A stretch of DNA of 64,000 bases from a virus. Both the position numbers and the translations under genes were made by a program. Every line of letters begins with the position of its first letter. The stretch's first letter is position 1. This document shows positions 1 to 64,000 of the stretch, in pieces. The notes under the pieces were generated by a model. That model was not told where the DNA came from. It made no database searches and saw nothing but the letters and a program-made list of their open reading frames with translations. The stretch is from positions 5,592-69,591 of the IMG/VR virus record IMGVR_UViG_3300049433_000110; one strand, written 5' to 3'.

Positions 1-7
1 CTCGACG

Positions 8-1570
8 TTGAAGCGCATGCAGATCCTGGGGGCGTATCGGGATGTCGAGCTCGGCGATGCGGTGACGCCCCAATCGGATGCGCTGCAAGCGGAAGAAAAA
101 GCCCAGCAAGGCCTGTCGGATAACGGCATGCGGCGCCCCGCCGACCGCGAGCGCGAGTTGTATGAATGCTGCTGCGAGTTGGATATCGCCGGCTTCGAGC
201 ACAAACACAAGGGCAAGCTGACCGGGCTTGCCATCCCCTACGTGGTGACGATCGATGTCTCCTCCCGACAGGCCTTGTCGATTGTCAGGCGATTCGAGCA
301 GGACACCCAGGCGCTCCCCGTCGCCCGGCAGCGCTTCGTGAAATTCCCATTCGTACCGGGACTGGGGTTCTACGGCATCGGCCTGCTGCACATCCTGGGC
401 AACTCGACCAACGCCATCACGGCCGCCTGGCGCGAGATGTTGGACAACGGCATGTTTGCCAACTTCCCTGGATTCCTCCATGGCGATTCGGGACAACGCC
501 AAAACACCAACATTTTCCGAGTAGCCCCGGGCGCCGGTGTTCCGATCAAGACCGGCGGCATCCCGATTCGCGATTTCGCGATGCCGCTGCCCTACAGCAC
601 GCAGCAGATGCCGGCCTTGATGGCCCTCGTGCAGGACATGGCCGAGACCGGCCGGCGCATCGGCGGCACCGCGGAAGTGCAGGTGGGTGAGGGCAGGGCG
701 GACGTCCCGGTGGGCACCGTGATGGCCATGATCGATCAGGCGATCAAGGTCATGAACGCCGTGCACAAGCGCATGCATGCCGCGCAGGCGGAAGAATTCC
801 AACTGTTGAAGCGCGAGTTCCGAGAGAACCCGGAAACATTCTGGTGCCGCGGCTGCAAGTCGAAAACCCAGTGGGACAAAGAGAAATTCTTAGCCGCGCT
901 CAACAACTGCGACCTCGTGCCCCAAGCCGATCCCAACACGTCGTCTTCCGGCCAGCGCATGATGAAAGTGATGGGGCTAAAGCAACTCCAGCAAGCCAGT
1001 CCGAATCTGTACGACCCGATCAAGTGCGATACTGCGGCGCTGAACGCGATGGGATGGCCGAACCCGGAAGAGTTCTTCGTGCCGCCCGCGGCCCGCGCCG
1101 CCCCGCCGCCACAACTTCAGCAGGCGCAGGCGCAGATGAAGAACGAGGCCACGAAGGCAGCCGCCGATGATAAGCGCGCCACCGCTGATCTCATCGAGGC
1201 GCAGGCCGCCAACAAAGAGACCGAGACCAAGATCGCGGTCGGTCACTTCACTCCAAAGCAGGAATCGGCAGGATTGGCCGGATCTCAACAAGTCGATACG
1301 CCCGTGGATAAGGCCACCGCGCAAGCCAAACTACTCGATGCGCATACCCGCGCGCGCGAGGCCACGGTGCACGAGCGGGTGGCGGCGGCCGAGGATCAGA
1401 ACCGCGACCAAGACCGCGTGGCAAAAGAGCGTGAAGCGGCAATTAAGTTGGCATCCGATGTGATTCGGGCGCCTACTCATCCGATGAGCGGCAAGCCGGT
1501 CGACGTGGGTGATGCGGGTCACAAGGCGCACAAGATCATCCAGGATGTGGATCGAGGCATCACGCAATGA
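8..1570 (+). CDS. Portal protein (5'-truncated by window edge)
   Basis: FVKFPFVPGLGFYGIGLLH, PVGTVMAMIDQAIKVMNAVHKRMH and LVPQADPN resemble P22-like portals; Q/A-rich C-terminal coiled coil. Confidence 0.85.
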   Translation: MKRMQILGAYRDVELGDAVTPQSDALQAEEKAQQGLSDNGMRRPADRERELYECCCELDIAGFEHKHKGKLTGLAIPYVVTIDVSSRQALSIVRRFEQDTQALPVARQRFVKFPFVPGLGFYGIGLLHILGNSTNAITAAWREMLDNGMFANFPGFLHGDSGQRQNTNIFRVAPGAGVPIKTGGIPIRDFAMPLPYSTQQMPALMALVQDMAETGRRIGGTAEVQVGEGRADVPVGTVMAMIDQAIKVMNAVHKRMHAAQAEEFQLLKREFRENPETFWCRGCKSKTQWDKEKFLAALNNCDLVPQADPNTSSSGQRMMKVMGLKQLQQASPNLYDPIKCDTAALNAMGWPNPEEFFVPPAARAAPPPQLQQAQAQMKNEATKAAADDKRATADLIEAQAANKETETKIAVGHFTPKQESAGLAGSQQVDTPVDKATAQAKLLDAHTRAREATVHERVAAAEDQNRDQDRVAKEREAAIKLASDVIRAPTHPMSGKPVDVGDAGHKAHKIIQDVDRGITQ

Positions 1571-2127
1571 GAGTCAAAATAATTCGCTGGACCGATCCGA
1601 CGAGTTCTCTCGTAAATCTCCGCGTGTTGCGTTGGTGTGATGGACAGTGGGAGCCGGTCGGACCTCCGGGCGAGTTCCCGTTGAACGAATCCGAGCGGGC
1701 CAACGAGTTCGCAATGAAACTGTCGCTGACAAAGCGGGTTCCGGTCGAGTTGGCGATGTTTGAAGACGGCGAGAAGTTAGAGGGGCGCATTGGTCCACTT
1801 GTTACCGTGCCGGATTGCGAGAACGGCGAGAAAATTTCGGGAGAGCCGGGCACGAGTCCGGCAGTCCAGTACAAACCGCTATCGGTACCCTCTGACTGTT
1901 GCGTCGTGTCTATTGAGGAAGCTCTCTATCAAATTGGCGAAGAGGCCAAGCACGTATCTTCAGATGTGCACGTTTCAGACAGGTGGACGCCGGCAGCCAT
2001 ATCTGAGTTGAAATCCGCTCTGCGAGATTCTCTCGCCAATCGGGTCAGTGTAGACCGTAGATTGAAACCGTCCGAATGGTACGTCGAGTGTTGTGGTACA
2101 CGTGTCGGCAGTAACCCGCCGTGGTAA
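1567..2127 (+). CDS. Hypothetical protein
   Basis: ATGA overlap with portal stop; no recognised motif. Confidence 0.6.
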   Translation: MRVKIIRWTDPTSSLVNLRVLRWCDGQWEPVGPPGEFPLNESERANEFAMKLSLTKRVPVELAMFEDGEKLEGRIGPLVTVPDCENGEKISGEPGTSPAVQYKPLSVPSDCCVVSIEEALYQIGEEAKHVSSDVHVSDRWTPAAISELKSALRDSLANRVSVDRRLKPSEWYVECCGTRVGSNPPW

Positions 2128-2140
2128 TCGAGGGACAGTC

Positions 2141-2962
2141 ATGAGCACAGCATCAGAAGCAGCCCGCAGCGCCGCGAAATCGAAAGTCGAGCGGCTGATG
2201 AAATCCGACCCTCATGCTCGGGTCGACGCCAGCGGATACTCTCCAGAGGGACCCATGGACGCCGGAGTGCAAACCGGCCCGCGCCCGATCTCGCGCCGCC
2301 AGTTCCGGCGCGGCGGACAGGTCGAGGGAGCGAAGGCAATTGCCCGGGCCGATCGCAAACCCCGCGCCTCGGGTGGCCGAACCCTGACGGCCGACTCGTA
2401 CATCAATCGCGACGTCAAGGAAGCCAACGAGGAGCGCGACGGCATCAAGCATGTCGGCGGCATGAAGCGCGGGGGTCGCGCCGGCAAACTGGGCGGCGGC
2501 CCCCTCATGCAGGCCACCGGCAGCCCCTCGATGCCTCCCACGACCATCGGCCGCAAAGAAGGCGGCAAGGTGCACGCCTCCGGCTGCGAGTGCGCGAAGT
2601 GCGGTGGCGGGCGCGTGGAGCGAAAGGACGGTGGCGCCATTTACGGCGGCACGCGCCCCGTCGCCGGCCGCCTCGCACGCAAGGGCGGCGGTCGCACCAA
2701 GGGCAAGACCAACGTCAACATCATCATCACGCAACCGGGCGGTATGGGCGGCCCGCCGATGCCGCCGCCGGGAGCCATGCCACCTCCAGGCGGACCGGTC
2801 GGGCTGCATCAGGGTGCGCCGCCGCCCGCGCCGATGGGCCCGCCTGCGGGAGGGCCGCCGCCCATGATGGCGCGCAAGTCGGGGGGTCGAACGACCTATC
2901 CGATCGATTCGGGTGCTGGCGGCGGGTTGGGGCGGCTGGAGAAGGCCAAGGCGTATGGTTGA
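2141..2962 (+). CDS. Basic Gly/Pro-rich protein with many xxxGG motifs, probable internal head protein
   Basis: ATG 2141 after GAGGGA; FRRGG, RASGG, MKRGG, RKEGG, RKDGG, RKGGG, RKSGG. Confidence 0.7.
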   Translation: MSTASEAARSAAKSKVERLMKSDPHARVDASGYSPEGPMDAGVQTGPRPISRRQFRRGGQVEGAKAIARADRKPRASGGRTLTADSYINRDVKEANEERDGIKHVGGMKRGGRAGKLGGGPLMQATGSPSMPPTTIGRKEGGKVHASGCECAKCGGGRVERKDGGAIYGGTRPVAGRLARKGGGRTKGKTNVNIIITQPGGMGGPPMPPPGAMPPPGGPVGLHQGAPPPAPMGPPAGGPPPMMARKSGGRTTYPIDSGAGGGLGRLEKAKAYG

Positions 2963-3125
2963 TATAACCACGCTCAATCTGCCGCCGACTTATGGATGGC
3001 AGTGCGTACTTTGCGGCCAACAAGTTGTAATTGCAGCATCTGGCATCCTGCATTATTGCCCCGCCGAGACTCGCATTCGAGAGATTATCCGCGAGGAATT
3101 GGATAAGCGCGCTCCAACCGGATAG
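2955..3125 (+). CDS. Small Zn-binding hypothetical protein
   Basis: CVLCG...HYC; fills the gap between genes. Confidence 0.45.
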   Translation: MVDITTLNLPPTYGWQCVLCGQQVVIAASGILHYCPAETRIREIIREELDKRAPTG

Positions 3126-3130
3126 ATGTA

Positions 3131-3334
3131 ATGCCCAACCTCAACACCCAGTTCGAATTCGAGCTGAAAAAGCTGGTCAGCGCCCGTATGGCCGATATTG
3201 CCGATATTCTGTGTGACGGTCAGGCCATCAAGGACTATGCCGACTACCGCCGTTACGTGGGCGAGTTCCAAGGCCTCAAACAGGTGCATGAAGGCTTCTG
3301 CGACCAAATCAACACTACCTTAAACCAACGGTGA
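3131..3334 (+). CDS. Small phage head-module protein
   Basis: DYADYRRYVGEFQGL motif typical of the small gene preceding phage GroES. Confidence 0.7.
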   Translation: MPNLNTQFEFELKKLVSARMADIADILCDGQAIKDYADYRRYVGEFQGLKQVHEGFCDQINTTLNQR

Positions 3335-3343
3335 CGTATCTCT

Positions 3344-3787
3344 ATGTCCGCAGTGCTCAAAAGCAAACAGAACGACCCGGCCGCCCAACTCAAACGCGAC
3401 ATTCTGGCTAAAATCGGCGATGTGTCCGAGTTCGAGATTGCGCAGAACGAAATCCTGCTCGCCATCTATCAGCGGCCCGAGACGACTTCTGGCGGCATCA
3501 TCCAGGTTGCGCAGACGCTGAAGGAGGACATCTACCAGGGAAAGGTGGGATTGGTGGTCAAAATCGGTGAGCACTGCCAGTTTGATCGCGCGGACCCGTA
3601 TACCAACATCGTGACGGGGATTCCGATCTCACTGCACGACTGGGTGGTGGTCCGTCCTTCCGACACCTGGGCGCTCGATGTCAACATGAAGTCCGACACG
3701 CTGTCGAAAAAGGATTTCGTGCCCTGCCGGCTGGTCAAAGACAAAGATATTCGAGCGAAAATCCCTCATCCGGGGAGCGTGTGGTGA
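3344..3787 (+). CDS. GroES-like (Cpn10) co-chaperonin
   Basis: NEILL...ETTSGGII mobile-loop-like motif, GLVVKIG, DWVV; in head module. Confidence 0.8.
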   Translation: MSAVLKSKQNDPAAQLKRDILAKIGDVSEFEIAQNEILLAIYQRPETTSGGIIQVAQTLKEDIYQGKVGLVVKIGEHCQFDRADPYTNIVTGIPISLHDWVVVRPSDTWALDVNMKSDTLSKKDFVPCRLVKDKDIRAKIPHPGSVW

Positions 3788-3968
3788 TTGGCTTGGCGCA
3801 CTTAAAGGGCGAAGGCGCGCCGATGCATCCCGACGAATTCGACAATGAGGACGAAATGTCAGATGCACAGTATTTGCGCCAGCTTCAGGCGTACAAGGAC
3901 CATTACAAACTCGGGATCTCTGACTTTACAGGCATCGTTCGCGACCGACTGATACCGGAACTAAAATA

Positions 3969-4955
3969 ATGTCAACACCCACAGACGAAATTGCAATCGA
4001 TTTGGAGGCGGCAGACGCCAAAGCGGCTGCGGAAGCTGCCAAAAAGACCGCTAACGGCGCGAATGCAGCCGCTGAGGACGATTCCAACACGGCCGCACCG
4101 GACATTGATGTCGTCAATGACGATATGCAGCCTCAAAAGGCCGACAAAACGGCCGTTTCACCGGAAGAAGGGCTCGAAAAGCTCAAAAAGCAGCTCGAGG
4201 ACGAGCGCTCAGGCCGACTGGCGGCGGAACAACGGGCGAACGATGCCTCTCGCGGCGAGGCAGCGGCCCGTGGCGAGGTTCAAACCTCGCAACTCGACCT
4301 CGTCAAGGGCGCAATCGAGCGCTTGACCGAGTCCAGTGACACGTTGGAAGGTCAATACGCCGATGCGATGGCCGCGCAGGACTGGAAAGCCGCCGCCAAG
4401 GCCCATCGGCAGATGTCGGACAACTCCGCGAAGCTGACCCAGCTCGAAGCCGGCAAAAAGGCGCTCGAAGCGGCCCCGAAACCGACCCCGCGCGTCGCTG
4501 CCGATCCGGTGGAGCAATTCGCCTCGGCACTATCGCCCGCCTCGGCAACCTGGGTCCGCGCCCATCCTGAATTCGTGCGCGATCCGCACAAGAATCGCCA
4601 GATGATCGCCGCTCACGAGCTCGCACTGGCCCGCGGGCACAAGGCCGACACCGCTGAGTACTTCGCCTCGGTCGAGAAAACACTGGATCTGACGGCGCCA
4701 GCGGTTGCGAAAGTCGATCCCGAGCCCGATGCAACGGCGGATGCCGCGCAAGCCGTCGGCGGTCGAGCCGCGCCCGCCGCCGCACCTGTCAGCCGCAGAA
4801 ATGGCGCGCACGGCAATCGTCCCGGCGTGGTAACACTGACGCCTGAGCAAGCGGATCAGGCGCACTTTTCATTTCCCGATCTGGATCCGAAGAAGGCCGA
4901 AATCGAATACGCCCGCAACATGGTGGCACTGAGAAAAGAGGGGAAACTATCGTGA
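3969..4955 (+). CDS. Probable capsid scaffolding protein
   Basis: Acidic N-terminus, coiled coil, C-terminal VTLTPEQ...EYAR; position. Confidence 0.7.
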   Translation: MSTPTDEIAIDLEAADAKAAAEAAKKTANGANAAAEDDSNTAAPDIDVVNDDMQPQKADKTAVSPEEGLEKLKKQLEDERSGRLAAEQRANDASRGEAAARGEVQTSQLDLVKGAIERLTESSDTLEGQYADAMAAQDWKAAAKAHRQMSDNSAKLTQLEAGKKALEAAPKPTPRVAADPVEQFASALSPASATWVRAHPEFVRDPHKNRQMIAAHELALARGHKADTAEYFASVEKTLDLTAPAVAKVDPEPDATADAAQAVGGRAAPAAAPVSRRNGAHGNRPGVVTLTPEQADQAHFSFPDLDPKKAEIEYARNMVALRKEGKLS

Positions 4956-5572
4956 GTGTTGATAATTCGAAGACAGCCGCCGCGGTCACCGAGGGCTTGA
5001 GGCGCGTTGAAGAAAGATTTAATGATCCGAAAACCGGCGTTGCCGCCGCAGTCGCCGCCGGCCTGAGTGCCGCCCAACCACCCGCTCCCCAGCCGAAGCC
5101 GCGCGAGGAAGACCCACGGGCCCGCGCCGCGCGCCGCGCGTTGGAATTGCGCGAGCAGGCCTCCTCCGATGACGACGGTGTCGACAAGTTCTTTATCGAT
5201 CCCAGGATAATTCCGGATGGCTGGGGCTACGAGTGGAAGACCTTCACCGTGTTGGGCAAGGAGAATCCGTCCTATCAGGTTGCGATGGCGCACAAGGGCT
5301 GGGAAGCGGTGCCCCGCTCCCGTCATCCGCACCTGATGCCGATCAACTACCAGGGCGAGACCATCGAGCGCGAAGGGATGGTCCTGATGGAGCGTCCGCT
5401 CGAGATTACCCAGGAGGCGAAGGCACGCGACCTGCGCATTGCGCGCGCTCAGGTGCGCGGTAAGGAGGAGCAGTTGGGAGGCGCGCCCAACGGGACCTTC
5501 GAACGGTCAAATAAGGACCAGCCGCTCGTGAAGGTGAAGAAGAGTTTCGAGAACATGCCAATTCCAGAGTAA
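4952..5572 (+). CDS. Conserved phage head-module protein
   Basis: IPDGWGYEW...GWEAVP...GMVLMERP motif; follows scaffold. Confidence 0.7.
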   Translation: MSVDNSKTAAAVTEGLRRVEERFNDPKTGVAAAVAAGLSAAQPPAPQPKPREEDPRARAARRALELREQASSDDDGVDKFFIDPRIIPDGWGYEWKTFTVLGKENPSYQVAMAHKGWEAVPRSRHPHLMPINYQGETIEREGMVLMERPLEITQEAKARDLRIARAQVRGKEEQLGGAPNGTFERSNKDQPLVKVKKSFENMPIPE

Positions 5573-5698
5573 CCTGCGAACTCCATGAAAAAGCGTCTCG
5601 CTTGGTTCTGGTGCCACAGGCCAAAGCACCATCACACATCAGCCCGGGCCGGCCATTTGTGCCTGACCCGCATCAACGTCACACGAGGAAATAAAGTC

Positions 5699-6001
5699 AT
5701 GTCCACGGTTACCGGTACGTACACCTTCCCTGCCACCCGCAAGAGCGGTGCGGCGCTCGCACTCACCGATATCAACTTCGCCAGTCTGACGAGAAACGGC
5801 ACGGAGATCAGCAAGCTTGCCCCCTCGGCCGCGACGGTGAATTTCACCGATAGCAGCCCGCTCACCGGCAGTGATGTTTACGAGGCGATCACTATCACCA
5901 ATGACGGCTTTCAGGGTGACCCATCGAACGATGTGTCTATCGTGATCGCGGCAGCCGATCCGGCCAGCGCCGGTACGCTCACCGCCACACTCAATCCCTG
6001 A
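5699..6001 (+). CDS. Small FN3/Ig-like beta-sandwich protein
   Basis: GAGGA RBS, ATG 5699; RNG...FTD...Y...SN pattern. Confidence 0.55.
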   Translation: MSTVTGTYTFPATRKSGAALALTDINFASLTRNGTEISKLAPSAATVNFTDSSPLTGSDVYEAITITNDGFQGDPSNDVSIVIAAADPASAGTLTATLNP

Positions 6002-6006
6002 GTTGA

Positions 6007-6077
6007 TGTTATAATCGGATGGCGCAGTGTTACTAGCACTGGCGCCATCCTAAACACAACGATCTGTAAGGAGATCG
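6007..6077 (+). promoter_or_regulatory. Extended -10 promoter plus two hairpins controlling the HNH gene
   Basis: TGTTATAAT 6007-6015; stem GGATGGCGC/GCGCCATCC 6017-6050; CGATCT-GTAAGG-AGATCG 6060-6077 covers RBS AAGGAG. Confidence 0.65.
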
Positions 6078-6079
6078 CG

Positions 6080-6757
6080 ATGTCTGCCATAAATGCTATC
6101 ACACCAGGCGCTCGCTTCGGACGTTGGACCGCACTGGAATTAGTCGAGTTTCGTCCCTTCCCGTGCGGAAAGAAGCACCCTTTCAGGGTATGTCAATGTG
6201 ATTGCGGAACAGTTCAATGGGTAAACCAATACAATCTTTTGTCCGGGAAGACTGAAAGCTGTGGTTGCCTACAGGCGGAAATAACCGAAAAAAGAAGCCT
6301 GAAGCATGGCAATGCACGCAGAAAGAAAACAACTCGGGCATATAGAATATGGAATGGGATGATAAAAAGATGCTCGAATTCTAAGATGCCCTCTTATAAA
6401 AATTATGGCGGTCGAGGGATTACCGTATGTAATCGATGGTTGGACAGCTTCGAAAATTTTCTCGTAGATATGGGTGAGCCGACAGCTGATCTAACTTTGG
6501 ATCGATTAGACAATGACGGTTCTTATTGCAAAGAAAATTGCGCTTGGCGTACACCTATTGACCAAGCCAGAAATAGACGCAATACAATAAGATGGACATT
6601 CAATGGACTCACTCTCACTCTCTCGGAGTGGGCTGAAAAGGTCGGAATTTCTCAGAAATCTCTCGATGCTCGTTATCGCAGAGGTTGGTCCATTGAAAGA
6701 ATACTCACGTCTCCATTGGACATGACTAGGCTCGGTCGCTTGACTTCTACAGAATGA
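6080..6757 (+). CDS. Free-standing HNH homing endonuclease
   Basis: CQCDCG, SCGC, YGGRGITVC, TLDRLDNDGSYCKENCAW...QARN; AT-richer than flanks. Confidence 0.88.
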   Translation: MSAINAITPGARFGRWTALELVEFRPFPCGKKHPFRVCQCDCGTVQWVNQYNLLSGKTESCGCLQAEITEKRSLKHGNARRKKTTRAYRIWNGMIKRCSNSKMPSYKNYGGRGITVCNRWLDSFENFLVDMGEPTADLTLDRLDNDGSYCKENCAWRTPIDQARNRRNTIRWTFNGLTLTLSEWAEKVGISQKSLDARYRRGWSIERILTSPLDMTRLGRLTSTE

Positions 6758-6858
6758 TGTGCATAAATTCCTGCGAGCTACCCGGCGTAGTTTGAGTTTT
6801 ATTTTAGGTCCCTCCTAGCTCCGGCAGCCATGGCAGACCTCCACTTGGAGCTACTGCT

Positions 6859-7479
6859 TTGGCAAATTCCAATAGTCCGTTTGGATTTAGGCAATATCGC
6901 GGCCGCGGCACGACTCCATCCTTCGAGCAGGTCGCGTTCCGCAATGGCGGTATCGACTACAACGCGACCGTCATCTACAACGGCGACCCCGTCGTCCGCG
7001 CAGGCACAGGCGACGGCACGATCAAGCAAGCCGCGGGCGCGGCGGGCGGCAGCACGGTCACCATGGCCGGCATCTTCCAGGGCTGCAAATACCTCTCCAC
7101 GGTGACCAAGAAGACCGAGTGGTCCAACTACTGGCCCGGTGGCAGTCCCGTCACGAGCGGCAACCAGTCCACCATCGAAGCCTACGTCATCAACGATCCC
7201 AACGCGCAGTTCGTCGTGCAGAGCGACGCGACGGGCGTAACGCAGGCGGACGTCGGCGCCAACTTCGATTTCAACATCGGCACTGGAACCGCGGCCAACG
7301 GGCTCTCTGGGGCATACCTACTTCACACGGGCGTGACGACAGCCGCGTATCCCTTCACGTTCCAGGAATTGGTGTTGGACCCGCCGGGGGCGAATGGCAC
7401 GCAGGCAGGCGCGTACAACCTCGCGGTCGTGTCGTATAATAACATCGAAACCCGCCAGCTGACGGCTGTCAATACCTGA
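6859..7479 (+). CDS. Capsid-associated (decoration/minor capsid) protein, TTG start
   Basis: MANSNSPFGFR N-terminus typical of the gene preceding the MCP; GGAG RBS 6847-6850. Confidence 0.72.
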   Translation: MANSNSPFGFRQYRGRGTTPSFEQVAFRNGGIDYNATVIYNGDPVVRAGTGDGTIKQAAGAAGGSTVTMAGIFQGCKYLSTVTKKTEWSNYWPGGSPVTSGNQSTIEAYVINDPNAQFVVQSDATGVTQADVGANFDFNIGTGTAANGLSGAYLLHTGVTTAAYPFTFQELVLDPPGANGTQAGAYNLAVVSYNNIETRQLTAVNT

Positions 7480-7502
7480 TATGTATAAGGCTCTCAACAC
7501 TG

Positions 7503-8051
7503 TTGAAGAAGCCGCACATGGGTAAGTCATTCGACATCGATATGACTGAGTACGTGCCGTTTGAGCGTGTGTCGGACAGTGATCTACAGCGCGCACGCAT
7601 TTTCAATAAATGCCGCATGTCTGACACCGGCTGTTGGTTGTGGACCGGTCCCACCAACGGTAAAGGATACGGTGTCTTTTACGTTGGCACGAAGAATCGC
7701 CACGCGCACCGGTGCAGTTACGAAGTCTTCAAGGGATCAATCCCCGAAGGGCTGCATGTCCTTCATGCGTGCGATACGCCGCTGTGCGTGAATCCTGCGC
7801 ATCTTCGGGCGGGCACGCATCGCGAAAACATGACAGATCGAGATACGCGGAAACGCAGAGATGTTCGCGGAAATCAGATCGGGACCTCAAAGCTAACTGA
7901 GCAGCAAGCGCGAGAGATAAAGTCATCTCCGCATGTCAAGCCGAAGATCCTCGCAGAGAAGTATGGAATTCGGCCAGAACACATTTGGCGTATTCGGACT
8001 GGCAAGAGCTGGGCACATGTGAAGCCCGCGGAGAATGTAGATGGCGATTAA
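7503..8051 (+). CDS. Free-standing HNH endonuclease (HNH_3 type with C-terminal HTH)
   Basis: CWLWTG..GYG, AHRCSY, VLHACDTPLCVNPAHLRAGTHRENM, KLTEQQAREIK; true start may be downstream. Confidence 0.9.
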   Translation: MKKPHMGKSFDIDMTEYVPFERVSDSDLQRARIFNKCRMSDTGCWLWTGPTNGKGYGVFYVGTKNRHAHRCSYEVFKGSIPEGLHVLHACDTPLCVNPAHLRAGTHRENMTDRDTRKRRDVRGNQIGTSKLTEQQAREIKSSPHVKPKILAEKYGIRPEHIWRIRTGKSWAHVKPAENVDGD

Positions 8052-8955
8052 TCTCTCGGCCATTAAGGACCTGTTGTTGCCAGGTCTCCGGGGTGTCACT
8101 GGCAAGTACGAATCCATAGCAAGCCAGCATGACAAGGTATTTACTAAATACACCTCCAAGATGGCGCTCGAGCGCACGGCTGAGATGCGCTACCTGGGGC
8201 TCGCGCAGCTGAAGACCGAAGGCGGCCAGACCGGCTTCGACAACAGCGCCGGTGAGCGCTACGTCTATAACCAGGAGCACATCGAGATCGGCTTAGGCTA
8301 CGCGATCACGCGCAAGGCCATCGATGACAACCTGTACAAGACGCAGTTCCACCCGTCGAACCTGGGGTTGATGGAGTCATTTCACCAATTCCAGGAGATC
8401 TACGCCGCGAACGTGCTCAACACGGGGACCACCTACAACTCCTCTGTGGGTGGTGACGGTGTAGCGCTCTTTTCCGCATCCCATCCGATCGATGGCAATG
8501 TCATTGCCAACACGCCTACCACGCAGGTGGATCTGAACGAAGCGACATTGCTGAATGCGATGGTGGCCGTCCGGACGAACTTCAAAGATCAGGCCGGCTT
8601 GAAGATGTTCGCGCGCTTCCGCAAGCTCATGGTGCCGCCGCAGCTGGAGCCGGTTGCGATCCGTCTCACGAAGACCGAGTTACGTCCGGGAACGGCGGAC
8701 AACGACGTCAACGCGATCATGTCTACGGCCGGCGGCATCCCCGAAGGCTACATGGTGATGGATTTCCTCACCTCGCAGTTCGCGTGGTTTGGACTCACCA
8801 ACATTCCGGGACTCGCCTTCATGGATCGCATCCCGTTTGAGACGGATATGCAGGTTGACTTCGTGACGGATAATTTGCTCGTGAAGGGATATTCGAGGTG
8901 GAGCTATTCGTACTTTAATTGGAGATCGGCGTGGGGAACCTTCCCGACTTCGTGA
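8041..8955 (+). CDS. Major capsid protein
   Basis: LLPGL...LGYAITRKAIDDNLY...GDGVALFSASHP; 304 aa; position. Confidence 0.88.
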   Translation: MAINLSAIKDLLLPGLRGVTGKYESIASQHDKVFTKYTSKMALERTAEMRYLGLAQLKTEGGQTGFDNSAGERYVYNQEHIEIGLGYAITRKAIDDNLYKTQFHPSNLGLMESFHQFQEIYAANVLNTGTTYNSSVGGDGVALFSASHPIDGNVIANTPTTQVDLNEATLLNAMVAVRTNFKDQAGLKMFARFRKLMVPPQLEPVAIRLTKTELRPGTADNDVNAIMSTAGGIPEGYMVMDFLTSQFAWFGLTNIPGLAFMDRIPFETDMQVDFVTDNLLVKGYSRWSYSYFNWRSAWGTFPTS

Positions 8956-8968
8956 GTGAGGCCCTCCC

Positions 8969-9553
8969 ATGACCCAGTACATCTTCCCCACCAGCGGACA
9001 AACACTTCCCGACATTCAACCGGGCATGCTCACGCAGCCCAACGGCAGCCCGGCGCTTCCCGGTACGGAGACGCAGGGCCCCCTGATCGTAGGGAGCGTG
9101 CTCGCCTCAGATGGCACGGGCAACCTCGCGGGCATCGGCGGCACGATTGGCACCTGCAATCAGGGCTATGTCGCCATGACCCAGTCCTGCGTGATCACGC
9201 AGGCGACCAATGACGGCGTCGCCGGCCAGTTTGCCTGTCCGATTGTGATTCCGGCGCAGAGCCAGATCAGGGCCATCAAACTCATGGTCACGACTGCCTG
9301 GACGGGCGGAGCGACGACCCTGGGAATCGGTACCGGGGCCTCCGCGACCGCCCTGACAGCCGCCAATGCGGTCGTGACCTCCGGCGCGTTGGGCCAAGTG
9401 ACCATCGTGCCGGGCGCCGGCGCGACCCAGATCGGCAATTGGGACAACGTGGGCACGCAGGACGTGCAGATTGTGGTGTTGTCCACCAACACAGGCTCGG
9501 GCGTCGGCACGCTGACGGTCGACTATACCCAGGGAATAAATTTGGCCTCCTAA
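8969..9553 (+). CDS. Probable capsid decoration/structural protein
   Basis: Beta-rich; IPAQSQI...VTTAW...GTLTVDY pattern; follows MCP. Confidence 0.6.
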   Translation: MTQYIFPTSGQTLPDIQPGMLTQPNGSPALPGTETQGPLIVGSVLASDGTGNLAGIGGTIGTCNQGYVAMTQSCVITQATNDGVAGQFACPIVIPAQSQIRAIKLMVTTAWTGGATTLGIGTGASATALTAANAVVTSGALGQVTIVPGAGATQIGNWDNVGTQDVQIVVLSTNTGSGVGTLTVDYTQGINLAS

Positions 9554-9570
9554 AGGCTGGAGACTCAGAC

Positions 9571-9897
9571 ATGAAAGGCGGACGACGATCACGAGCGACG
9601 GGGGGCGAAAATACGGCCGAAGAGGACGTGAAGGACAAGCCCGAGGCGCGCACGAACGCGAAGAAGATCGACGAAGAGGCCGAGGAGATGAAGAAGGGCG
9701 GCCGTGCCAAACGCAAGCACGGTGGCAAGACCGAGGTCGGTCATATCGAGGGCCACAAGGAAAAGATGCATGCGGGTCGCAAGCCGCGCAAGAGTGGTGG
9801 CCGCGCGTCGGATTCGAACCCTTTCACCAGCGCGAAGTCAGGTAAGGACGCGCCGGGCCGCAAGCTGATGGAGCAGGGAGTCGGGGAAAAAGGTTGA
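9571..9897 (+). CDS. Small charged protein with xxxGG motifs
   Basis: GGAG RBS, ATG 9571; RATGG, MKKGG, RKHGG, RKSGG. Confidence 0.7.
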   Translation: MKGGRRSRATGGENTAEEDVKDKPEARTNAKKIDEEAEEMKKGGRAKRKHGGKTEVGHIEGHKEKMHAGRKPRKSGGRASDSNPFTSAKSGKDAPGRKLMEQGVGEKG

Positions 9898-9936
9898 GAC
9901 GTTGCCGCGTTAGTCCGTAGCCCACTTCGGGCAGTC

Positions 9937-9966
9937 GAACGGGGCCTGGCGCCCCGTTCTGTTTTT
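9937..9966 (+). terminator. Intrinsic terminator after capsid operon
   Basis: GAACGGGGC-CTGGC-GCCCCGTTC followed by TGTTTTT. Confidence 0.8.
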
Positions 9967-9984
9967 GGCCGAGGACGAAACTAG

Positions 9985-10629
9985 ATGAGACCGATCACTG
10001 CGAGCGTAGGGCCGCTGACCGCCGCCAGCGCGAATAATATCGCGTTGTCTCAGACACCGGGTGCCGCAGGGGCGCTGACGCTGAACGGCTCGCTCGTATC
10101 GGGCGGTGTCGCGGTGATCGGCAATCCCCAGCGCATCACGATCACGACGACCGACAACACGCACTCGTTCACCATCACGGGGACCACGTCGACCGGGTCG
10201 GTACTGACCGAAACGGTGACCGGCAATGGCACGAGCGCGACATCGCTGCTCGACTACGCCAAGGTGTCTTCCATCACGATCTCGGGCGCCGCTACAGGGG
10301 CGGTCACTGTCGGGACCAGTGGCACCGGAAGCACGCCGTGGGTGCGATTGGACGAGTGGGCCAGCCCCCCGGTCGGCATTCAGTGCAACGCCACCGGGAC
10401 GGTGAACTATACGGTGCAATCTACAAACGATGACCCGAACAGCCCTACCGATCCAGTATCACCATCCTCCACGACGTGGATCAACACCAACGATGCGAAT
10501 GCGGTGAATGCCACGGGCAACGTGCAGACCAATTACCTGTTTGCGCCGACCTTCGTACGCGTGTTGCTGAATAGCGGGTCCGGGTCAGTCAAAGCCACAG
10601 TGATCCAATACAATGTGGCCAGTCGGTAA
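9985..10629 (+). CDS. Virion structural protein
   Basis: Thr/Gly/Ser-rich; GTVNYTVQST.DDP motif. Confidence 0.65.
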   Translation: MRPITASVGPLTAASANNIALSQTPGAAGALTLNGSLVSGGVAVIGNPQRITITTTDNTHSFTITGTTSTGSVLTETVTGNGTSATSLLDYAKVSSITISGAATGAVTVGTSGTGSTPWVRLDEWASPPVGIQCNATGTVNYTVQSTNDDPNSPTDPVSPSSTTWINTNDANAVNATGNVQTNYLFAPTFVRVLLNSGSGSVKATVIQYNVASR

Positions 10630-12379
10630 ATTGTTTCGCAGCGCAATACTACTCTGCGCGTCCCTGCTGTGGATCTCAGCGTCCGCGCAGAATAGTCAGA
10701 GTGGGAATGCCTATACGCCGAACGTAGGTTCTCTTTCACAGTTACCGTCGATTGCCTCCGGCACCCTCCTCGGCAACTCCAGCGGCTCGACGGCGGCGCC
10801 GAGTGGATTGACAGCGATTCCGGGTGGAGTAGGACTGCCGGTGCTATCCAACGTCGGCACCAGTCTTTACCCGATCTACCAGAACCAGTTAGCGGCAACA
10901 ATCACTGCGACGAACGGTTCCAATACATTCACGTGCGTGACCGGCTGCTCTGGCTTCTACGTCGGTGCACTGTTGTATCAGTCTACCGCATTCCCCCTCA
11001 ATGCTACGGTCACGGACATCAGCGGTAGCCCTTCCATCGTCGTTACGAAGAATGCTTCAGCGGATGTTACCGCTGGAATCATGAGCATCGGATTCAACAA
11101 ATTCAACACGACGAGCGCGATTCTGGCCAACAACGTGGCCACCAAGAATCTATATGCGGGACAAGCCTCGCAGAACGGTTCCAACTGGACGGACGAGCAA
11201 CTGCCGAACTACTGCAATCGGGCGGCAGTCTGTACGTTGGGCGTTTCGGGTAGTCAGGCCAATGCGACGTTTGGCCTCCGAACGAGCGATAACACTTTCT
11301 CTGCTCCCACTGGCTCGATCAACGAAACGATCCTGTCCATCAACGACAACACGGGCACCTCCCACGACATGTGGGGTCTGTATATCCAGACCGAGGCGCT
11401 CGCCGGTGCCGGGACTAGTTCGGTTATTTTCGGTGTAGAGAATGACGTTGTAAACCAACACACCCCGGTTAACACCGATCCTTTCAGCGTTAATCAGATC
11501 AGCATGATCAACGCCTATCGCTTAGGGTGCGGCGCTGGCGTAGCGAATCAGACCTCGTGTACTACCGCCCTCGACATCGTCAACAACGGGCAGGCGTTCC
11601 GCACGGGGATCAATTTCGGCAGTACTGCATTGGACCATTCGGTGCTCACCCATCCTTCAGCTGTGTCGATGCCATCGGGGGCGAATGGCGATGCTCTATC
11701 TTGGTATCGTCAAACCGGATACTCGTTGCCCGCATGGCAGTTATATGCGACCAACACAACGACGGATGGCAACTTCATATCAGAGGGTGATGCGGCCCTT
11801 GCGGTAGGAGGAACGACCGGGAACTGGGCCAGTATTGGCAAAACGGCCACTACCGTCGGCAATGCAACGGATAATCCTACTTTCTCGGTGCTCGGGAGCG
11901 GCTCTGTCAGCTTTAACGGCGGCGGAGTGGTCACCGTACAGGCGCTCAATGCCTCTTATGTCAACGTATCCTCTGCAAGCACCATCCCCACCACGGGCAT
12001 CTACAGACCGGCCTCTAACCAGTTGGGGTTTTCATCTGCAAGCATCTTGAGAGGTCTGTTCGATGCCAATGGCATTTTGGATATCAACTATGCGGTCGCA
12101 TCCACCGGAACAAAGCCGACCGTTACCGGATGTTCCAATACGTCCACTCTGGGCGGAGCGACTGCCGGCTCTTACGTGTCTGGTACAACAGGAACTTGCA
12201 CGGTGACGATAACACTTCCGACCGGCCCCACGAACGGTTACGCCTGTTTTGCCCATGATGACACGACGGCTGCGGATTACACCCACTCAGCCATTGTTAC
12301 CACCGTGACCACACTGACGATCAGCGGCACTACTGTCAGCGGCGACAAAGTAGTGTGGGGGTGCCCGCTGGGCTATTGA
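10613..12379 (+). CDS. Fibre/spike-like protein with Sec signal peptide
   Basis: KLFRSAILLCASLLWISASA|Q; Thr/Gly/Asn-rich; 10 mature Cys in neighbouring pairs. Confidence 0.65.
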   Translation: MWPVGKLFRSAILLCASLLWISASAQNSQSGNAYTPNVGSLSQLPSIASGTLLGNSSGSTAAPSGLTAIPGGVGLPVLSNVGTSLYPIYQNQLAATITATNGSNTFTCVTGCSGFYVGALLYQSTAFPLNATVTDISGSPSIVVTKNASADVTAGIMSIGFNKFNTTSAILANNVATKNLYAGQASQNGSNWTDEQLPNYCNRAAVCTLGVSGSQANATFGLRTSDNTFSAPTGSINETILSINDNTGTSHDMWGLYIQTEALAGAGTSSVIFGVENDVVNQHTPVNTDPFSVNQISMINAYRLGCGAGVANQTSCTTALDIVNNGQAFRTGINFGSTALDHSVLTHPSAVSMPSGANGDALSWYRQTGYSLPAWQLYATNTTTDGNFISEGDAALAVGGTTGNWASIGKTATTVGNATDNPTFSVLGSGSVSFNGGGVVTVQALNASYVNVSSASTIPTTGIYRPASNQLGFSSASILRGLFDANGILDINYAVASTGTKPTVTGCSNTSTLGGATAGSYVSGTTGTCTVTITLPTGPTNGYACFAHDDTTAADYTHSAIVTTVTTLTISGTTVSGDKVVWGCPLGY

Positions 12380-12485
12380 TGGCACCCCTCCTACGACCTG
12401 AAGCCGTGTTTGACTACGACTGCGACGGATATTGACAAAATAGTTAACTGACATGACACCCACTAAATCCATGAGGTATTAAGCA

Positions 12486-12740
12486 ATGACACAGGTATAC
12501 AAGGCTCCCAACGGCCGCAACTGCGTGATCGCCGAGGGCGCAAAGCCAGCGAATCCCCACACGCTGATCGATGATCCCAAGCACAGCAGCGCTCACACGG
12601 ACCTGGGCCGGCAGGCAATGCAGTCGATGACGGAGAACAAATTGCAGGCCGAACACGTGATTGTGAACTACGTAGGACCCAATGGCGAAGTGCTGGGTAG
12701 TGAAGAGATTCGGCGCGACTCACTGACGCCAGCATCCTGA
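12486..12740 (+). CDS. Hypothetical protein
   Basis: GAGGT RBS; follows an AT-rich intergenic gap. Confidence 0.6.
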   Translation: MTQVYKAPNGRNCVIAEGAKPANPHTLIDDPKHSSAHTDLGRQAMQSMTENKLQAEHVIVNYVGPNGEVLGSEEIRRDSLTPAS

Positions 12741-12765
12741 AGATCGAAGAGGAAAGAAAGCCGTC

Positions 12766-15700
12766 GTGGCAAGCTTCCCGGGGCAGAAGGGCACTGGTCC
12801 GCCGCTACCGAACCCGGTGACGGGATTGATAGCGGTCGTGGTGAGCGCCGCGCAGGTGAATCTGTCGTGGGCGATCGTCTCGAATGCCACGAGCTACAAC
12901 GTGCTGCGCGGCGGTGTGTTGATCAGCTCCCCAGTAGTCCCCGCCTTGTCGGACACGACGGTGTCGGCCAACACGACCTATCTGTACACGGTGCAGGGGG
13001 TCAATTCCAATGGGGTGGGCGCGCCCAGTGCACCGGTCAGTGCGACGACGCCGCCCGCGCAGGTGACGGGGCTCACGGCGACGGTGTTGAGTTCCAGTTC
13101 GATCAGGTTGGATTGGAATGCCACGAGCGGGGCGAACACGTACACGGTCGACCGCGGCGGTTCGCCAGTCGGCACGGCGGGGGCCAACAGTTTTACGGAC
13201 ACGGGATTGGCGCCGAGCACGTCGTACACGTACGCGGTGGCGGCCAATGGGGCGGGAGGTCAGGGCGCTTTTTCTAGCCCTGCGAGTGCGACGACGCAGG
13301 CGGCCTCCGGTGGCACGATCATCTTTAATCCCCACGGGTCCGGCTTTGGGGGCACGGTGGGCAACATCGGCGGGGCCTCGCAGTTCACCGCCTCCGGAGC
13401 CAATGCCGACTGGCTCACGCAGATGACCAGCCTGGACAATGACAACAGCGTTGTCATGGCGGATGGGACGCATCCGATCAAACACATCAAGGTCGTGGTG
13501 AGTTGGCAGTTGTTGTTTCCCGTCACGCAAGGGGACTGGGCGAACAGTCAGGGGATCGGGCTGCTGACGACGCTGTTCAATAACGTCGCAGCGCTCAATC
13601 ACGGGCCTTATACGGTCTCGGTCGAATGCAATTCCGTGGGAAACACGTTTGGCACGGTCTCCTCCGGGGATGCGAAAAACATGATCCCGCTGTGGTGGTA
13701 CAACAATGCCACCTATGGACCGGTTGGAGGCAACAACTATGGCGGTGTCTCATGGCGCACCTCGCCCGCCTACGGACCCAATCTTCGCATCGACAATGCC
13801 AATGTGCTGTCGGAGATGGTCTCGGTGATGAGCGCGATCTACACCGCACTGGAAGCGGCCGGCCATCACATCTATATCTTCAATCCGTTTCAGGAGTTGT
13901 CACTCGGGGCCGCTGGCTGGATCAATATGGGCCTGACGGACACCAGTTTTAAAACCGCCAATGCGGTGTTTGCAGCCAATCTGCGCGCGGCGATGCCCAA
14001 GAGCATGTTGGCCGTTGATCTCACCTATCCTTCGCAAAGCGGCATGCCGGGCGTTCCGGCCATGTTGGAAACGTTTCTGCCCAACAAGTGGTCTTGCAGT
14101 AACTACGATGCCTGCAACCCGAATGTCCCTTCCGATATCACATCCACGCAGGCATTGCCGCGCATCGCGCAAGGAGATTTGGCATTCTGCGGCCAGAACA
14201 CGCTCAACGGATCGGTGGTCACTAAGAATTACAAGGCGCTGGGATATGACTTCCAGTGTGACTCGTGCACAGACGAGTTAGGATTGAGGAATGCACCGCA
14301 CAGCGTACTGCCGGCGCAGATCGGATCGGGAAGAATCCCGGACGTACTGACCAATGATACGTATTGCGGATCATCACATCACTTCTTCCAGTGGGCCAAC
14401 AACGGGCCGCCCTGTAACGCGAACAGCGGCGGTTCCGGCCCTGCAAACTATGCGGTGAACGGCGTGACGGTGACGGCGAGCAATCTCGCCGCGTATCTTG
14501 CGCAGATCGGGGTCGGCGCACTCAATCCGACCAGGCCGTCGACATTCGGCACAGGTGGCACGTTAGCAGCGCCGGCGAACTTACGGTGGATCAATCAGGG
14601 CGGCCCGAATAACTTCGATAGCGGGCATCCCAGTTCCAGCTCGAGCACGAATGCCATTCAGTGGGATCCGGTAACTACAGGCACGGGCTACAACGTCTAC
14701 CGATCCAAGAACGGGGGTGCGTTTACCCTTCTGGCCACTAACGTTCAGCCCCAGACGTTCGTGGGTTCGATCGCGCTGGGCCCGGGTGGGATCGGTGGAC
14801 GGCTGACGGTCACCACTGACAACACCGGTGGCAAGATCTTCCCGGGCACCGTCCTCGATGGCAACGCAGGCGTCACCGCTGAGACCACGATCAGCGACCG
14901 GTACACCGGGGGCAACCAGAACGGCACGACGACGGGGACGGGAGGTACGGGTACTTATCCTCTCAACATCCCTCAGACGCTCAGCTCGCGCACCTTCACG
15001 GTGTGTATGTTCATCGACACGACAGCGACGAATTCGAACAATGACCTGTACACCGGGCCAAACGACATCTATGACTACAACGTCTCTACTCTGAACGCAG
15101 CAGGCGAGGGGCCACAGACTACCAACATCACGATGTGGGGCTATCGCAACGGCTACACCTTGTGGCACGGCCTGCAGTCGCTTCCTCACGGAGAAGAGGT
15201 TTCTTTCGGGATGCCCAACTCGTTCTACAACTCGACTAACGGTAACCCGCAGGGCGGCCCGTTTTGTTGGGAGTACACGGTCAACCAGGGATTACAGCCC
15301 GGCACTGATACTCCCCAGGTCCCGGAATGGACGCTGGAAACCGGTTGGGCTGGGTACATGATGTTCGACTTCAATCCGGGCGCGGCCTATACGGGCTGGC
15401 CGCTGGATGGAATGGGAAGTGTCTCCCGAGTCCCGCCCGGGGACGTATTCGGCAAGCTTCCGCAGTTTGATGCTCTCGCCTATGCGCAAGGCGCGGTAGC
15501 TGCCAATACCTGGGTGACAGTCAAGATTCCCATGGGCGTGTTCGGCATGACGCGCAACAGTTTCACCGGCAGCATTTCGAACGGCTCCGGAGGCGCCGGC
15601 TCCACGTGCTCCGTGACTGCGGTAGGCGGTGGATTGTTTGGAGGCGCGGGAACGTTTGATAATTCCGGTTACATCACGGGCACGGGAATCCCTGCCGGTA

Positions 15701-15930
15701 GCTGGGTCAATTCGAATCTGACATTGGGAACGGGTCCCGGCGGCTCAGGCCCCGGCAGCACGTGGCAGATCCTCAACGGAACAGGCGCGGGCACTCCAGT
15801 CAGTGTCAACGTGACTTCCGATGGAACATGGGCGTATTCCCGAACGAGCTTGTACAAATTCCCCCTCTACACCCGAAGCGGGCCAACTCAGCAGTCATTT
15901 CTCAATAACCTCCGGTTTTCGAGGACCTGA
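12766..15930 (+). CDS. Large FN3-repeat protein with probable glycosidase-like and carbohydrate-binding domains
   Basis: Two N-terminal FN3 (VNLSW...YNVLRGG...YTVQG; IRLDW...YAVAA), a third FN3 near 14560, C-terminal WVTVKIP CBM-like segment. Confidence 0.7.
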   Translation: MASFPGQKGTGPPLPNPVTGLIAVVVSAAQVNLSWAIVSNATSYNVLRGGVLISSPVVPALSDTTVSANTTYLYTVQGVNSNGVGAPSAPVSATTPPAQVTGLTATVLSSSSIRLDWNATSGANTYTVDRGGSPVGTAGANSFTDTGLAPSTSYTYAVAANGAGGQGAFSSPASATTQAASGGTIIFNPHGSGFGGTVGNIGGASQFTASGANADWLTQMTSLDNDNSVVMADGTHPIKHIKVVVSWQLLFPVTQGDWANSQGIGLLTTLFNNVAALNHGPYTVSVECNSVGNTFGTVSSGDAKNMIPLWWYNNATYGPVGGNNYGGVSWRTSPAYGPNLRIDNANVLSEMVSVMSAIYTALEAAGHHIYIFNPFQELSLGAAGWINMGLTDTSFKTANAVFAANLRAAMPKSMLAVDLTYPSQSGMPGVPAMLETFLPNKWSCSNYDACNPNVPSDITSTQALPRIAQGDLAFCGQNTLNGSVVTKNYKALGYDFQCDSCTDELGLRNAPHSVLPAQIGSGRIPDVLTNDTYCGSSHHFFQWANNGPPCNANSGGSGPANYAVNGVTVTASNLAAYLAQIGVGALNPTRPSTFGTGGTLAAPANLRWINQGGPNNFDSGHPSSSSSTNAIQWDPVTTGTGYNVYRSKNGGAFTLLATNVQPQTFVGSIALGPGGIGGRLTVTTDNTGGKIFPGTVLDGNAGVTAETTISDRYTGGNQNGTTTGTGGTGTYPLNIPQTLSSRTFTVCMFIDTTATNSNNDLYTGPNDIYDYNVSTLNAAGEGPQTTNITMWGYRNGYTLWHGLQSLPHGEEVSFGMPNSFYNSTNGNPQGGPFCWEYTVNQGLQPGTDTPQVPEWTLETGWAGYMMFDFNPGAAYTGWPLDGMGSVSRVPPGDVFGKLPQFDALAYAQGAVAANTWVTVKIPMGVFGMTRNSFTGSISNGSGGAGSTCSVTAVGGGLFGGAGTFDNSGYITGTGIPAGSWVNSNLTLGTGPGGSGPGSTWQILNGTGAGTPVSVNVTSDGTWAYSRTSLYKFPLYTRSGPTQQSFLNNLRFSRT

Positions 15931-17555
15931 TGGCCGCGGACATCCGACAAAGCGCATTCAGCCAGTCGCAACCCGGCAGTGCGTTTGTAAACCCGATTCC
16001 GGTTTGCGAACCGTCCGCCACGGTGTCCGGCAACGCCATCATTGCTTTCGGCGCCAGTTCTTATGACGTCTCGGCCCAGACATTTACTTGCACCGACACT
16101 CTGGGGCAGACCTACACCCAGATCGACTACCTGTCGCAATCGGGTGCGTACAACTTTGCGACGTTCATCTGCCAGAACGCGCTGTCGCTGCCCGCCCCGG
16201 TCGCGATCACTTTTACGGGCTCTGTTGCAATCAGTGCAGCTTCGACCACGCTCTCATCGCCATGGGCTGGGACGACTGCCACTTACATCATTCGGTTCAG
16301 CACCGGGGAATGCAGGGCATCCACACTCACCAACGGCTCTACTACTTGCACATGGAGCCAAGGCTTGGGGCAAGCTGCCACTGCCTCGGCAACGGCAGGT
16401 AGCGGCCCGTACTTCAACCAAAGCGGTGGCAACGGGGATGCTACGGTTGCAGGTATTCTTGAAATAGAGAACGTGCCCCCATCGGGCGTTCTGGTCGCGC
16501 ACAACGCAGCGATTAGAAACAGCATCACGAATGGCGCCAACACGCTCAACCCGGGAAGTCTGGCTTGCGGATCGGGCAATGGCCTGTTGGTCATGCTCGT
16601 TGCCAATGCCACCAATAACACCGGCTCACCCTCTTACACGCCTCTCGTGGGTACTTCGCCGGTCTCCTTCACCCAGTTCGGCAGTTCGTTTGTCAACTAC
16701 GGCGGAGACATCGCAACCAATGCCTTTATCTGGCAGTCTGCGCATCTCACAGCTCCTGGCACGATCACGCCGACGGCCGGTACGCAAGAGACCGGGGCTG
16801 AGACCTATTACGTTTTCGGGATGTTCTTTGCGGATGCGGCGCCCATCGTTCGCAAGTGGCACGGCACCGTTGCGCGCGGAAGCGGTTCCGTCACGCCCAC
16901 CACGAACGGCAGTTATGCGGCCGGCGACACACTGATCTATTACACGTATCAGGATTCTGCAGGCACCAACGGCAGTGCGGTGGTGTCCGGCATCAACTCG
17001 CCCTGGACGGCGATTGATTTTGATACCAACGCGCCGCAACTGCGGGCCTTTCGCCTCAATGTGGTGACGGGAAGCGAGTCGATTCCGACGGCGACGTGGG
17101 GTACCGGGCAGCCCTGCGGTGCCAAGTTGGTGTGTTTATCCGGGGTGGACCCCAGTGCCACGGGCGGTACGCCGGTGGATCGCGTGACCAACACGACGGG
17201 GAATATCGTATCCCCGACCGTGGGTCGTACGCCGAGCGTGGATGGGTGTTATTGCTCGTGGTACGGCACGCACGTCAAAACCGCGACCTCCAACACCAAC
17301 TCGTGGACCCCACCCACGAGCTTCACGCTGCTGGATTCTGACAATCCGCCCGGCGGCGCAGCCGCCTTTGTGCTGGGTGAGTGGATCCAGAGCACGGCCA
17401 CCGCGATCGGGGCCAGCATCGTGTTCACGGCCGCGACCCCCGATACCAGCGCGGCGATGCAGTCGGCGTTCTTCATCCTGGCGCCGGCCAGGACGGCACC
17501 ACCACCCTCACCGCCGACCTCAAAGGGCGGCATGAACGTACAGGTGTGCATGTGA
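15930..17555 (+). CDS. Beta-rich virion/decoration protein
   Basis: Repeated GNAII/AGDTLI beta-sandwich-like units; start overlaps upstream stop. Confidence 0.6.
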   Translation: MAADIRQSAFSQSQPGSAFVNPIPVCEPSATVSGNAIIAFGASSYDVSAQTFTCTDTLGQTYTQIDYLSQSGAYNFATFICQNALSLPAPVAITFTGSVAISAASTTLSSPWAGTTATYIIRFSTGECRASTLTNGSTTCTWSQGLGQAATASATAGSGPYFNQSGGNGDATVAGILEIENVPPSGVLVAHNAAIRNSITNGANTLNPGSLACGSGNGLLVMLVANATNNTGSPSYTPLVGTSPVSFTQFGSSFVNYGGDIATNAFIWQSAHLTAPGTITPTAGTQETGAETYYVFGMFFADAAPIVRKWHGTVARGSGSVTPTTNGSYAAGDTLIYYTYQDSAGTNGSAVVSGINSPWTAIDFDTNAPQLRAFRLNVVTGSESIPTATWGTGQPCGAKLVCLSGVDPSATGGTPVDRVTNTTGNIVSPTVGRTPSVDGCYCSWYGTHVKTATSNTNSWTPPTSFTLLDSDNPPGGAAAFVLGEWIQSTATAIGASIVFTAATPDTSAAMQSAFFILAPARTAPPPSPPTSKGGMNVQVCM

Positions 17556-17833
17556 ATGCCTTCGACTACATGCTTCCTCCCAAGGAGCAGTTTCACCTCA
17601 CCGAGAATTACGTCTCGAGCCCGCCTGCGCTCACCATCTTTGATGAGGCCGGAGCGGTGTGGTGTCTCGACACTGACATGCAACCGGGGCCGTTTGGCGA
17701 GTATGCTTTTTCCGTGCTGCGCAATGGTGTGCGCACTGGCGCCGTGGCGTCTCGGATTGAAAGACGTAACGGCAAGATCCGCGTTTTCACCGTCGATGGC
17801 TGGCGCCAATGGACGGGACGATCGTTTGCTTAG
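17552..17833 (+). CDS. Hypothetical protein
   Basis: GTGA overlap with upstream stop. Confidence 0.55.
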   Translation: MNAFDYMLPPKEQFHLTENYVSSPPALTIFDEAGAVWCLDTDMQPGPFGEYAFSVLRNGVRTGAVASRIERRNGKIRVFTVDGWRQWTGRSFA

Positions 17834-17887
17834 GCCCTGTTTTATCGAGTACTCTCAAACTTGAGCGTTACGCTCTGGAGTTGATTT

Positions 17888-18376
17888 ATGGCACGAGTTT
17901 ACACACTGGCGGGAGCGAACCTGACTCTTGCCAACCAAGCCGTCACCCTCGCGTTCGTGAATGTCGGCGCGACGACCTCCCTTGAGTTTTTGCGCGCGTG
18001 GGCGTCGCAGTCGAGCTCGAACAACACGGCTCAGCAGCGCGTGCAACTCAATACTCAGGTGTCGGCGTTTCCCACCCTGACCTCACAGACCCCATCGAAG
18101 AACTGGACTCTGGATCCCGCATCGCAAATCGTGGGCGGTGCGGCGGGTGCGGCAGGCACTTCGGGTGTCAACGCATCGGCGGAGGGCGCCGGCGCGAAGT
18201 CGATTATCTACCCGGATGCCTTCTCGATCGTGAATGGATATCTTTGGGTGCCCACACCGCCTGAGACTCTGACGCTGAATGCGAGCGCCACCTCGGGCCT
18301 GGGACTCCATTTTCCGGCAGCACCAGGCTCGCTCGGCAACTGGAACGGCGGCCTCGTGTTTAGAGAAACCGCGTAA
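17888..18376 (+). CDS. Probable structural protein
   Basis: GGAG RBS; NGYLWVPTP.E motif. Confidence 0.6.
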   Translation: MARVYTLAGANLTLANQAVTLAFVNVGATTSLEFLRAWASQSSSNNTAQQRVQLNTQVSAFPTLTSQTPSKNWTLDPASQIVGGAAGAAGTSGVNASAEGAGAKSIIYPDAFSIVNGYLWVPTPPETLTLNASATSGLGLHFPAAPGSLGNWNGGLVFRETA

Positions 18377-18407
18377 TCCACGCTCGCTAGGTCATTAGGA
18401 GAGGCCA

Positions 18408-19616
18408 GTGGGGCACTGGTATAACCCGCCGCCTCCGCAACCGGCCGCCGTTCACCTTCCGCCGAATGCGACGGCGTCGGCCAATATCCCGCCCAATCCT
18501 GTTGGGTCGGGATCGCTGTTGATTCGATCGACGTGGCCCCAAGAGTCATGGCCAAGTCAGGTGTTGATTGGCGGCGGCGTCGGAGCGCTCACGGCTGCTG
18601 TCTTTACGCCTCCGACGGCTATTGCAGCGACCAATCCGGCCCTGTTGGCAGCGATCCGGCAGGCATGGCCACCCGAGCTATGGGCGACACAGCGCGCCGC
18701 TCAAATCGCGAGCCTCCTCGCTGCAGTGATCAATCCGCCAGTGGCGTATCCGTCGCCACCCGCCTCTCTCGGATCCTTGCGAGGCAGTTGGCCGCAGGAA
18801 TCGTGGTACGCGCAATCGGAATCGGGCATTGCCTCGGGGCTCGCGCAGACTCAACTGCCCGCGGTCTATTCGCCGAACTGGTACGGCGACACGCTTCTGC
18901 TACTGGTGTCGACGTGGCCTCGGGAGGATTGGCGGGCACAGACCGGCGCACGGTATGCGGCATGGATACCACCCCCCGCAACGGCCATCCCGACTGCGAT
19001 CCGACATCCGGAAATCCTGCTTTGGACGCCGGACACGTGGGGAGCTCAATCCGGCACGAGGGCAGCCCCCATTCTCGCCCAGGCACCCGCGTCGCAGCCG
19101 TATGTAAACCGATGGCTCTCGGCGGCTTTGCGTTCGACATGGTTGCCCGAGGATTGGCCCGCGCAGACTTTCCCCGATATCGCAGGCGGCCAGTCGCCGT
19201 TGGCACCGCCGCTGCCGCTGCCGCCGTCACAATTCACAATCTCTCTGTGGCCCGTCGAATTCTGGGGACCCCAAGGCGGCACGCGAGACGCCGCGATTCT
19301 CGCCAGCCCCCAGATCCTCATATTCATGCCGTTCGTGGTGGGCGAGTTGCGGGACGTGGCGATCGCGCAGTTGCAGTCCCTATTCGCGCCGACCATCACC
19401 CTGCAGTATGTTTTCTCAGGCGCCCCCGTACTGACCGTTGTCGCCCAATCAATCCCTGTGGGTACGCTGGTATTCCCAGGGGAGGCCGTTACCCTGCAAA
19501 TATCCCTTGGGCATCGACACGGCCCGCTACCGTGCCCCATCGTTGAGAGTATCCTCATCAGCAACATTCCGGTGGTTCTGAGCATCTTGCCCCCCAACAA
19601 GACGGTGATCCATTGA
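18408..19616 (+). CDS. Pro/Trp-repeat protein with C-terminal PASTA-like domain
   Basis: Seven W-x-x-[ED]-x-W-x-x-Q repeats; MPFVVG...AIAQL...VVAQSIPVGTLVFPGEAVTLQISLG. Confidence 0.65.
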   Translation: MGHWYNPPPPQPAAVHLPPNATASANIPPNPVGSGSLLIRSTWPQESWPSQVLIGGGVGALTAAVFTPPTAIAATNPALLAAIRQAWPPELWATQRAAQIASLLAAVINPPVAYPSPPASLGSLRGSWPQESWYAQSESGIASGLAQTQLPAVYSPNWYGDTLLLLVSTWPREDWRAQTGARYAAWIPPPATAIPTAIRHPEILLWTPDTWGAQSGTRAAPILAQAPASQPYVNRWLSAALRSTWLPEDWPAQTFPDIAGGQSPLAPPLPLPPSQFTISLWPVEFWGPQGGTRDAAILASPQILIFMPFVVGELRDVAIAQLQSLFAPTITLQYVFSGAPVLTVVAQSIPVGTLVFPGEAVTLQISLGHRHGPLPCPIVESILISNIPVVLSILPPNKTVIH

Positions 19617-20002
19617 ACTGCGCGTGCTCCTCCTCGTGTGAGGCATTTGCCTTCGATTTGTGCATCCAGCAGTGGGCGACCTACAGCCAAGCGTTCACGT
19701 GGCTGTCGCCGCAAGTCGTCGCCAATGGGGGGCAGCAGGTGTTGCCGGTTGATCTGACGGGGTACACGGCAACATTGCAGATTCTCCCGTATCCGCTCGC
19801 GACGGCCATCCTTTACGATGCCAGTTCAAACATCACGCTCGGGGGACCCACGGGGATCATTACTATCAACATTCCTGCGGCAGTGACGGGCGCCTTCACG
19901 TGGTGGGCTGGCGTGTATGACCTGCTGTTGACAGACCTCGCTGGGACTGTGACGCGGTTCACGCAGGGGAATGTGACAGTGTCTCCGGGGGTGTCTACGT
20001 GA
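19613..20002 (+). CDS. Ig-like virion protein (BppU-N-like)
   Basis: IQQWAT...PVDLTGYTA...GVYDLLL...GNVTVSPGV. Confidence 0.65.
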   Translation: MNCACSSSCEAFAFDLCIQQWATYSQAFTWLSPQVVANGGQQVLPVDLTGYTATLQILPYPLATAILYDASSNITLGGPTGIITINIPAAVTGAFTWWAGVYDLLLTDLAGTVTRFTQGNVTVSPGVST

Positions 20003-20691
20003 GCATGAAGACATCAGGTACCTACGCCTTCGCACCCTCGATGGGAGAGGCAGTTCTGTACGCTTTCGGGTTGTGCGGCGTGCGCCGTACCGCAATCACC
20101 CAACAGCACATGGAAGACGCCCGCATGGCGACCAACATGTTGATGGGGCGCTGGAGCGCGGATGGAGTCAACTTATGGCAGGTTGACTTGGTCAGCTTTC
20201 CTCTTATTAAAGGGCAACCGACATACCCCGTCCCCTGCAACACGATCGTGATGCTCGATATGTACTACACGATCAACAATGGCGCACAGTCTATAGACCG
20301 AATCGTCACTCCAGTGAGTCGTACGGAGTACGCGAGCTATCCCAACAAGAATCAGCAGGGAAGCCCGACCGTAGCATGGTTCAACAGACTGCTATCTCCC
20401 ACTGTTACCTTGTGGTTGGTACCTAACGGACAGCAAGCCTCCTTCAGTTACTATCGACTGCGACAAACACAGGATTCTGAATTTAAGAATGGAACTAACG
20501 TCGAGATTCCCCCGTACTTTTTGGAATCTTATGTATTCGGTCTGGCAACTCGACTGGCTGCTATTTGGGCGCCTGACAGAGCGGTGGGACTGAAAGCAAT
20601 GGCGGATGAGGCTTGGGGGATCGCAAGCAGACAAAACATCGAGCAATCGAATTTTTACGTCTCTCCTAGTGTGGGAGGATATTTCCGGTGA
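19999..20691 (+). CDS. Head-tail adaptor/connector
   Basis: TSGTYAF...WSADGVNLWQV...SRTEYASYPNK.QQGSP...LWLVP. Confidence 0.7.
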   Translation: MSMKTSGTYAFAPSMGEAVLYAFGLCGVRRTAITQQHMEDARMATNMLMGRWSADGVNLWQVDLVSFPLIKGQPTYPVPCNTIVMLDMYYTINNGAQSIDRIVTPVSRTEYASYPNKNQQGSPTVAWFNRLLSPTVTLWLVPNGQQASFSYYRLRQTQDSEFKNGTNVEIPPYFLESYVFGLATRLAAIWAPDRAVGLKAMADEAWGIASRQNIEQSNFYVSPSVGGYFR

Positions 20692-21635
20692 CAGAGGAGA
20701 ACGTATTCTACGTATACGAACACTGGCGTCCTGACAAGAACGTCTGTTTCTACGTTGGCAAGGGGAAAGGTAAGCGCGCCTGGAGTTTGGTGCGTGTACG
20801 AAACAGGTGGCACACTGGCGTGGTGTCTAAACTCACGTCAATTGGACTCACGGTTGATGTGCGCATCATAGCATCCAACCTATCAGCGCAGGATGCTCTG
20901 GCCATGGAAATAGAGCGCATTGCCATGTACGGCAGGGGAAATCTGACCAATTTAACTAGAGGGGGCGATGGTCTTGTTGATCCCTCTCCTGAGGTTGTGC
21001 GCCGCATATCAGAATCTCAAAAGGCTAGATATGCCAAAATGACACCAGAAGAGCGCGCTAAGTTTTTTGAATGTTTCAAAAACAGACCTCCAATTTCTGA
21101 GGAGACGAGAAAAAAATTATCCCTGTCGAGTACGGGGAGGTGTCATGACGCTAACGCAAGAGAGCGCATCAGTACAGCTCGAAAGGCAGCAGGTATGCCT
21201 CGCCATGTTATAGAGGCATCCATTAGGGCTAAGACTGGAAAGAAGCTCGCCCCCTTCAAGGATTCAACTATCGAAAAGATGAGATTGGCATCTATTGAAC
21301 GAGAACGCAGAAAAAAGGAGAAGAGACTGGCCGATTGTTTGCCACATCTAACTGTAAAGTCTAGATCTGTAGTATGCCTAGATGATGGGAAAATATTCCC
21401 TAGCATAGCAGTAGCTTCCGAATATTACGGAATACACCGAACTACGATTAATCAGGTATGCAAGGGCGTCCGTAGCCACAAAACGGCCGGTGGAAAAAGG
21501 TTCGCCTATGAGGAAGAAAGGGAAATCAGGCTGAATGCCCCGTTTCAACTTCGCTCCCCTATTACAGAAGAAGCTAGACGAAACATTTCCGAAGCTGCGA
21601 AGTTGGGCTGGTTGAAGAGGAAAAAGGCAGCGTAA
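20688..21635 (+). CDS. Free-standing GIY-YIG homing endonuclease with NUMOD domains
   Basis: FYVYEH...FYVGKG..KRA, E...I, LTNLTRGGDG; SEETRKKLS repeats; AT-rich. Confidence 0.88.
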   Translation: MTEENVFYVYEHWRPDKNVCFYVGKGKGKRAWSLVRVRNRWHTGVVSKLTSIGLTVDVRIIASNLSAQDALAMEIERIAMYGRGNLTNLTRGGDGLVDPSPEVVRRISESQKARYAKMTPEERAKFFECFKNRPPISEETRKKLSLSSTGRCHDANARERISTARKAAGMPRHVIEASIRAKTGKKLAPFKDSTIEKMRLASIERERRKKEKRLADCLPHLTVKSRSVVCLDDGKIFPSIAVASEYYGIHRTTINQVCKGVRSHKTAGGKRFAYEEEREIRLNAPFQLRSPITEEARRNISEAAKLGWLKRKKAA

Positions 21636-22372
21636 TGGCCTACGCATCCAAAGCAGGCAGGTGCAGGACATCGGCCAAATCCCCCGTTGCACAATCTGTT
21701 TGTGATCGTTGCGGCATCTGGTTTTCGATTACGGACACCTCTTTTCAGAGTGACTGGCGAGGCACGAGCTTGCAGTGTCTCTGGCTGCGCGTATGTCGGC
21801 GATGTTTGGACGTTCCACAGGCCCAACTTCGCGCAATCCAGTTGCCTGCCGATCCAACACCTGTCTGGCAGCCTCGCGTTGAGAACTTCATCACCGCCGA
21901 AGTGGACTCGAATCAGCCCATCGGCATCCCAACCGGCCTCGATCAGAACGCGGTGATGCCCTACAACGGCACCGTGCAAAAAGCCTTCGCCGTGCCGCTC
22001 TTGCTGCTCTCGGTTACCTCCAACGGCACAACGACGATCTTCGTAACCTGCTCTCAACCGCATGGGCTGAACAACGACGATCAGATTGCAGTCCAGGGAC
22101 TGTCGGATCGCAATGCCTGCGGATTCTTCAGCATCACGATGTTCACAGCCACGGTGTTCACCTACACGACCGGGAATCCAGTCACCGCGGCATCGCTGCT
22201 GACACCCACGACGCGCATGATCACGTGCTTGGTCGGTTTGCCACGGGGATCGACACAGATCCCGCAGATATCGACAGCGTCGCCCCCACAGCCCTCCGTC
22301 ACTCTCGTAACCGAGACCGGACTATTCCTAGAGACGGAGACGGGGCAGACACTCCGGACTGAAATACCATGA
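21635..22372 (+). CDS. Tail-module protein with N-terminal Zn finger and C-terminal LxTExG repeats
   Basis: CDRCG...VCRRCLD.PQ.QL; LVTETGLFLETETGQTLRTE. Confidence 0.65.
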   Translation: MAYASKAGRCRTSAKSPVAQSVCDRCGIWFSITDTSFQSDWRGTSLQCLWLRVCRRCLDVPQAQLRAIQLPADPTPVWQPRVENFITAEVDSNQPIGIPTGLDQNAVMPYNGTVQKAFAVPLLLLSVTSNGTTTIFVTCSQPHGLNNDDQIAVQGLSDRNACGFFSITMFTATVFTYTTGNPVTAASLLTPTTRMITCLVGLPRGSTQIPQISTASPPQPSVTLVTETGLFLETETGQTLRTEIP

Positions 22373-24492
22373 AGAAACTGTTCGTGTGGATCGTCTTGTT
22401 GCCTCTGTCCGCGTGGGCACAGCAGAAGCTTTCGACGTTACCGCCGGCTCAGACTCAGACGGGCACGGAGATCATCCCGGAATATCAAGCGGGAAGCTGC
22501 ATTACCACAGGAGGAACCTGCGGCGTCACGCCAGCACAGCTTGCGAACTATGCGGTCGCGCAGATTCCTGTTTCCGCTGCAAACGCGTTTACTGCGTTGT
22601 TGCTGGCGAACAATGTCGATATCACGGGCACCATAGAAAGCTCATCCGGACTTCAGGCTGCGTTGAACGCCTGTACCCAGTCAGTTCACTGTGTCGCTAC
22701 ATTTCCGCCCAACGCCATCATCAAGATCAACAACGGCATCACTATTACGAGCGGCGTGCAGAGCATCGATTCCAGCGGCTTGAATCTGAATGCAACAGGC
22801 ATGACCACGGGATGCATCTCCGTGCTCGAGGCGAGTTTCACGGCCTCGATTACGGGTACCGTGATGACGGTGACAGCGATCAGCCAGGGCACGGTACGAG
22901 CTGGAGATGTGCTCTCAGGCTCCGGAATCACCGCCGGTACCACCATCACGGCCGTTCCTGGGACGGGCGCCGGCCTGAGCGGCACCTACAACCTGAGTCA
23001 ATCGCAGTCCGTGGGGAGTGAAACGATGACGATCAGCGGCTGCTTTGCGATGGTCGTAAGCGCGAATGCCAGCTCCCCTTATTGGATTGGCGCTCCGGCG
23101 CAACCGATCGGACAGTTCTCTTTGTCCGGTCCAACCGCAAACACCAGCAACGTTGACGGGATCTTCATCGGTCGTACCGCTGGCAATGGCAACGTCACCG
23201 GGCAGTCGCTCTCGAATTTCTTCACCAATGGCTTCCGCGATGCAATGGTCATTGGCAGCGATGTGTACGTGGATTCGGTCTGGAATGGGAACATCCAGGG
23301 CGCATGGCGCAATGGACTGTTCTACAACGCGGCCCTGGTCTCGGGCGAGAACTTCTCCTGGCATGGCGGCGGCATCTCCGGGTGTGTGAATCCGGTCACG
23401 GTGACATTCACAGGCTCCCCGAGCGGCACCAGCGCGTCGCTAGCCTCTACCTGGATCCTTCCAACCAACTTCTATCCAGTGAAATTCAGTGACGGAGAGT
23501 TGCGCCCGGTCACATTGACCAACGGGGCCACGACAGCGACATGGGCGGCCTCGCTCACCGGGACACCGACCGCGATAGCCACCACATCCTATGGCGCTGC
23601 GGGCGTCTACCTACCGAACTCGCAAGGCAACGGCGGGACGAAGGAACTGTTTCTGGCTGGGGTCTCGCTCGATTACAACGATCAGCAGATTGTGGACTTG
23701 GGCGGCATCGTGGATTGCACCCCTTGCCACATCGAGGACAATCACTACCAGGGCCAGCTCATTACCATCGTGCAGGGGACCAACTCCCAGCCGACCGGTG
23801 TGCAGTTGGACGGTGGAACGGTCGCTCTGTTTGACCTGTCTCCGCGCTCCTCTTTGATCAGCGTATCCGCTCCGCAGAACGGTGCCTTCTTCCGGGCTCG
23901 GGCTCGTTTCGCTAACTCGGCGGCTTCGACCTACTTCACCGTGAGCAGCGGGACTCCTGCGATCAATGTTCATGGCAGCAACTTCAACGACTTCGGCGCA
24001 GGTGGCGCGTCCGCCTCTCTCGGGACGCAGCTCAACCTGCTACACAACCCCGGGTTCGAGACCGGTACGCTGGCTGGCTGGCAAGCCACAGGTAACTCAA
24101 CTGGCCCTGGCTGGCAGGTCACGGTGGATACCGTCACGGTCCATTCCGGCACCTACTCCATGCAGGTGATTTCAACGACCACGGGCACGAACACTTTCTC
24201 TCAATCGATCCCGTGCCAGCCCGGCGATCAGTTGAAGATGCGCGAGTGGATAAACATCTCAGCTTATACGTCGGGGACACTCAACGCCTCGGTCTATTTC
24301 TACGATTCTGCAGGAGTGGATAAAGTTAGTTCGACCGTCCTGCGACCTAGCACGGGGACCACCCCAGGTTGGCTCGCTGTCCAAGGTTCCATCTGGGTAC
24401 CTTCTGGGACACAGTCCTGTTGGCTCGGCATCGACTCGACCGACTTCATCGGCACTTTCAACCTGGATGACGCTGAATTCAATGACATCTAA
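22369..24492 (+). CDS. Tailspike-like beta-helix protein with Sec signal peptide and C-terminal CBM
   Basis: MKKLFVWIVLLPLSAWA|QQ; LQAALNA...FPP pectate-lyase-like start; NLLHNPGFETG...VHSGTYSM...LDD CBM4/9-like end. Confidence 0.72.
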   Translation: MKKLFVWIVLLPLSAWAQQKLSTLPPAQTQTGTEIIPEYQAGSCITTGGTCGVTPAQLANYAVAQIPVSAANAFTALLLANNVDITGTIESSSGLQAALNACTQSVHCVATFPPNAIIKINNGITITSGVQSIDSSGLNLNATGMTTGCISVLEASFTASITGTVMTVTAISQGTVRAGDVLSGSGITAGTTITAVPGTGAGLSGTYNLSQSQSVGSETMTISGCFAMVVSANASSPYWIGAPAQPIGQFSLSGPTANTSNVDGIFIGRTAGNGNVTGQSLSNFFTNGFRDAMVIGSDVYVDSVWNGNIQGAWRNGLFYNAALVSGENFSWHGGGISGCVNPVTVTFTGSPSGTSASLASTWILPTNFYPVKFSDGELRPVTLTNGATTATWAASLTGTPTAIATTSYGAAGVYLPNSQGNGGTKELFLAGVSLDYNDQQIVDLGGIVDCTPCHIEDNHYQGQLITIVQGTNSQPTGVQLDGGTVALFDLSPRSSLISVSAPQNGAFFRARARFANSAASTYFTVSSGTPAINVHGSNFNDFGAGGASASLGTQLNLLHNPGFETGTLAGWQATGNSTGPGWQVTVDTVTVHSGTYSMQVISTTTGTNTFSQSIPCQPGDQLKMREWINISAYTSGTLNASVYFYDSAGVDKVSSTVLRPSTGTTPGWLAVQGSIWVPSGTQSCWLGIDSTDFIGTFNLDDAEFNDI

Positions 24493-25393
24493 AAAATTCA
24501 TTGCCGGACTCGTTGTCGGCCTAGTTGGTGCGCTATCGATCTCCTTGTTCGGTGCTCAGCAGACGCTGAACTCGCCAGTTAGCGGCCCATATGTAGGGCA
24601 AGGGCAGCATACAGGCACAGCAAACTTCTATGGCGGTTCCCTACAGGATGTCATCGCCAAACAGCAGGCGATGAATACGGAGTTGTATAGCGGCTCCGAA
24701 TTGACATTCTCGGGGCTGGCCGGACCAATTCATGTCGGTAATTCGACGGACAATCAGGGCTTCCTATTCGACAGCACGGGTAACTACACCTTTGCTGGCG
24801 CGGTTATTACGACCGGCGTCAAGGTCACGGGCAGCGGCTGCGTCAACACGGCCGGCATCAATCTGCCGACGACGACGACGCTCGGGATTTGCACGTTTTC
24901 AGTGCTGCGTGGCATCTGGGATGCAAGCAACAACGCCGTTCCCATCGTTGCCGCAAGCACGACGTCTGAGACGAACGGATTCCTGTACTACCCCGGCGCG
25001 TCCGGCGTTCCCACGGGCGTCCCGGCGAACCTTGCGGGTAACTACGCCAACTCGTTTCCGACCTATTACGACAGCGCACATCATCGGATGTATGCCTACG
25101 ATGGCGCGGCATGGCACAACATAGCCGACAGTGCGACTGCGCCAGTGCTGTCGGGCACGACTGGCTCCATCGGCGGGGGCGCCTTGACGGCCGGACAATG
25201 CACATCGGGCACCGTCGCCGTGGCTGGCTCTACCAATGCGATGGCGGTCTCCGCAAGTCCCGTGGCCGATCCGGGCACCGGTTTTACGTGGGGCGCGTTT
25301 GTCAGCTCCGCCGGTACGGTCACGGTGCGCGTATGCGCGGTGGCCGCCGGCACGCCCACAACCTCCAATTACAACGTGCGCGTCCAGCAGTAG
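24482..25393 (+). CDS. Fibre-like protein with Sec signal peptide
   Basis: MTSKKFIAGLVVGLVGALSISLFGA|QQ; NGFLY.P...GVPTGVP...YYD; 4 Cys. Confidence 0.65.
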   Translation: MTSKKFIAGLVVGLVGALSISLFGAQQTLNSPVSGPYVGQGQHTGTANFYGGSLQDVIAKQQAMNTELYSGSELTFSGLAGPIHVGNSTDNQGFLFDSTGNYTFAGAVITTGVKVTGSGCVNTAGINLPTTTTLGICTFSVLRGIWDASNNAVPIVAASTTSETNGFLYYPGASGVPTGVPANLAGNYANSFPTYYDSAHHRMYAYDGAAWHNIADSATAPVLSGTTGSIGGGALTAGQCTSGTVAVAGSTNAMAVSASPVADPGTGFTWGAFVSSAGTVTVRVCAVAAGTPTTSNYNVRVQQ

Positions 25394-25395
25394 CC

Positions 25396-26184
25396 ATGAC
25401 CTCACCCGCCCTCAATCCGCTCTCCTTCAACGCCTGGGTGCAAACGGTCGGCGTCATGGCGGTTGCTCAGACGCAAGTGAGTGCCGGCGTGTGGGGGTTC
25501 GTGGATGCACCACTTCAAGCCGTCGTTGGCCAAATGCTGAATTATGCCGAGGCGAGGATTCAGCGCGATATCGACGCTCTGCAGGCTCGCTCATCCAACA
25601 CGTATGCATTGACAGTGGGAAATAGTCTACTGTCGATTCCGATCAACGACTTTCTGGCTATTGAAACCTTAGAGACGACCCAAGTCAGTAACGGCATTGT
25701 TGTCAACAGCACGCCGTTGATACCCGTATCGAAGGAGTTTATACAGAATTGCTACTCCGGCGTGTTCAGCACCGGCATGCCGAAGTACTACGCGATGTAC
25801 GGGGATACCTTCGGAGACGGCGCCAACACCAACGTCAACGTGCTGCTGGGACCACCACCGAACTTCGCCTACCCGGTTCGAGTGACGGGTGTCATTCGCA
25901 TGCCGTCTCTGTTCCAGTTCGCAACTCCAGGGCCTGCGGATACGTCCTACACTTACATATCACAGTGGCTTCCAGACCTCTTGTTGCTTGCTAGTATGAT
26001 ATTCATCAGCGCATACCAGAGAAATTGGACTGCAAACAGCGACGATCCCGCGATGCCGGTCAACTACGAGAAGCAATATCGGACGCTGCTGGCGGGCGCC
26101 ATTGCCGAGGAGAATCGAAAGAAGGGCCTCGGAAGTGGTTACTCGGCCTACTCGACGCCTGTGACGGCAACTCCTACTCGGTGA
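25396..26184 (+). CDS. Tail adaptor (tail tubular protein A-like)
   Basis: YAEARIQRD...G.PKYYA...LLGPPP...PDLLL.AS. Confidence 0.7.
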   Translation: MTSPALNPLSFNAWVQTVGVMAVAQTQVSAGVWGFVDAPLQAVVGQMLNYAEARIQRDIDALQARSSNTYALTVGNSLLSIPINDFLAIETLETTQVSNGIVVNSTPLIPVSKEFIQNCYSGVFSTGMPKYYAMYGDTFGDGANTNVNVLLGPPPNFAYPVRVTGVIRMPSLFQFATPGPADTSYTYISQWLPDLLLLASMIFISAYQRNWTANSDDPAMPVNYEKQYRTLLAGAIAEENRKKGLGSGYSAYSTPVTATPTR

Positions 26185-26187
26185 TAT

Positions 26188-28284
26188 GTGCCGCACGCAC
26201 TTCTTAGACTCGTGCCGGGTGTTGATTCTCAAGAGACACCCGCGCTCAATGAAAACTCGGGCATTTCTCAGTCGCAGTTAATAAGGTTCTTTCCTGATCG
26301 TAACGGGTTGGCTTTGGTCGCAAAGTTGGGCGGCTGGAATCGTTTTTTTGGTCAACCGATGCCGGCCATCGCCCGAGCTCTCTGGGCATGGGAAGACCTG
26401 AATCTCAACACGCATCTTGCGGTAGGGACGCAGACGACTGCCAACGGATATGCACTGTTGGGCGTCATCACCAACGGCATCCTGCAGAACATAACGCCTC
26501 AGCAATCTGCTGAAGACATCGCGCCCGCGGTCGCGACGACCTCGGGAAGCTCCATTGTCACCATCACCGACAACACGACGCTGGGCATCACCGGCTACGA
26601 TTCGGTTTACATCGCGACGCAGATCGCCATTGGCGGCGTGGTGTTGTTCGGTCTGTACCAGTGCGGCTTGCTGAGCAACAATGCCTACACGGTGCAGGCG
26701 GTCGATATCCTGGGTAACCCGCTGCCGGCCACCAGTTCCTCGACGTCGCCCGTGTTGCCAGTCTTCACAACCGTCAGCGGCTCGTTGACAGTCACCGTCA
26801 ATCTGCCGCATTACATCTATCAAGTGGGAGGCACCTTTTCGGTATTGGTGGCCACGACCGTCGGCGGCATCACGCTGTACGGAAACTACGTGGTGCAGTC
26901 GCTGGTAGACGCGAGCAACTTCACGATCATTGGCGGAAATCCGGCGAACGCTTCGACCAGCGGCACGTTGAACGGAGGCAACGCCCATCTCATCTACAGT
27001 TACGGCTACGGCACGATTCCCGGCGGTATCGGATACGGCGCCGGGGCCTACGGGGCGGGTGGCTACGGCACGGGCAATGCGGTATCGCCGGCTTCGGGTA
27101 CCTGGATTACGGCGAACGATTGGACGCTGGATAACTGGGGTGAGATCCTGATCGCCTGCGCGGATCAGACACTCACGCCCGGCACGACACCGTTCCAACC
27201 GCTGTATCAATGGGAAGAAAACGTGACGGGCGCCACGATCATCACGGCAGCGCCGCCGGTCAATGACGGCGCCTTTGTCGCGATGCCTCAACGGCAGATT
27301 GTGGCGTGGGGGAGCACGCAGACCGGGATTCAAGATCCGCTGCTGGTGAACTGGTGCGATGTCAACAACTTCAACCAGTGGATTGCGCTGCCCACCAACC
27401 AAGCCGGTTCCTATCGCATCCCGCGAGGATCTCGGATTGTGGGAGGGCTGCAGGGACCGCAGCAGGCCATCCTGTGGACCGACATCGACGCCTGGTCGAT
27501 GCAGTACATCGGGCCGCCGTACATCTACTCATTCAACGAGATCGGTTCAGGGTGTGGACTCATCGCGCGCAAGGCCGCAGCGTTCATGAACGGAATCGGG
27601 TATTGGATGGGACCGTCGCAATTCTTCACTCTGAGTGGGGCAGGCATACAGCCGCTACCCTGTACGGTCTGGGATGTTGTGTTTCAGAATTTGCACCCCA
27701 ATACGGCAAACCTCTACAAGATCAGAGTGGCCGTGAATTCCCTCTTTGGGGAGATCACGTGGTACTACCCATCCGCGAATGGAACAGGCGAGATCGACTC
27801 CTATGTGAAATATACCGCGCTGCTCAATATATGGGATTACGGCACGCTGGGCCGTACGGCGTGGGTCGATCAATCTGTGCTGGGACCTCCCATTGGCGCT
27901 GATCCGGTGACGGGGCTGCTGTATCAACACGAGACCTCCAACGATGCTGACTTGCAGGCCATGCAGCCGTACTTCCAGAGCGGCTACTTCACGCTCAGCG
28001 AAGGGGATCTGAAGACGTTCATTGACTTGATTTGGCCGGATATGAAGTGGGGCAAAGTTTCGCAATCGCCGACAGCGGTCGTGCAGGTCAGTTTTTACGT
28101 GGTTGACTACCCTGGCGACACGCCGACGATTTACGGCCCGTACTCAGTGACGCAAGCGACTCAGTATTTCAACACTCGACTTCGGGGTCGATTGGTTTCC
28201 ATCAGGATATCGAGCAGTGACCTAGGTAGTTGGTGGAGGATCGGCGCGCTGCGCTATCGATACGCGGCCGACGGCAAATTTTGA
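26188..28284 (+). CDS. Tail nozzle/stabilisation protein (P22 gp10-like)
   Basis: KLGGW, WTLDNWGE, DPLLVNWCD, NQAGS.RI, EITWYYPS, WRIG..R. Confidence 0.8.
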   Translation: MPHALLRLVPGVDSQETPALNENSGISQSQLIRFFPDRNGLALVAKLGGWNRFFGQPMPAIARALWAWEDLNLNTHLAVGTQTTANGYALLGVITNGILQNITPQQSAEDIAPAVATTSGSSIVTITDNTTLGITGYDSVYIATQIAIGGVVLFGLYQCGLLSNNAYTVQAVDILGNPLPATSSSTSPVLPVFTTVSGSLTVTVNLPHYIYQVGGTFSVLVATTVGGITLYGNYVVQSLVDASNFTIIGGNPANASTSGTLNGGNAHLIYSYGYGTIPGGIGYGAGAYGAGGYGTGNAVSPASGTWITANDWTLDNWGEILIACADQTLTPGTTPFQPLYQWEENVTGATIITAAPPVNDGAFVAMPQRQIVAWGSTQTGIQDPLLVNWCDVNNFNQWIALPTNQAGSYRIPRGSRIVGGLQGPQQAILWTDIDAWSMQYIGPPYIYSFNEIGSGCGLIARKAAAFMNGIGYWMGPSQFFTLSGAGIQPLPCTVWDVVFQNLHPNTANLYKIRVAVNSLFGEITWYYPSANGTGEIDSYVKYTALLNIWDYGTLGRTAWVDQSVLGPPIGADPVTGLLYQHETSNDADLQAMQPYFQSGYFTLSEGDLKTFIDLIWPDMKWGKVSQSPTAVVQVSFYVVDYPGDTPTIYGPYSVTQATQYFNTRLRGRLVSIRISSSDLGSWWRIGALRYRYAADGKF

Positions 28285-28652
28285 TGGCTAACCAACCACA
28301 ACAAACCGGCGGTGCATCCCTCTCAGACGTCCTGACCGTCGCCAAGAACATTGTTCAGGCGATCAGCGCGCTTGCGCAAGGTTATCTCAACGTCCAGGGC
28401 GCGCAGAACTTCGCGGGACTGGCAGCCGCCACGGTCGTGAAGTCCTCTGCGGGCCGCATCGCGAACATCAGTGTTATCGTTGCGGGCTCAGCGACGGGAG
28501 CCGTGTACGATAGCGCGGCGACGGGAAACACGGCCAAGCCGTTGTTCATAATTCCAATGACCGTGGGAGTGACTGTGGTCAATCTGCCGGCGAGCTTCGG
28601 CATAACGATTGTCCCCGGTACGGGCCAGACTGTGAGCGGGAGCTTTTCGTAG
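28284..28652 (+). CDS. Small tail-associated protein
   Basis: TGATG overlap; N-terminal helix then beta-rich domain. Confidence 0.6.
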   Translation: MANQPQQTGGASLSDVLTVAKNIVQAISALAQGYLNVQGAQNFAGLAAATVVKSSAGRIANISVIVAGSATGAVYDSAATGNTAKPLFIIPMTVGVTVVNLPASFGITIVPGTGQTVSGSFS

Positions 28653-29627
28653 ATGCCACTCGCACCGGGCAAACGCAACATCGGTCGGAACATTGAGACC
28701 GAACAGGACGCAGGCAAGCCTCACGAGCAGGCGGTTGCCATTGCGCTCGATGTGGCACGCCGCAAGCGGGCCGAGGGCGGCTCGACTACCCACAAGTACC
28801 ACTCGGGCCCGATCCACAGTTCTGTTGCGGGGCGTACCGACCATCTTCCAATTACTGTTGAGAGTGGCAGTTATGTTTTGCCGGCCGACGCGGTTTCCCA
28901 TCTTGGAGAATCGAATACGCTCGCCGGCTTCAAAGTGCTGCGCCGGATGTTCGGCGGGGAGCCGTATGGCGGGAACGGGCATCCTTACGGCCAGTCGGGC
29001 GGTCCCTACGGAGCTTCCATGGGGCGGGCAACGGGCGGCAAGGTTGAGCGCCGCGCCGCCGGCATCCTCTTCGTCTCGCCCGAGAAAGAGGTGCTGTTGA
29101 TGCGCCGCGCGGGCAAGGATCACTCGGGCGAATGGGCGCTCCCGGCCGGGGGGGTTGAAAAGGGCGAGACTCCCGAACAAGCAGCTCGGCGCGAGACGGA
29201 AGAGGAGGCCGGATACTCCCACGAGGGAGGGCTCTCTCCTTTCATGCACAGTGAGCGCGACGGCGTTGTATTTGATACATTTTTGGCTCAGTCTACCGAC
29301 AAGTTCAAACCCCAACTTAACGATGAACATGACGGTGCGATCTGGATCAAGCCATCTGAGGCAGAAAAAAAGCTTCCCTTGCATCCGGGGGTGCGCAGCG
29401 CGCTCGAGAAACTCTCTCGACGAACTGGCAAGGCGCATGGCGGGGAGACATCGGGAGTGCCGATCGTGGCGGCGGGGGGTGAGTGGGTGATTAGTCCACA
29501 TCACGTTGAGCAGATTGGGGCGGGCGACATGGATCGAGGTCACCGCGTGCTCGATGCGTTTGTGCTCAAGATCCGCAAAGAACAGATTGGCAAGTTGCAG
29601 AAGATGTCTCCGCCGAGGAAGGACTGA
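28653..29627 (+). CDS. Modular virion protein with inserted NUDIX hydrolase domain
   Basis: Nudix box GGVEKGETPEQAARRETEEEAGY (29148-29216); flanking duplicated P-I-x(4)-G-[SE]-[YW]-V domain; N-terminal QAVAIAL motif. Confidence 0.8.
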   Translation: MPLAPGKRNIGRNIETEQDAGKPHEQAVAIALDVARRKRAEGGSTTHKYHSGPIHSSVAGRTDHLPITVESGSYVLPADAVSHLGESNTLAGFKVLRRMFGGEPYGGNGHPYGQSGGPYGASMGRATGGKVERRAAGILFVSPEKEVLLMRRAGKDHSGEWALPAGGVEKGETPEQAARRETEEEAGYSHEGGLSPFMHSERDGVVFDTFLAQSTDKFKPQLNDEHDGAIWIKPSEAEKKLPLHPGVRSALEKLSRRTGKAHGGETSGVPIVAAGGEWVISPHHVEQIGAGDMDRGHRVLDAFVLKIRKEQIGKLQKMSPPRKD

Positions 29628-29628
29628 C

Positions 29629-29769
29629 ATGCAAAAGCTACTCTGCCACCTGTTGGGACATCGCGGAGCAACCGTGAGTGTGCTTGTCACAATCAATGGT
29701 CGCTATTGCCACAGTCATGACTACTGTGAGTTTTGCAGACAGGAGTACCCACCGGGGGTCCTTCTGTGA
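29629..29769 (+). CDS. Small Cys/His protein (DUF1660-like)
   Basis: LLCHLLGH...CEFC. Confidence 0.5.
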   Translation: MQKLLCHLLGHRGATVSVLVTINGRYCHSHDYCEFCRQEYPPGVLL

Positions 29770-30272
29770 GCCTAACCCTCTCCATCTACGACGACCTCAA
29801 AATCCGCCTCGGCACTACGGCGGACATGGATGAGGTCATGCAACTCGCCATCATGGCAGCTGCAGAGAACGGCGCCATGTCGGCAAGTAAACTGTTGCTA
29901 GTCAAAATCGTCTGGCCCAAGTTGACTCTCCAGAACGGCATAATTGGCTGTATCGGTAAGCCGGGCGGCAAGATCGAGGGCATGGTGGTGCTGCAAGTTG
30001 GAACGTTGCCCTATACAGAAGAACCATGCGTGGAAGAAATTGTGCTCTTCGTGCATCCTGACTTTAGAAATGCCAAGGGTGGGCGCGCTACCAAATTACT
30101 CGAGTTCAGCCGATCGGCATCGCAGAAGTTGGAATTACCTCTGGTGATCGGAGTTTTTTCGACAATTGCCACGCGGCAGAAGTGCAAGTTGTATGAGCGT
30201 GTGTTAGGTCCGCCATCTGGTAATTATTGGATCTACGGGCGGAAAACGGGTGGGCATGAGGTAGGGGCGTGA
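29766..30272 (+). CDS. GNAT-fold protein preceding ejection genes
   Basis: IRLGT..D...LFVHPDFRNAKGGRATKLL. Confidence 0.7.
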   Translation: MSLTLSIYDDLKIRLGTTADMDEVMQLAIMAAAENGAMSASKLLLVKIVWPKLTLQNGIIGCIGKPGGKIEGMVVLQVGTLPYTEEPCVEEIVLFVHPDFRNAKGGRATKLLEFSRSASQKLELPLVIGVFSTIATRQKCKLYERVLGPPSGNYWIYGRKTGGHEVGA

Positions 30273-30475
30273 GCGATCCAGGTCCATTCGACGACGCAGA
30301 TATCCTCATGCGCTTGCGTGGCATCGTGTCTGAGTTGCTCACCAAGCATACAGATGCCAAGGAAACCGGGAATTCAGGCTGCGGCATGGGGTCCGCCGAT
30401 GTTGAATTTGACCTCAATGGAGTAAAATTCACGGTGTCAATCAGTCTGTCTGAGGATGACGACGTTGAGCACTAG
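30269..30475 (+). CDS. Hypothetical protein
   Basis: GTGA overlap; acidic C-terminus. Confidence 0.5.
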   Translation: MSDPGPFDDADILMRLRGIVSELLTKHTDAKETGNSGCGMGSADVEFDLNGVKFTVSISLSEDDDVEH

Positions 30476-31613
30476 AAAAGCCAAGAAAAACACGCCGGAG
30501 CATAACGCTAAAATAGCGGCGGCGCACCGTGGCAAAAAGCTGTCCCCCGAGCATAGAGAAAAATGTCGACTGGCTTCCCTCGGTCGAAAACAGACTCCAC
30601 AGGAAATCGAGGCTCGTCGTTTAGCAAATACTGGCAAAAAGCGTTCGCCGGAATTTTGCGAACTCATGCGGCAACTCCAGGCCAATCGGACACCGGAACA
30701 GAAAGCCGCGCAATCCGAACATATTCGTCAACGGAACTTAAATAAGACACCGGAACAGAAAGAAAAGGAACGGCTCGCATTGGTAGCTCGCAATAAAGCG
30801 AGAGCCGGAGAAAAGCGGCAGTTTCCGCCGACACGCGAGGCAGGAAGTACTGATCCCGTATTTTACGTATATGAGCATTGGCGCTCCGATACCGGGCAGC
30901 CATTTTATGTCGGCAAGGGATTTAAAAAACGCGCCTATCAGATGACGATGCGCAATCGGCATCACATGTTTGCGCAGGACTATCTGAAGCGAATTGGAGC
31001 CTTGATCGAAGTCAAGATAGTCGCCGTATATTTGACTGAGCGCGAAGCATTAGATTTGGAAATTGAGCTAATAGAGAAGTGGCTTACGTCTGGTTGTAAG
31101 TTAGTCAATATTACTAAAGGCGGTGATGGGCCTACGGGCAGAAAGCACACGGAAGAGTGGAAGCGAGCGATGAGTGAGCGAATGAAGGGACGAAAGATGT
31201 CACCCGAAGCGCGCGCAAAGATTGCGGCTTCTGCAATTGGCAATAAGAGAGGATTAGGTAAGAAAAAGCCGCAGCACGTGGTTGATGCCATGCGGGCGCT
31301 ATTCACTGGAAAACCTAAATCCGAAGAGACCAAGAGGAAGATATCCGAATCGAAGAAGGGTAAGCCGTGGAATGGTGTGCACTCTCCTGAGCTTCTCGCG
31401 AGGAGAAGCGCAGAGATGACGGGCATCCCGTTCTCCGAAGAGAGGAAACTAACTATGCGCGGCATTCCGAAGAGTGAAACGCATAAACAGAAGCTGAGAG
31501 AGATCAATTTGGGGAAGACGCATGACGAGGAAACTCGCAAACTTCTTTCCGAAATTGCAAAAGCCGATTGGGCTCGTCGCAAGGCTAAAAAAGCCTTGGA
31601 AACAGGGGAGTAG
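30456..31613 (+). CDS. Free-standing GIY-YIG homing endonuclease with NUMOD3 repeats on both sides
   Basis: FYVYEH...FYVGKG..KRA, LVNITKGGDG; HTEEWK, KSEETKRKISES repeats. Confidence 0.88.
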   Translation: MTTLSTRKAKKNTPEHNAKIAAAHRGKKLSPEHREKCRLASLGRKQTPQEIEARRLANTGKKRSPEFCELMRQLQANRTPEQKAAQSEHIRQRNLNKTPEQKEKERLALVARNKARAGEKRQFPPTREAGSTDPVFYVYEHWRSDTGQPFYVGKGFKKRAYQMTMRNRHHMFAQDYLKRIGALIEVKIVAVYLTEREALDLEIELIEKWLTSGCKLVNITKGGDGPTGRKHTEEWKRAMSERMKGRKMSPEARAKIAASAIGNKRGLGKKKPQHVVDAMRALFTGKPKSEETKRKISESKKGKPWNGVHSPELLARRSAEMTGIPFSEERKLTMRGIPKSETHKQKLREINLGKTHDEETRKLLSEIAKADWARRKAKKALETGE

Positions 31614-31619
31614 GCCGCC

Positions 31620-34600
31620 ATCGGAGGAAAATCGGCGACGTCGACCCAGCAGGTCCAGGTGCCCGCCTCGGTACTTGCTGCCTATCAGTCTGTAAACGCC
31701 AACGCTGAACAAGTCGCTCAAACACCATTCCAACAATACGGCGGCCAGTTCGTTGCGCCCGTCAATGCCGAACAGAGCGCGGGAATAGCCGGCACCAACG
31801 CGGCCGCCAACGAAGCTCAACCTTACTACAGCGCTGCGACTGCCGGACTCGGCGCGGCCCAGTCAGCCGTCAACCCGATTAACGCCGCTGCGGAAGCAGG
31901 AACGACCGCCAGTTCATCTCCCCTGACGGGTCAACAGATAGACCAGTACCTGTCGCCTTATCTACAGACCGTGTTGGGCAGCACGGGAGCGTTGCTCAAC
32001 CAAAACAACCAACAGCAGCAAGCGGGGCAATTGGGCAACGCGATCACCTCAGGAGCCTTTGGAGGGGACCGCGCTGGCATTGCCGCTGCGAATCTGGAAC
32101 AGCAACAGAATCTGGCGAACGCGAATATTTACTCCGGAATAGCCAACCAGGGGTATCAATCGGCACTCAGCACCGCGCAGGGACAACAACAGATCGGACT
32201 CGCAGGAGCGCAGCAACTCGCCGGCATCGGGCAGATGGCATACGGCGAGGGTGCGAATACATCATCACAACTCGCCGGTCTCGGTGCTGGCGCGCAAACC
32301 GCAGGACTTCAGGGGGCGCAAGCGCAGATCGGCGCAGGCACGGTACAGCAACAAACACAACAGGCGCAGGACACTGCGCAGTATCAGCAGTTCCTGCAGC
32401 AGCAATCCTATCCATTCCAGACCGCGCAGTTCCTGGCGAATATCGCCGAGGGTACCGGTGCGCTATCGGGTTCAACAACAACAACCACTCAACCCGGCGG
32501 CTTCTTCAGTGACGAGCGTCTGAAAGAAGACATGGAGCCCATCGGCAAAACCTTCGACGGCCAGCCGATCTACCGCTACAAGATGAAGGGCGATTCGCGT
32601 GATCGGATCGGACTGTCAGCCCAACAGGTCGAAAAGAAACATCCCGAGGCTGTGGGGCTGGCGGGCGGCTTCAAGTATGTCGATTACGGTCGCGCGACGG
32701 AGGAAGCGGCCAATCGTGCGCACTTCTACGAGGGCGGCGTCGTTCCGTTTCGTCGGCAGCGCTATGCCGATGGGGGATCGCCTGGCGGCGGCTTGGACGG
32801 GGTGCTCGAGGCGCAGCGAAACATGTACTCACCGCAAGGCGGTGGTGGAGCTCAGCGGAACATCCCCTCAACGGGCGCAAGTCACCAACTAGCCGTCGCG
32901 CAGGGAACTCCACAGCCGGGGCCCTCCGGTTCAGACAATGTCACCAAGGGCATCGGGTACGGCAAGGACATGTACAAGGCGTACAAGCATTTCACGACGC
33001 CGACGACGGGGACAACGGCCCCAACAACACCAACCGGGCTGAGTCCAGCCGGCGTCCAGCCGAGCGGTGCGACCACCTACGGAGCGGGCACGCCCGCGAC
33101 TGCTTCTGCGGCTCCTCAATCGGGACTGGGATCCACAACCTATTTCGGGCCCGCGGCCGATACGGGCACAACCATTTATTTCGGACCTGCCGCAGCGGAT
33201 GCCGGGACCACGACGACGTTTGATGCCGGGTTGGGCGCTGCCGATACGGGCGCCACGGCGGCCAGTGCTGCCGCTCCAGCCGCTGCCAGCGGCGCCGCGG
33301 AGGGTGCTGCAGCAGAAGGGGCGGCTGGCGCTGCAGCCGGCGCCGGAGCGGGTGCCGCTGCTGGAGCTGCCGGAGGCGCTGCTGCGGCAGGGGCTGCTGA
33401 TGCTGCGGCAACGGAAGCCGCGGCGCTGGCGGCGGAATACGCGGCCACCTATGCGGCCATGGCGGCCGTGGCGGCGAAACGGGGCGGGCGGATCAAAGAC
33501 CGCGTCGGGCTCGCCGCGGGCGGGGATGTAGACCCTTACAGCAATCCACAAGGCGGACTCGTCATCCCGGACCAAGAGATCAGCAACGAGAAATTGCAAA
33601 GCCCCGGTCCACTGGTGAAGCATCCCAGCGGATTTTCATCCCTCCTAAAGGGCGGCCAACCCGATCAGGCGATGAACAATACGGGCGAGATCTTCAGCAA
33701 CCAGGCGCTCGCTCGCGGGGGCCTGGCGGGACGGCGCGGATATGACGATGGCGGCACGCCGGATGACACTCCCGATGCGACTAGCGCGCCGAGCTCGCCC
33801 GCACCCGCCGCTGATGACACGGCGACGGGTGTCGCACCCGCGAAGGGCTCGCACTGGTGGCAGAAGTCCGAAAACATCCTCCCGATTCTGTCGGGGCTTG
33901 CGGCCATGGGCACTGCGAAGACGGTTCATCCCGGAGTAGCGCTTGCGGCGGGCCTGGGCGCCGGTGCCGACTCGTACCTGAACACGCGGCGATCGCAGGC
34001 GGGGACGGAGGAGATTCAGGCGAAGGCGCAGGGACAGCAGATACAGAATCAACTCGGCGCGCTGGGAGTCAAGGCAGCTCAGAAATACTTCAACCCGCCG
34101 AAAACTCCTCAGCAGAACGCCGCTCCATCCGATGCCGCACAGGCGACCGCGGATGGTGTTGATCAGATGTACAAGAACAAGTACCAGACGCTGCCATGGA
34201 CGCCACAGGAAACTTCAGATATGAGCGCGGCGAGGGGGGCTGCAATCGCGCTGAAGAATGACCAACCCGTGCAAGACGTTCAGGCGAAGCGAGACCAGCG
34301 GTATCAAGATGAGATTTACTCTAAGCAGAAAAATGCGCAGGTAGAGGCCAGCCAACTCTACAAACAAGCGACCGACCCGGGCGCCACCCAGCCGCAGCGC
34401 GACGCAGCTCTTGTGCGCTATAACGCGATTCGCCAATGGACAGGGGACACGCCGACTGAGATCGGTGGCCAACGATTGAATTCGCGGATGGCCGCGCCCG
34501 AGATCGGGGCGGCCGCGCAGGTTCAGACGCTCGGGCAGAAACAGGAAGCGTATGCGCGCGGCATGCAGCCTATAGTTCTCGGAAACGGTTTGCCGGGATT

Positions 34601-35426
34601 CGCATTCCAGAAAGCCGGATTCAACAAGATCGAAGATTTCGTAGCAGCGCAACCGGGAGCAGTGACCACGCAGCCTGCGGCTGGCCCTGCACCCGTCGGA
34701 GCAGCGGCTCCATCAGCCAGGCCCGCGACAGTAGCGCCGCCACGGGCGGCTCCCGCAACCGCTCCTGCGTCCTCGACCGGTGACAAGTACTTGGATAGCG
34801 CGCTATCCGATTCGACATGGCGCCAGAAGCCATTACCGCCCGTGAACGATCAGTTGAGTCGCGATGCTGCGATGAAGCAGCAGGATCTCAATATTTCCAA
34901 TCGCAATGCACTGCTGAAGGAATCGGAAGCGGCGACCAACGCGGGCGCGACTGCGATGCAGTATCTGAAGGCTGCCAAGTCGATCATGGATTCCAAGGGC
35001 GCGACCGTTGGCGCATATGGCAGCCTGCTGACGAGCGCCAGCCGTTGGATGGGGGGCGGCCCTCAATCGACGAACTATCAGGAGTTGGCGAAGTATCTGG
35101 GCAACGCCGCAGCTCAACAGGCACAAGCCAATTTTCCGAGCGCCACCCAGTCCGAAGTGCACATGCAGTTCAACGAGTTGAGCCCGAATGTCAGCATGGA
35201 TGACGCGACTATCAAGAAGCTGCTCAATACCAACATTCGATCGACGGATTACGGATTGAAAAGCGCGAGCCACGTGAAAGACTACTTGGCGAAAGGAAAC
35301 GAGCCGACGAACTTCGCGAAGTGGAATCAAACGTATTACGACCGCGATAAGTTGGTGAATGCGCCCATGGCGACGAATGCGCAGGGCGAGCGGTTGTATT
35401 TCGTCAATGGGAAGTGGGCGCCATGA
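31620..35426 (+). CDS. DNA ejection/internal virion protein with internal Peptidase_S74-like domain; probable ATC start
   Basis: Q/A/G-rich with GAFGGDR motif; SDERLKE...IYRY...GLSAQQVE...VDY from 32508; frame open from 31614 (ORF track GTG at 31659). Confidence 0.75.
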   Translation: MGGKSATSTQQVQVPASVLAAYQSVNANAEQVAQTPFQQYGGQFVAPVNAEQSAGIAGTNAAANEAQPYYSAATAGLGAAQSAVNPINAAAEAGTTASSSPLTGQQIDQYLSPYLQTVLGSTGALLNQNNQQQQAGQLGNAITSGAFGGDRAGIAAANLEQQQNLANANIYSGIANQGYQSALSTAQGQQQIGLAGAQQLAGIGQMAYGEGANTSSQLAGLGAGAQTAGLQGAQAQIGAGTVQQQTQQAQDTAQYQQFLQQQSYPFQTAQFLANIAEGTGALSGSTTTTTQPGGFFSDERLKEDMEPIGKTFDGQPIYRYKMKGDSRDRIGLSAQQVEKKHPEAVGLAGGFKYVDYGRATEEAANRAHFYEGGVVPFRRQRYADGGSPGGGLDGVLEAQRNMYSPQGGGGAQRNIPSTGASHQLAVAQGTPQPGPSGSDNVTKGIGYGKDMYKAYKHFTTPTTGTTAPTTPTGLSPAGVQPSGATTYGAGTPATASAAPQSGLGSTTYFGPAADTGTTIYFGPAAADAGTTTTFDAGLGAADTGATAASAAAPAAASGAAEGAAAEGAAGAAAGAGAGAAAGAAGGAAAAGAADAAATEAAALAAEYAATYAAMAAVAAKRGGRIKDRVGLAAGGDVDPYSNPQGGLVIPDQEISNEKLQSPGPLVKHPSGFSSLLKGGQPDQAMNNTGEIFSNQALARGGLAGRRGYDDGGTPDDTPDATSAPSSPAPAADDTATGVAPAKGSHWWQKSENILPILSGLAAMGTAKTVHPGVALAAGLGAGADSYLNTRRSQAGTEEIQAKAQGQQIQNQLGALGVKAAQKYFNPPKTPQQNAAPSDAAQATADGVDQMYKNKYQTLPWTPQETSDMSAARGAAIALKNDQPVQDVQAKRDQRYQDEIYSKQKNAQVEASQLYKQATDPGATQPQRDAALVRYNAIRQWTGDTPTEIGGQRLNSRMAAPEIGAAAQVQTLGQKQEAYARGMQPIVLGNGLPGFAFQKAGFNKIEDFVAAQPGAVTTQPAAGPAPVGAAAPSARPATVAPPRAAPATAPASSTGDKYLDSALSDSTWRQKPLPPVNDQLSRDAAMKQQDLNISNRNALLKESEAATNAGATAMQYLKAAKSIMDSKGATVGAYGSLLTSASRWMGGGPQSTNYQELAKYLGNAAAQQAQANFPSATQSEVHMQFNELSPNVSMDDATIKKLLNTNIRSTDYGLKSASHVKDYLAKGNEPTNFAKWNQTYYDRDKLVNAPMATNAQGERLYFVNGKWAP

Positions 35427-37702
35427 GCACTCCTGCCCCGCCACCTGGATTTACGATGGAGTCGGATGACACGCCGGCTCAGCAGTCGATGCCAGCACCC
35501 CCGCCGGGATTCAAGCTAGACGAAGAGTCGGCCGCGGCACCGAAGCAGAACGAAGGTGATAATTCTTGGTGGGGCGCCGTCAAAGGACTGGGCGATGCGG
35601 GACTCGCCGTCGGATCGAGCGGCCTGAAAGCAGTGACGCATGCGGTCAATGACATCCTGCCTGGTGCTGACAGTCGCGCGGCCCTCGAGAAAGAGATTCA
35701 AACCGACCCCGTCCTTAATTATCACCCGCAGACTGAGGGCGGCAAAACCGCCATGGATGCGCTGAGCACTGTTTTTTCGCCGGTCAGTTGGGCGGCTAAA
35801 AAGGCGCATGAGGGCATCGCCAGTCTCACCAATGAGCGAACGGCGGATGTCGCTGGCGATATAGCGACGATGTTGGGAACTAAGGGCGGCGCGGAAGCAG
35901 CGGGAGCCGCGAAGGGCGCGGTGAGTGGGGCCGCGGGAAAAGTCGCTGATACTTGGCGTGATCTGGTAGCGAAAGGTCGCGAGGCGGATCAAGCGGTGCC
36001 TTCGGTGGCAGATGCAGGCTCGCGCCAATCCATGGGCGCAGCGCAGGTCAATCCATCGCCCTTCACGCTGACGGGCCAAGAGACGGGCCGCGGTTCACCC
36101 TCATTTCCGCAAGTGAAGTTGGCTAAAAACTCAGGCGATGTGCATCCTGACGAGCAATCCACGCGCGCCGGAATTGTGAGAGAAGTCCTCAACGACTCCA
36201 AAGAGGATGCGGGCATTCGCACGGGCGTCCTGACCGGCAATGAGCAGACTCTGCGCAGCGAGTATCAAGCGGCCAAAAACCCGAATCAGACACCGGCCAA
36301 TGCGTTGATGGCCGACCAGATTGGCGCCGAGCAGCGTGCGTTGCCGAAATTCGCGCAACAGCGCGTTGATGCCACGGGCGCTGACCCTACACTGACAAAC
36401 GATTACCAGCGCGGGGAAACGATCAACAGCGCCTTTTATGGAGAAGGCGGTCTCAAGGACTACCTGAACCAACAGAAGTCTAAGGTTTATCAGGCGGCTC
36501 TCGAGAAGAACGGCAACGATCAGATCCCCATCGATATCACTGAAGGGATGTTGAAAGACCCACAATTTACGGCGGGCGCCAAGCTCATGAAGCACGAGAG
36601 CGTTGTGGGTGGCGCCCAGGAGCTGCTGAGTCTCGCCAAGACCGTGGGATTCAAAGACCCGATCACGGGCGTTCAGTATGCTCCGGGCAGTGTGGCGGCC
36701 TATCAGGCAGTGACGAAAGCGCTCAATAAAGGCTGGACGCCTGAGAACAAGGCCACTATCGGCAAGATCAACGAGGCGATCAATCAGGATATCGCTAAAT
36801 CTGGTGGTGGTGATCTCTACCAACTCGGGAACAAAATCCACCGTCTGGACAAAGGACTGCTGTCTGACTCGGCCGGCATCAGCGACGTGTTTGGTGAGGT
36901 AGATCCCAACGGGATACAAACCGGAAAGGATTTCGATCGCATTCCGAAGATTCTAAACAACATGCCGTTGGATCAGTGGCGTCACATTCATGACACGCTG
37001 GATACCTTGTCACGAGGACACTTGCGCGATGCACCGGAGGGTATGGACCCAGTTCCACCGGAATTGATGCAGGCGGCTGCCAGCGCCAAGGCTGAAATGC
37101 ATGGCGCGCTCGCTCGCGAGGTCTACTCGCAAGGCGCTAGCAATGCAGGGGGCTGGAATGCGAACTCTGCCAACAAGGCGCTGAATGGTCGCGTGGGTCA
37201 AAAGATACTCGACGCGCTGCCGCCGGATGAGATACGCAAATTCCAGGTCCTGAATGCGGCCGGGCACATCATGCCGGGCGCTCATCCCTACGAAGGGGCC
37301 GGCGCACAGACTGCGCGCATGGGAAGTGAGCCGGGATTCATCGAGAAGTACGCGCCGAAGGCCGGAATATTGGCGGGAGCAAAAGTGCCCATACCCGGCG
37401 CCGCACTGGTCGGCGAAAAGATAGGCACCAAGGTATCGGGAATGACCAAGGGTCGGCGCGAGGCAAAGCATGCCGCGAGCGTCAGTCAGACGCTGCGTGA
37501 CAATCTGAATCGAAATGCTGGTGGACGGGTTGGTAGAGCATCAGGCGGCAAAGTTGATCACGAGGCATTGCTGGCTAGACTAATTCAACGCTGGCACGCC
37601 GCGAAGAAGATGAACGATGCGGGCACAGAAACACTGTTGAAAGCGCCCGATGCATCGATCATTCGAGCGTTGGATATCGCGGGGCGGAGCGCGACTCTAT
37701 GA
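35423..37702 (+). CDS. Probable DNA ejection/internal virion protein
   Basis: PPPGF repeats at N-terminus; helical; C-terminal RNAGG/RASGG module. Confidence 0.65.
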   Translation: MSTPAPPPGFTMESDDTPAQQSMPAPPPGFKLDEESAAAPKQNEGDNSWWGAVKGLGDAGLAVGSSGLKAVTHAVNDILPGADSRAALEKEIQTDPVLNYHPQTEGGKTAMDALSTVFSPVSWAAKKAHEGIASLTNERTADVAGDIATMLGTKGGAEAAGAAKGAVSGAAGKVADTWRDLVAKGREADQAVPSVADAGSRQSMGAAQVNPSPFTLTGQETGRGSPSFPQVKLAKNSGDVHPDEQSTRAGIVREVLNDSKEDAGIRTGVLTGNEQTLRSEYQAAKNPNQTPANALMADQIGAEQRALPKFAQQRVDATGADPTLTNDYQRGETINSAFYGEGGLKDYLNQQKSKVYQAALEKNGNDQIPIDITEGMLKDPQFTAGAKLMKHESVVGGAQELLSLAKTVGFKDPITGVQYAPGSVAAYQAVTKALNKGWTPENKATIGKINEAINQDIAKSGGGDLYQLGNKIHRLDKGLLSDSAGISDVFGEVDPNGIQTGKDFDRIPKILNNMPLDQWRHIHDTLDTLSRGHLRDAPEGMDPVPPELMQAAASAKAEMHGALAREVYSQGASNAGGWNANSANKALNGRVGQKILDALPPDEIRKFQVLNAAGHIMPGAHPYEGAGAQTARMGSEPGFIEKYAPKAGILAGAKVPIPGAALVGEKIGTKVSGMTKGRREAKHAASVSQTLRDNLNRNAGGRVGRASGGKVDHEALLARLIQRWHAAKKMNDAGTETLLKAPDASIIRALDIAGRSATL

Positions 37703-38472
37703 AGAGATGCAGGGTTCCCAATTGCGAGCGTGGCGGCCGTCACACCGCTGGATTGTGCAACATGCACTATCTGCGCTTCAGGAGATACGGCAATTTCGAT
37801 GAGCCAGACCACAGGCTTAAACCTGTGGTGCACGTCGATTCGAAAGTTTGTCCAAGTTGCAATCAAGACTTGCCCATCGCTGCGTTTCCGCGAAACTCGG
37901 ATATCAGAGATGTGCTCAGGAAGCACTCCATCTGTCGAAAATGCCGCGCGAAAAAATACAAAAAACACGTCGAATCTCAGAAGACAAAAGGGCTATGCGT
38001 TCACTGTAATGAACCCGCCAAGCCAGGATTCGTCAAGTGCGAAGCGCACCTGAAGATGAGGTTGAATTGGCGCGCAACTCCCATATCCAGAGCAAAGGAA
38101 CTATTGGCGGGAGCTAAAAAGAGGGCCGCAGACAATGGCACTATTTGTTCGATAGATTTGGAATGGGTGATGGAAAAACTTGCGGGAAGATGTGAGTTGA
38201 CCGGGCTTCCGTTCGATCTTCAGCCGGGGAAACGACAAGGTCATTTCAACCCATATACACCTACGATCGACAAAAAACTCCCGGGGGATTATTCACCCGA
38301 AAATAGCAGGCTCGTTATTGCCGCTATCAACATGGGCATGAACTCGTGGGGCGAGGAAGTTTACCGAATTGTGGCGAGGGCCTACTTGCATCATCGGCGT
38401 AGCAGAAAGTCAGCTTCTCGGATCACGGGCCCGAGTTCGTATGAGATGTTCACAAACGAGAAGCTTCAATGA
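37699..38472 (+). CDS. Free-standing HNH-like (His-Me finger) endonuclease
   Basis: CRVPNC...GLCNMHY; AKKRA...CELTG...PTIDK...YSPEN.RLV...N; AT-rich. Confidence 0.75.
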   Translation: MKRCRVPNCERGGRHTAGLCNMHYLRFRRYGNFDEPDHRLKPVVHVDSKVCPSCNQDLPIAAFPRNSDIRDVLRKHSICRKCRAKKYKKHVESQKTKGLCVHCNEPAKPGFVKCEAHLKMRLNWRATPISRAKELLAGAKKRAADNGTICSIDLEWVMEKLAGRCELTGLPFDLQPGKRQGHFNPYTPTIDKKLPGDYSPENSRLVIAAINMGMNSWGEEVYRIVARAYLHHRRSRKSASRITGPSSYEMFTNEKLQ

Positions 38473-39839
38473 CCTCTTCCTTTTCGACCAACAAGGGCCT
38501 CGAGGAGCCGGCGAGCGGTGACTATGTGAACGCATGGGCTCAGCCCATGAATTCAAATTTCACCGCGATCGATGCTGCTCTCGGTGGCACAACATCGATC
38601 TCCGTCACGGGCATTTCGGCGCCCACGACCACGCTGACTCTTGCCCAATACCGCCCTCCCAACATCGAATTTACCGGAGTCCTGGGAGCTAATCTCAACT
38701 ACCAAATCCCGACCGGAGTCGGCGGGATGTGGAGTATCAACAATGCGACGACCGGCGCGTTCAGCCTCTCGTTCTCGATTGCAGCCGGTAACGCGCGGTC
38801 GCTGGCTCCGGGGCGGACGCTGATCATCAGCGACGGCGCCACGGTGGCTCTCGCGACCCAGGGCGGCCAAGGGGGTACGTATACCCCGATATTTGAGTCC
38901 GGGTCCGTGCAGGTGGCCGGTCCCAATGGCGTGCCGCAGGGCTTCGGTGACTTTCAGTGGGGATTTTTACTGCCGAATGCGTCCGGTATCCCGAGCTCAG
39001 GGCTACTGGTCGGGGGCGCTGGCAAGACCCAGGTCGTTCATATCACGGATGCGCAGATTACGGGTCTGAAAGGAATCACCGTCATCCGCACGGCCGGGGA
39101 TGCCGACAGCACTCCTGGAAATCCCGGCGCCGATCCCGGTGGCGACCTGCTGGACTTCGCGGGCGCATCATTAAACGGCGGCGGTGGGGCGGCAAAGTAT
39201 CAGGGAGGTACATCGGTCAACAACATTGCCGGCGATGCGACCTTGCAGGGCGGCAACGCAACGGGGACCAATCCCAACGCACAGTCCGGCAATGCCGTTG
39301 TCTCGAGCGGCGTAGTCGGGCAGAAATGCGGTATTGGCGTGATCCTGAGCGCCAATATCCCGCCGGGGGCCGCGGGTACTTCGGTCATTCGGCACCAATT
39401 CGGCACGGCCACCGGGACTATTCTCGTGGTCGATGAGTTTTTCGACGGCTCGAAGTTCCTCTACAACCTGTCTGCCTTTCCGTCCGTCGGTCGCGGTGGC
39501 TTCGGTACCGCCGGACAAGTCGAAATGTCGAATGGGATCAATCAGCCGACCTTTTGGGGTGGATTCGCGCAACTGGCAGGACTTCCCACCGCCACAGTCA
39601 ACCCCAACGGAGTCGCCATCCCGCTGTGGTCCGGCTACTCCCTGCAATTCGGCAGTTGTAATCCGAATGGTGGCACGGTCATCGTGACGCTTCCTCAAGC
39701 TTTCACGACTGTGGGCTCGTTCGTGATCGCAGGCGGTTCCTCTCGCCCCACGCAGCACAACGCCTCGTTTGTCGATCTGGCTCATATCAGCGTCACCAAT
39801 ACGGGCGGCACGTCTTACTGGGCTGCCATAGGCAAGTGA
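38469..39839 (+). CDS. Tail fibre protein
   Basis: N-terminal virion anchor (NKGLEEPA.G...W...N.NF..ID); C-terminal LQFG...LPQAF...YWAAIG. Confidence 0.75.
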   Translation: MTSSFSTNKGLEEPASGDYVNAWAQPMNSNFTAIDAALGGTTSISVTGISAPTTTLTLAQYRPPNIEFTGVLGANLNYQIPTGVGGMWSINNATTGAFSLSFSIAAGNARSLAPGRTLIISDGATVALATQGGQGGTYTPIFESGSVQVAGPNGVPQGFGDFQWGFLLPNASGIPSSGLLVGGAGKTQVVHITDAQITGLKGITVIRTAGDADSTPGNPGADPGGDLLDFAGASLNGGGGAAKYQGGTSVNNIAGDATLQGGNATGTNPNAQSGNAVVSSGVVGQKCGIGVILSANIPPGAAGTSVIRHQFGTATGTILVVDEFFDGSKFLYNLSAFPSVGRGGFGTAGQVEMSNGINQPTFWGGFAQLAGLPTATVNPNGVAIPLWSGYSLQFGSCNPNGGTVIVTLPQAFTTVGSFVIAGGSSRPTQHNASFVDLAHISVTNTGGTSYWAAIGK

Positions 39840-39876
39840 GTCAGCACATGGTTTACATGAATGCATCATCGGATGC

Positions 39877-40140
39877 GTGATGCCAGAATGGATCATTCCC
39901 GCAATCAGTCTCATCGTGGGTCTCGTCGGAGGGTGGACCGGCGTGTATGTCGGCATGAAAGTAGGTCAGGCCAAGCTGGAATGGCAGATGGGGCAAGTGC
40001 TGGAGCGGATCGAAGTGCTGAGTAAACGTTCGAACGCGCACAATGAGGATCTGTTGATGCACGACGTGGAGTTGGACGATGTGATGCGTAATCTCGACAT
40101 CCCGCGCAAGAAGCGGCAGAACTGGAGGTTTGAGACGTGA
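39877..40140 (+). CDS. Membrane-anchored lysis-region protein
   Basis: N-terminal TM segment then coiled coil. Confidence 0.55.
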   Translation: MMPEWIIPAISLIVGLVGGWTGVYVGMKVGQAKLEWQMGQVLERIEVLSKRSNAHNEDLLMHDVELDDVMRNLDIPRKKRQNWRFET

Positions 40141-40538
40141 CGGAAGACGAATCCATTCCGCTGCGCGATTACGTCAATGGTCGCTTTGAAGCGCAGGAGA
40201 AAGCCGTGGCGGCAGCACTTGCCGCTCAGGAGAAAGCGGTGGCTGCGGCGCTCACGGCAGCGGATCGGGCCGTGTTGAAAGCGGAGACGGCAACCGAGAA
40301 GCGCTTCGAGAACTCCAACGAGTGGCGCGCGACGGTGGAGACCTTGCAGCGCACGTACATGCCGCGGACTGAGTTTGAGCAGGTGATGAAGGGGCAGACG
40401 GAGAAGATCGACGCACTGACCACGCGCATCAACGCTCGCGATGATCGCGGCAAGGGCATGGGGGAAGTCGTGAGCACGATCATCAGCGTGGTGGCGTTGG
40501 CGGCTGCGCTGGTGGCGATTTTTCGGGTACACCCATGA
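40137..40538 (+). CDS. Coiled-coil protein with C-terminal TM (lysis region)
   Basis: AQEKAVAAAL tandem duplication; hydrophobic C-terminus. Confidence 0.6.
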   Translation: MTEDESIPLRDYVNGRFEAQEKAVAAALAAQEKAVAAALTAADRAVLKAETATEKRFENSNEWRATVETLQRTYMPRTEFEQVMKGQTEKIDALTTRINARDDRGKGMGEVVSTIISVVALAAALVAIFRVHP

Positions 40539-40936
40539 GCGCCGTCGATCTCGCACTGCCTCGAGTCGAGCAGGAAGAAGGCTTTCGAGCGCACGTCTAT
40601 TTCGATACTCGCCGCTTGGAAACGATCGGGTTTGGCTTCCGAATTAGTGCCGGTATCAGTGAGCGCTGTGCCCGCGCTCTGCTACGAGAGCAGATGGCCG
40701 AGCGCCACGACGAGCTGATAAAGCTCCCCTGGTACGCAGGACTGGATGAAGCGCGCCAAGGGGTGTGTTTGGACATCGCGATCAATTCGGGTACGACGGG
40801 TCTGCTGCGGTTCGATCGGATGATTGATGCGCTCGAAGTCGGCGACTGGGCGACTGCCGCGGCGGAGTGCAAGGTTTCGAATCCTGAACTCGCTGACCGC
40901 TATGCCGCGCTGGCTCAACTACTGCTGACGGGGTGA
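40535..40936 (+). CDS. Endolysin (T4-like lysozyme)
   Basis: EEGFRAHVYFDTRRLETIGFG: E-x8-D-x5-T catalytic pattern. Confidence 0.85.
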   Translation: MSAVDLALPRVEQEEGFRAHVYFDTRRLETIGFGFRISAGISERCARALLREQMAERHDELIKLPWYAGLDEARQGVCLDIAINSGTTGLLRFDRMIDALEVGDWATAAAECKVSNPELADRYAALAQLLLTG

Positions 40937-40939
40937 AAA

Positions 40940-41464
40940 ATGTCCTTTGGCTCGAAAGCACTTCAGATCCTGCAAACGGTGGCTCCTACGGTGGCTCTGG
41001 CGGTCGGCGGACCGTTTGGACCGCTGGCCAGTGCTGCCATCTCGGCCGCCCTCGGAACGCCCAAAGGCGACGACAAAGCGGCTGAGGCCGCCTTGCTCAG
41101 TGCGACCCCGGACCAACTGCTCGCACTCACGAAGGAGAACGATGCGTTTCAGACCCAGATGAAGACGCTGGGTATCGAGGAGCAGAAGCTCGTCTTCGAT
41201 GACGTGGCCAATGCGCGCTCACGCGAGGTTGCGGCCAAGGACAAACTGCCCGCTATCCTGGCGATCTCCGTGACCCTTGGATTTTTCTCAGTCCTGCTGA
41301 TCATGCTGTTCAGAGGCGTTCCAGCGACAGGCTCAGAAGCCTTTCTGGTGATGCTGGGCTCGCTCGGCACGGCCTGGGCAGGTGTGATGGGCTATTACTT
41401 CGGTAGCTCGAGTGGATCCGCCAGTAAGACTGACACTATCAACAAGATTGCCGCCGCCAAATGA
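40940..41464 (+). CDS. Probable holin
   Basis: ANARSRE motif, two C-terminal TMs, YYFGSSSGS..K. Confidence 0.72.
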   Translation: MSFGSKALQILQTVAPTVALAVGGPFGPLASAAISAALGTPKGDDKAAEAALLSATPDQLLALTKENDAFQTQMKTLGIEEQKLVFDDVANARSREVAAKDKLPAILAISVTLGFFSVLLIMLFRGVPATGSEAFLVMLGSLGTAWAGVMGYYFGSSSGSASKTDTINKIAAAK

Positions 41465-41739
41465 CCGCATGGGACGCCACCTACAGCCACAACGTCCTAC
41501 TGGCGCTGGATCTCTTCGGTGCACTGGTGATTTTCAACGTCTCGGGTATCTCGATCAGCACCCTGTCGGGGATGGTCCGCGATGGCAAGGACGCGCCACT
41601 CAAGCTGTGGAAATGGCAAAAGGCGGCATTGCGCTGGCTCGAACCGAGGCTGGGTCGAGCTCACGTGACGGGCGCACTCAAAGCCGATCGCGCACGGGCG
41701 CAGTTCGTTCTCGATAACACTCCAGGAGCTACGCCATGA
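41461..41739 (+). CDS. Hypothetical protein
   Basis: ATGA overlaps at both ends. Confidence 0.55.
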   Translation: MTAWDATYSHNVLLALDLFGALVIFNVSGISISTLSGMVRDGKDAPLKLWKWQKAALRWLEPRLGRAHVTGALKADRARAQFVLDNTPGATP

Positions 41740-41921
41740 TCTCAATGCTGCTCGTTGCCTTCATCGTCCTGTGTATCGTCGGACTGATACTTTGGGGCGT
41801 GAATCAAATCCCCGGTATCCCACAAATCATCAAGGTGGTCATTTATGTGATTGTGGGTGTCGTTTTACTATTATGGCTGCTGCAGTTCGTGCAGGGCGGA
41901 CACTCATTCAACATTCACTGA
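41736..41921 (+). CDS. Small two-TM membrane protein
   Basis: Two hydrophobic helices around IPGIPQIIK. Confidence 0.65.
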   Translation: MISMLLVAFIVLCIVGLILWGVNQIPGIPQIIKVVIYVIVGVVLLLWLLQFVQGGHSFNIH

Positions 41922-41928
41922 GAATCCC

Positions 41929-42597
41929 ATGAAAAAGCTCATCGCCTTACTGCTTCTGCCGCTCACCGCGCTAGCCCAGACCACGGTAACCATCCCTGCC
42001 AGGGTCATCACGATCCCGCAGCAGGTGATCACGATCCCTGCCCAAACCCTCGTAGTCAGCACCACAACCCCGCCTGTGACCTGTGTGGCGCCCCAGGTGC
42101 TGACCAATGGCGTGTGCACGACACCGGTCGTTACTGCACCCGGGACGTTCTGGCTGTTTAACAACGGCGCGTTCGCAGGTGCGGGTGACTACTCCTATGG
42201 CAGCGGTACGGTCACCTACGGCAAGCCTCCCAGCGGCGTCGTGACCGTGAGCGGCGATGAAGGCTGGCAACCGCGCATGCCGGGAGACGATTTCAACGCG
42301 ACCGGGTACAACTTCATCACGGTGTCCATCAAGCCGACGCAGGCGGGCAATACGTGGATCACCGGGGCGGAGATGATCGGCGACATTCCGTTTCCCGGCT
42401 GCCCTACCGCACCGAGCATCATGAAGTACGGCCCGAATCCTGCCGTCGTGGGTGTGTGGAATACGTACAAGATCCCGCTCTCGGCCTACTGCATCACGCC
42501 GGCCCTGCATCCCTACAAAGTGATGTTCCTCGAGCAGAGCTCCACGAATAAGGCGGGGAATTCGGTTGCCTTCAATGCGCTGGGCTTCGTGCCATAG
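41929..42597 (+). CDS. Secreted CBM-like protein
   Basis: MKKLIALLLLPLTALA|Q; VITIP repeats; WNTYKIPL CBM-like domain; 4 Cys. Confidence 0.7.
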   Translation: MKKLIALLLLPLTALAQTTVTIPARVITIPQQVITIPAQTLVVSTTTPPVTCVAPQVLTNGVCTTPVVTAPGTFWLFNNGAFAGAGDYSYGSGTVTYGKPPSGVVTVSGDEGWQPRMPGDDFNATGYNFITVSIKPTQAGNTWITGAEMIGDIPFPGCPTAPSIMKYGPNPAVVGVWNTYKIPLSAYCITPALHPYKVMFLEQSSTNKAGNSVAFNALGFVP

Positions 42598-42806
42598 ATA
42601 TTTATTTTCACTAAGCGTACCCAATTCCCCTTCTCGTGGCGTCTATATAGATAGGGACTAAGGAGCCAGGGAGGGCGCTCTCCTCCGCTATGACCGGGTC
42701 TCTTGGATCAATTGCGCAATTCTCGACCGCGCGATAGCTGCCCAATCTCGGTGAGTGGCGGCGATATAACCCCAGTAGTGGATTGCCTGCTCACGTTCAT
42801 AGTCGC

Positions 42807-43133
42807 TCACGACTGATCCGCTCCTCGACGCAGAGCGGGCGGTTCTGGCACGCGCATCAACTGCCAACCGGCGGGGATGGTGTCTCCTGGCGTCCAGATG
42901 CGCTGGAGGGTCACGACGTCGCCTGGCAGTAGCGACGTGAGGCGAGCAACGGGGCGTTTGTTCCAAGCGGCAACCGCAACGCCTTTCCCCTCACGCTCGA
43001 TGGTCGGACCAACCTCACAATCCTGATGTGGGCATGAGACGATCCACCATGCGGCATCGTTGTGAGCCTGAATCAAATCAGGCTGTAGCCCGCAGAATGG
43101 GCATGGGAGTAGCTCATTTAGTGTTGTAGACAT
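42807..43133 (-). CDS. Lar-family restriction alleviation-like protein
   Basis: LLPCPFCG...C....C...AVAAWNKR. Confidence 0.7.
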   Translation of the reverse strand: MSTTLNELLPCPFCGLQPDLIQAHNDAAWWIVSCPHQDCEVGPTIEREGKGVAVAAWNKRPVARLTSLLPGDVVTLQRIWTPGDTIPAGWQLMRVPEPPALRRGADQS

Positions 43134-44491
43134 CGAATCACCACGCAGGCCGAAAGCCAGCCAAATATTGCGCCATAGAAGAATGACCAGCCAATTGCGC
43201 GCCATTCAAAGTCCATCGGAGGTTCTCTCCGCGTGCCATCGGCGGTACATCATGAGCAGGCATCGCCAATAGATCCAGCAAAGCCAAATGTTGGCTAGGG
43301 TCTCCATGTCGCTACTCACGATGGGTCTCCCGATTTCTCTGGATCGTTTGGCGCAGCTGATTCGGTCAGCAATCGCTTGAGCTCGTCGTGAAAGTAGGAG
43401 CCGGGACTAATCGGCACATCCGCACCCAGCGCCTTCAGGGCGTTTTCGAGCAGCGGACGCAACTCGTGTGGCGGCCCGTTGGGATCGACAGGTAACGGTT
43501 CGTCGGCTGGCTGTTTGTTCCCCAAGGCATCCCGGGCCATCTGCGGAAGTTCCGGACATTCGTTGCTGTCAGCAATCTCTTGAAGCGCCATCCTCAACCT
43601 GACGTTCTCAGCATGCAGCGACGTTTGCGCCGCGTCCTGCAAGTCGATCAGGCTATTCTTGCGCTCGACCTCCAGCGCATAGTTCGCCAAGCCTTCCTCG
43701 GCCAGGCTCAGGTTGCCGCGCAGTTGCTCTTTGTCGAGCACGAGTCTCTCAACGACATTTGCGGCCTGCGCGACAAGAGACTGCAGCACTAGATGGCTCG
43801 CCGCAGACCCCAGTGCAGCGACACCCTCGAGTTGCGCCTGGAAAGAGACATACTCCCTTACCACAGAACGCTTATGCTGCTTGGCAGGGCACGAATCTGC
43901 ATGCGGCTGCCAGTGCTCGGCCTTGCAGGTGCATTCACCTGTCATAACGCGCCTTGGCCAATTCCCGCTCAGCGGCGATTCCGTCATCCTCATTTGTCAT
44001 GTGTGCGACTCCAGCGGTAGGTACTTGCCAGAGTCGTTCAGGAAGCACGCCTCGGCTCGATATGGCCACTCGGCCGCCCGATTCCGCGCGTAGTCCTTCG
44101 CCTCGTCCGCGCTGGTGAAAATCTCCGGTGGCGTGCTGCCGGGCTTCACCTCACTGCGGTCCACCCATTCGGTGATGACCCCATAGGACCAGTTTCCCAT
44201 TCCGGACAACTGGCGCCACGGCAATACGACGTAACGCAGAATGCAGTTCATTTCTTCTCCCTCCCGGAAGGTCGGCCTCTCCCACGTTTCGGCGCGCTGC
44301 TCACTGAGTCGGGTCCAATGCAGCGGCGAGATTCGTCTCAGCCTCTTCCCGCGTTCGCAGGTTGCCGCCGTCGTTGAAATCCTGGCCGAGCGCATCGGAA
44401 ATCTGCCAGCGCCAGAAACCGCCCTCCTCGAAGACCTTCTTCTCGACCACTTCTCGACCATTGATCTTGTCCATCTTCATCTCCCACGTGC

Positions 44492-44641
44492 TTATTTCGC
44501 ATTCCTCCGCTTCGCCAAACGCTCTGCATACCGTTTAATCAGAGGCCAGTCCTTCGGGTGAGCCCAAACCTCGTGCGGCTTGAGCCCTTCCTCCCGGCGC
44601 CTGGCGCGTAGTTCGGCCAGGCGTTCGGCTCCAGTCTTCAT
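44492..44641 (-). CDS. Small putative DNA-binding protein
   Basis: MKTGAERLAELRARRREEGLKPHEVWAH. Confidence 0.55.
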   Translation of the reverse strand: MKTGAERLAELRARRREEGLKPHEVWAHPKDWPLIKRYAERLAKRRNAK

Positions 44642-44922
44642 CAGTACGCAAACATCGTTGTCTGCGACAGGTCCGGAGTGACGTTCCAAGGATCGCCAAT
44701 CACGGGGCTGTGAACGCCGTCAATGCGCTCGCGGACCTGCGTCGCAATCGACTTGCCTTTCCAGAACTGAGCGCGGGCGCGATACATGGCCGCGTCAGCT
44801 TCCTGCTTGTCGAGGTCAGCACAGGTTCCGCACCGATGGCCGCAGTGCGGAATTGCATCAGGACCCGTGAACACATACATGCCGTGAGCACATTTAGCGG
44901 CAGTTCGAACTGTGGAAAGCAT
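44641..44922 (-). CDS. Hypothetical protein (first gene of internal promoter cassette)
   Basis: AAGGAG RBS downstream of promoter 44948-44976. Confidence 0.6.
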   Translation of the reverse strand: MLSTVRTAAKCAHGMYVFTGPDAIPHCGHRCGTCADLDKQEADAAMYRARAQFWKGKSIATQVRERIDGVHSPVIGDPWNVTPDLSQTTMFAY

Positions 44923-44947
44923 GTCGATCTCCTTACTTGGTGATGCC

Positions 44948-44976
44948 AATCTATCACCGTTACTGGTAACGGTCAA
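44948..44976 (-). promoter_or_regulatory. Sigma70 promoter with palindromic operator
   Basis: TTGACC-N17-TAGATT on minus strand; ACCGTTAC-TG-GTAACGGT at 44956-44973. Confidence 0.75.
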
Positions 44977-46190
44977 GTACTACCTCGCACTTTCTGGAGC
45001 TGATCCCACGGTTCTCTCGGTCGGTTCGTTCCCGGCCTGAAACCCCACGCGATCAAACTCCCAATGCGCAGGCATCTCGACTCGCCCATAACTGTCTGTC
45101 TGCGCTCGATTGTGCTGACAGCGGATGTAGTAGCTTCCTGCGCCCTGGGAGAATAAGTCTCCCTCAAGTGCTTCGGCTGCCAGATCCTGCTCGATCGCAT
45201 CGACCTCGCCCGAACGAATCGCTCCGCTAATACCCGTGATTAGAGGAGGCATATCCGGATCGCTGGTATAGAAAACCTCGATCCTCAACCTGTTCGTGAT
45301 CCAGTTATTCACCGGGAGTTGCTCCTGCGCTGTCCGAGGACAGTTTGAGTTCGTGGCCGAGCGTTGCTATCTGAACCATCTGCTCGCCTAGCTGGCGCAC
45401 TGCATCAGCGGCGATCACCAGAAAGCGAGCATCGATATCTGGCGTCCGGCTCGGCTTGCGGTCCGCGATCTGCACAGCAATCCGCTCGAGGTGATCAGCC
45501 AGAGCGTTGAACTTGTGGTTAGTTTCCATTGACCGGTGTCCATTTGAGCCAAGCATCGCGTTCTGCCCGCACTTCAGTGACGATCTCATCGCGCGACTTC
45601 TGTCGGCCATTGGGATGCTTGTTGAACGGGTTGACGGTCTGCATGAAGGTGCGTGTCAGTTGCCGTGGCTTACCGTTCTCGGTCCAGCGCCGCGTGCCTT
45701 TGACCTTCACCTCTTCGAATGTGATTCTCATGGTTGTTGCTCGCAGGATGTAATCGTGCACCGTCCCGCGTGCCCGCCGGTGGGTGTTTTGTGCATGCCG
45801 TGCTCGACGGGTAGCCCCTGGTGGCACAGCACGCAGAAGGGCATCTGTCCGCACTCGCTCACGAAGAAAGCGGCGCAGTCGCGGCAGAACGGCTCGTAAA
45901 AGCCTGTTGGGGCGCCACAGCCGGCACAGAGGATGCGCGGGCCGTTCATCAATACTCCGGCCGGCAAATAGGGCAACCCATCCAGCCGCCTTCGCCCTCG
46001 CAGATGTCGCAGCATATGTTGTCTTCCGGGTCCAGACAGCAGCAGCAATCCTCGCCACAGTCGTGACCGTCGACGCCTTCGCCAAGGCACTGGGTGCATT
46101 CCTGCCACTCCAGTTCAGTGCCGCACGGGCAGACCTTGCAGTCATCAACTGGATCGCCGAGCGGACGATCGCCGCCAGTCATCAGGATTG

Positions 46191-46406
46191 TCACCGCGGC
46201 TTCCTCCAAGCATCTGCCTGCGCACACGTTGCGAAGTGCGAGGTATGCCGCTTCAGGTCCAACTGGTGCTCAGCATCAGTGGGCTTCGTCGTCTCGGCGT
46301 TGACCGGCATGCGCTTGCCAGATTTGGTTTTGAACCAGACAATCGGCTGCCCGCAGGATTGGCAGAACACCTCGAAGGGATGCTTCTGGCGGATCTCGTC
46401 ATTCAT
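46191..46406 (-). CDS. Small Zn-finger phage protein
   Basis: CQSCGQPIVW..T.SGKRMPVN...SHFATC. Confidence 0.7.
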   Translation of the reverse strand: MNDEIRQKHPFEVFCQSCGQPIVWFKTKSGKRMPVNAETTKPTDAEHQLDLKRHTSHFATCAQADAWRKPR

Positions 46407-49400
46407 GACGTTGCTCGCTGTGCGGTTGAGTGTTCACAGGATAAAAGCCAGAAGGAGGAGTGCCCACAGTGGGTCGGCACTGTGCGTTGCCCAGCAGACG
46501 ATGCCGATCAAGGCCATGCCACCGATGAGGACAGAAGCTTCCTGGGTAGTCATTCGGGCTTGCCCAGTGCGGCTCTAATCTCTTCACGGACGATCTGGCG
46601 CATCTGCTCGGGAGTAACACCGAGATAGCGCAAGGTGGTCTCTTTGGACTTCGCGCACGTCTCAGACCCATGGATACCGCCGAGGGCATACGCTTGCCCG
46701 CAGATACCACAATGGGCATTTGCTCCGGCGGTGCCTCGTACAAATTCAAAGTCCAACATGCTATGCGTCCTCACTCATCCCAACCCCACCCAAATCCGCC
46801 GCACCGCGCGCCACGGGATCGCCAGCAGATTCACCAGCAGCAGGAGTGCTTTGCCGATCATGGCGCGACCACATCACAATCGCCCCCATGCCCCGCCGGA
46901 CGGATGCACTGCTGCGGGCTTGCTTTTACGCAGACTGGGAATGCGCTGGCTGTCTCAGGGGGTCCGACGTATTGATCGCCCACGAACCCAGATTGTTGTT
47001 CGCTGGCTTTCTCCGATGAACTTTGCTCAATTCGCGCTGTAGACCGGCGCACGAAGTCCGCAATCTCCGGCCACTCCCCCTCGTATCCAGTGTTTACCTG
47101 TTGCAACAGGCGCAGCGCCTCATCGTGCCAACGAACATGCCTCTCAATTATTCGGCGGTCGCGCTCCGCTCGTATTCCGGCCTGTGCAAGCCCGGATACG
47201 TAGGGATCCGGCTGGTTGCCCGCTCCCGTCTCGTTACCGTGCGCTTCGTTTCCGAGCCCGCATGTGCACCGCTCGCCGCCATATTTCAGGCCGCAGGTAT
47301 CCGTGTGTGGCAGTCCAGCGATGCTCGGCTCATTCGCCTTACGATCTAACTCCATGATGACCTGCGTCACTCGGTCGCAGACCGTATCGAGCGCCCGGTT
47401 GAGGCTGCGCGCGTCGCTTGAGTCATAGGCCAGCGTGGTCGCCTTCCGTAATTCCTCTGCCCACATCTTAAGAACGTTGTTCCCATTTGAGGTCCGAAGT
47501 ATTGGTGAGTCGCTCATAGTGACGCCCGGTAACGTCTCGTGCGAATGACGTTGCTCGATTTGCGCAGCCTGCATAGCGATGGTTGCCGCTCGCAGGTACG
47601 GGTCGCCGCGCTCCATCTGTTCGACTGAATCGCAAGTCCCACCATGAAACTCGATGCGTTCCTTTCCGGACTCCAGCAACCTGACATACGCGCGATACAG
47701 GTCGCGCATTGGCCTTAGCAGCGGATTCTCATTTGAGGTGAGCGTTCGCTCATCCGATTTCCAATGCATGGCGCAGTTTGGATCAGGGCATCTGCCTTTA
47801 ACCATTGGAGTGCAGCAATGCGGGCAGGCGTTCGCATCCGATGAACTAACCACGGCTCATCTCCTTTTTGCAGAGCATGCAATCAGGCCCGCATTCCGAC
47901 TCAGTCCAGTCAGGCCACAGCCGCGTCATCATCTCCTCAACCGCTGGATCGTCAGCCATGCAGGAATGCTTCACCTGAAAAACAAGCTCCCGATCGCTGA
48001 GCTTTTCGAGGCGCATGCTTTCGACGACTCTGTCCGCCAGCGCGGCATACGCAGCGTTGGAGTCGTTCTCATCTTCGGAACTAACCACGTCCGTCCTCCT
48101 CGATGGCTCGGCGCAGTGAGTCGATACCCCACTGGCTGCTCGTGCCGTAACTGAATCCCCTGTAGGAAATCCGAGCCGCTACGAAAGATCGATCTCGTGC
48201 GTGCTTCAGTTCATCGCGCAGGCGCTCAATCTCATCCGCCGAACAACAATAACCGCAGCCCTCTACGCTGCGCGAGTCGTGGCCGCACTGCCGGCGCAGC
48301 CAAGCAGTGTTCGTTTCTGCAGTCCGAGCAACTGTTTCATTTGGCATGGGGAGGCTCCAACGCGGCTAAGGCGATCACGAGCGCGGTTCGATGCGCCAAC
48401 TCACCCTCGGACCATTCCTTGCGAACCTCCTCGCGCCACAAGTCAGGGCAGAGCGTCTCGTCGGCGATCATCGTGAGGGCCTCGCGCAGTCGCCCGATCT
48501 CAATCAGCAGAACGCCGCAATCGTGGTGGCAATTCGCCCAGGCGATGTTCCCGTGAGTCGGCCTCGCGCTCGCATGGGCGCGGCGGATTTGCTCAATCGG
48601 ATCATCCCGCTTCATCCGCTGCACCGTCTCCCGGCACTCCCCGCAGTCCTCGCCCAGCGGGGTGCCGTGAGGGCATTTGTCAGTCGTCATTGAGCGCCCT
48701 CTGTGTTTCTTTTTCATTCAGACCGACAGCCCTGCATCCGGCGTAGGTCGCGTGGTAGTAGTCCCGGTGTCCGCGACGCACGAGACCAACCGTCAACAAT
48801 CGCTCCAGTGACGGGTAGTCGGATGACTCCGGCCCGCAGTTGAAATAATTGCGAAAGCCCCAGTCCCGCTTCTTGTCTGTGCTGCGAGCGCCGAGCATGT
48901 GCCGGAGGTTGTTCATGTCCTCGACGATTTCCTCCGCGCTCACTTCAGCCTCTTGGCTTGCGCCTGTTGCTCAGCCAAGGCGCTTGCGTACTCGGTGCCG
49001 CGGTACATGGGTTCCTCCATACTGCGATCGTAGGCAGCCTCGGCCTTGTTGCGCCGGAACTGGAAGTACGTCTCTACAATGTCCTGCAGGTCACTGGCGA
49101 GTTCATCAATCTCGTGCTCGCTCAACTGCTCGTCCGGGTCGCCTGTGCCGAAGTGCTGGGCGAGCTCCAGGCATTTGGAATCGTAGGTACGCTTGGTCAT
49201 AAAACCTCCGCGAGCCACTGTCGAAGCGCTTCGGCTTCTTCCGGCTCAAGAATGATGGTGGCGCGGTCGGAGCGATCGATAATCACGACGCATCCGCCTC
49301 GAAGCGCCCAATCGATTGAAGAGGACGGCTGGACTTCCTCCTCAGTGGGGAGCGGGTCTAACTCGGATGTGCTCATGGCAGTTCAATCTCCTCGTAAGCC

Positions 49401-51876
49401 ATCGCAACCACCGGAGGCGGCAGCAACGGCAGTGCTCTCTCGACACGCTCTCGGGCTTCTGCTGTGCCTCGAATGTCGATCGCTTCACCCACGAGTACCT
49501 GCTCCTCGGGCGTCAGGCGTCTGCGGACGTGGTAAGCGCCCGGTCGATCCTGTTCCCACTGCAACTCAGTCATACCAACTCCCTTCAGTGCTTCAAACGC
49601 GAGCCGTCTTCGAACATTCGGGGCGCACGCGCCACCCACGCTGGCGTGCCACACCGGGCCGCCGAAGCGCAGCTCGATTCACTCATAGCCACTGTTCACG
49701 GTCAGGACGAGCGAGGCGCCGTACCGTATTCGGCTTGCAAAGTGCGGTTGCGCGGTCTCGAAGGCGAACCGGCAGTGGTTGCGGATCGCGGTTTTCTGTT
49801 CAGGTGTCATGCTGATTCCCTCGATTCGAAGCGACTCGGAGACCAATCACAATGGGTTTGCCCGAGTTCGGTTACACCGAGAACGACGCTGCAGCGCAGC
49901 CACCAAATGCAGTCCACGCACGTCTTGCCAACCGGCAGCCAAGGGACTTGATTGCTCGTCTCGGCCATGCGAGCAACGTCGTTCACAACTCAACTCCGCG
50001 AGCCCGAACATCGCCGGCCTTGAAGCGCCGATACCACTCGTCACCCCAACGCATCTTTGGCTTGCCGGCGCGGTAGTTGATCTGGTGGCAGCGCTCGTAG
50101 TACTTCGCGGCTTCATCGCCCTTGCCGGCTTCGACCAGTGCTCGCAGCTCATTCGCCTCATTGAGCGAACCGGGCCCAGTCGCACGCATGAGGCGTTGGG
50201 GCTGCTTTTTGGCAGGACGGGCACCCTTGGATATCCGGCGCTTGTTGTTGCGCTCCATCCAGGCCCCAAGGCCTGCAGGGCGCGGTACAACCTCGGCTGA
50301 CTGACCCATGTCTGCCCCCATGGCCGCTGCCACCAGAGCGCCTAAACCGAGTACTGAATTTCTCATCGTTGTTCTCCAAAGTAGGGGCTCGAATTCGTCC
50401 AGAGTTGGCTCACCGCAGTCGCCTGTTGGGCTTCGGCTTCTGCAGCCGCTTCAACTCGCGATACGCTTCGCGAAACAGCGGCTTGATTTGGTTGAGCTCC
50501 ACGATGCCGCCGCCGGCCCAGTGCAGGCGCAGCAGGAGGTTGTCGGGTTTCTTCATGGGTGGGCCTTCGGGGGCTGGGATGCGATCCATTTGGCATAAGC
50601 AGGATCGGCCATGGCGCAATCTGGACAGACGGGCGTGCAATACGGGTTCGGACTGAGCGCGACTCCCTCATCCAACTTGCACTGTTGCCCACATCCGCAG
50701 ATAAAGTTCTCACCGCATACGTTCTCATCGGCCCAGCGCTCGGCACTGGCCTCGGCGTTTTCAATCGGGTCAGGGATTCTCATTTGGGCTGTGCCTGCGC
50801 GGGAGCTGGGAGGCCGTAGATGTAGGCGAGCAATTCCTCGATCGCCTGTTTCAGCTGCGGTGGATGCGCGCCTGAACCCCGTCGCCAGCCAGCCGCACAG
50901 CCAACCACGTGAGCGATGTAGGCTTCGAGCTTGGGATCGGGAACAGGCATCTTCCCCACCTGTGCCCGCAAGCTCTGGATCTCCTGCTGCAAATCCATGA
51001 TTTGACCCATCAAGCCATGAATGCGGCGGTAGTCGATTTGGCGCTGTTCTTCGGCATCCGCGAAGTAGACGTATTCGCCCAAATCCTCCTCAACCATCTT
51101 GTAAACCGGGTCCCGGCCTCGACTGATGTTTTCCATGTCGAAGCGCTTCACGGCCTCACCGGCCGTTTCTCAGTCGCACTGCGCGCGTGATTGCCGCAGC
51201 GCGGGACCTCTTTGCCCAACTGCATCACCATCCACTGGGCCGGTTTGTCGCAGCGGACCCACCAGCCGTTCTTTTGGACCATGCGGGTGCAGGTCATGGA
51301 TGCTGACTCAGGTTGACGTAACCTGCGACCGCACCCACGATCAGCCCGGCAATGGTTAGAACGATCTCGAGACACAGCCGTATGCGGGCCCAGCGCGTCA
51401 TACTAATAGTCATCGTGGCTCCCGCATCGGCCGCACTCTGCGACCGCTCCGATATCCAACTTGGCCGCGCAGTTACCGCAGCGCGTTTTATCGCCAAACA
51501 GCCATAGCGCGCACCCGCCGAACAAACCCAACATGAGGGTGAGGATGGTTTTCATCGCGGCCGGCTCCCCTCATAGGATGAATGGCTCAGAGCGGCCACC
51601 CATCCGCCTTCGCCGTCGAGCATGTCGCGGAAAAACGAGCGCAAGTACACGAAACCATTGCGGGCGCCCGCGGGGCTGCGTTTTCGCCACTCGCGCCATT
51701 CTTGGGCCCGCCGCGCGCGGATCACCGGATCGGCTGGATTGAGTCCCTTGCGTTTCATGGCGAGCGCTCACTCGCCTGGATGTTGAAATGCGCGAAAGCC
51801 CATACAATCAAAACCGTGGCCGCAATCGTGAGCAGCGCGCATAGGGCAAATTTCAGGCGGTGGTTCATCGCGGTTT

Positions 51877-52299
51877 TCATGACAGAGTCCCTGTTGTTGT
51901 TGTGTTGACAGCGCTGATGCCGCGCTTGTTGATTCGTATCCCGCGCGCCGCCCCTTCGATGAGCGTAAGGACGCCACGTTTGGACAGGCGCACGAGATGC
52001 TCATGCGCGCCGTTGGCGGACTTGAAGCCGAGCGCATTGGCGATCTCTTTGCGCGTCGGGGGCCAGCCGTGCTCGTGGGTGAACTGGCGCACGAAGGTGA
52101 GCACGCGCGCTTGGGCGGGTGGCAGGCGATCGAGGCGCCGGTTCTGCGCGACGAGCTCGCCCAAGGCGGCGAGGGATTCGGCGTAGTCCTTCAGCTCGGC
52201 GATGGCGGGCGTGTCGAGGGTGGCGAATTCCGCGGCGGCGGCGTCCAGGTCGCGGCTGATGGATTGCAGGCGGGTGGCGAGGGCGGCGTAGGTGGTCAT
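51877..52299 (-). CDS. LexA DNA-binding-domain protein without peptidase domain
   Basis: LPPAQARVLTFV...GWPPTRKEIANALGFKSANGAHEHL..L.KRG...ARGIRI. Confidence 0.8.
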   Translation of the reverse strand: MTTYAALATRLQSISRDLDAAAAEFATLDTPAIAELKDYAESLAALGELVAQNRRLDRLPPAQARVLTFVRQFTHEHGWPPTRKEIANALGFKSANGAHEHLVRLSKRGVLTLIEGAARGIRINKRGISAVNTTTTGTLS

Positions 52300-52348
52300 G
52301 GCGTCACCTGAAAAATATTTTCAGCGGCGCGCGTTGCGAGGTCGCGAA

Positions 52349-52732
52349 TTATTTGATGGCGATTTCCCACTGGGTCGGGAGGGGTTGATCGATGAAGCCG
52401 GACGCCTGTGACTCGAGGTGTCGCACAGCGGCCTTCAGGGACTCGTTCTCGCGCCGGTAGACGCCCAGGGTGGCGTTCATCATCTTCATGGCCCGCACAT
52501 GGCCCGGGGTCGCTTCCCAGCCCTCGGGCGAGATCAGCAAGCCCTTGCGGACTACCCAGCCGGACCAGACCGGGTCCAGCATCCCCAAGTCCCCGGCGAT
52601 CAATTTCAGGGCGGCCGGTGGCGGGGAACTTGCCCCGCGTTTCCAGCGCCGAGCGGTCGAAATGTCCACCCCACAAATACGCGCTATCTCGCTGATATTT
52701 ATGCCGTAAAGCGGGGAGGACGGATCTCTCAT
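52349..52732 (-). CDS. HTH + DUF3653 protein, XafT-like Xer activation factor candidate
   Basis: EIARICGVDISTARRWKRG HTH; WSGWVVRKGLLISPEGWEATPG DUF3653-like motif; adjacent to dif-like site. Confidence 0.72.
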   Translation of the reverse strand: MRDPSSPLYGINISEIARICGVDISTARRWKRGASSPPPAALKLIAGDLGMLDPVWSGWVVRKGLLISPEGWEATPGHVRAMKMMNATLGVYRRENESLKAAVRHLESQASGFIDQPLPTQWEIAIK

Positions 52733-52756
52733 TGCCCCAGATTAGCGCTCTTGCGA

Positions 52757-52784
52757 GTTGCGCATAATGTATAGTGATTGAAAT
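52757..52784 (+). other. dif-like attP (XerC arm, core, degenerate XerD arm)
   Basis: GTTGCGCATAA-TGTATA-GTGATTGAAAT vs E. coli dif GGTGCGCATAA-TGTATA-TTATGTTAAAT: 10/11, 6/6, 6/11; intergenic. Confidence 0.8.
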
Positions 52785-52785
52785 C

Positions 52786-52813
52786 ATTATAGTTTTTCTC
52801 CGCGATATCGCAA
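52786..52813 (-). promoter_or_regulatory. Predicted promoter for the DUF3653 gene, reading through the dif-like site
   Basis: Minus-strand TTGCGA (52813-52808)-N16-TATAAT (52791-52786). Confidence 0.55.
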
Positions 52814-52814
52814 G

Positions 52815-53081
52815 TTACAGGTCTTTTTCTGCATGATCAACTTGCGTATTGGCATCTCGCAAGTTGGATTGCAGCATGGGGCGGGCAAGCTGCCTGCGGT
52901 TGCGCGGCAGCGTTTCTGCGCCGAATTTCTTGCGCATTTCAGCGAGCGCGCGATGGATCGTGGCCATGTGAACGTTGAAATAGCTGGAGAGCTGCTGAAT
53001 CGACATCCCGGCTTCCCGGAATTGGCGGATGGAGAACTTCTCGACAGGGGTCAGATCCCCCTCGGGACGACGCTCATTCAT
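52815..53081 (-). CDS. Small HTH protein next to att site (possible directionality factor)
   Basis: AGMSIQQLSSYFNVHMATIHRAL HTH. Confidence 0.6.
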   Translation of the reverse strand: MNERRPEGDLTPVEKFSIRQFREAGMSIQQLSSYFNVHMATIHRALAEMRKKFGAETLPRNRRQLARPMLQSNLRDANTQVDHAEKDL

Positions 53082-53383
53082 GGGGATATCCTCGCGACGA
53101 TGCTCTTGACCGTCTCGATGGCCAGATCACGGTCGCAGTTGACCAGCGTTCTCATACAACCTCCCGCCTCGCCGTGATTCGCACCAGCCACACCGATCCG
53201 AAGGCAAGCCCGGTTTGCCACCAAGCGGCATGCAGTGAGCCCAGGATCGCCAAGATGACCAGCACGGCGGTCCAGAAGACGATCACGGAGAGCTTCGTGC
53301 GCGGCTCGGTGTGGGGGAGGCAGCGCAGGATCTGCGACGGTTGGCCCGGATGCCAGCGCGCGCACGAGGAGACCGGGGTGAGG

Positions 53384-53659
53384 TCAGTCATCCTGCACAT
53401 CCGGCGGCCGACCACTGCGAGGATGGGCCACGGTTCTGCGATGCCCCACCGCAGGCGGGATATCGGCGCGCCCGGCTTCGGTCACGATCTTCGCCCTGTC
53501 GTGATCCAAGAAGGCGACCGTGATCGCGTATTCGCCGTCCTCGTTCCAGCCGATCTGACCCACCAGCATGCCCGGTGAGCCCATCGCGGCCGAGGCGCGC
53601 ACGCGGTCGAAATAGGGCAGCAGTTGCTCGATCTGCTTGGCGTTGAGTTTGATTCTCAC
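53384..53659 (-). CDS. Hypothetical protein
   Basis: GTGA overlap with upstream gene. Confidence 0.5.
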   Translation of the reverse strand: MRIKLNAKQIEQLLPYFDRVRASAAMGSPGMLVGQIGWNEDGEYAITVAFLDHDRAKIVTEAGRADIPPAVGHRRTVAHPRSGRPPDVQDD

Positions 53660-55101
53660 GGCAGTTGTTCCACCACCGCCAGCAAATTAGCCTCCGCCTC
53701 TTTCGCCTGCGAAGCCAACTTGCGATCCTTCTTCTGATCCAACTTGCTGTCGCGGTTCTGAAAGACAGCCCATTCCTTGGCGAATTTGCATACGGATTCC
53801 ATCAACAGGTACACCTTCAGGTCGAGGCTGGCGGTCAGGGGTTCGGAATCGCTTTGCAGCGAAGTTGGCTCCTCAGCAGGCGGGGAGAGGGCGTCGCACG
53901 GGGTATCGCGCGCTTGCCTCACGGAGTCCTCACGGATATCCGCGCCCTCAGAAACGGTTGTTACGATTGCGGGCTTCTCCCGCTCCGCCTTCAGCGCTTC
54001 CTGGTCGCGCTCCAACGCAGCCCGATCCTCCGCGATCTGTTGCGCCCATGCCTGTTGCGCCGCTTCGACCAGCTCCCGCTGACGAGTTTCCTCCTGGCGC
54101 TGGGCTTCTACCCGCCGTTCCTCGGCCAACTGCGCTTCCTGACGAGCCAGTAGCGCCGAGTTCTCTTCCGCCATGCGTTTGGCATTGGCCTCGGCCGCTG
54201 CTGCGATCTCGCGCCGTATACGCTCGTTCTCAGCCGCTTGCCGAGCCGCTTCGGCATCTCGTGCAGCCTTCGCTACCCGTTCCTCCTCGGCGATTCGAGC
54301 CCGCTCCACATCGGCCGCCGCCTGCTGCCGCAACCGCTCGCGTTCCAATTCCTCGCGGGCCAGGCGCTGTACCTCCGCCAACCTTTCCCGCTCAACCTTC
54401 GCGGCAGCCTCATTGGCCAGCCGCACCCGCTCGTTCTCGGCCCGCTCCTCAGCCAAACGCTTCTGCTCCGTCTCCACCGCGACCGCATTCGCGTGAGCGG
54501 CCCGCAGCCGGATCAGCGTCGTGGCCTTCGCGCCTTCGGCCTCCTTTTGGAACTCGGCAAACGTATGGTCGACAACAATCGACTCGATATCCTTGATGAA
54601 AATGGTGATGTCGGTCGAACTGCGATTCGCGACCGCCAACGCGGCGTAACGGATGTCATCCTCGATGCGGCCTCGGATGGTGGCGATGCGCTGGGCTTCG
54701 GCCGCAGCCTTCGCTTGGCGCTCGTTTTCCTTGCGCGTCTCCTCGGTTTTAATCTGCAAGTCAACCGGTCCCTCGATCACCAGCAACTCGTTGGTGATGC
54801 GCTCGGCCTCAGTGTCGAGTTTCTTGCCGAGGTCCAGGATCGGCCGCTTAGCCGCCTTGCGCAGTTTCTCCACTTCGTAGCGCGGCTCGCGGATCTCGGC
54901 GCGTGCTTCGCAGGCTTCCTTCATGCCCTTTGCGGTCGCAACATCAAACACAACGCTGCCGTACTTCGCGCGCAGATCCGCAATGCCGGCGGCGACCTTG
55001 TCAATCTTGACGAGCGCGGTGGAGACGGCTTCGAGTTGGGTGGCGAGCGAAGTGTCTTCCGGGGACGCGACGGGCTCGACAGCAGTGGGCTGGGCGCTCA
55101 T
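53656..55101 (-). CDS. Coiled-coil early protein (DUF1351-like N-terminus)
   Basis: R.E.EK.RK..K.P.L..GK..D.EA..I pattern then long E/A/R coil. Confidence 0.65.
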   Translation of the reverse strand: MSAQPTAVEPVASPEDTSLATQLEAVSTALVKIDKVAAGIADLRAKYGSVVFDVATAKGMKEACEARAEIREPRYEVEKLRKAAKRPILDLGKKLDTEAERITNELLVIEGPVDLQIKTEETRKENERQAKAAAEAQRIATIRGRIEDDIRYAALAVANRSSTDITIFIKDIESIVVDHTFAEFQKEAEGAKATTLIRLRAAHANAVAVETEQKRLAEERAENERVRLANEAAAKVERERLAEVQRLAREELERERLRQQAAADVERARIAEEERVAKAARDAEAARQAAENERIRREIAAAAEANAKRMAEENSALLARQEAQLAEERRVEAQRQEETRQRELVEAAQQAWAQQIAEDRAALERDQEALKAEREKPAIVTTVSEGADIREDSVRQARDTPCDALSPPAEEPTSLQSDSEPLTASLDLKVYLLMESVCKFAKEWAVFQNRDSKLDQKKDRKLASQAKEAEANLLAVVEQLP

Positions 55102-55751
55102 TCCTGTTGCTCCAGAGTTTCGCGGTGCTCATTCGCCGCCGCCTCAACTTCCAGAGGCACTTCGGCACCGGCAGCGGCATACAGTGCCCATACCGATTTG
55201 CGAGTCTTGAGTAACGAGTCCATCGTCTGCTGGCCACGCAGGGCTTTGATCGATTCGTCGTCCGACGGTTTCTCAGCAGTGTTTCCCGACGTCGTCGCGG
55301 TATTGGTCGAAGCACCGTTGCCGCCGGCAGATTGAGGCACGGTGCGATGCATCGTCATCTGAAATGGGCGCTTGCGAGGCAACGCGATCGTAACCGGCTT
55401 ATCGGCCTCAATGTCCGGAGACCCCCATACACGGATACAATCGTCGTCGTTGTACGTCGTCGGGAACAGCGTGACGCGCTTACCGATCCACTCCTGCACC
55501 TTCTTGCCAAACATGTCCTTCAGGCAAATGCCGTTGGTCTTGTTGAGCGCGAGTTGCTTCTCGGTGCGGTCGAAGCTGATGAGCCCCTTGACCTGCGGAC
55601 CTTTGTCGCCGATCAACTCCTCGAGCTTCACGCCCGCGATCTTCAGTGTGACTTTTTTGCCTTTGAGGTCCGCGGCTTTCAGGAAGCGGCCGGGATACAA
55701 TTCATCCCAGTCCACCGGTGTTGGAAACACTTTTGCTTGTTGTTCAGCCAT
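55098..55751 (-). CDS. Putative ssDNA-binding/annealing partner of the exonuclease
   Basis: FLKAADL...LNKTN...WIGKRVTL; directly after RecE-like gene. Confidence 0.55.
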   Translation of the reverse strand: MAEQQAKVFPTPVDWDELYPGRFLKAADLKGKKVTLKIAGVKLEELIGDKGPQVKGLISFDRTEKQLALNKTNGICLKDMFGKKVQEWIGKRVTLFPTTYNDDDCIRVWGSPDIEADKPVTIALPRKRPFQMTMHRTVPQSAGGNGASTNTATTSGNTAEKPSDDESIKALRGQQTMDSLLKTRKSVWALYAAAGAEVPLEVEAAANEHRETLEQQE

Positions 55752-55752
55752 G

Positions 55753-56625
55753 TTATGCGGCCTCCAGGCCTAAGTCGTTTATGTCGTCCTGCTGACCGTA
55801 GTACCAAGTCGGCAGGCTTACGTTGTGTTCTTCATCACGCCCTGGGCCCGGCCACTTTCCAGCGGCTTCGCATTCGCCGAGGATCTTCAATAGCTCGAGA
55901 TAGCGGTCGCGTCCCTCGATCAACACGTCTTCGGTGATGTTGTAGACTATGACGGCATGCGGCGCCTTTGGTTCGACCACGATTTCCTTCATGCGCGGCG
56001 CGATACCGGTGATGGCCTCGTAACCATCATGGTAGAACGCCCACTGCATGGCGTAGCCGTAGCGTGCGCATGCGGCCCCAAAGGGATGCTCGCGGCAGTC
56101 GGCCGATGTCTTGAGTCCCACAACGTAGCGCTCACCGTCGATGCGCGTCAGCCAGTCGGCCCGGCCTTTGCAGCGACGCACAGGCAGCCCCCATTCGACC
56201 GACAAATCCCATTCCATCGAGACTTCCGGGTCACCCTGCTCGAGATAGCGCATCGCCGTTGCATCGGCGCGGATGGCTTCTTGAATCGCCATGGCCGCGT
56301 CGCGCTCCTGGATTGTCAGAATCGACTTTCCCGGATGCTCCGCGACGAACGTCTTCCACTGCTCGCCGCTTTGAGGCGCGATGTTGCCGCTGCCGTTCTT
56401 CGTCAGCTTGTCCCAGATGATGAACTCGGTATCGAATCGTTCGGGCTCCAACACGGAAACATGGGCGGCCTTCCCCAGCGACAACGGCTTGGTCTGGATC
56501 GGATGCGTTCCGCGATAGATGTAGCGCTGGGGCGAATGCTCCAACTCCTTCAGCCGCGACATGTTGACCGCATCAATCTCGCGGTAACTCTCGTACGGAA
56601 CGCGCGATGTGATCAGGCCGCCCAT
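55753..56625 (-). CDS. RecE/Exo VIII-like PD-(D/E)XK exonuclease (DUF3799-like)
   Basis: G.AAH..VLEP, EVS..W, CKGRADW, GLKTS, YGY.MQ.AFY. Confidence 0.8.
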   Translation of the reverse strand: MGGLITSRVPYESYREIDAVNMSRLKELEHSPQRYIYRGTHPIQTKPLSLGKAAHVSVLEPERFDTEFIIWDKLTKNGSGNIAPQSGEQWKTFVAEHPGKSILTIQERDAAMAIQEAIRADATAMRYLEQGDPEVSMEWDLSVEWGLPVRRCKGRADWLTRIDGERYVVGLKTSADCREHPFGAACARYGYAMQWAFYHDGYEAITGIAPRMKEIVVEPKAPHAVIVYNITEDVLIEGRDRYLELLKILGECEAAGKWPGPGRDEEHNVSLPTWYYGQQDDINDLGLEAA

Positions 56626-56627
56626 GA

Positions 56628-58826
56628 TTACACCTTCACCTGTTCGATCTCGCCACCCGAGACCGCCAGCGCCATGAAATCCTGTGGCGTCGCCTTGCGC
56701 ACCGTGATGGTGGCCTGAATGATGTGCGCGGTCGCCTGCGCCTCGTTTTTGGCTTCCACGATGCGCAGGGGTATCGGGTCTCCCTCGGCGGTGCGGAAGT
56801 CGTCTTTTTGCTTGTGTTCGAATGCGTAATGAGGCATGTGTGTCTCTTGTTGTGTTAACTAGCTTGTCTACGAAGGGCTGTGGGCGCCGTCAACGCATGC
56901 CACCGGCTCAGCACGCGCCGGCCCTCGCGCTGCCTGACGCCCTCGTCAAACCGCTCCTGCAGCGCCTTGTCAGCGCGCGCCTGCTCCAACGCTCGGGCCG
57001 CTTCCAACTCGCGGGGGCCGCGGCGGTCAGTGTATCCAACGACGTTGAATCGAATCTTCATTTCGCCTCCGGATAAATCGTGGGCACTTCCAACACCCGC
57101 TGCAGCCGCTCGCGCTTCTTCAGCGCTTCCAACTCCCAGCGCATTTTGTCGACCAACTCGGCATCGGTGAGTCGATAGGTCTCGCGGACATCCAGCGCCC
57201 AATCAGCCAGGTAAGGCGATCCCGCCGACTCGGTGATGTCCTGCGCCCCGCCAAGAGCGCAGGGGGAGGAGTTGGAAGCCGGCGGGATCGGGTCAACCGG
57301 GAGCAGCGCTCGTTGCGCCAATTCTTGGAGGTATTCGTGTAGGTGTTCGTTCATTGCACCGTCCTCGATATCGGAACGGTCACGCGCGTGCCGATGCCAA
57401 TCACCGATTCCAGCTCGTATTGCATCCGCGAGACCTTCAGGCGACGCCGCTCGACCTCCATTTCGAGGTCCTGCAGCTCCAGCGCCTCACGGATCAACTC
57501 GGCGAACTGTTTGCCGAATTCGGTGCTCATGGCCTTGTCACCTCGACGCCACGCGGTTCCAACTTCGCGACCAGGGTTTCGAATTCGCGCGGCGACAACC
57601 GAAATGACGCCTCGCCCGCATACAGGCAGTAGACGACTTTGTGCGCCTGCACAGTGCTGATGTCGTGCGCCATGAGGGATATTTCGGCATGTTTGACGCG
57701 CGTTTCTGCGAGGCAATCATGGTTGCGAGTGCGCACATAGACCGACGCGCGCAACGGACCCCAGTCGATGTACAGCCGCCGCGGGAAGCCTTTGCAGGGC
57801 TTCAACTCGATCTCTTCGCGCTCGGGGAGAGGGTCCGCATCGCAAATCGCCCCGCCGGCTCCTGACGATTGTGGTGACGGATTGTTCACGATCGGACCCA
57901 AACTTGTTGATTCGGTGCTCATGGCGCCTTCACCTGCGCAGCCAGCCAACGATGCGCGGCCTCGGTATCGCGCCGAGCTAGCTCCACCACCATCGCCTGC
58001 AGCGGGTCAGCGGCGTAGGCGGCAGACTGCGCGGCGTAGGCTGCGGCGCGGGCGGTGAGGTCGTTGGTGGGGGTGCTCACGAGAGTAATTTCCGATAACG
58101 GCAGCTCGCCGGGTGATACGCCACGTCCAGTCGATCCGCATGCTGAGTGCGACAGGTACAGAAGTGCGTCACCAGGAGGGTGCGTAGCTTCGAGACTTCG
58201 GCCTCAGCATCGGCCAACAGGTCCGCGAGCAGGCGCACGGAGTTGGGTCGGGAGATTTTGCAGGCGGCGCTCACAGCAGTGGGGATGTGCTTAACCATGG
58301 GTCCAGCCCTCAAACCATTCCTGAGCATCTTGGAGAGGGCCAGTGCGGTAGGAACTGTTGAAACAGTCCGTGGCTCCGGTCTGAGCCATGTACGCATCAA
58401 TGCCGAGTTCTATCAGCCGGCGCCTCGCGACGGCGATGTAATCGAACCGTGCCAACTCGGCGGCGGTCATGAGCAGTGGATCAAATTTCACAGCGACTCC
58501 TCGCCTGCGTCTTCGAGCTCGACGTCATCGATCTCACCGTCGCTGTCGCGCTCAAAGTCCCATTCGTGGGGGTCGCTGTATTTGGCCGAGAGCTCGTCGA
58601 CTCTCCAGCTTGGAAAGCTGTCGACTGGGGTGCTGTGCGGGGCGGGAGGACTCACGGCGCGACGCACATCCCGCAGGTGATACCAGCGCCAGGAGACGTT
58701 GTTCGGATAGCCGTTGACGACCGCGAATTCCCAGCCGTAGCGGCCCATGCGCTTGCCGACGATGGGAGCCGGCGCCTCAAAGCAGTACGTCGGGCGAGCG
58801 GGTCGGATCAGGGTGCCGATGTTCAT
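56628..58826 (-). other. Cluster of small early genes downstream of PL
   Basis: Overlapping short ORFs 56628-56837, 57058-57354, 57527-57922, 58291-58491, 58488-58826. Confidence 0.6.
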
Positions 58827-58987
58827 GACGCACACCGCGCGCAAAAGAACACCCACGGGGCCTTCGGGTTCGGCTGCACGCGATCATGGGTGCTGACGTG
58901 CTGGGCGCCGCACTTCGGACAGGCGCCGAAGTGGGCGCTACCGCCGATCAGGTTGCCGAGGGTCTGGAGCTGAGTGGGCTGGGACAT
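58823..58987 (-). CDS. 54-aa Zn-ribbon microprotein, first gene of PL (not in ORF track)
   Basis: MSQPTQLQ...CPKCG...FFCARCAS; GGAG RBS; ATGA overlap with next gene. Confidence 0.65.
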   Translation of the reverse strand: MSQPTQLQTLGNLIGGSAHFGACPKCGAQHVSTHDRVQPNPKAPWVFFCARCAS

Positions 58988-59013
58988 GCTGCTCTCCGGG
59001 GTCGATGGAGAGC

Positions 59014-59053
59014 AAAGTACAGCAAGCTAAACACAGAGTCAAGCATGCTGTAC
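59014..59053 (-). promoter_or_regulatory. PL promoter with two operators
   Basis: TTGACT-N17-TACTTT on minus strand; GTACAGCAAGCTAAAC 59017-59032 and GTCAAGCATGCTGTAC 59038-59053. Confidence 0.8.
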
Positions 59054-59186
59054 CTAAAAAGCGTGATGCTGCGCGATAGACCTAAGTCGTTATGACGACG
59101 GCGTAGGGAAATTTAGGATAAGGGGCTCAGGATGTACGCTAGAAAACCAGAGACGTTCTGCTTGGAAAACGTGGTTTTCGTTCGAT

Positions 59187-59456
59187 TCAGTCGGACGATT
59201 TCGGCTTCAGTGTCCGATAGCGGCCGCTGTTGGCGGAGCCGCCGGGGCCGCGGTCAGCGCCCCAAATCAAGTAATTGGCGTCTGTGCTCAATGCCTCGAG
59301 GACCAGCAGGAACGTCTTCAGCTTGAGGTCCTTCGTACTGCCATTCTCCCACTGAGAAACCGCGCTCTTTGTCACGCCCGCAAGCTTAGCAAGCTGCTCC
59401 TGGGTCAGGTTTCTGGCTGCCCGTAGCTGTCGTATCCGATCGCCCATCGTATCCAT
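59187..59456 (-). CDS. CI-like XRE repressor, HTH only
   Basis: GDRIRQLR...LTQEQLAKLAGVTKSAVSQWENG; divergent from cro. Confidence 0.85.
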   Translation of the reverse strand: MDTMGDRIRQLRAARNLTQEQLAKLAGVTKSAVSQWENGSTKDLKLKTFLLVLEALSTDANYLIWGADRGPGGSANSGRYRTLKPKSSD

Positions 59457-59479
59457 ATGACCAGCATAAGGAACACTGG

Positions 59480-59520
59480 GTACAGCATCCTTGACCTCAA
59501 GGTTTAACATGCTGTACTTT
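59480..59520 (+). promoter_or_regulatory. PR promoter with two operators
   Basis: TTGACC-N18-TACTTT; GTACAGCATCCTTGAC 59480-59495 and GTTTAACATGCTGTAC 59502-59517. Confidence 0.8.
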
Positions 59521-59527
59521 GGTAGCT

Positions 59528-59761
59528 ATGCTCAAAGCCGACGTTATCGCTCATTTTGGGAATTCTCCGGTCGCGGTCTCCAAAGCGTTGGGAATTACCC
59601 GCAGCGCGGTAAACCAGTGGCCTGAGATCGTCCCGCTCAAGAGCGCCTTGCGGCTGCAGTCCATTACGAATGGCGAGCTGTCCGTAGACATGACCGTGTA
59701 CGAGCTTCCCGATCTTCCCACGCGTGCGCACCGAACGGTACGCCGCGCCGCTGTTAGTTAA
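59528..59761 (+). CDS. cro: Cro-like regulator
   Basis: MLKADVIAHFG...VSKALGITRSAVNQWPEIVP...TNGEL. Confidence 0.85.
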   Translation: MLKADVIAHFGNSPVAVSKALGITRSAVNQWPEIVPLKSALRLQSITNGELSVDMTVYELPDLPTRAHRTVRRAAVS

Positions 59762-59851
59762 GTGTTCTTAACAAAGAGCATGACACGCCGCACAAATCTG
59801 TTTTGTGCGAATCAACATAACATGGCTGATCGTTTATCCAGTGTGTCAGGG

Positions 59852-60061
59852 CTATTTCGAAGCGATAGGCGCTTCCGAATAGCCGGCTTCGTGCGCCTTT
59901 TTCATGCAATCCGCATGGCTCGCCAGTGCCACGGGAACGCCGATCAGACCAAATCCCCAGCCATCGCAGTGCAGCACCTGACCACTGGGATTGGCAAGCA
60001 GGGTCTTTTGGCTGACACAGCCGCAGAGAGCCAAGCAGATAGCGATTACAGCGATTTTCAT
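59852..60061 (-). CDS. Small lipoprotein
   Basis: MKIAVIAICLALCG|C lipobox; one further Cys pair. Confidence 0.7.
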   Translation of the reverse strand: MKIAVIAICLALCGCVSQKTLLANPSGQVLHCDGWGFGLIGVPVALASHADCMKKAHEAGYSEAPIASK

Positions 60062-60075
60062 GGCCGGGATTTCCT

Positions 60076-60594
60076 GTGGTGAATGTGAACGTCAAGCCTT
60101 CACAGTCTACCGCAGGGAATCCCGGTTCCTCTCGCCAGCGTTACTACGCTCGTTTGGCGGCAGCGACTCATGCCAGCCGGCAACGTTGGAAAGCTGTCCG
60201 CATTGAATTGCATCTGGCTGGCCAGGCAAAGCACGTCGAGAAAAAGCGTGTGACGATGGACCAAAGGGTTTGCGCGGCTTGCGATCAGTCTTACCAACTT
60301 CCGGAGAAGTGGGCGCATCGTGACTATTGCATTGATTGCGGGATAGATGCCTTCTATGCGCAGACCGATGCCGCATCGCAGGTATCAAAGGCAATCCGAC
60401 TCGGTCGTCTCATGCGGGCCGATCAATTTCGCTGTGTTGATTGCGATGCGTGGGCTGATAGATACGATCATCGTGACTATCACAAGCCCCTAGCCGTAGA
60501 TCCCGTTTGCGCTCGTTGTAACAGCATCCGGCCGCCGGCTTACCGAAAAATCAGCCCCTCGGAGGCGGAAAACGGGAGGCGCATCACGTACTAG
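60076..60594 (+). CDS. Zn-binding HNH-like protein (start uncertain)
   Basis: VSKAIRLGRL...CVDC...HRDYHKPLAV..VCARC. Confidence 0.6.
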   Translation: MVNVNVKPSQSTAGNPGSSRQRYYARLAAATHASRQRWKAVRIELHLAGQAKHVEKKRVTMDQRVCAACDQSYQLPEKWAHRDYCIDCGIDAFYAQTDAASQVSKAIRLGRLMRADQFRCVDCDAWADRYDHRDYHKPLAVDPVCARCNSIRPPAYRKISPSEAENGRRITY

Positions 60595-60976
60595 CCGCGC
60601 CTCGCACCGGTTGCGGCTCACACAAAACTAACTTCGAATCGATGATCGTGCCGCTTGGTCGCGCGCGCGGTCAAGTGGGGTCCATCAAACATGTCGGCTC
60701 GGCACACTACGCTTCTGGCAGCCATCGCCGCAGTGCTCGTGCTCGTGGGCGCGGACTTTGCCATTCGCGCCGCGCGCTTCGCCACAAGACGATGGGTGGT
60801 GTTGGATGCGCCTGGGTGCGTGCAGGTGAGGCCGTGAGACAGTGCCGCCTGTGCCGCTTTGCAGCGGACTTGCCCAAAGAGCGACCGCGATGGTGCGTGA
60901 TCCATTGGAACAAGATTCCGACTCTGCAGCCGGCGGGGCCGCGCATTCAGGTGCCGCGGTTGCGCGTGGTCAGCCC

Positions 60977-61411
60977 ATGAAGTACGCCGACATGCAGAAA
61001 CAACTCGACAGTGGCCGTTTCGAGAAGCGGCCGCGCAATACCACGAAGCCGGCGTACAAACCCGCGCTTAGCGCAGGAACCGTAACCGATCCGGGCGAGA
61101 AAGGGGGAGTTTCCCAGCCGGATCTGCTGACTCATCTCGAGGCTGAGACCTGGTTGGCCGAACGCCTGAAGGAACACAACTGCGACATCTACGCAGGGGG
61201 TCCCTATGCCACCTACGCCGATCGGCTGGGAGCTGCCATCGTGCGCAATGGCCTGGCGTGCGTGGTCGTCGGACGCACTCCAGAGCGTAAGCCCGAAACG
61301 TATGCGCAACTGTTCCAACGCATCGCGGGTAAGGCGCTGCCGAAGGCTGTCGATGGTTCCACGATAAACAAAATGTCGATTCAACATCAAACACAGAAGG
61401 TAACACCATGA
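60977..61411 (+). CDS. Hypothetical protein
   Basis: ATG 60977; overlaps next gene. Confidence 0.5.
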   Translation: MKYADMQKQLDSGRFEKRPRNTTKPAYKPALSAGTVTDPGEKGGVSQPDLLTHLEAETWLAERLKEHNCDIYAGGPYATYADRLGAAIVRNGLACVVVGRTPERKPETYAQLFQRIAGKALPKAVDGSTINKMSIQHQTQKVTP

Positions 61412-61893
61412 ACGACAACACCAGCAACTTTCCTGGCAGCAACGAAGACCTCAGCGCTCCTCCCGCCCACAACCCCGCCTGCGCTGTCGCCGACCGCTTC
61501 GCAGCTCAACTGCTGCGCCTGTCGATCGACGCGCTGGCCAATCAACGCACGCTGTGGCCGGTCACGCCGCAACAGCAACAGCAGGAGGTCATCGATCGGC
61601 TGCGTAACGGCTTCATGGAAGTCATTCTGCGGCAGATCCCGCAGATTGCCGCCGCTGGCTTTGTGAATGCTGAAGTGACACTGCACACCATCACCTGCAA
61701 GGGCGATGCGATCAAGGCGGTGGTCACGATTGGCGACAACAAGACCCTGCACGACCTGGTGGATGTCATGGGACGAAAGGTCGTGTTGGTATTGGTAGAT
61801 GCGGAAATCTACACTGCGGGCATGGAGGGTTTTGAGGCACAGAAGGACCAGCCGGAGTTGCCGCTTGAGGGGTTCGGGGAGGAGGCGGCGTGA
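61408..61893 (+). CDS. Conserved phage hypothetical protein
   Basis: GAAGG RBS; DQPELPL C-terminal motif. Confidence 0.6.
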   Translation: MNDNTSNFPGSNEDLSAPPAHNPACAVADRFAAQLLRLSIDALANQRTLWPVTPQQQQQEVIDRLRNGFMEVILRQIPQIAAAGFVNAEVTLHTITCKGDAIKAVVTIGDNKTLHDLVDVMGRKVVLVLVDAEIYTAGMEGFEAQKDQPELPLEGFGEEAA

Positions 61894-62348
61894 TCATCAT
61901 CGTGTTTGGCGATCCCGCGCCCCAAGGCTCGAAGAAGTTCGTCGGCATGGCAGGCGGTCACGGCGTGTTGGTTGAATCCAGCAAACGCGTCAAGCCCTGG
62001 CGCCAGGACATCGTGAAGGCGGCCAAGGAAGCGATGGCGGGACTCGCGATGTTTGATGGGCCGCTGCAGGTCAAGATGGTCTTCACGCTACCCAAGCCCT
62101 CGAGCGCCCCGAAACGCAAACGCACCTGGCCCAACAAGAAGCCTGATGTCAGTAAGCTCGCGCGTTCGACCGAGGATGCGTTAGTCACCGCGGGCACCAT
62201 TCGAGATGACAGCCGCATCGTTGAGTACTCGCGACTGGCCAAAGTGTTTCCTGGGGAGGATCCGGATGCACTGTCATCACCGGGCGTGCTGATCGAGATC
62301 CACTGCCTGGATCAGGAGGCGCCGCGGCAATTGGCCGCGGTCGCATGA
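61890..62348 (+). CDS. rusA: RusA-family Holliday junction resolvase
   Basis: GDPAPQGSK, KPDVSKLARSTEDAL, DDSRIV. Confidence 0.9.
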   Translation: MIIIVFGDPAPQGSKKFVGMAGGHGVLVESSKRVKPWRQDIVKAAKEAMAGLAMFDGPLQVKMVFTLPKPSSAPKRKRTWPNKKPDVSKLARSTEDALVTAGTIRDDSRIVEYSRLAKVFPGEDPDALSSPGVLIEIHCLDQEAPRQLAAVA

Positions 62349-62392
62349 TTGAGGCTGGCAAGCGCTTCGCGTGCTATCGGGTGGCGGGTTGA

Positions 62393-63148
62393 ATGGATTA
62401 CTACAAGCGCTACATGGGCGATTACCAACGCGATACCGGACACCTATCGCTGGCAGCGCATGGTGCATTTACGGTGTTGCTCGATCACTACTACTCAAAG
62501 CGCAAGCCGTTGCCGGCCAACCTGGAGGATCTGTATCGGCTGTGCCGCGCCATGACCAAGCAGGAACAGGCGGCAGTGAAGCTCGTCGCCGAGGAGTTTT
62601 TCCCCGTGTGCGCCGATGGGTTACGCCACAGCCGCCGAGCCGATCAGGAGATTGAGAAGTGGGACGAGTTGATGAAGGAAGCCAGCGAATCTGGCAAGCG
62701 AGGCGCCGAAGTCAGGTGGGGGAAAAAGATTGGGCACCCTATGGCGAACCCTATGCTAGCCCCATCAAAAACAAATGGGGTACCTCATGTAAACCCTAAT
62801 GCGAACCCCAATGGGGGTAAGGATGGCGGAAAACATGGCTCTCCAGCTCCTATTCCAGCTCCTATACCTAAACCTCTTCCAGAGCCAGATCTAACCTCAG
62901 AGCCAGAGCTAGAGACGCGCACGCGCGCAAGCTCGCCTCGAGCCAAGCCGGTGAGCGCGGCTGTGCTGCTGGAGGCGAGTCGGAACGGTGAAAAAGGGGC
63001 GGGGGAATCGGAAGCGGAGATTCTGAGACGGACCGTGGTCGCGATGCTGCAGTCAGGGTCGAGCCCGGCTGAGATCGTGCGTACGATGCCCGCTCGCGGC
63101 CTGACGGTGGAGCAGGTGGCGGATATTGCACGGGAGCAATCGCCGTGA
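62393..63148 (+). CDS. DUF1376 (YdaU-like) replication initiator
   Basis: YYKRYMGDYQRDTGHLS...HGAF..LLDHYY; GKRGA..RW. Confidence 0.85.
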   Translation: MDYYKRYMGDYQRDTGHLSLAAHGAFTVLLDHYYSKRKPLPANLEDLYRLCRAMTKQEQAAVKLVAEEFFPVCADGLRHSRRADQEIEKWDELMKEASESGKRGAEVRWGKKIGHPMANPMLAPSKTNGVPHVNPNANPNGGKDGGKHGSPAPIPAPIPKPLPEPDLTSEPELETRTRASSPRAKPVSAAVLLEASRNGEKGAGESEAEILRRTVVAMLQSGSSPAEIVRTMPARGLTVEQVADIAREQSP

Positions 63149-63468
63149 CGCCGGACCTGCGAGCAGCACTGCAGCGTGAACTGGATCGGCTGACCGAGGG
63201 CGACAGGCCACAGGACAAAGCACGCTTCGCGGAGGGATTCTGGCGCAGCGTTCGGCACTGGGATGAGCGGTTCGCGACGGATTCGGAGTCGGCACTGCGT
63301 GATCTGGGGACGGCCTGGCTGGCGCGCATTCTCGTCACCCAGCACCCAGGCTCACCGCAATATGCGCAGGCGCTGAGGGAGGATTTCATGCTTCGGACGA
63401 CGCCGGAAGCGCGAGAGGCCTGCAGACAGTTCAGTCCGTCTGAGAGGAAGAAACTCGCAAGTGCTTGA
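63145..63468 (+). CDS. Hypothetical protein
   Basis: GTGA overlap with initiator. Confidence 0.55.
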   Translation: MTPDLRAALQRELDRLTEGDRPQDKARFAEGFWRSVRHWDERFATDSESALRDLGTAWLARILVTQHPGSPQYAQALREDFMLRTTPEAREACRQFSPSERKKLASA

Positions 63469-63496
63469 TTGTCAAGATCAATAGGAATGCTCCCAC

Positions 63497-63982
63497 GTGG
63501 AACGGGCAGAGTCTGAGGCTGCTGCAAAGCCAGCCGCCACTGTATCCAAAAGTAAACGAAAGCTGCCAACCAAGCGCGGCAGCCGCAAGGGTGTGCCGAA
63601 TAAATCCACGGCTGACGTGCGCGCCGCCATCGCGCAGCTCGCGGAAAAAAACGTCCATAAGCTCGAGGGCTGGCTCACGCGCATCGGACGCACAGATCCA
63701 GGACGCGCAGCCGATATCTTCTTGCGCATGCTCGAGTACCACATCCCGAAGCTAACTCGCACCGAGATCGTCAAGCCACCATCCAACAGTGGCCGCGTGA
63801 TTGACAGCTCGCAACTCACCGCCGAGCAGCGCGAGCAGCTGCGGCAGATGATCCTGGGGCAGGCCGAGCCGGCGTTGTTGGAGCAGCAGCAACCCAACAT
63901 GTTGGAGCCTGTTGGGTTGGGGGATGCGCAGGTGGTTGAGAGGGCTGAGGTGGACGGAAGTACGCATGCTCTGGATGAGTAG
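63497..63982 (+). CDS. Probable terminase small subunit
   Basis: GSRKGVPNKST...LEY.IPKL.RTE...D.S.LT.EQ; position preceding the packaging module. Confidence 0.65.
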   Translation: MERAESEAAAKPAATVSKSKRKLPTKRGSRKGVPNKSTADVRAAIAQLAEKNVHKLEGWLTRIGRTDPGRAADIFLRMLEYHIPKLTRTEIVKPPSNSGRVIDSSQLTAEQREQLRQMILGQAEPALLEQQQPNMLEPVGLGDAQVVERAEVDGSTHALDE

Positions 63983-64000
63983 TCAATGCAATCGATGCCC

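Follow-up and report, generated by a model that had tools for sequence, protein, structure and literature searches.

Described systems that exploit Xer recombination

The TLC satellite of Vibrio cholerae has a double-stranded attP in which the XerC arm and core are intact and the XerD arm is degenerate, and it encodes an HTH plus DUF3653 protein, XafT, on the XerC side (PMC6744903, PMC9226527). Recombination of the TLC type is XerD-first and FtsK-independent, and it depends on direct contact of the activator with XerD. XafT-driven integration requires the first or fifth base of the XerD arm, and sites with neither T at the first position (T1) nor G at the fifth (G5) were largely unrecovered in the published synthetic library (PMC9226527).

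Tailed IMEXs are not new, since LME-1 of Legionella, a T7-like podophage (PMC12407071), exploits the XerL/dif system of its host as an IMEX (PMC9765430). The phage described here is proposed to resemble it in being temperate and tailed and in inserting at the host dif by means of the host dimer-resolution recombinase. LME-1, however, has only 30 kb and depends on the single recombinase XerL, whereas here the two-recombinase XerCD system would be used together with an encoded XafT-like gene; in the 2022 paper a XafT-like activator is posed as an open question (PMC9765430).

Tailless double-jelly-roll phages carry xafT-like genes with dif-like attP sites (PMC12715192). In the dif-type double-jelly-roll prophages of Vibrio and in CTX-I inoviruses, a xafT-like terminal prophage gene lies beside a dif-like attP, as in our locus; the attP may be full, left-armed or right-armed, and the lysogeny module has moved between unrelated virion types (PMC12715192). 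Those viruses are tailless or filamentous, whereas the carriers considered here are tailed phages of 39-70 kb, of at least five virion types, with soil hosts. The gonococcal genetic island, a 57-kb IMEX, is also a large element having a dif-like site in which the XerD arm is degenerate, but it is a T4SS island rather than a phage and reportedly is without a XafT-like gene (PMC5357621, PMC6744903).

A sequence-only reading of the present DNA had counted only filamentous phages, satellites and genomic islands among the IMEXs, which is too strong in view of LME-1 and the double-jelly-roll phages (PMC9765430, PMC12407071, PMC12715192). So far, published cases of XafT-type XerCD hijacking comprise a satellite, inoviruses and tailless phages. 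We found no report of it for tailed phages in an open-access library, and the supplementary list of 250 DUF3653 genome matches of PMC6744903 may include tailed prophages.

Genome and recombinase genes

The virus record is a complete genome of 69,591 bp with terminal repeats. The window, that is, the whole stretch of 64,000 bp that was analyzed, comprises its bases 5592-69591, and the 5.6 kb outside it encode the terminase large subunit and a small serine recombinase.

G000:262-1023 (outside the window): small serine recombinase, 253 aa; PF00239 91.9 bits, best PHROG "DNA invertase"
G000:2428-4044 (outside the window): terminase large subunit; phrog_38, E 3e-82
8-1570, plus strand: portal protein, 3' part, the gene start preceding the window; phrog_1216, E 8.7e-19
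8041-8955, plus strand: major head protein; phrog_371, E 1.6e-7
59187-59510, minus strand: cI-like repressor; HTH_3, E 8.6e-15, and PHROG repressor families
59519-59761, plus strand: Cro-like regulator, divergent from cI; P22_Cro, E 3.6e-16

With a terminase large subunit, portal and major capsid protein all present, the phage belongs to the Caudoviricetes, and profile searches confirmed the full cI/cro switch that had been read from the sequence alone. Neither a tyrosine recombinase (PF00589) nor the large-serine recombinase domain PF07508 occurs in the whole 69,591-bp genome, the small serine recombinase included. ParA (PF13614) and ParB (PF02195) are also absent from the whole genome, which sets it apart from P1/N15-like phage-plasmids. 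The earlier reading had found no tyrosine recombinase, serine recombinase or ParAB; the first and last of these absences extend to the complete genome, whereas the second holds for the window only. The search of the missing arc that it had proposed turned up the PF00239 protein, so the genome is not recombinase-free. Small serine recombinases are usually not integrases. No convincing repeats of the kind that flank invertible DNA were found around the resolvase and terminase genes.

The gene for the terminase large subunit is encoded on the strand opposite to the portal gene, and some 1.4 kb separate it from the gene for the small serine recombinase (L335). Within the structural region, positions 30456-31613 of the window hold a homing-endonuclease-like gene with three repeated HNH-type stretches.

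The dif-like attachment site

52757-52784, plus strand: dif-like attP 28-mer, intergenic; 22/28 to canonical dif

The site is composed of the XerC arm GTTGCGCATAA (52757-52767), the core TGTATA (52768-52773) and the degenerate XerD arm GTGATTGAAAT (52774-52784). Our reference for canonical dif was a 28-mer read from locus L234, which we take to be identical to E. coli dif. Against this reference the match first noted was borne out: 22/28 overall, with a 15-bp run across the XerC arm and core, while the XerD arm scores 6/11. The maximum in 200 first-order Markov genomes was 20/28, and the second-best match elsewhere in the phage genome was 17/28. Core and XerC arm are almost perfect, including the retained outer AAAT, and together with the degenerate XerD arm they form the arrangement typical of TLC. 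The XerD arm has neither T at its first inner position nor G at its fifth, of which a TLC-type site would have at least one.

The xaf gene and its product

52349-52732, minus strand: xaf, candidate XafT-like Xer activation factor, 127 aa; DUF3653 match above cut-off

The xaf gene is intact and is transcribed away from attP. A gap of 24 bp separates its ATG at 52732 from the XerC arm; the adjacency of site and gene reported earlier therefore stands, with the distance corrected from 25 bp. The HMM search that had been suggested for this HTH plus DUF3653-like gene gave 27.8 bits to DUF3653 (cut-off 22.4) and 22.5 bits to HTH_3, just under the cut-off of 23, and Xaf thus has the XRE-HTH plus DUF3653 composition of the TLC-type proteins. 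Its match to the NCBIfam VC1465/XafT family NF040522 (44.8 bits, E 1.1e-11) lies below the cut-off of 70 bits: Xaf is a distant relative of that family, outside its curated membership. Among 50,697 phage records, matches were limited to two Vibrio CTX/TLC entries with 25.5% identity, which we infer to be XafT although the records name them DNA-binding and hypothetical proteins. Alignment of Xaf to the Vibrio protein with hhalign gave a probability of 95.7.

The AlphaFold model of Xaf (pLDDT 88.9) has an XRE HTH, a DUF3653 hairpin and a long C-terminal helix. A Foldseek search of the PDB with this model returned nothing at E<=0.001 and weak XRE-HTH matches only, and a predicted complex of an Xaf dimer with the XerD catalytic domain of a candidate host scored 0.01 and carries no weight for or against the contact. 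The PHROG label "tail assembly protein" for Xaf is a weak annotation, which we rejected because of the Pfam and NCBIfam matches. In a Xanthomonas inovirus a DUF3653 protein has a packaging role and is dispensable for integration, and DUF3653 is able to bind DNA in that case (10.1101/2024.03.19.585677).

TLC differs from the phage in being a small rolling-circle satellite, whereas the latter is a 69.6-kb terminase/portal/HK97-type phage with a cI/cro switch. The proteins are only 25.5% identical, Xaf scores under the family cut-off, and xaf abuts attP, while VC1465 is reported to lie in a region of about 1 kb flanking the XerC arm. The G at the fifth position is kept across the xaf-cassette family as in TLC, though it is absent from the arm of this phage. 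Judged from its sequence, the locus appears to work like that of TLC; its membership in the TLC type is tentative, given a score under the XafT cut-off and the lack of T1 and G5 in this genome.

Conservation of the cassette

An alignment of Xaf with 91 of 120 listed homologs was used to retrieve related loci. The 116 homologous loci obtained (30 from viruses, 6 from genomes and 80 out of 140 from metagenomes) yielded 87 unique upstream regions. Sixty-four of these show an XerC arm and core with no more than 3 mismatches over 14 positions and a degenerate XerD arm; in 52 of them the distance to the start is exactly 23 bp. The mirror form, with the XerD arm retained, was found in 8/87, and one region (L064) has a perfect dif. 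Outside these counts are two distant small-virus loci, two sites with 4-5 mismatches, six loci with an xerC-like gene upstream, which were identified by eye, and four siteless loci. The pairing of site and gene is a conserved cassette.

The fifth base of the XerD arm is G in 58/64 unique sites, and 60 have T1 or G5. Agreement with dif is 30, 22, 27 and 12%, respectively, at bases 1, 2, 6 and 7. The 64 sites are related and do not represent independent events, but these neighboring columns serve as the internal control. The other four sites have neither T1 nor G5, as in this phage.

Related virus records number 26, with lengths of 13-55 kb. Nineteen are at least 90% complete, and all nineteen carry the site, 16 in the first form and 3 in the mirror form. 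A tyrosine recombinase is encoded by two of the nineteen and a resolvase by one; 16/19 lack both PF00589 and PF00239, and ParA was found in 0/27 records, with five related records analyzed to within 1.1 kb of an end. None of the 26 contains a canonical dif. Searches with 17 queries found terminase, portal or capsid homologs in 18 of the near-complete relatives, and the nineteenth shares a portal cluster. The representatives tested matched family models for the P22 coat, Terminase_3, gpA and several PHROG terminases; by our reading of the clusters, the carriers represent at least five tailed virion types.

Two tailed genomes, G016 (L310:1355-2197) and G024 (L306:4539-5432), have the xaf-attP cassette plus a tyrosine recombinase; these enzymes are 44% identical to each other and are not XerC-like. 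The mirror-class sites are those of L012, L014 and L019 (in tailed records G010, G012 and G017), L285-L287, L289 and L290, with an intact XerD arm, a degenerate XerC arm and the C at position 5 retained in 8/8.

At L034:8817-10357, L158:864-2324, L068, L093, L097, L107 and L114, xaf shares its operon with an additional xerC-like gene, and there is no dif-like site. The xerC-like copy of L158 is above the XerC cut-off, and the operon of L034 is in a prophage remnant with a terminase, beside an apparent tRNA gene and cysS. Matches to the XerC arm and core of dif also occur inside a protelomerase gene (L375:3960-3990; YDC107_1 and PhiR46_1, N15-like linear E. coli phage-plasmids), with no xaf match, and may be a coding coincidence. 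Several viral contigs of 9-102 kb have XerC-arm and core sites with degenerate XerD arms and no xaf match (L362, L368, L378, L388, L394, L406, L412 and L414).

Neighboring genes and possible control elements

52786-52813, minus strand: candidate sigma-70 promoter, directed at xaf from beyond attP; 10/12 consensus match
52801-52812, no strand: 12-bp palindrome of the type TGCGA-N2-TCGCA, possible operator or accessory site, recurrent in relatives
52335-52346, no strand: second palindrome copy directly after the xaf stop, operator or terminator stem; also a terminator-like call
52815-53081, minus strand: gene for a small HTH protein, XerD side of attP, a usual neighbor of the cassette; weak HTH matches
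51877-52299, minus strand: gene for a LexA-type DNA-binding domain, downstream of xaf; PF01726, E 1.6e-19

The candidate promoter is the sole such match in 900 bp, where 0.3 would be expected. Because it lies beyond the XerD arm, integration would separate it from xaf, and loss of the promoter in this way would fit the report that XafT was undetected from integrated TLC (PMC9226527). As a family trait the promoter was rejected: 14/64 sites have one at a score of at least 8, compared with 20% in shuffles. In view of this lack of enrichment, the candidate in this phage is tentative.

The palindrome is 16 bp beyond the XerD arm and overlaps the candidate -35 element. A copy with at most 2 mismatches occurs beyond the XerD arm in 32/64 related sites (1.3% in shuffles), mostly 6 or 16 bp off, the motif having been chosen by eye from the same sequences in which it was later counted. 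Directly after the xaf stop, a second copy is found in 23/60 relatives (2.3% in shuffles). The small HTH gene has tblastn matches in 63 collected loci. The LexA-type gene has matches in only 2 and is therefore outside the conserved cassette.

Integrated elements and the likely host

The contig L064 (1,351 bp, metagenomic) has its perfect dif 23 bp from xaf; it continues for 67 bp past the site and contains no virion gene. The Xaf of L064 is 70% identical to that of the tailed phage G016 and groups with six tailed-type Xafs, with support of 94/82 in a tree of 82 rows whose bootstrap is unsettled. This one contig has the arrangement predicted for an integrated junction, although it may instead be a free element with a perfect dif. 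L064 would then be the one integrated case among 65 sites of the XerC-arm class, with 64 in the free form.

Three overlapping draws of 401 bacterial genomes near the best genomic matches contained xaf in 29, 28 and 22 genomes (an unpublished genome enters the first two counts, and nothing claimed here depends on it). For 51 bacterial xaf loci, a canonical dif was within about 1.5 kb in 36, a degenerate site only in 3, and neither in 12; some xaf genes are distant from dif, often beside xerC. Small integrated elements are bounded by 20 unique hybrid sites, of which 13 keep G5, 5 keep T1 and 4 have neither. The mirror geometry is integrated at dif in five chromosomal elements of 1.2-12 kb.

Very small xaf elements of about 0.9-2.5 kb, some in tandem, are present at dif in Steroidobacteraceae-like chromosomes (L127, L139-L142, L147, L427, L431-L433 and L440-L442) and are possibly minimal satellites or remnants.

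The sequence-only reading had proposed a search for related prophages flanked by dif and a hybrid dif. Small xaf elements alone were recovered; no whole tailed prophage at dif was found in the 401-genome draws and a genome scan, which covered the flanks of part of the matches with our own hallmark queries. At least 113 viral-contig loci have a canonical dif, and among the 17 loci listed the xaf matches came from small stretches, 6-15 kb in length, without a link to any tailed genome. The xaf copies of G295, G485 and G028 have no adjacent dif and no matches to our virion hallmark queries. No junction of this phage was seen in the contigs of two soil runs matched to 47000-60000, where the second run gave short pieces only and the first had 66 contig loose ends beyond those listed. 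One contig of the source-like soil run spans attP uninterrupted at a depth of 52.

The XerD of one genome with an xaf element has close relatives named Povalibacter and Steroidobacteraceae. Because of these relatives and of XerC arms that resemble those of the phage, Steroidobacteraceae are the likely host of this soil phage.

Proposed mechanism and alternative explanations

We consider it probable that this phage is an XerCD-exploiting tailed phage of the TLC/XafT type that integrates by means of host XerCD. This assignment is based on the site, the gene, the conservation of the pair, the absence of an integrase in most carriers, and the same geometry at dif in small elements. We infer from these that Xaf activates XerD, which host is used, that this phage integrates and that a promoter switch operates. 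In the resulting scheme the phage is temperate, probably infects soil Steroidobacteraceae, and would lysogenize in the manner of the Vibrio TLC satellite. After circularization of the phage genome, host XerC would bind the intact attP arm, and Xaf would recruit and activate host XerD independently of FtsK. A full crossover of attP with the chromosomal dif would insert the 69.6-kb genome at the terminus. The products would be a canonical dif just upstream of xaf, made up of the phage XerC arm and the host XerD arm, and at the other end a hybrid site with a poor XerD arm, which FtsK could hardly excise. Integration would probably also cut xaf from its promoter, stabilizing the prophage until induction.

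It is unlikely that the cassette, while functional in the family, is decayed or secondary in this phage, which would then use its small serine recombinase or not integrate. Such decay would account for the XerD arm without T1 and G5, the PF00239 gene and the lack of a junction in two runs, but xaf is intact, the XerC arm and core remain near perfect with their outer AAAT, and 4/20 integrated hybrid sites likewise have neither T1 nor G5. The 253-aa recombinase, moreover, is without PF07508 and has "DNA invertase" as its best PHROG, and small enzymes of this kind are usually not integrases. Slightly less likely again is the recruitment of XerCD by the site and Xaf for resolving dimers or concatemers of an extrachromosomal phage circle rather than for integration. 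The 64/65 sites in free form and the lack of a whole tailed prophage at dif agree with this; the absence of ParA from 27 records and of ParB from this genome does not, nor do the integration of the same geometry at dif in host chromosomes and the perfect dif of L064. Recombination of attP with attP should also be poor, because sites with a poor XerD arm recombine less well than dif with dif (PMC6744903).

The motif could also be a mere promoter or operator of an HTH regulator gene, its likeness to dif being incidental. The fixed spacing of 23-24 bp to the start codon, the N-terminal XRE HTH of Xaf and the DNA binding by DUF3653 in another phage (10.1101/2024.03.19.585677) are what an operator would predict. 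The maximum of 20/28 in 200 simulated genomes, the isolated retention of G5, the mirror sites that keep the XerD arm instead, the perfect dif of L064 and the hybrid junctions in chromosomes are not, and we regard this explanation as highly improbable.

Integration through host XerCD with a phage-encoded XafT homolog, as first proposed from the sequence, is better founded for the family than for this genome. For the family, the conserved pair, the G5 rule, L064 and the small elements at dif make a mechanism with a dif-like attP and a XafT-like activator well supported. For this phage it is less certain, given the lack of T1 and G5, the small serine recombinase and the lack of a junction.

Implications

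The occurrence of a dif mimic with a likely Xer activator gene in many unrelated tailed phages suggests integrase-free chromosomal insertion. We lean slightly toward a broader view in which the xaf-attP cassette of about 0.5 kb is a portable integrase-free lysogeny module of unrelated tailed lineages (P22-like, T7-portal-like, gpA-terminase and others, of 39-70 kb). The module would make dif a shared insertion site of soil Caudoviricetes that integrase-based tools call lytic. It would have its own control, a promoter and palindromic operator across attP that integration severs. It would also have a mirror form, in which the XerC arm is the degenerate one and for which the XafT model as yet has no explanation.

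With the 64 natural sites, a rule known only from measurements on a synthetic library can be checked against evolution. Testable answers to a puzzle of the XafT papers, the failure to detect XafT after integration, also follow from the cassette, and it supplies mirror-image sites and xaf plus xerC operons for mechanistic work. If the proposed reading is true, hijacking of the XafT type also occurs in large tailed phages with many kinds of virion, and in soil viromes a lytic lifestyle can no longer be safely read from a missing integrase.
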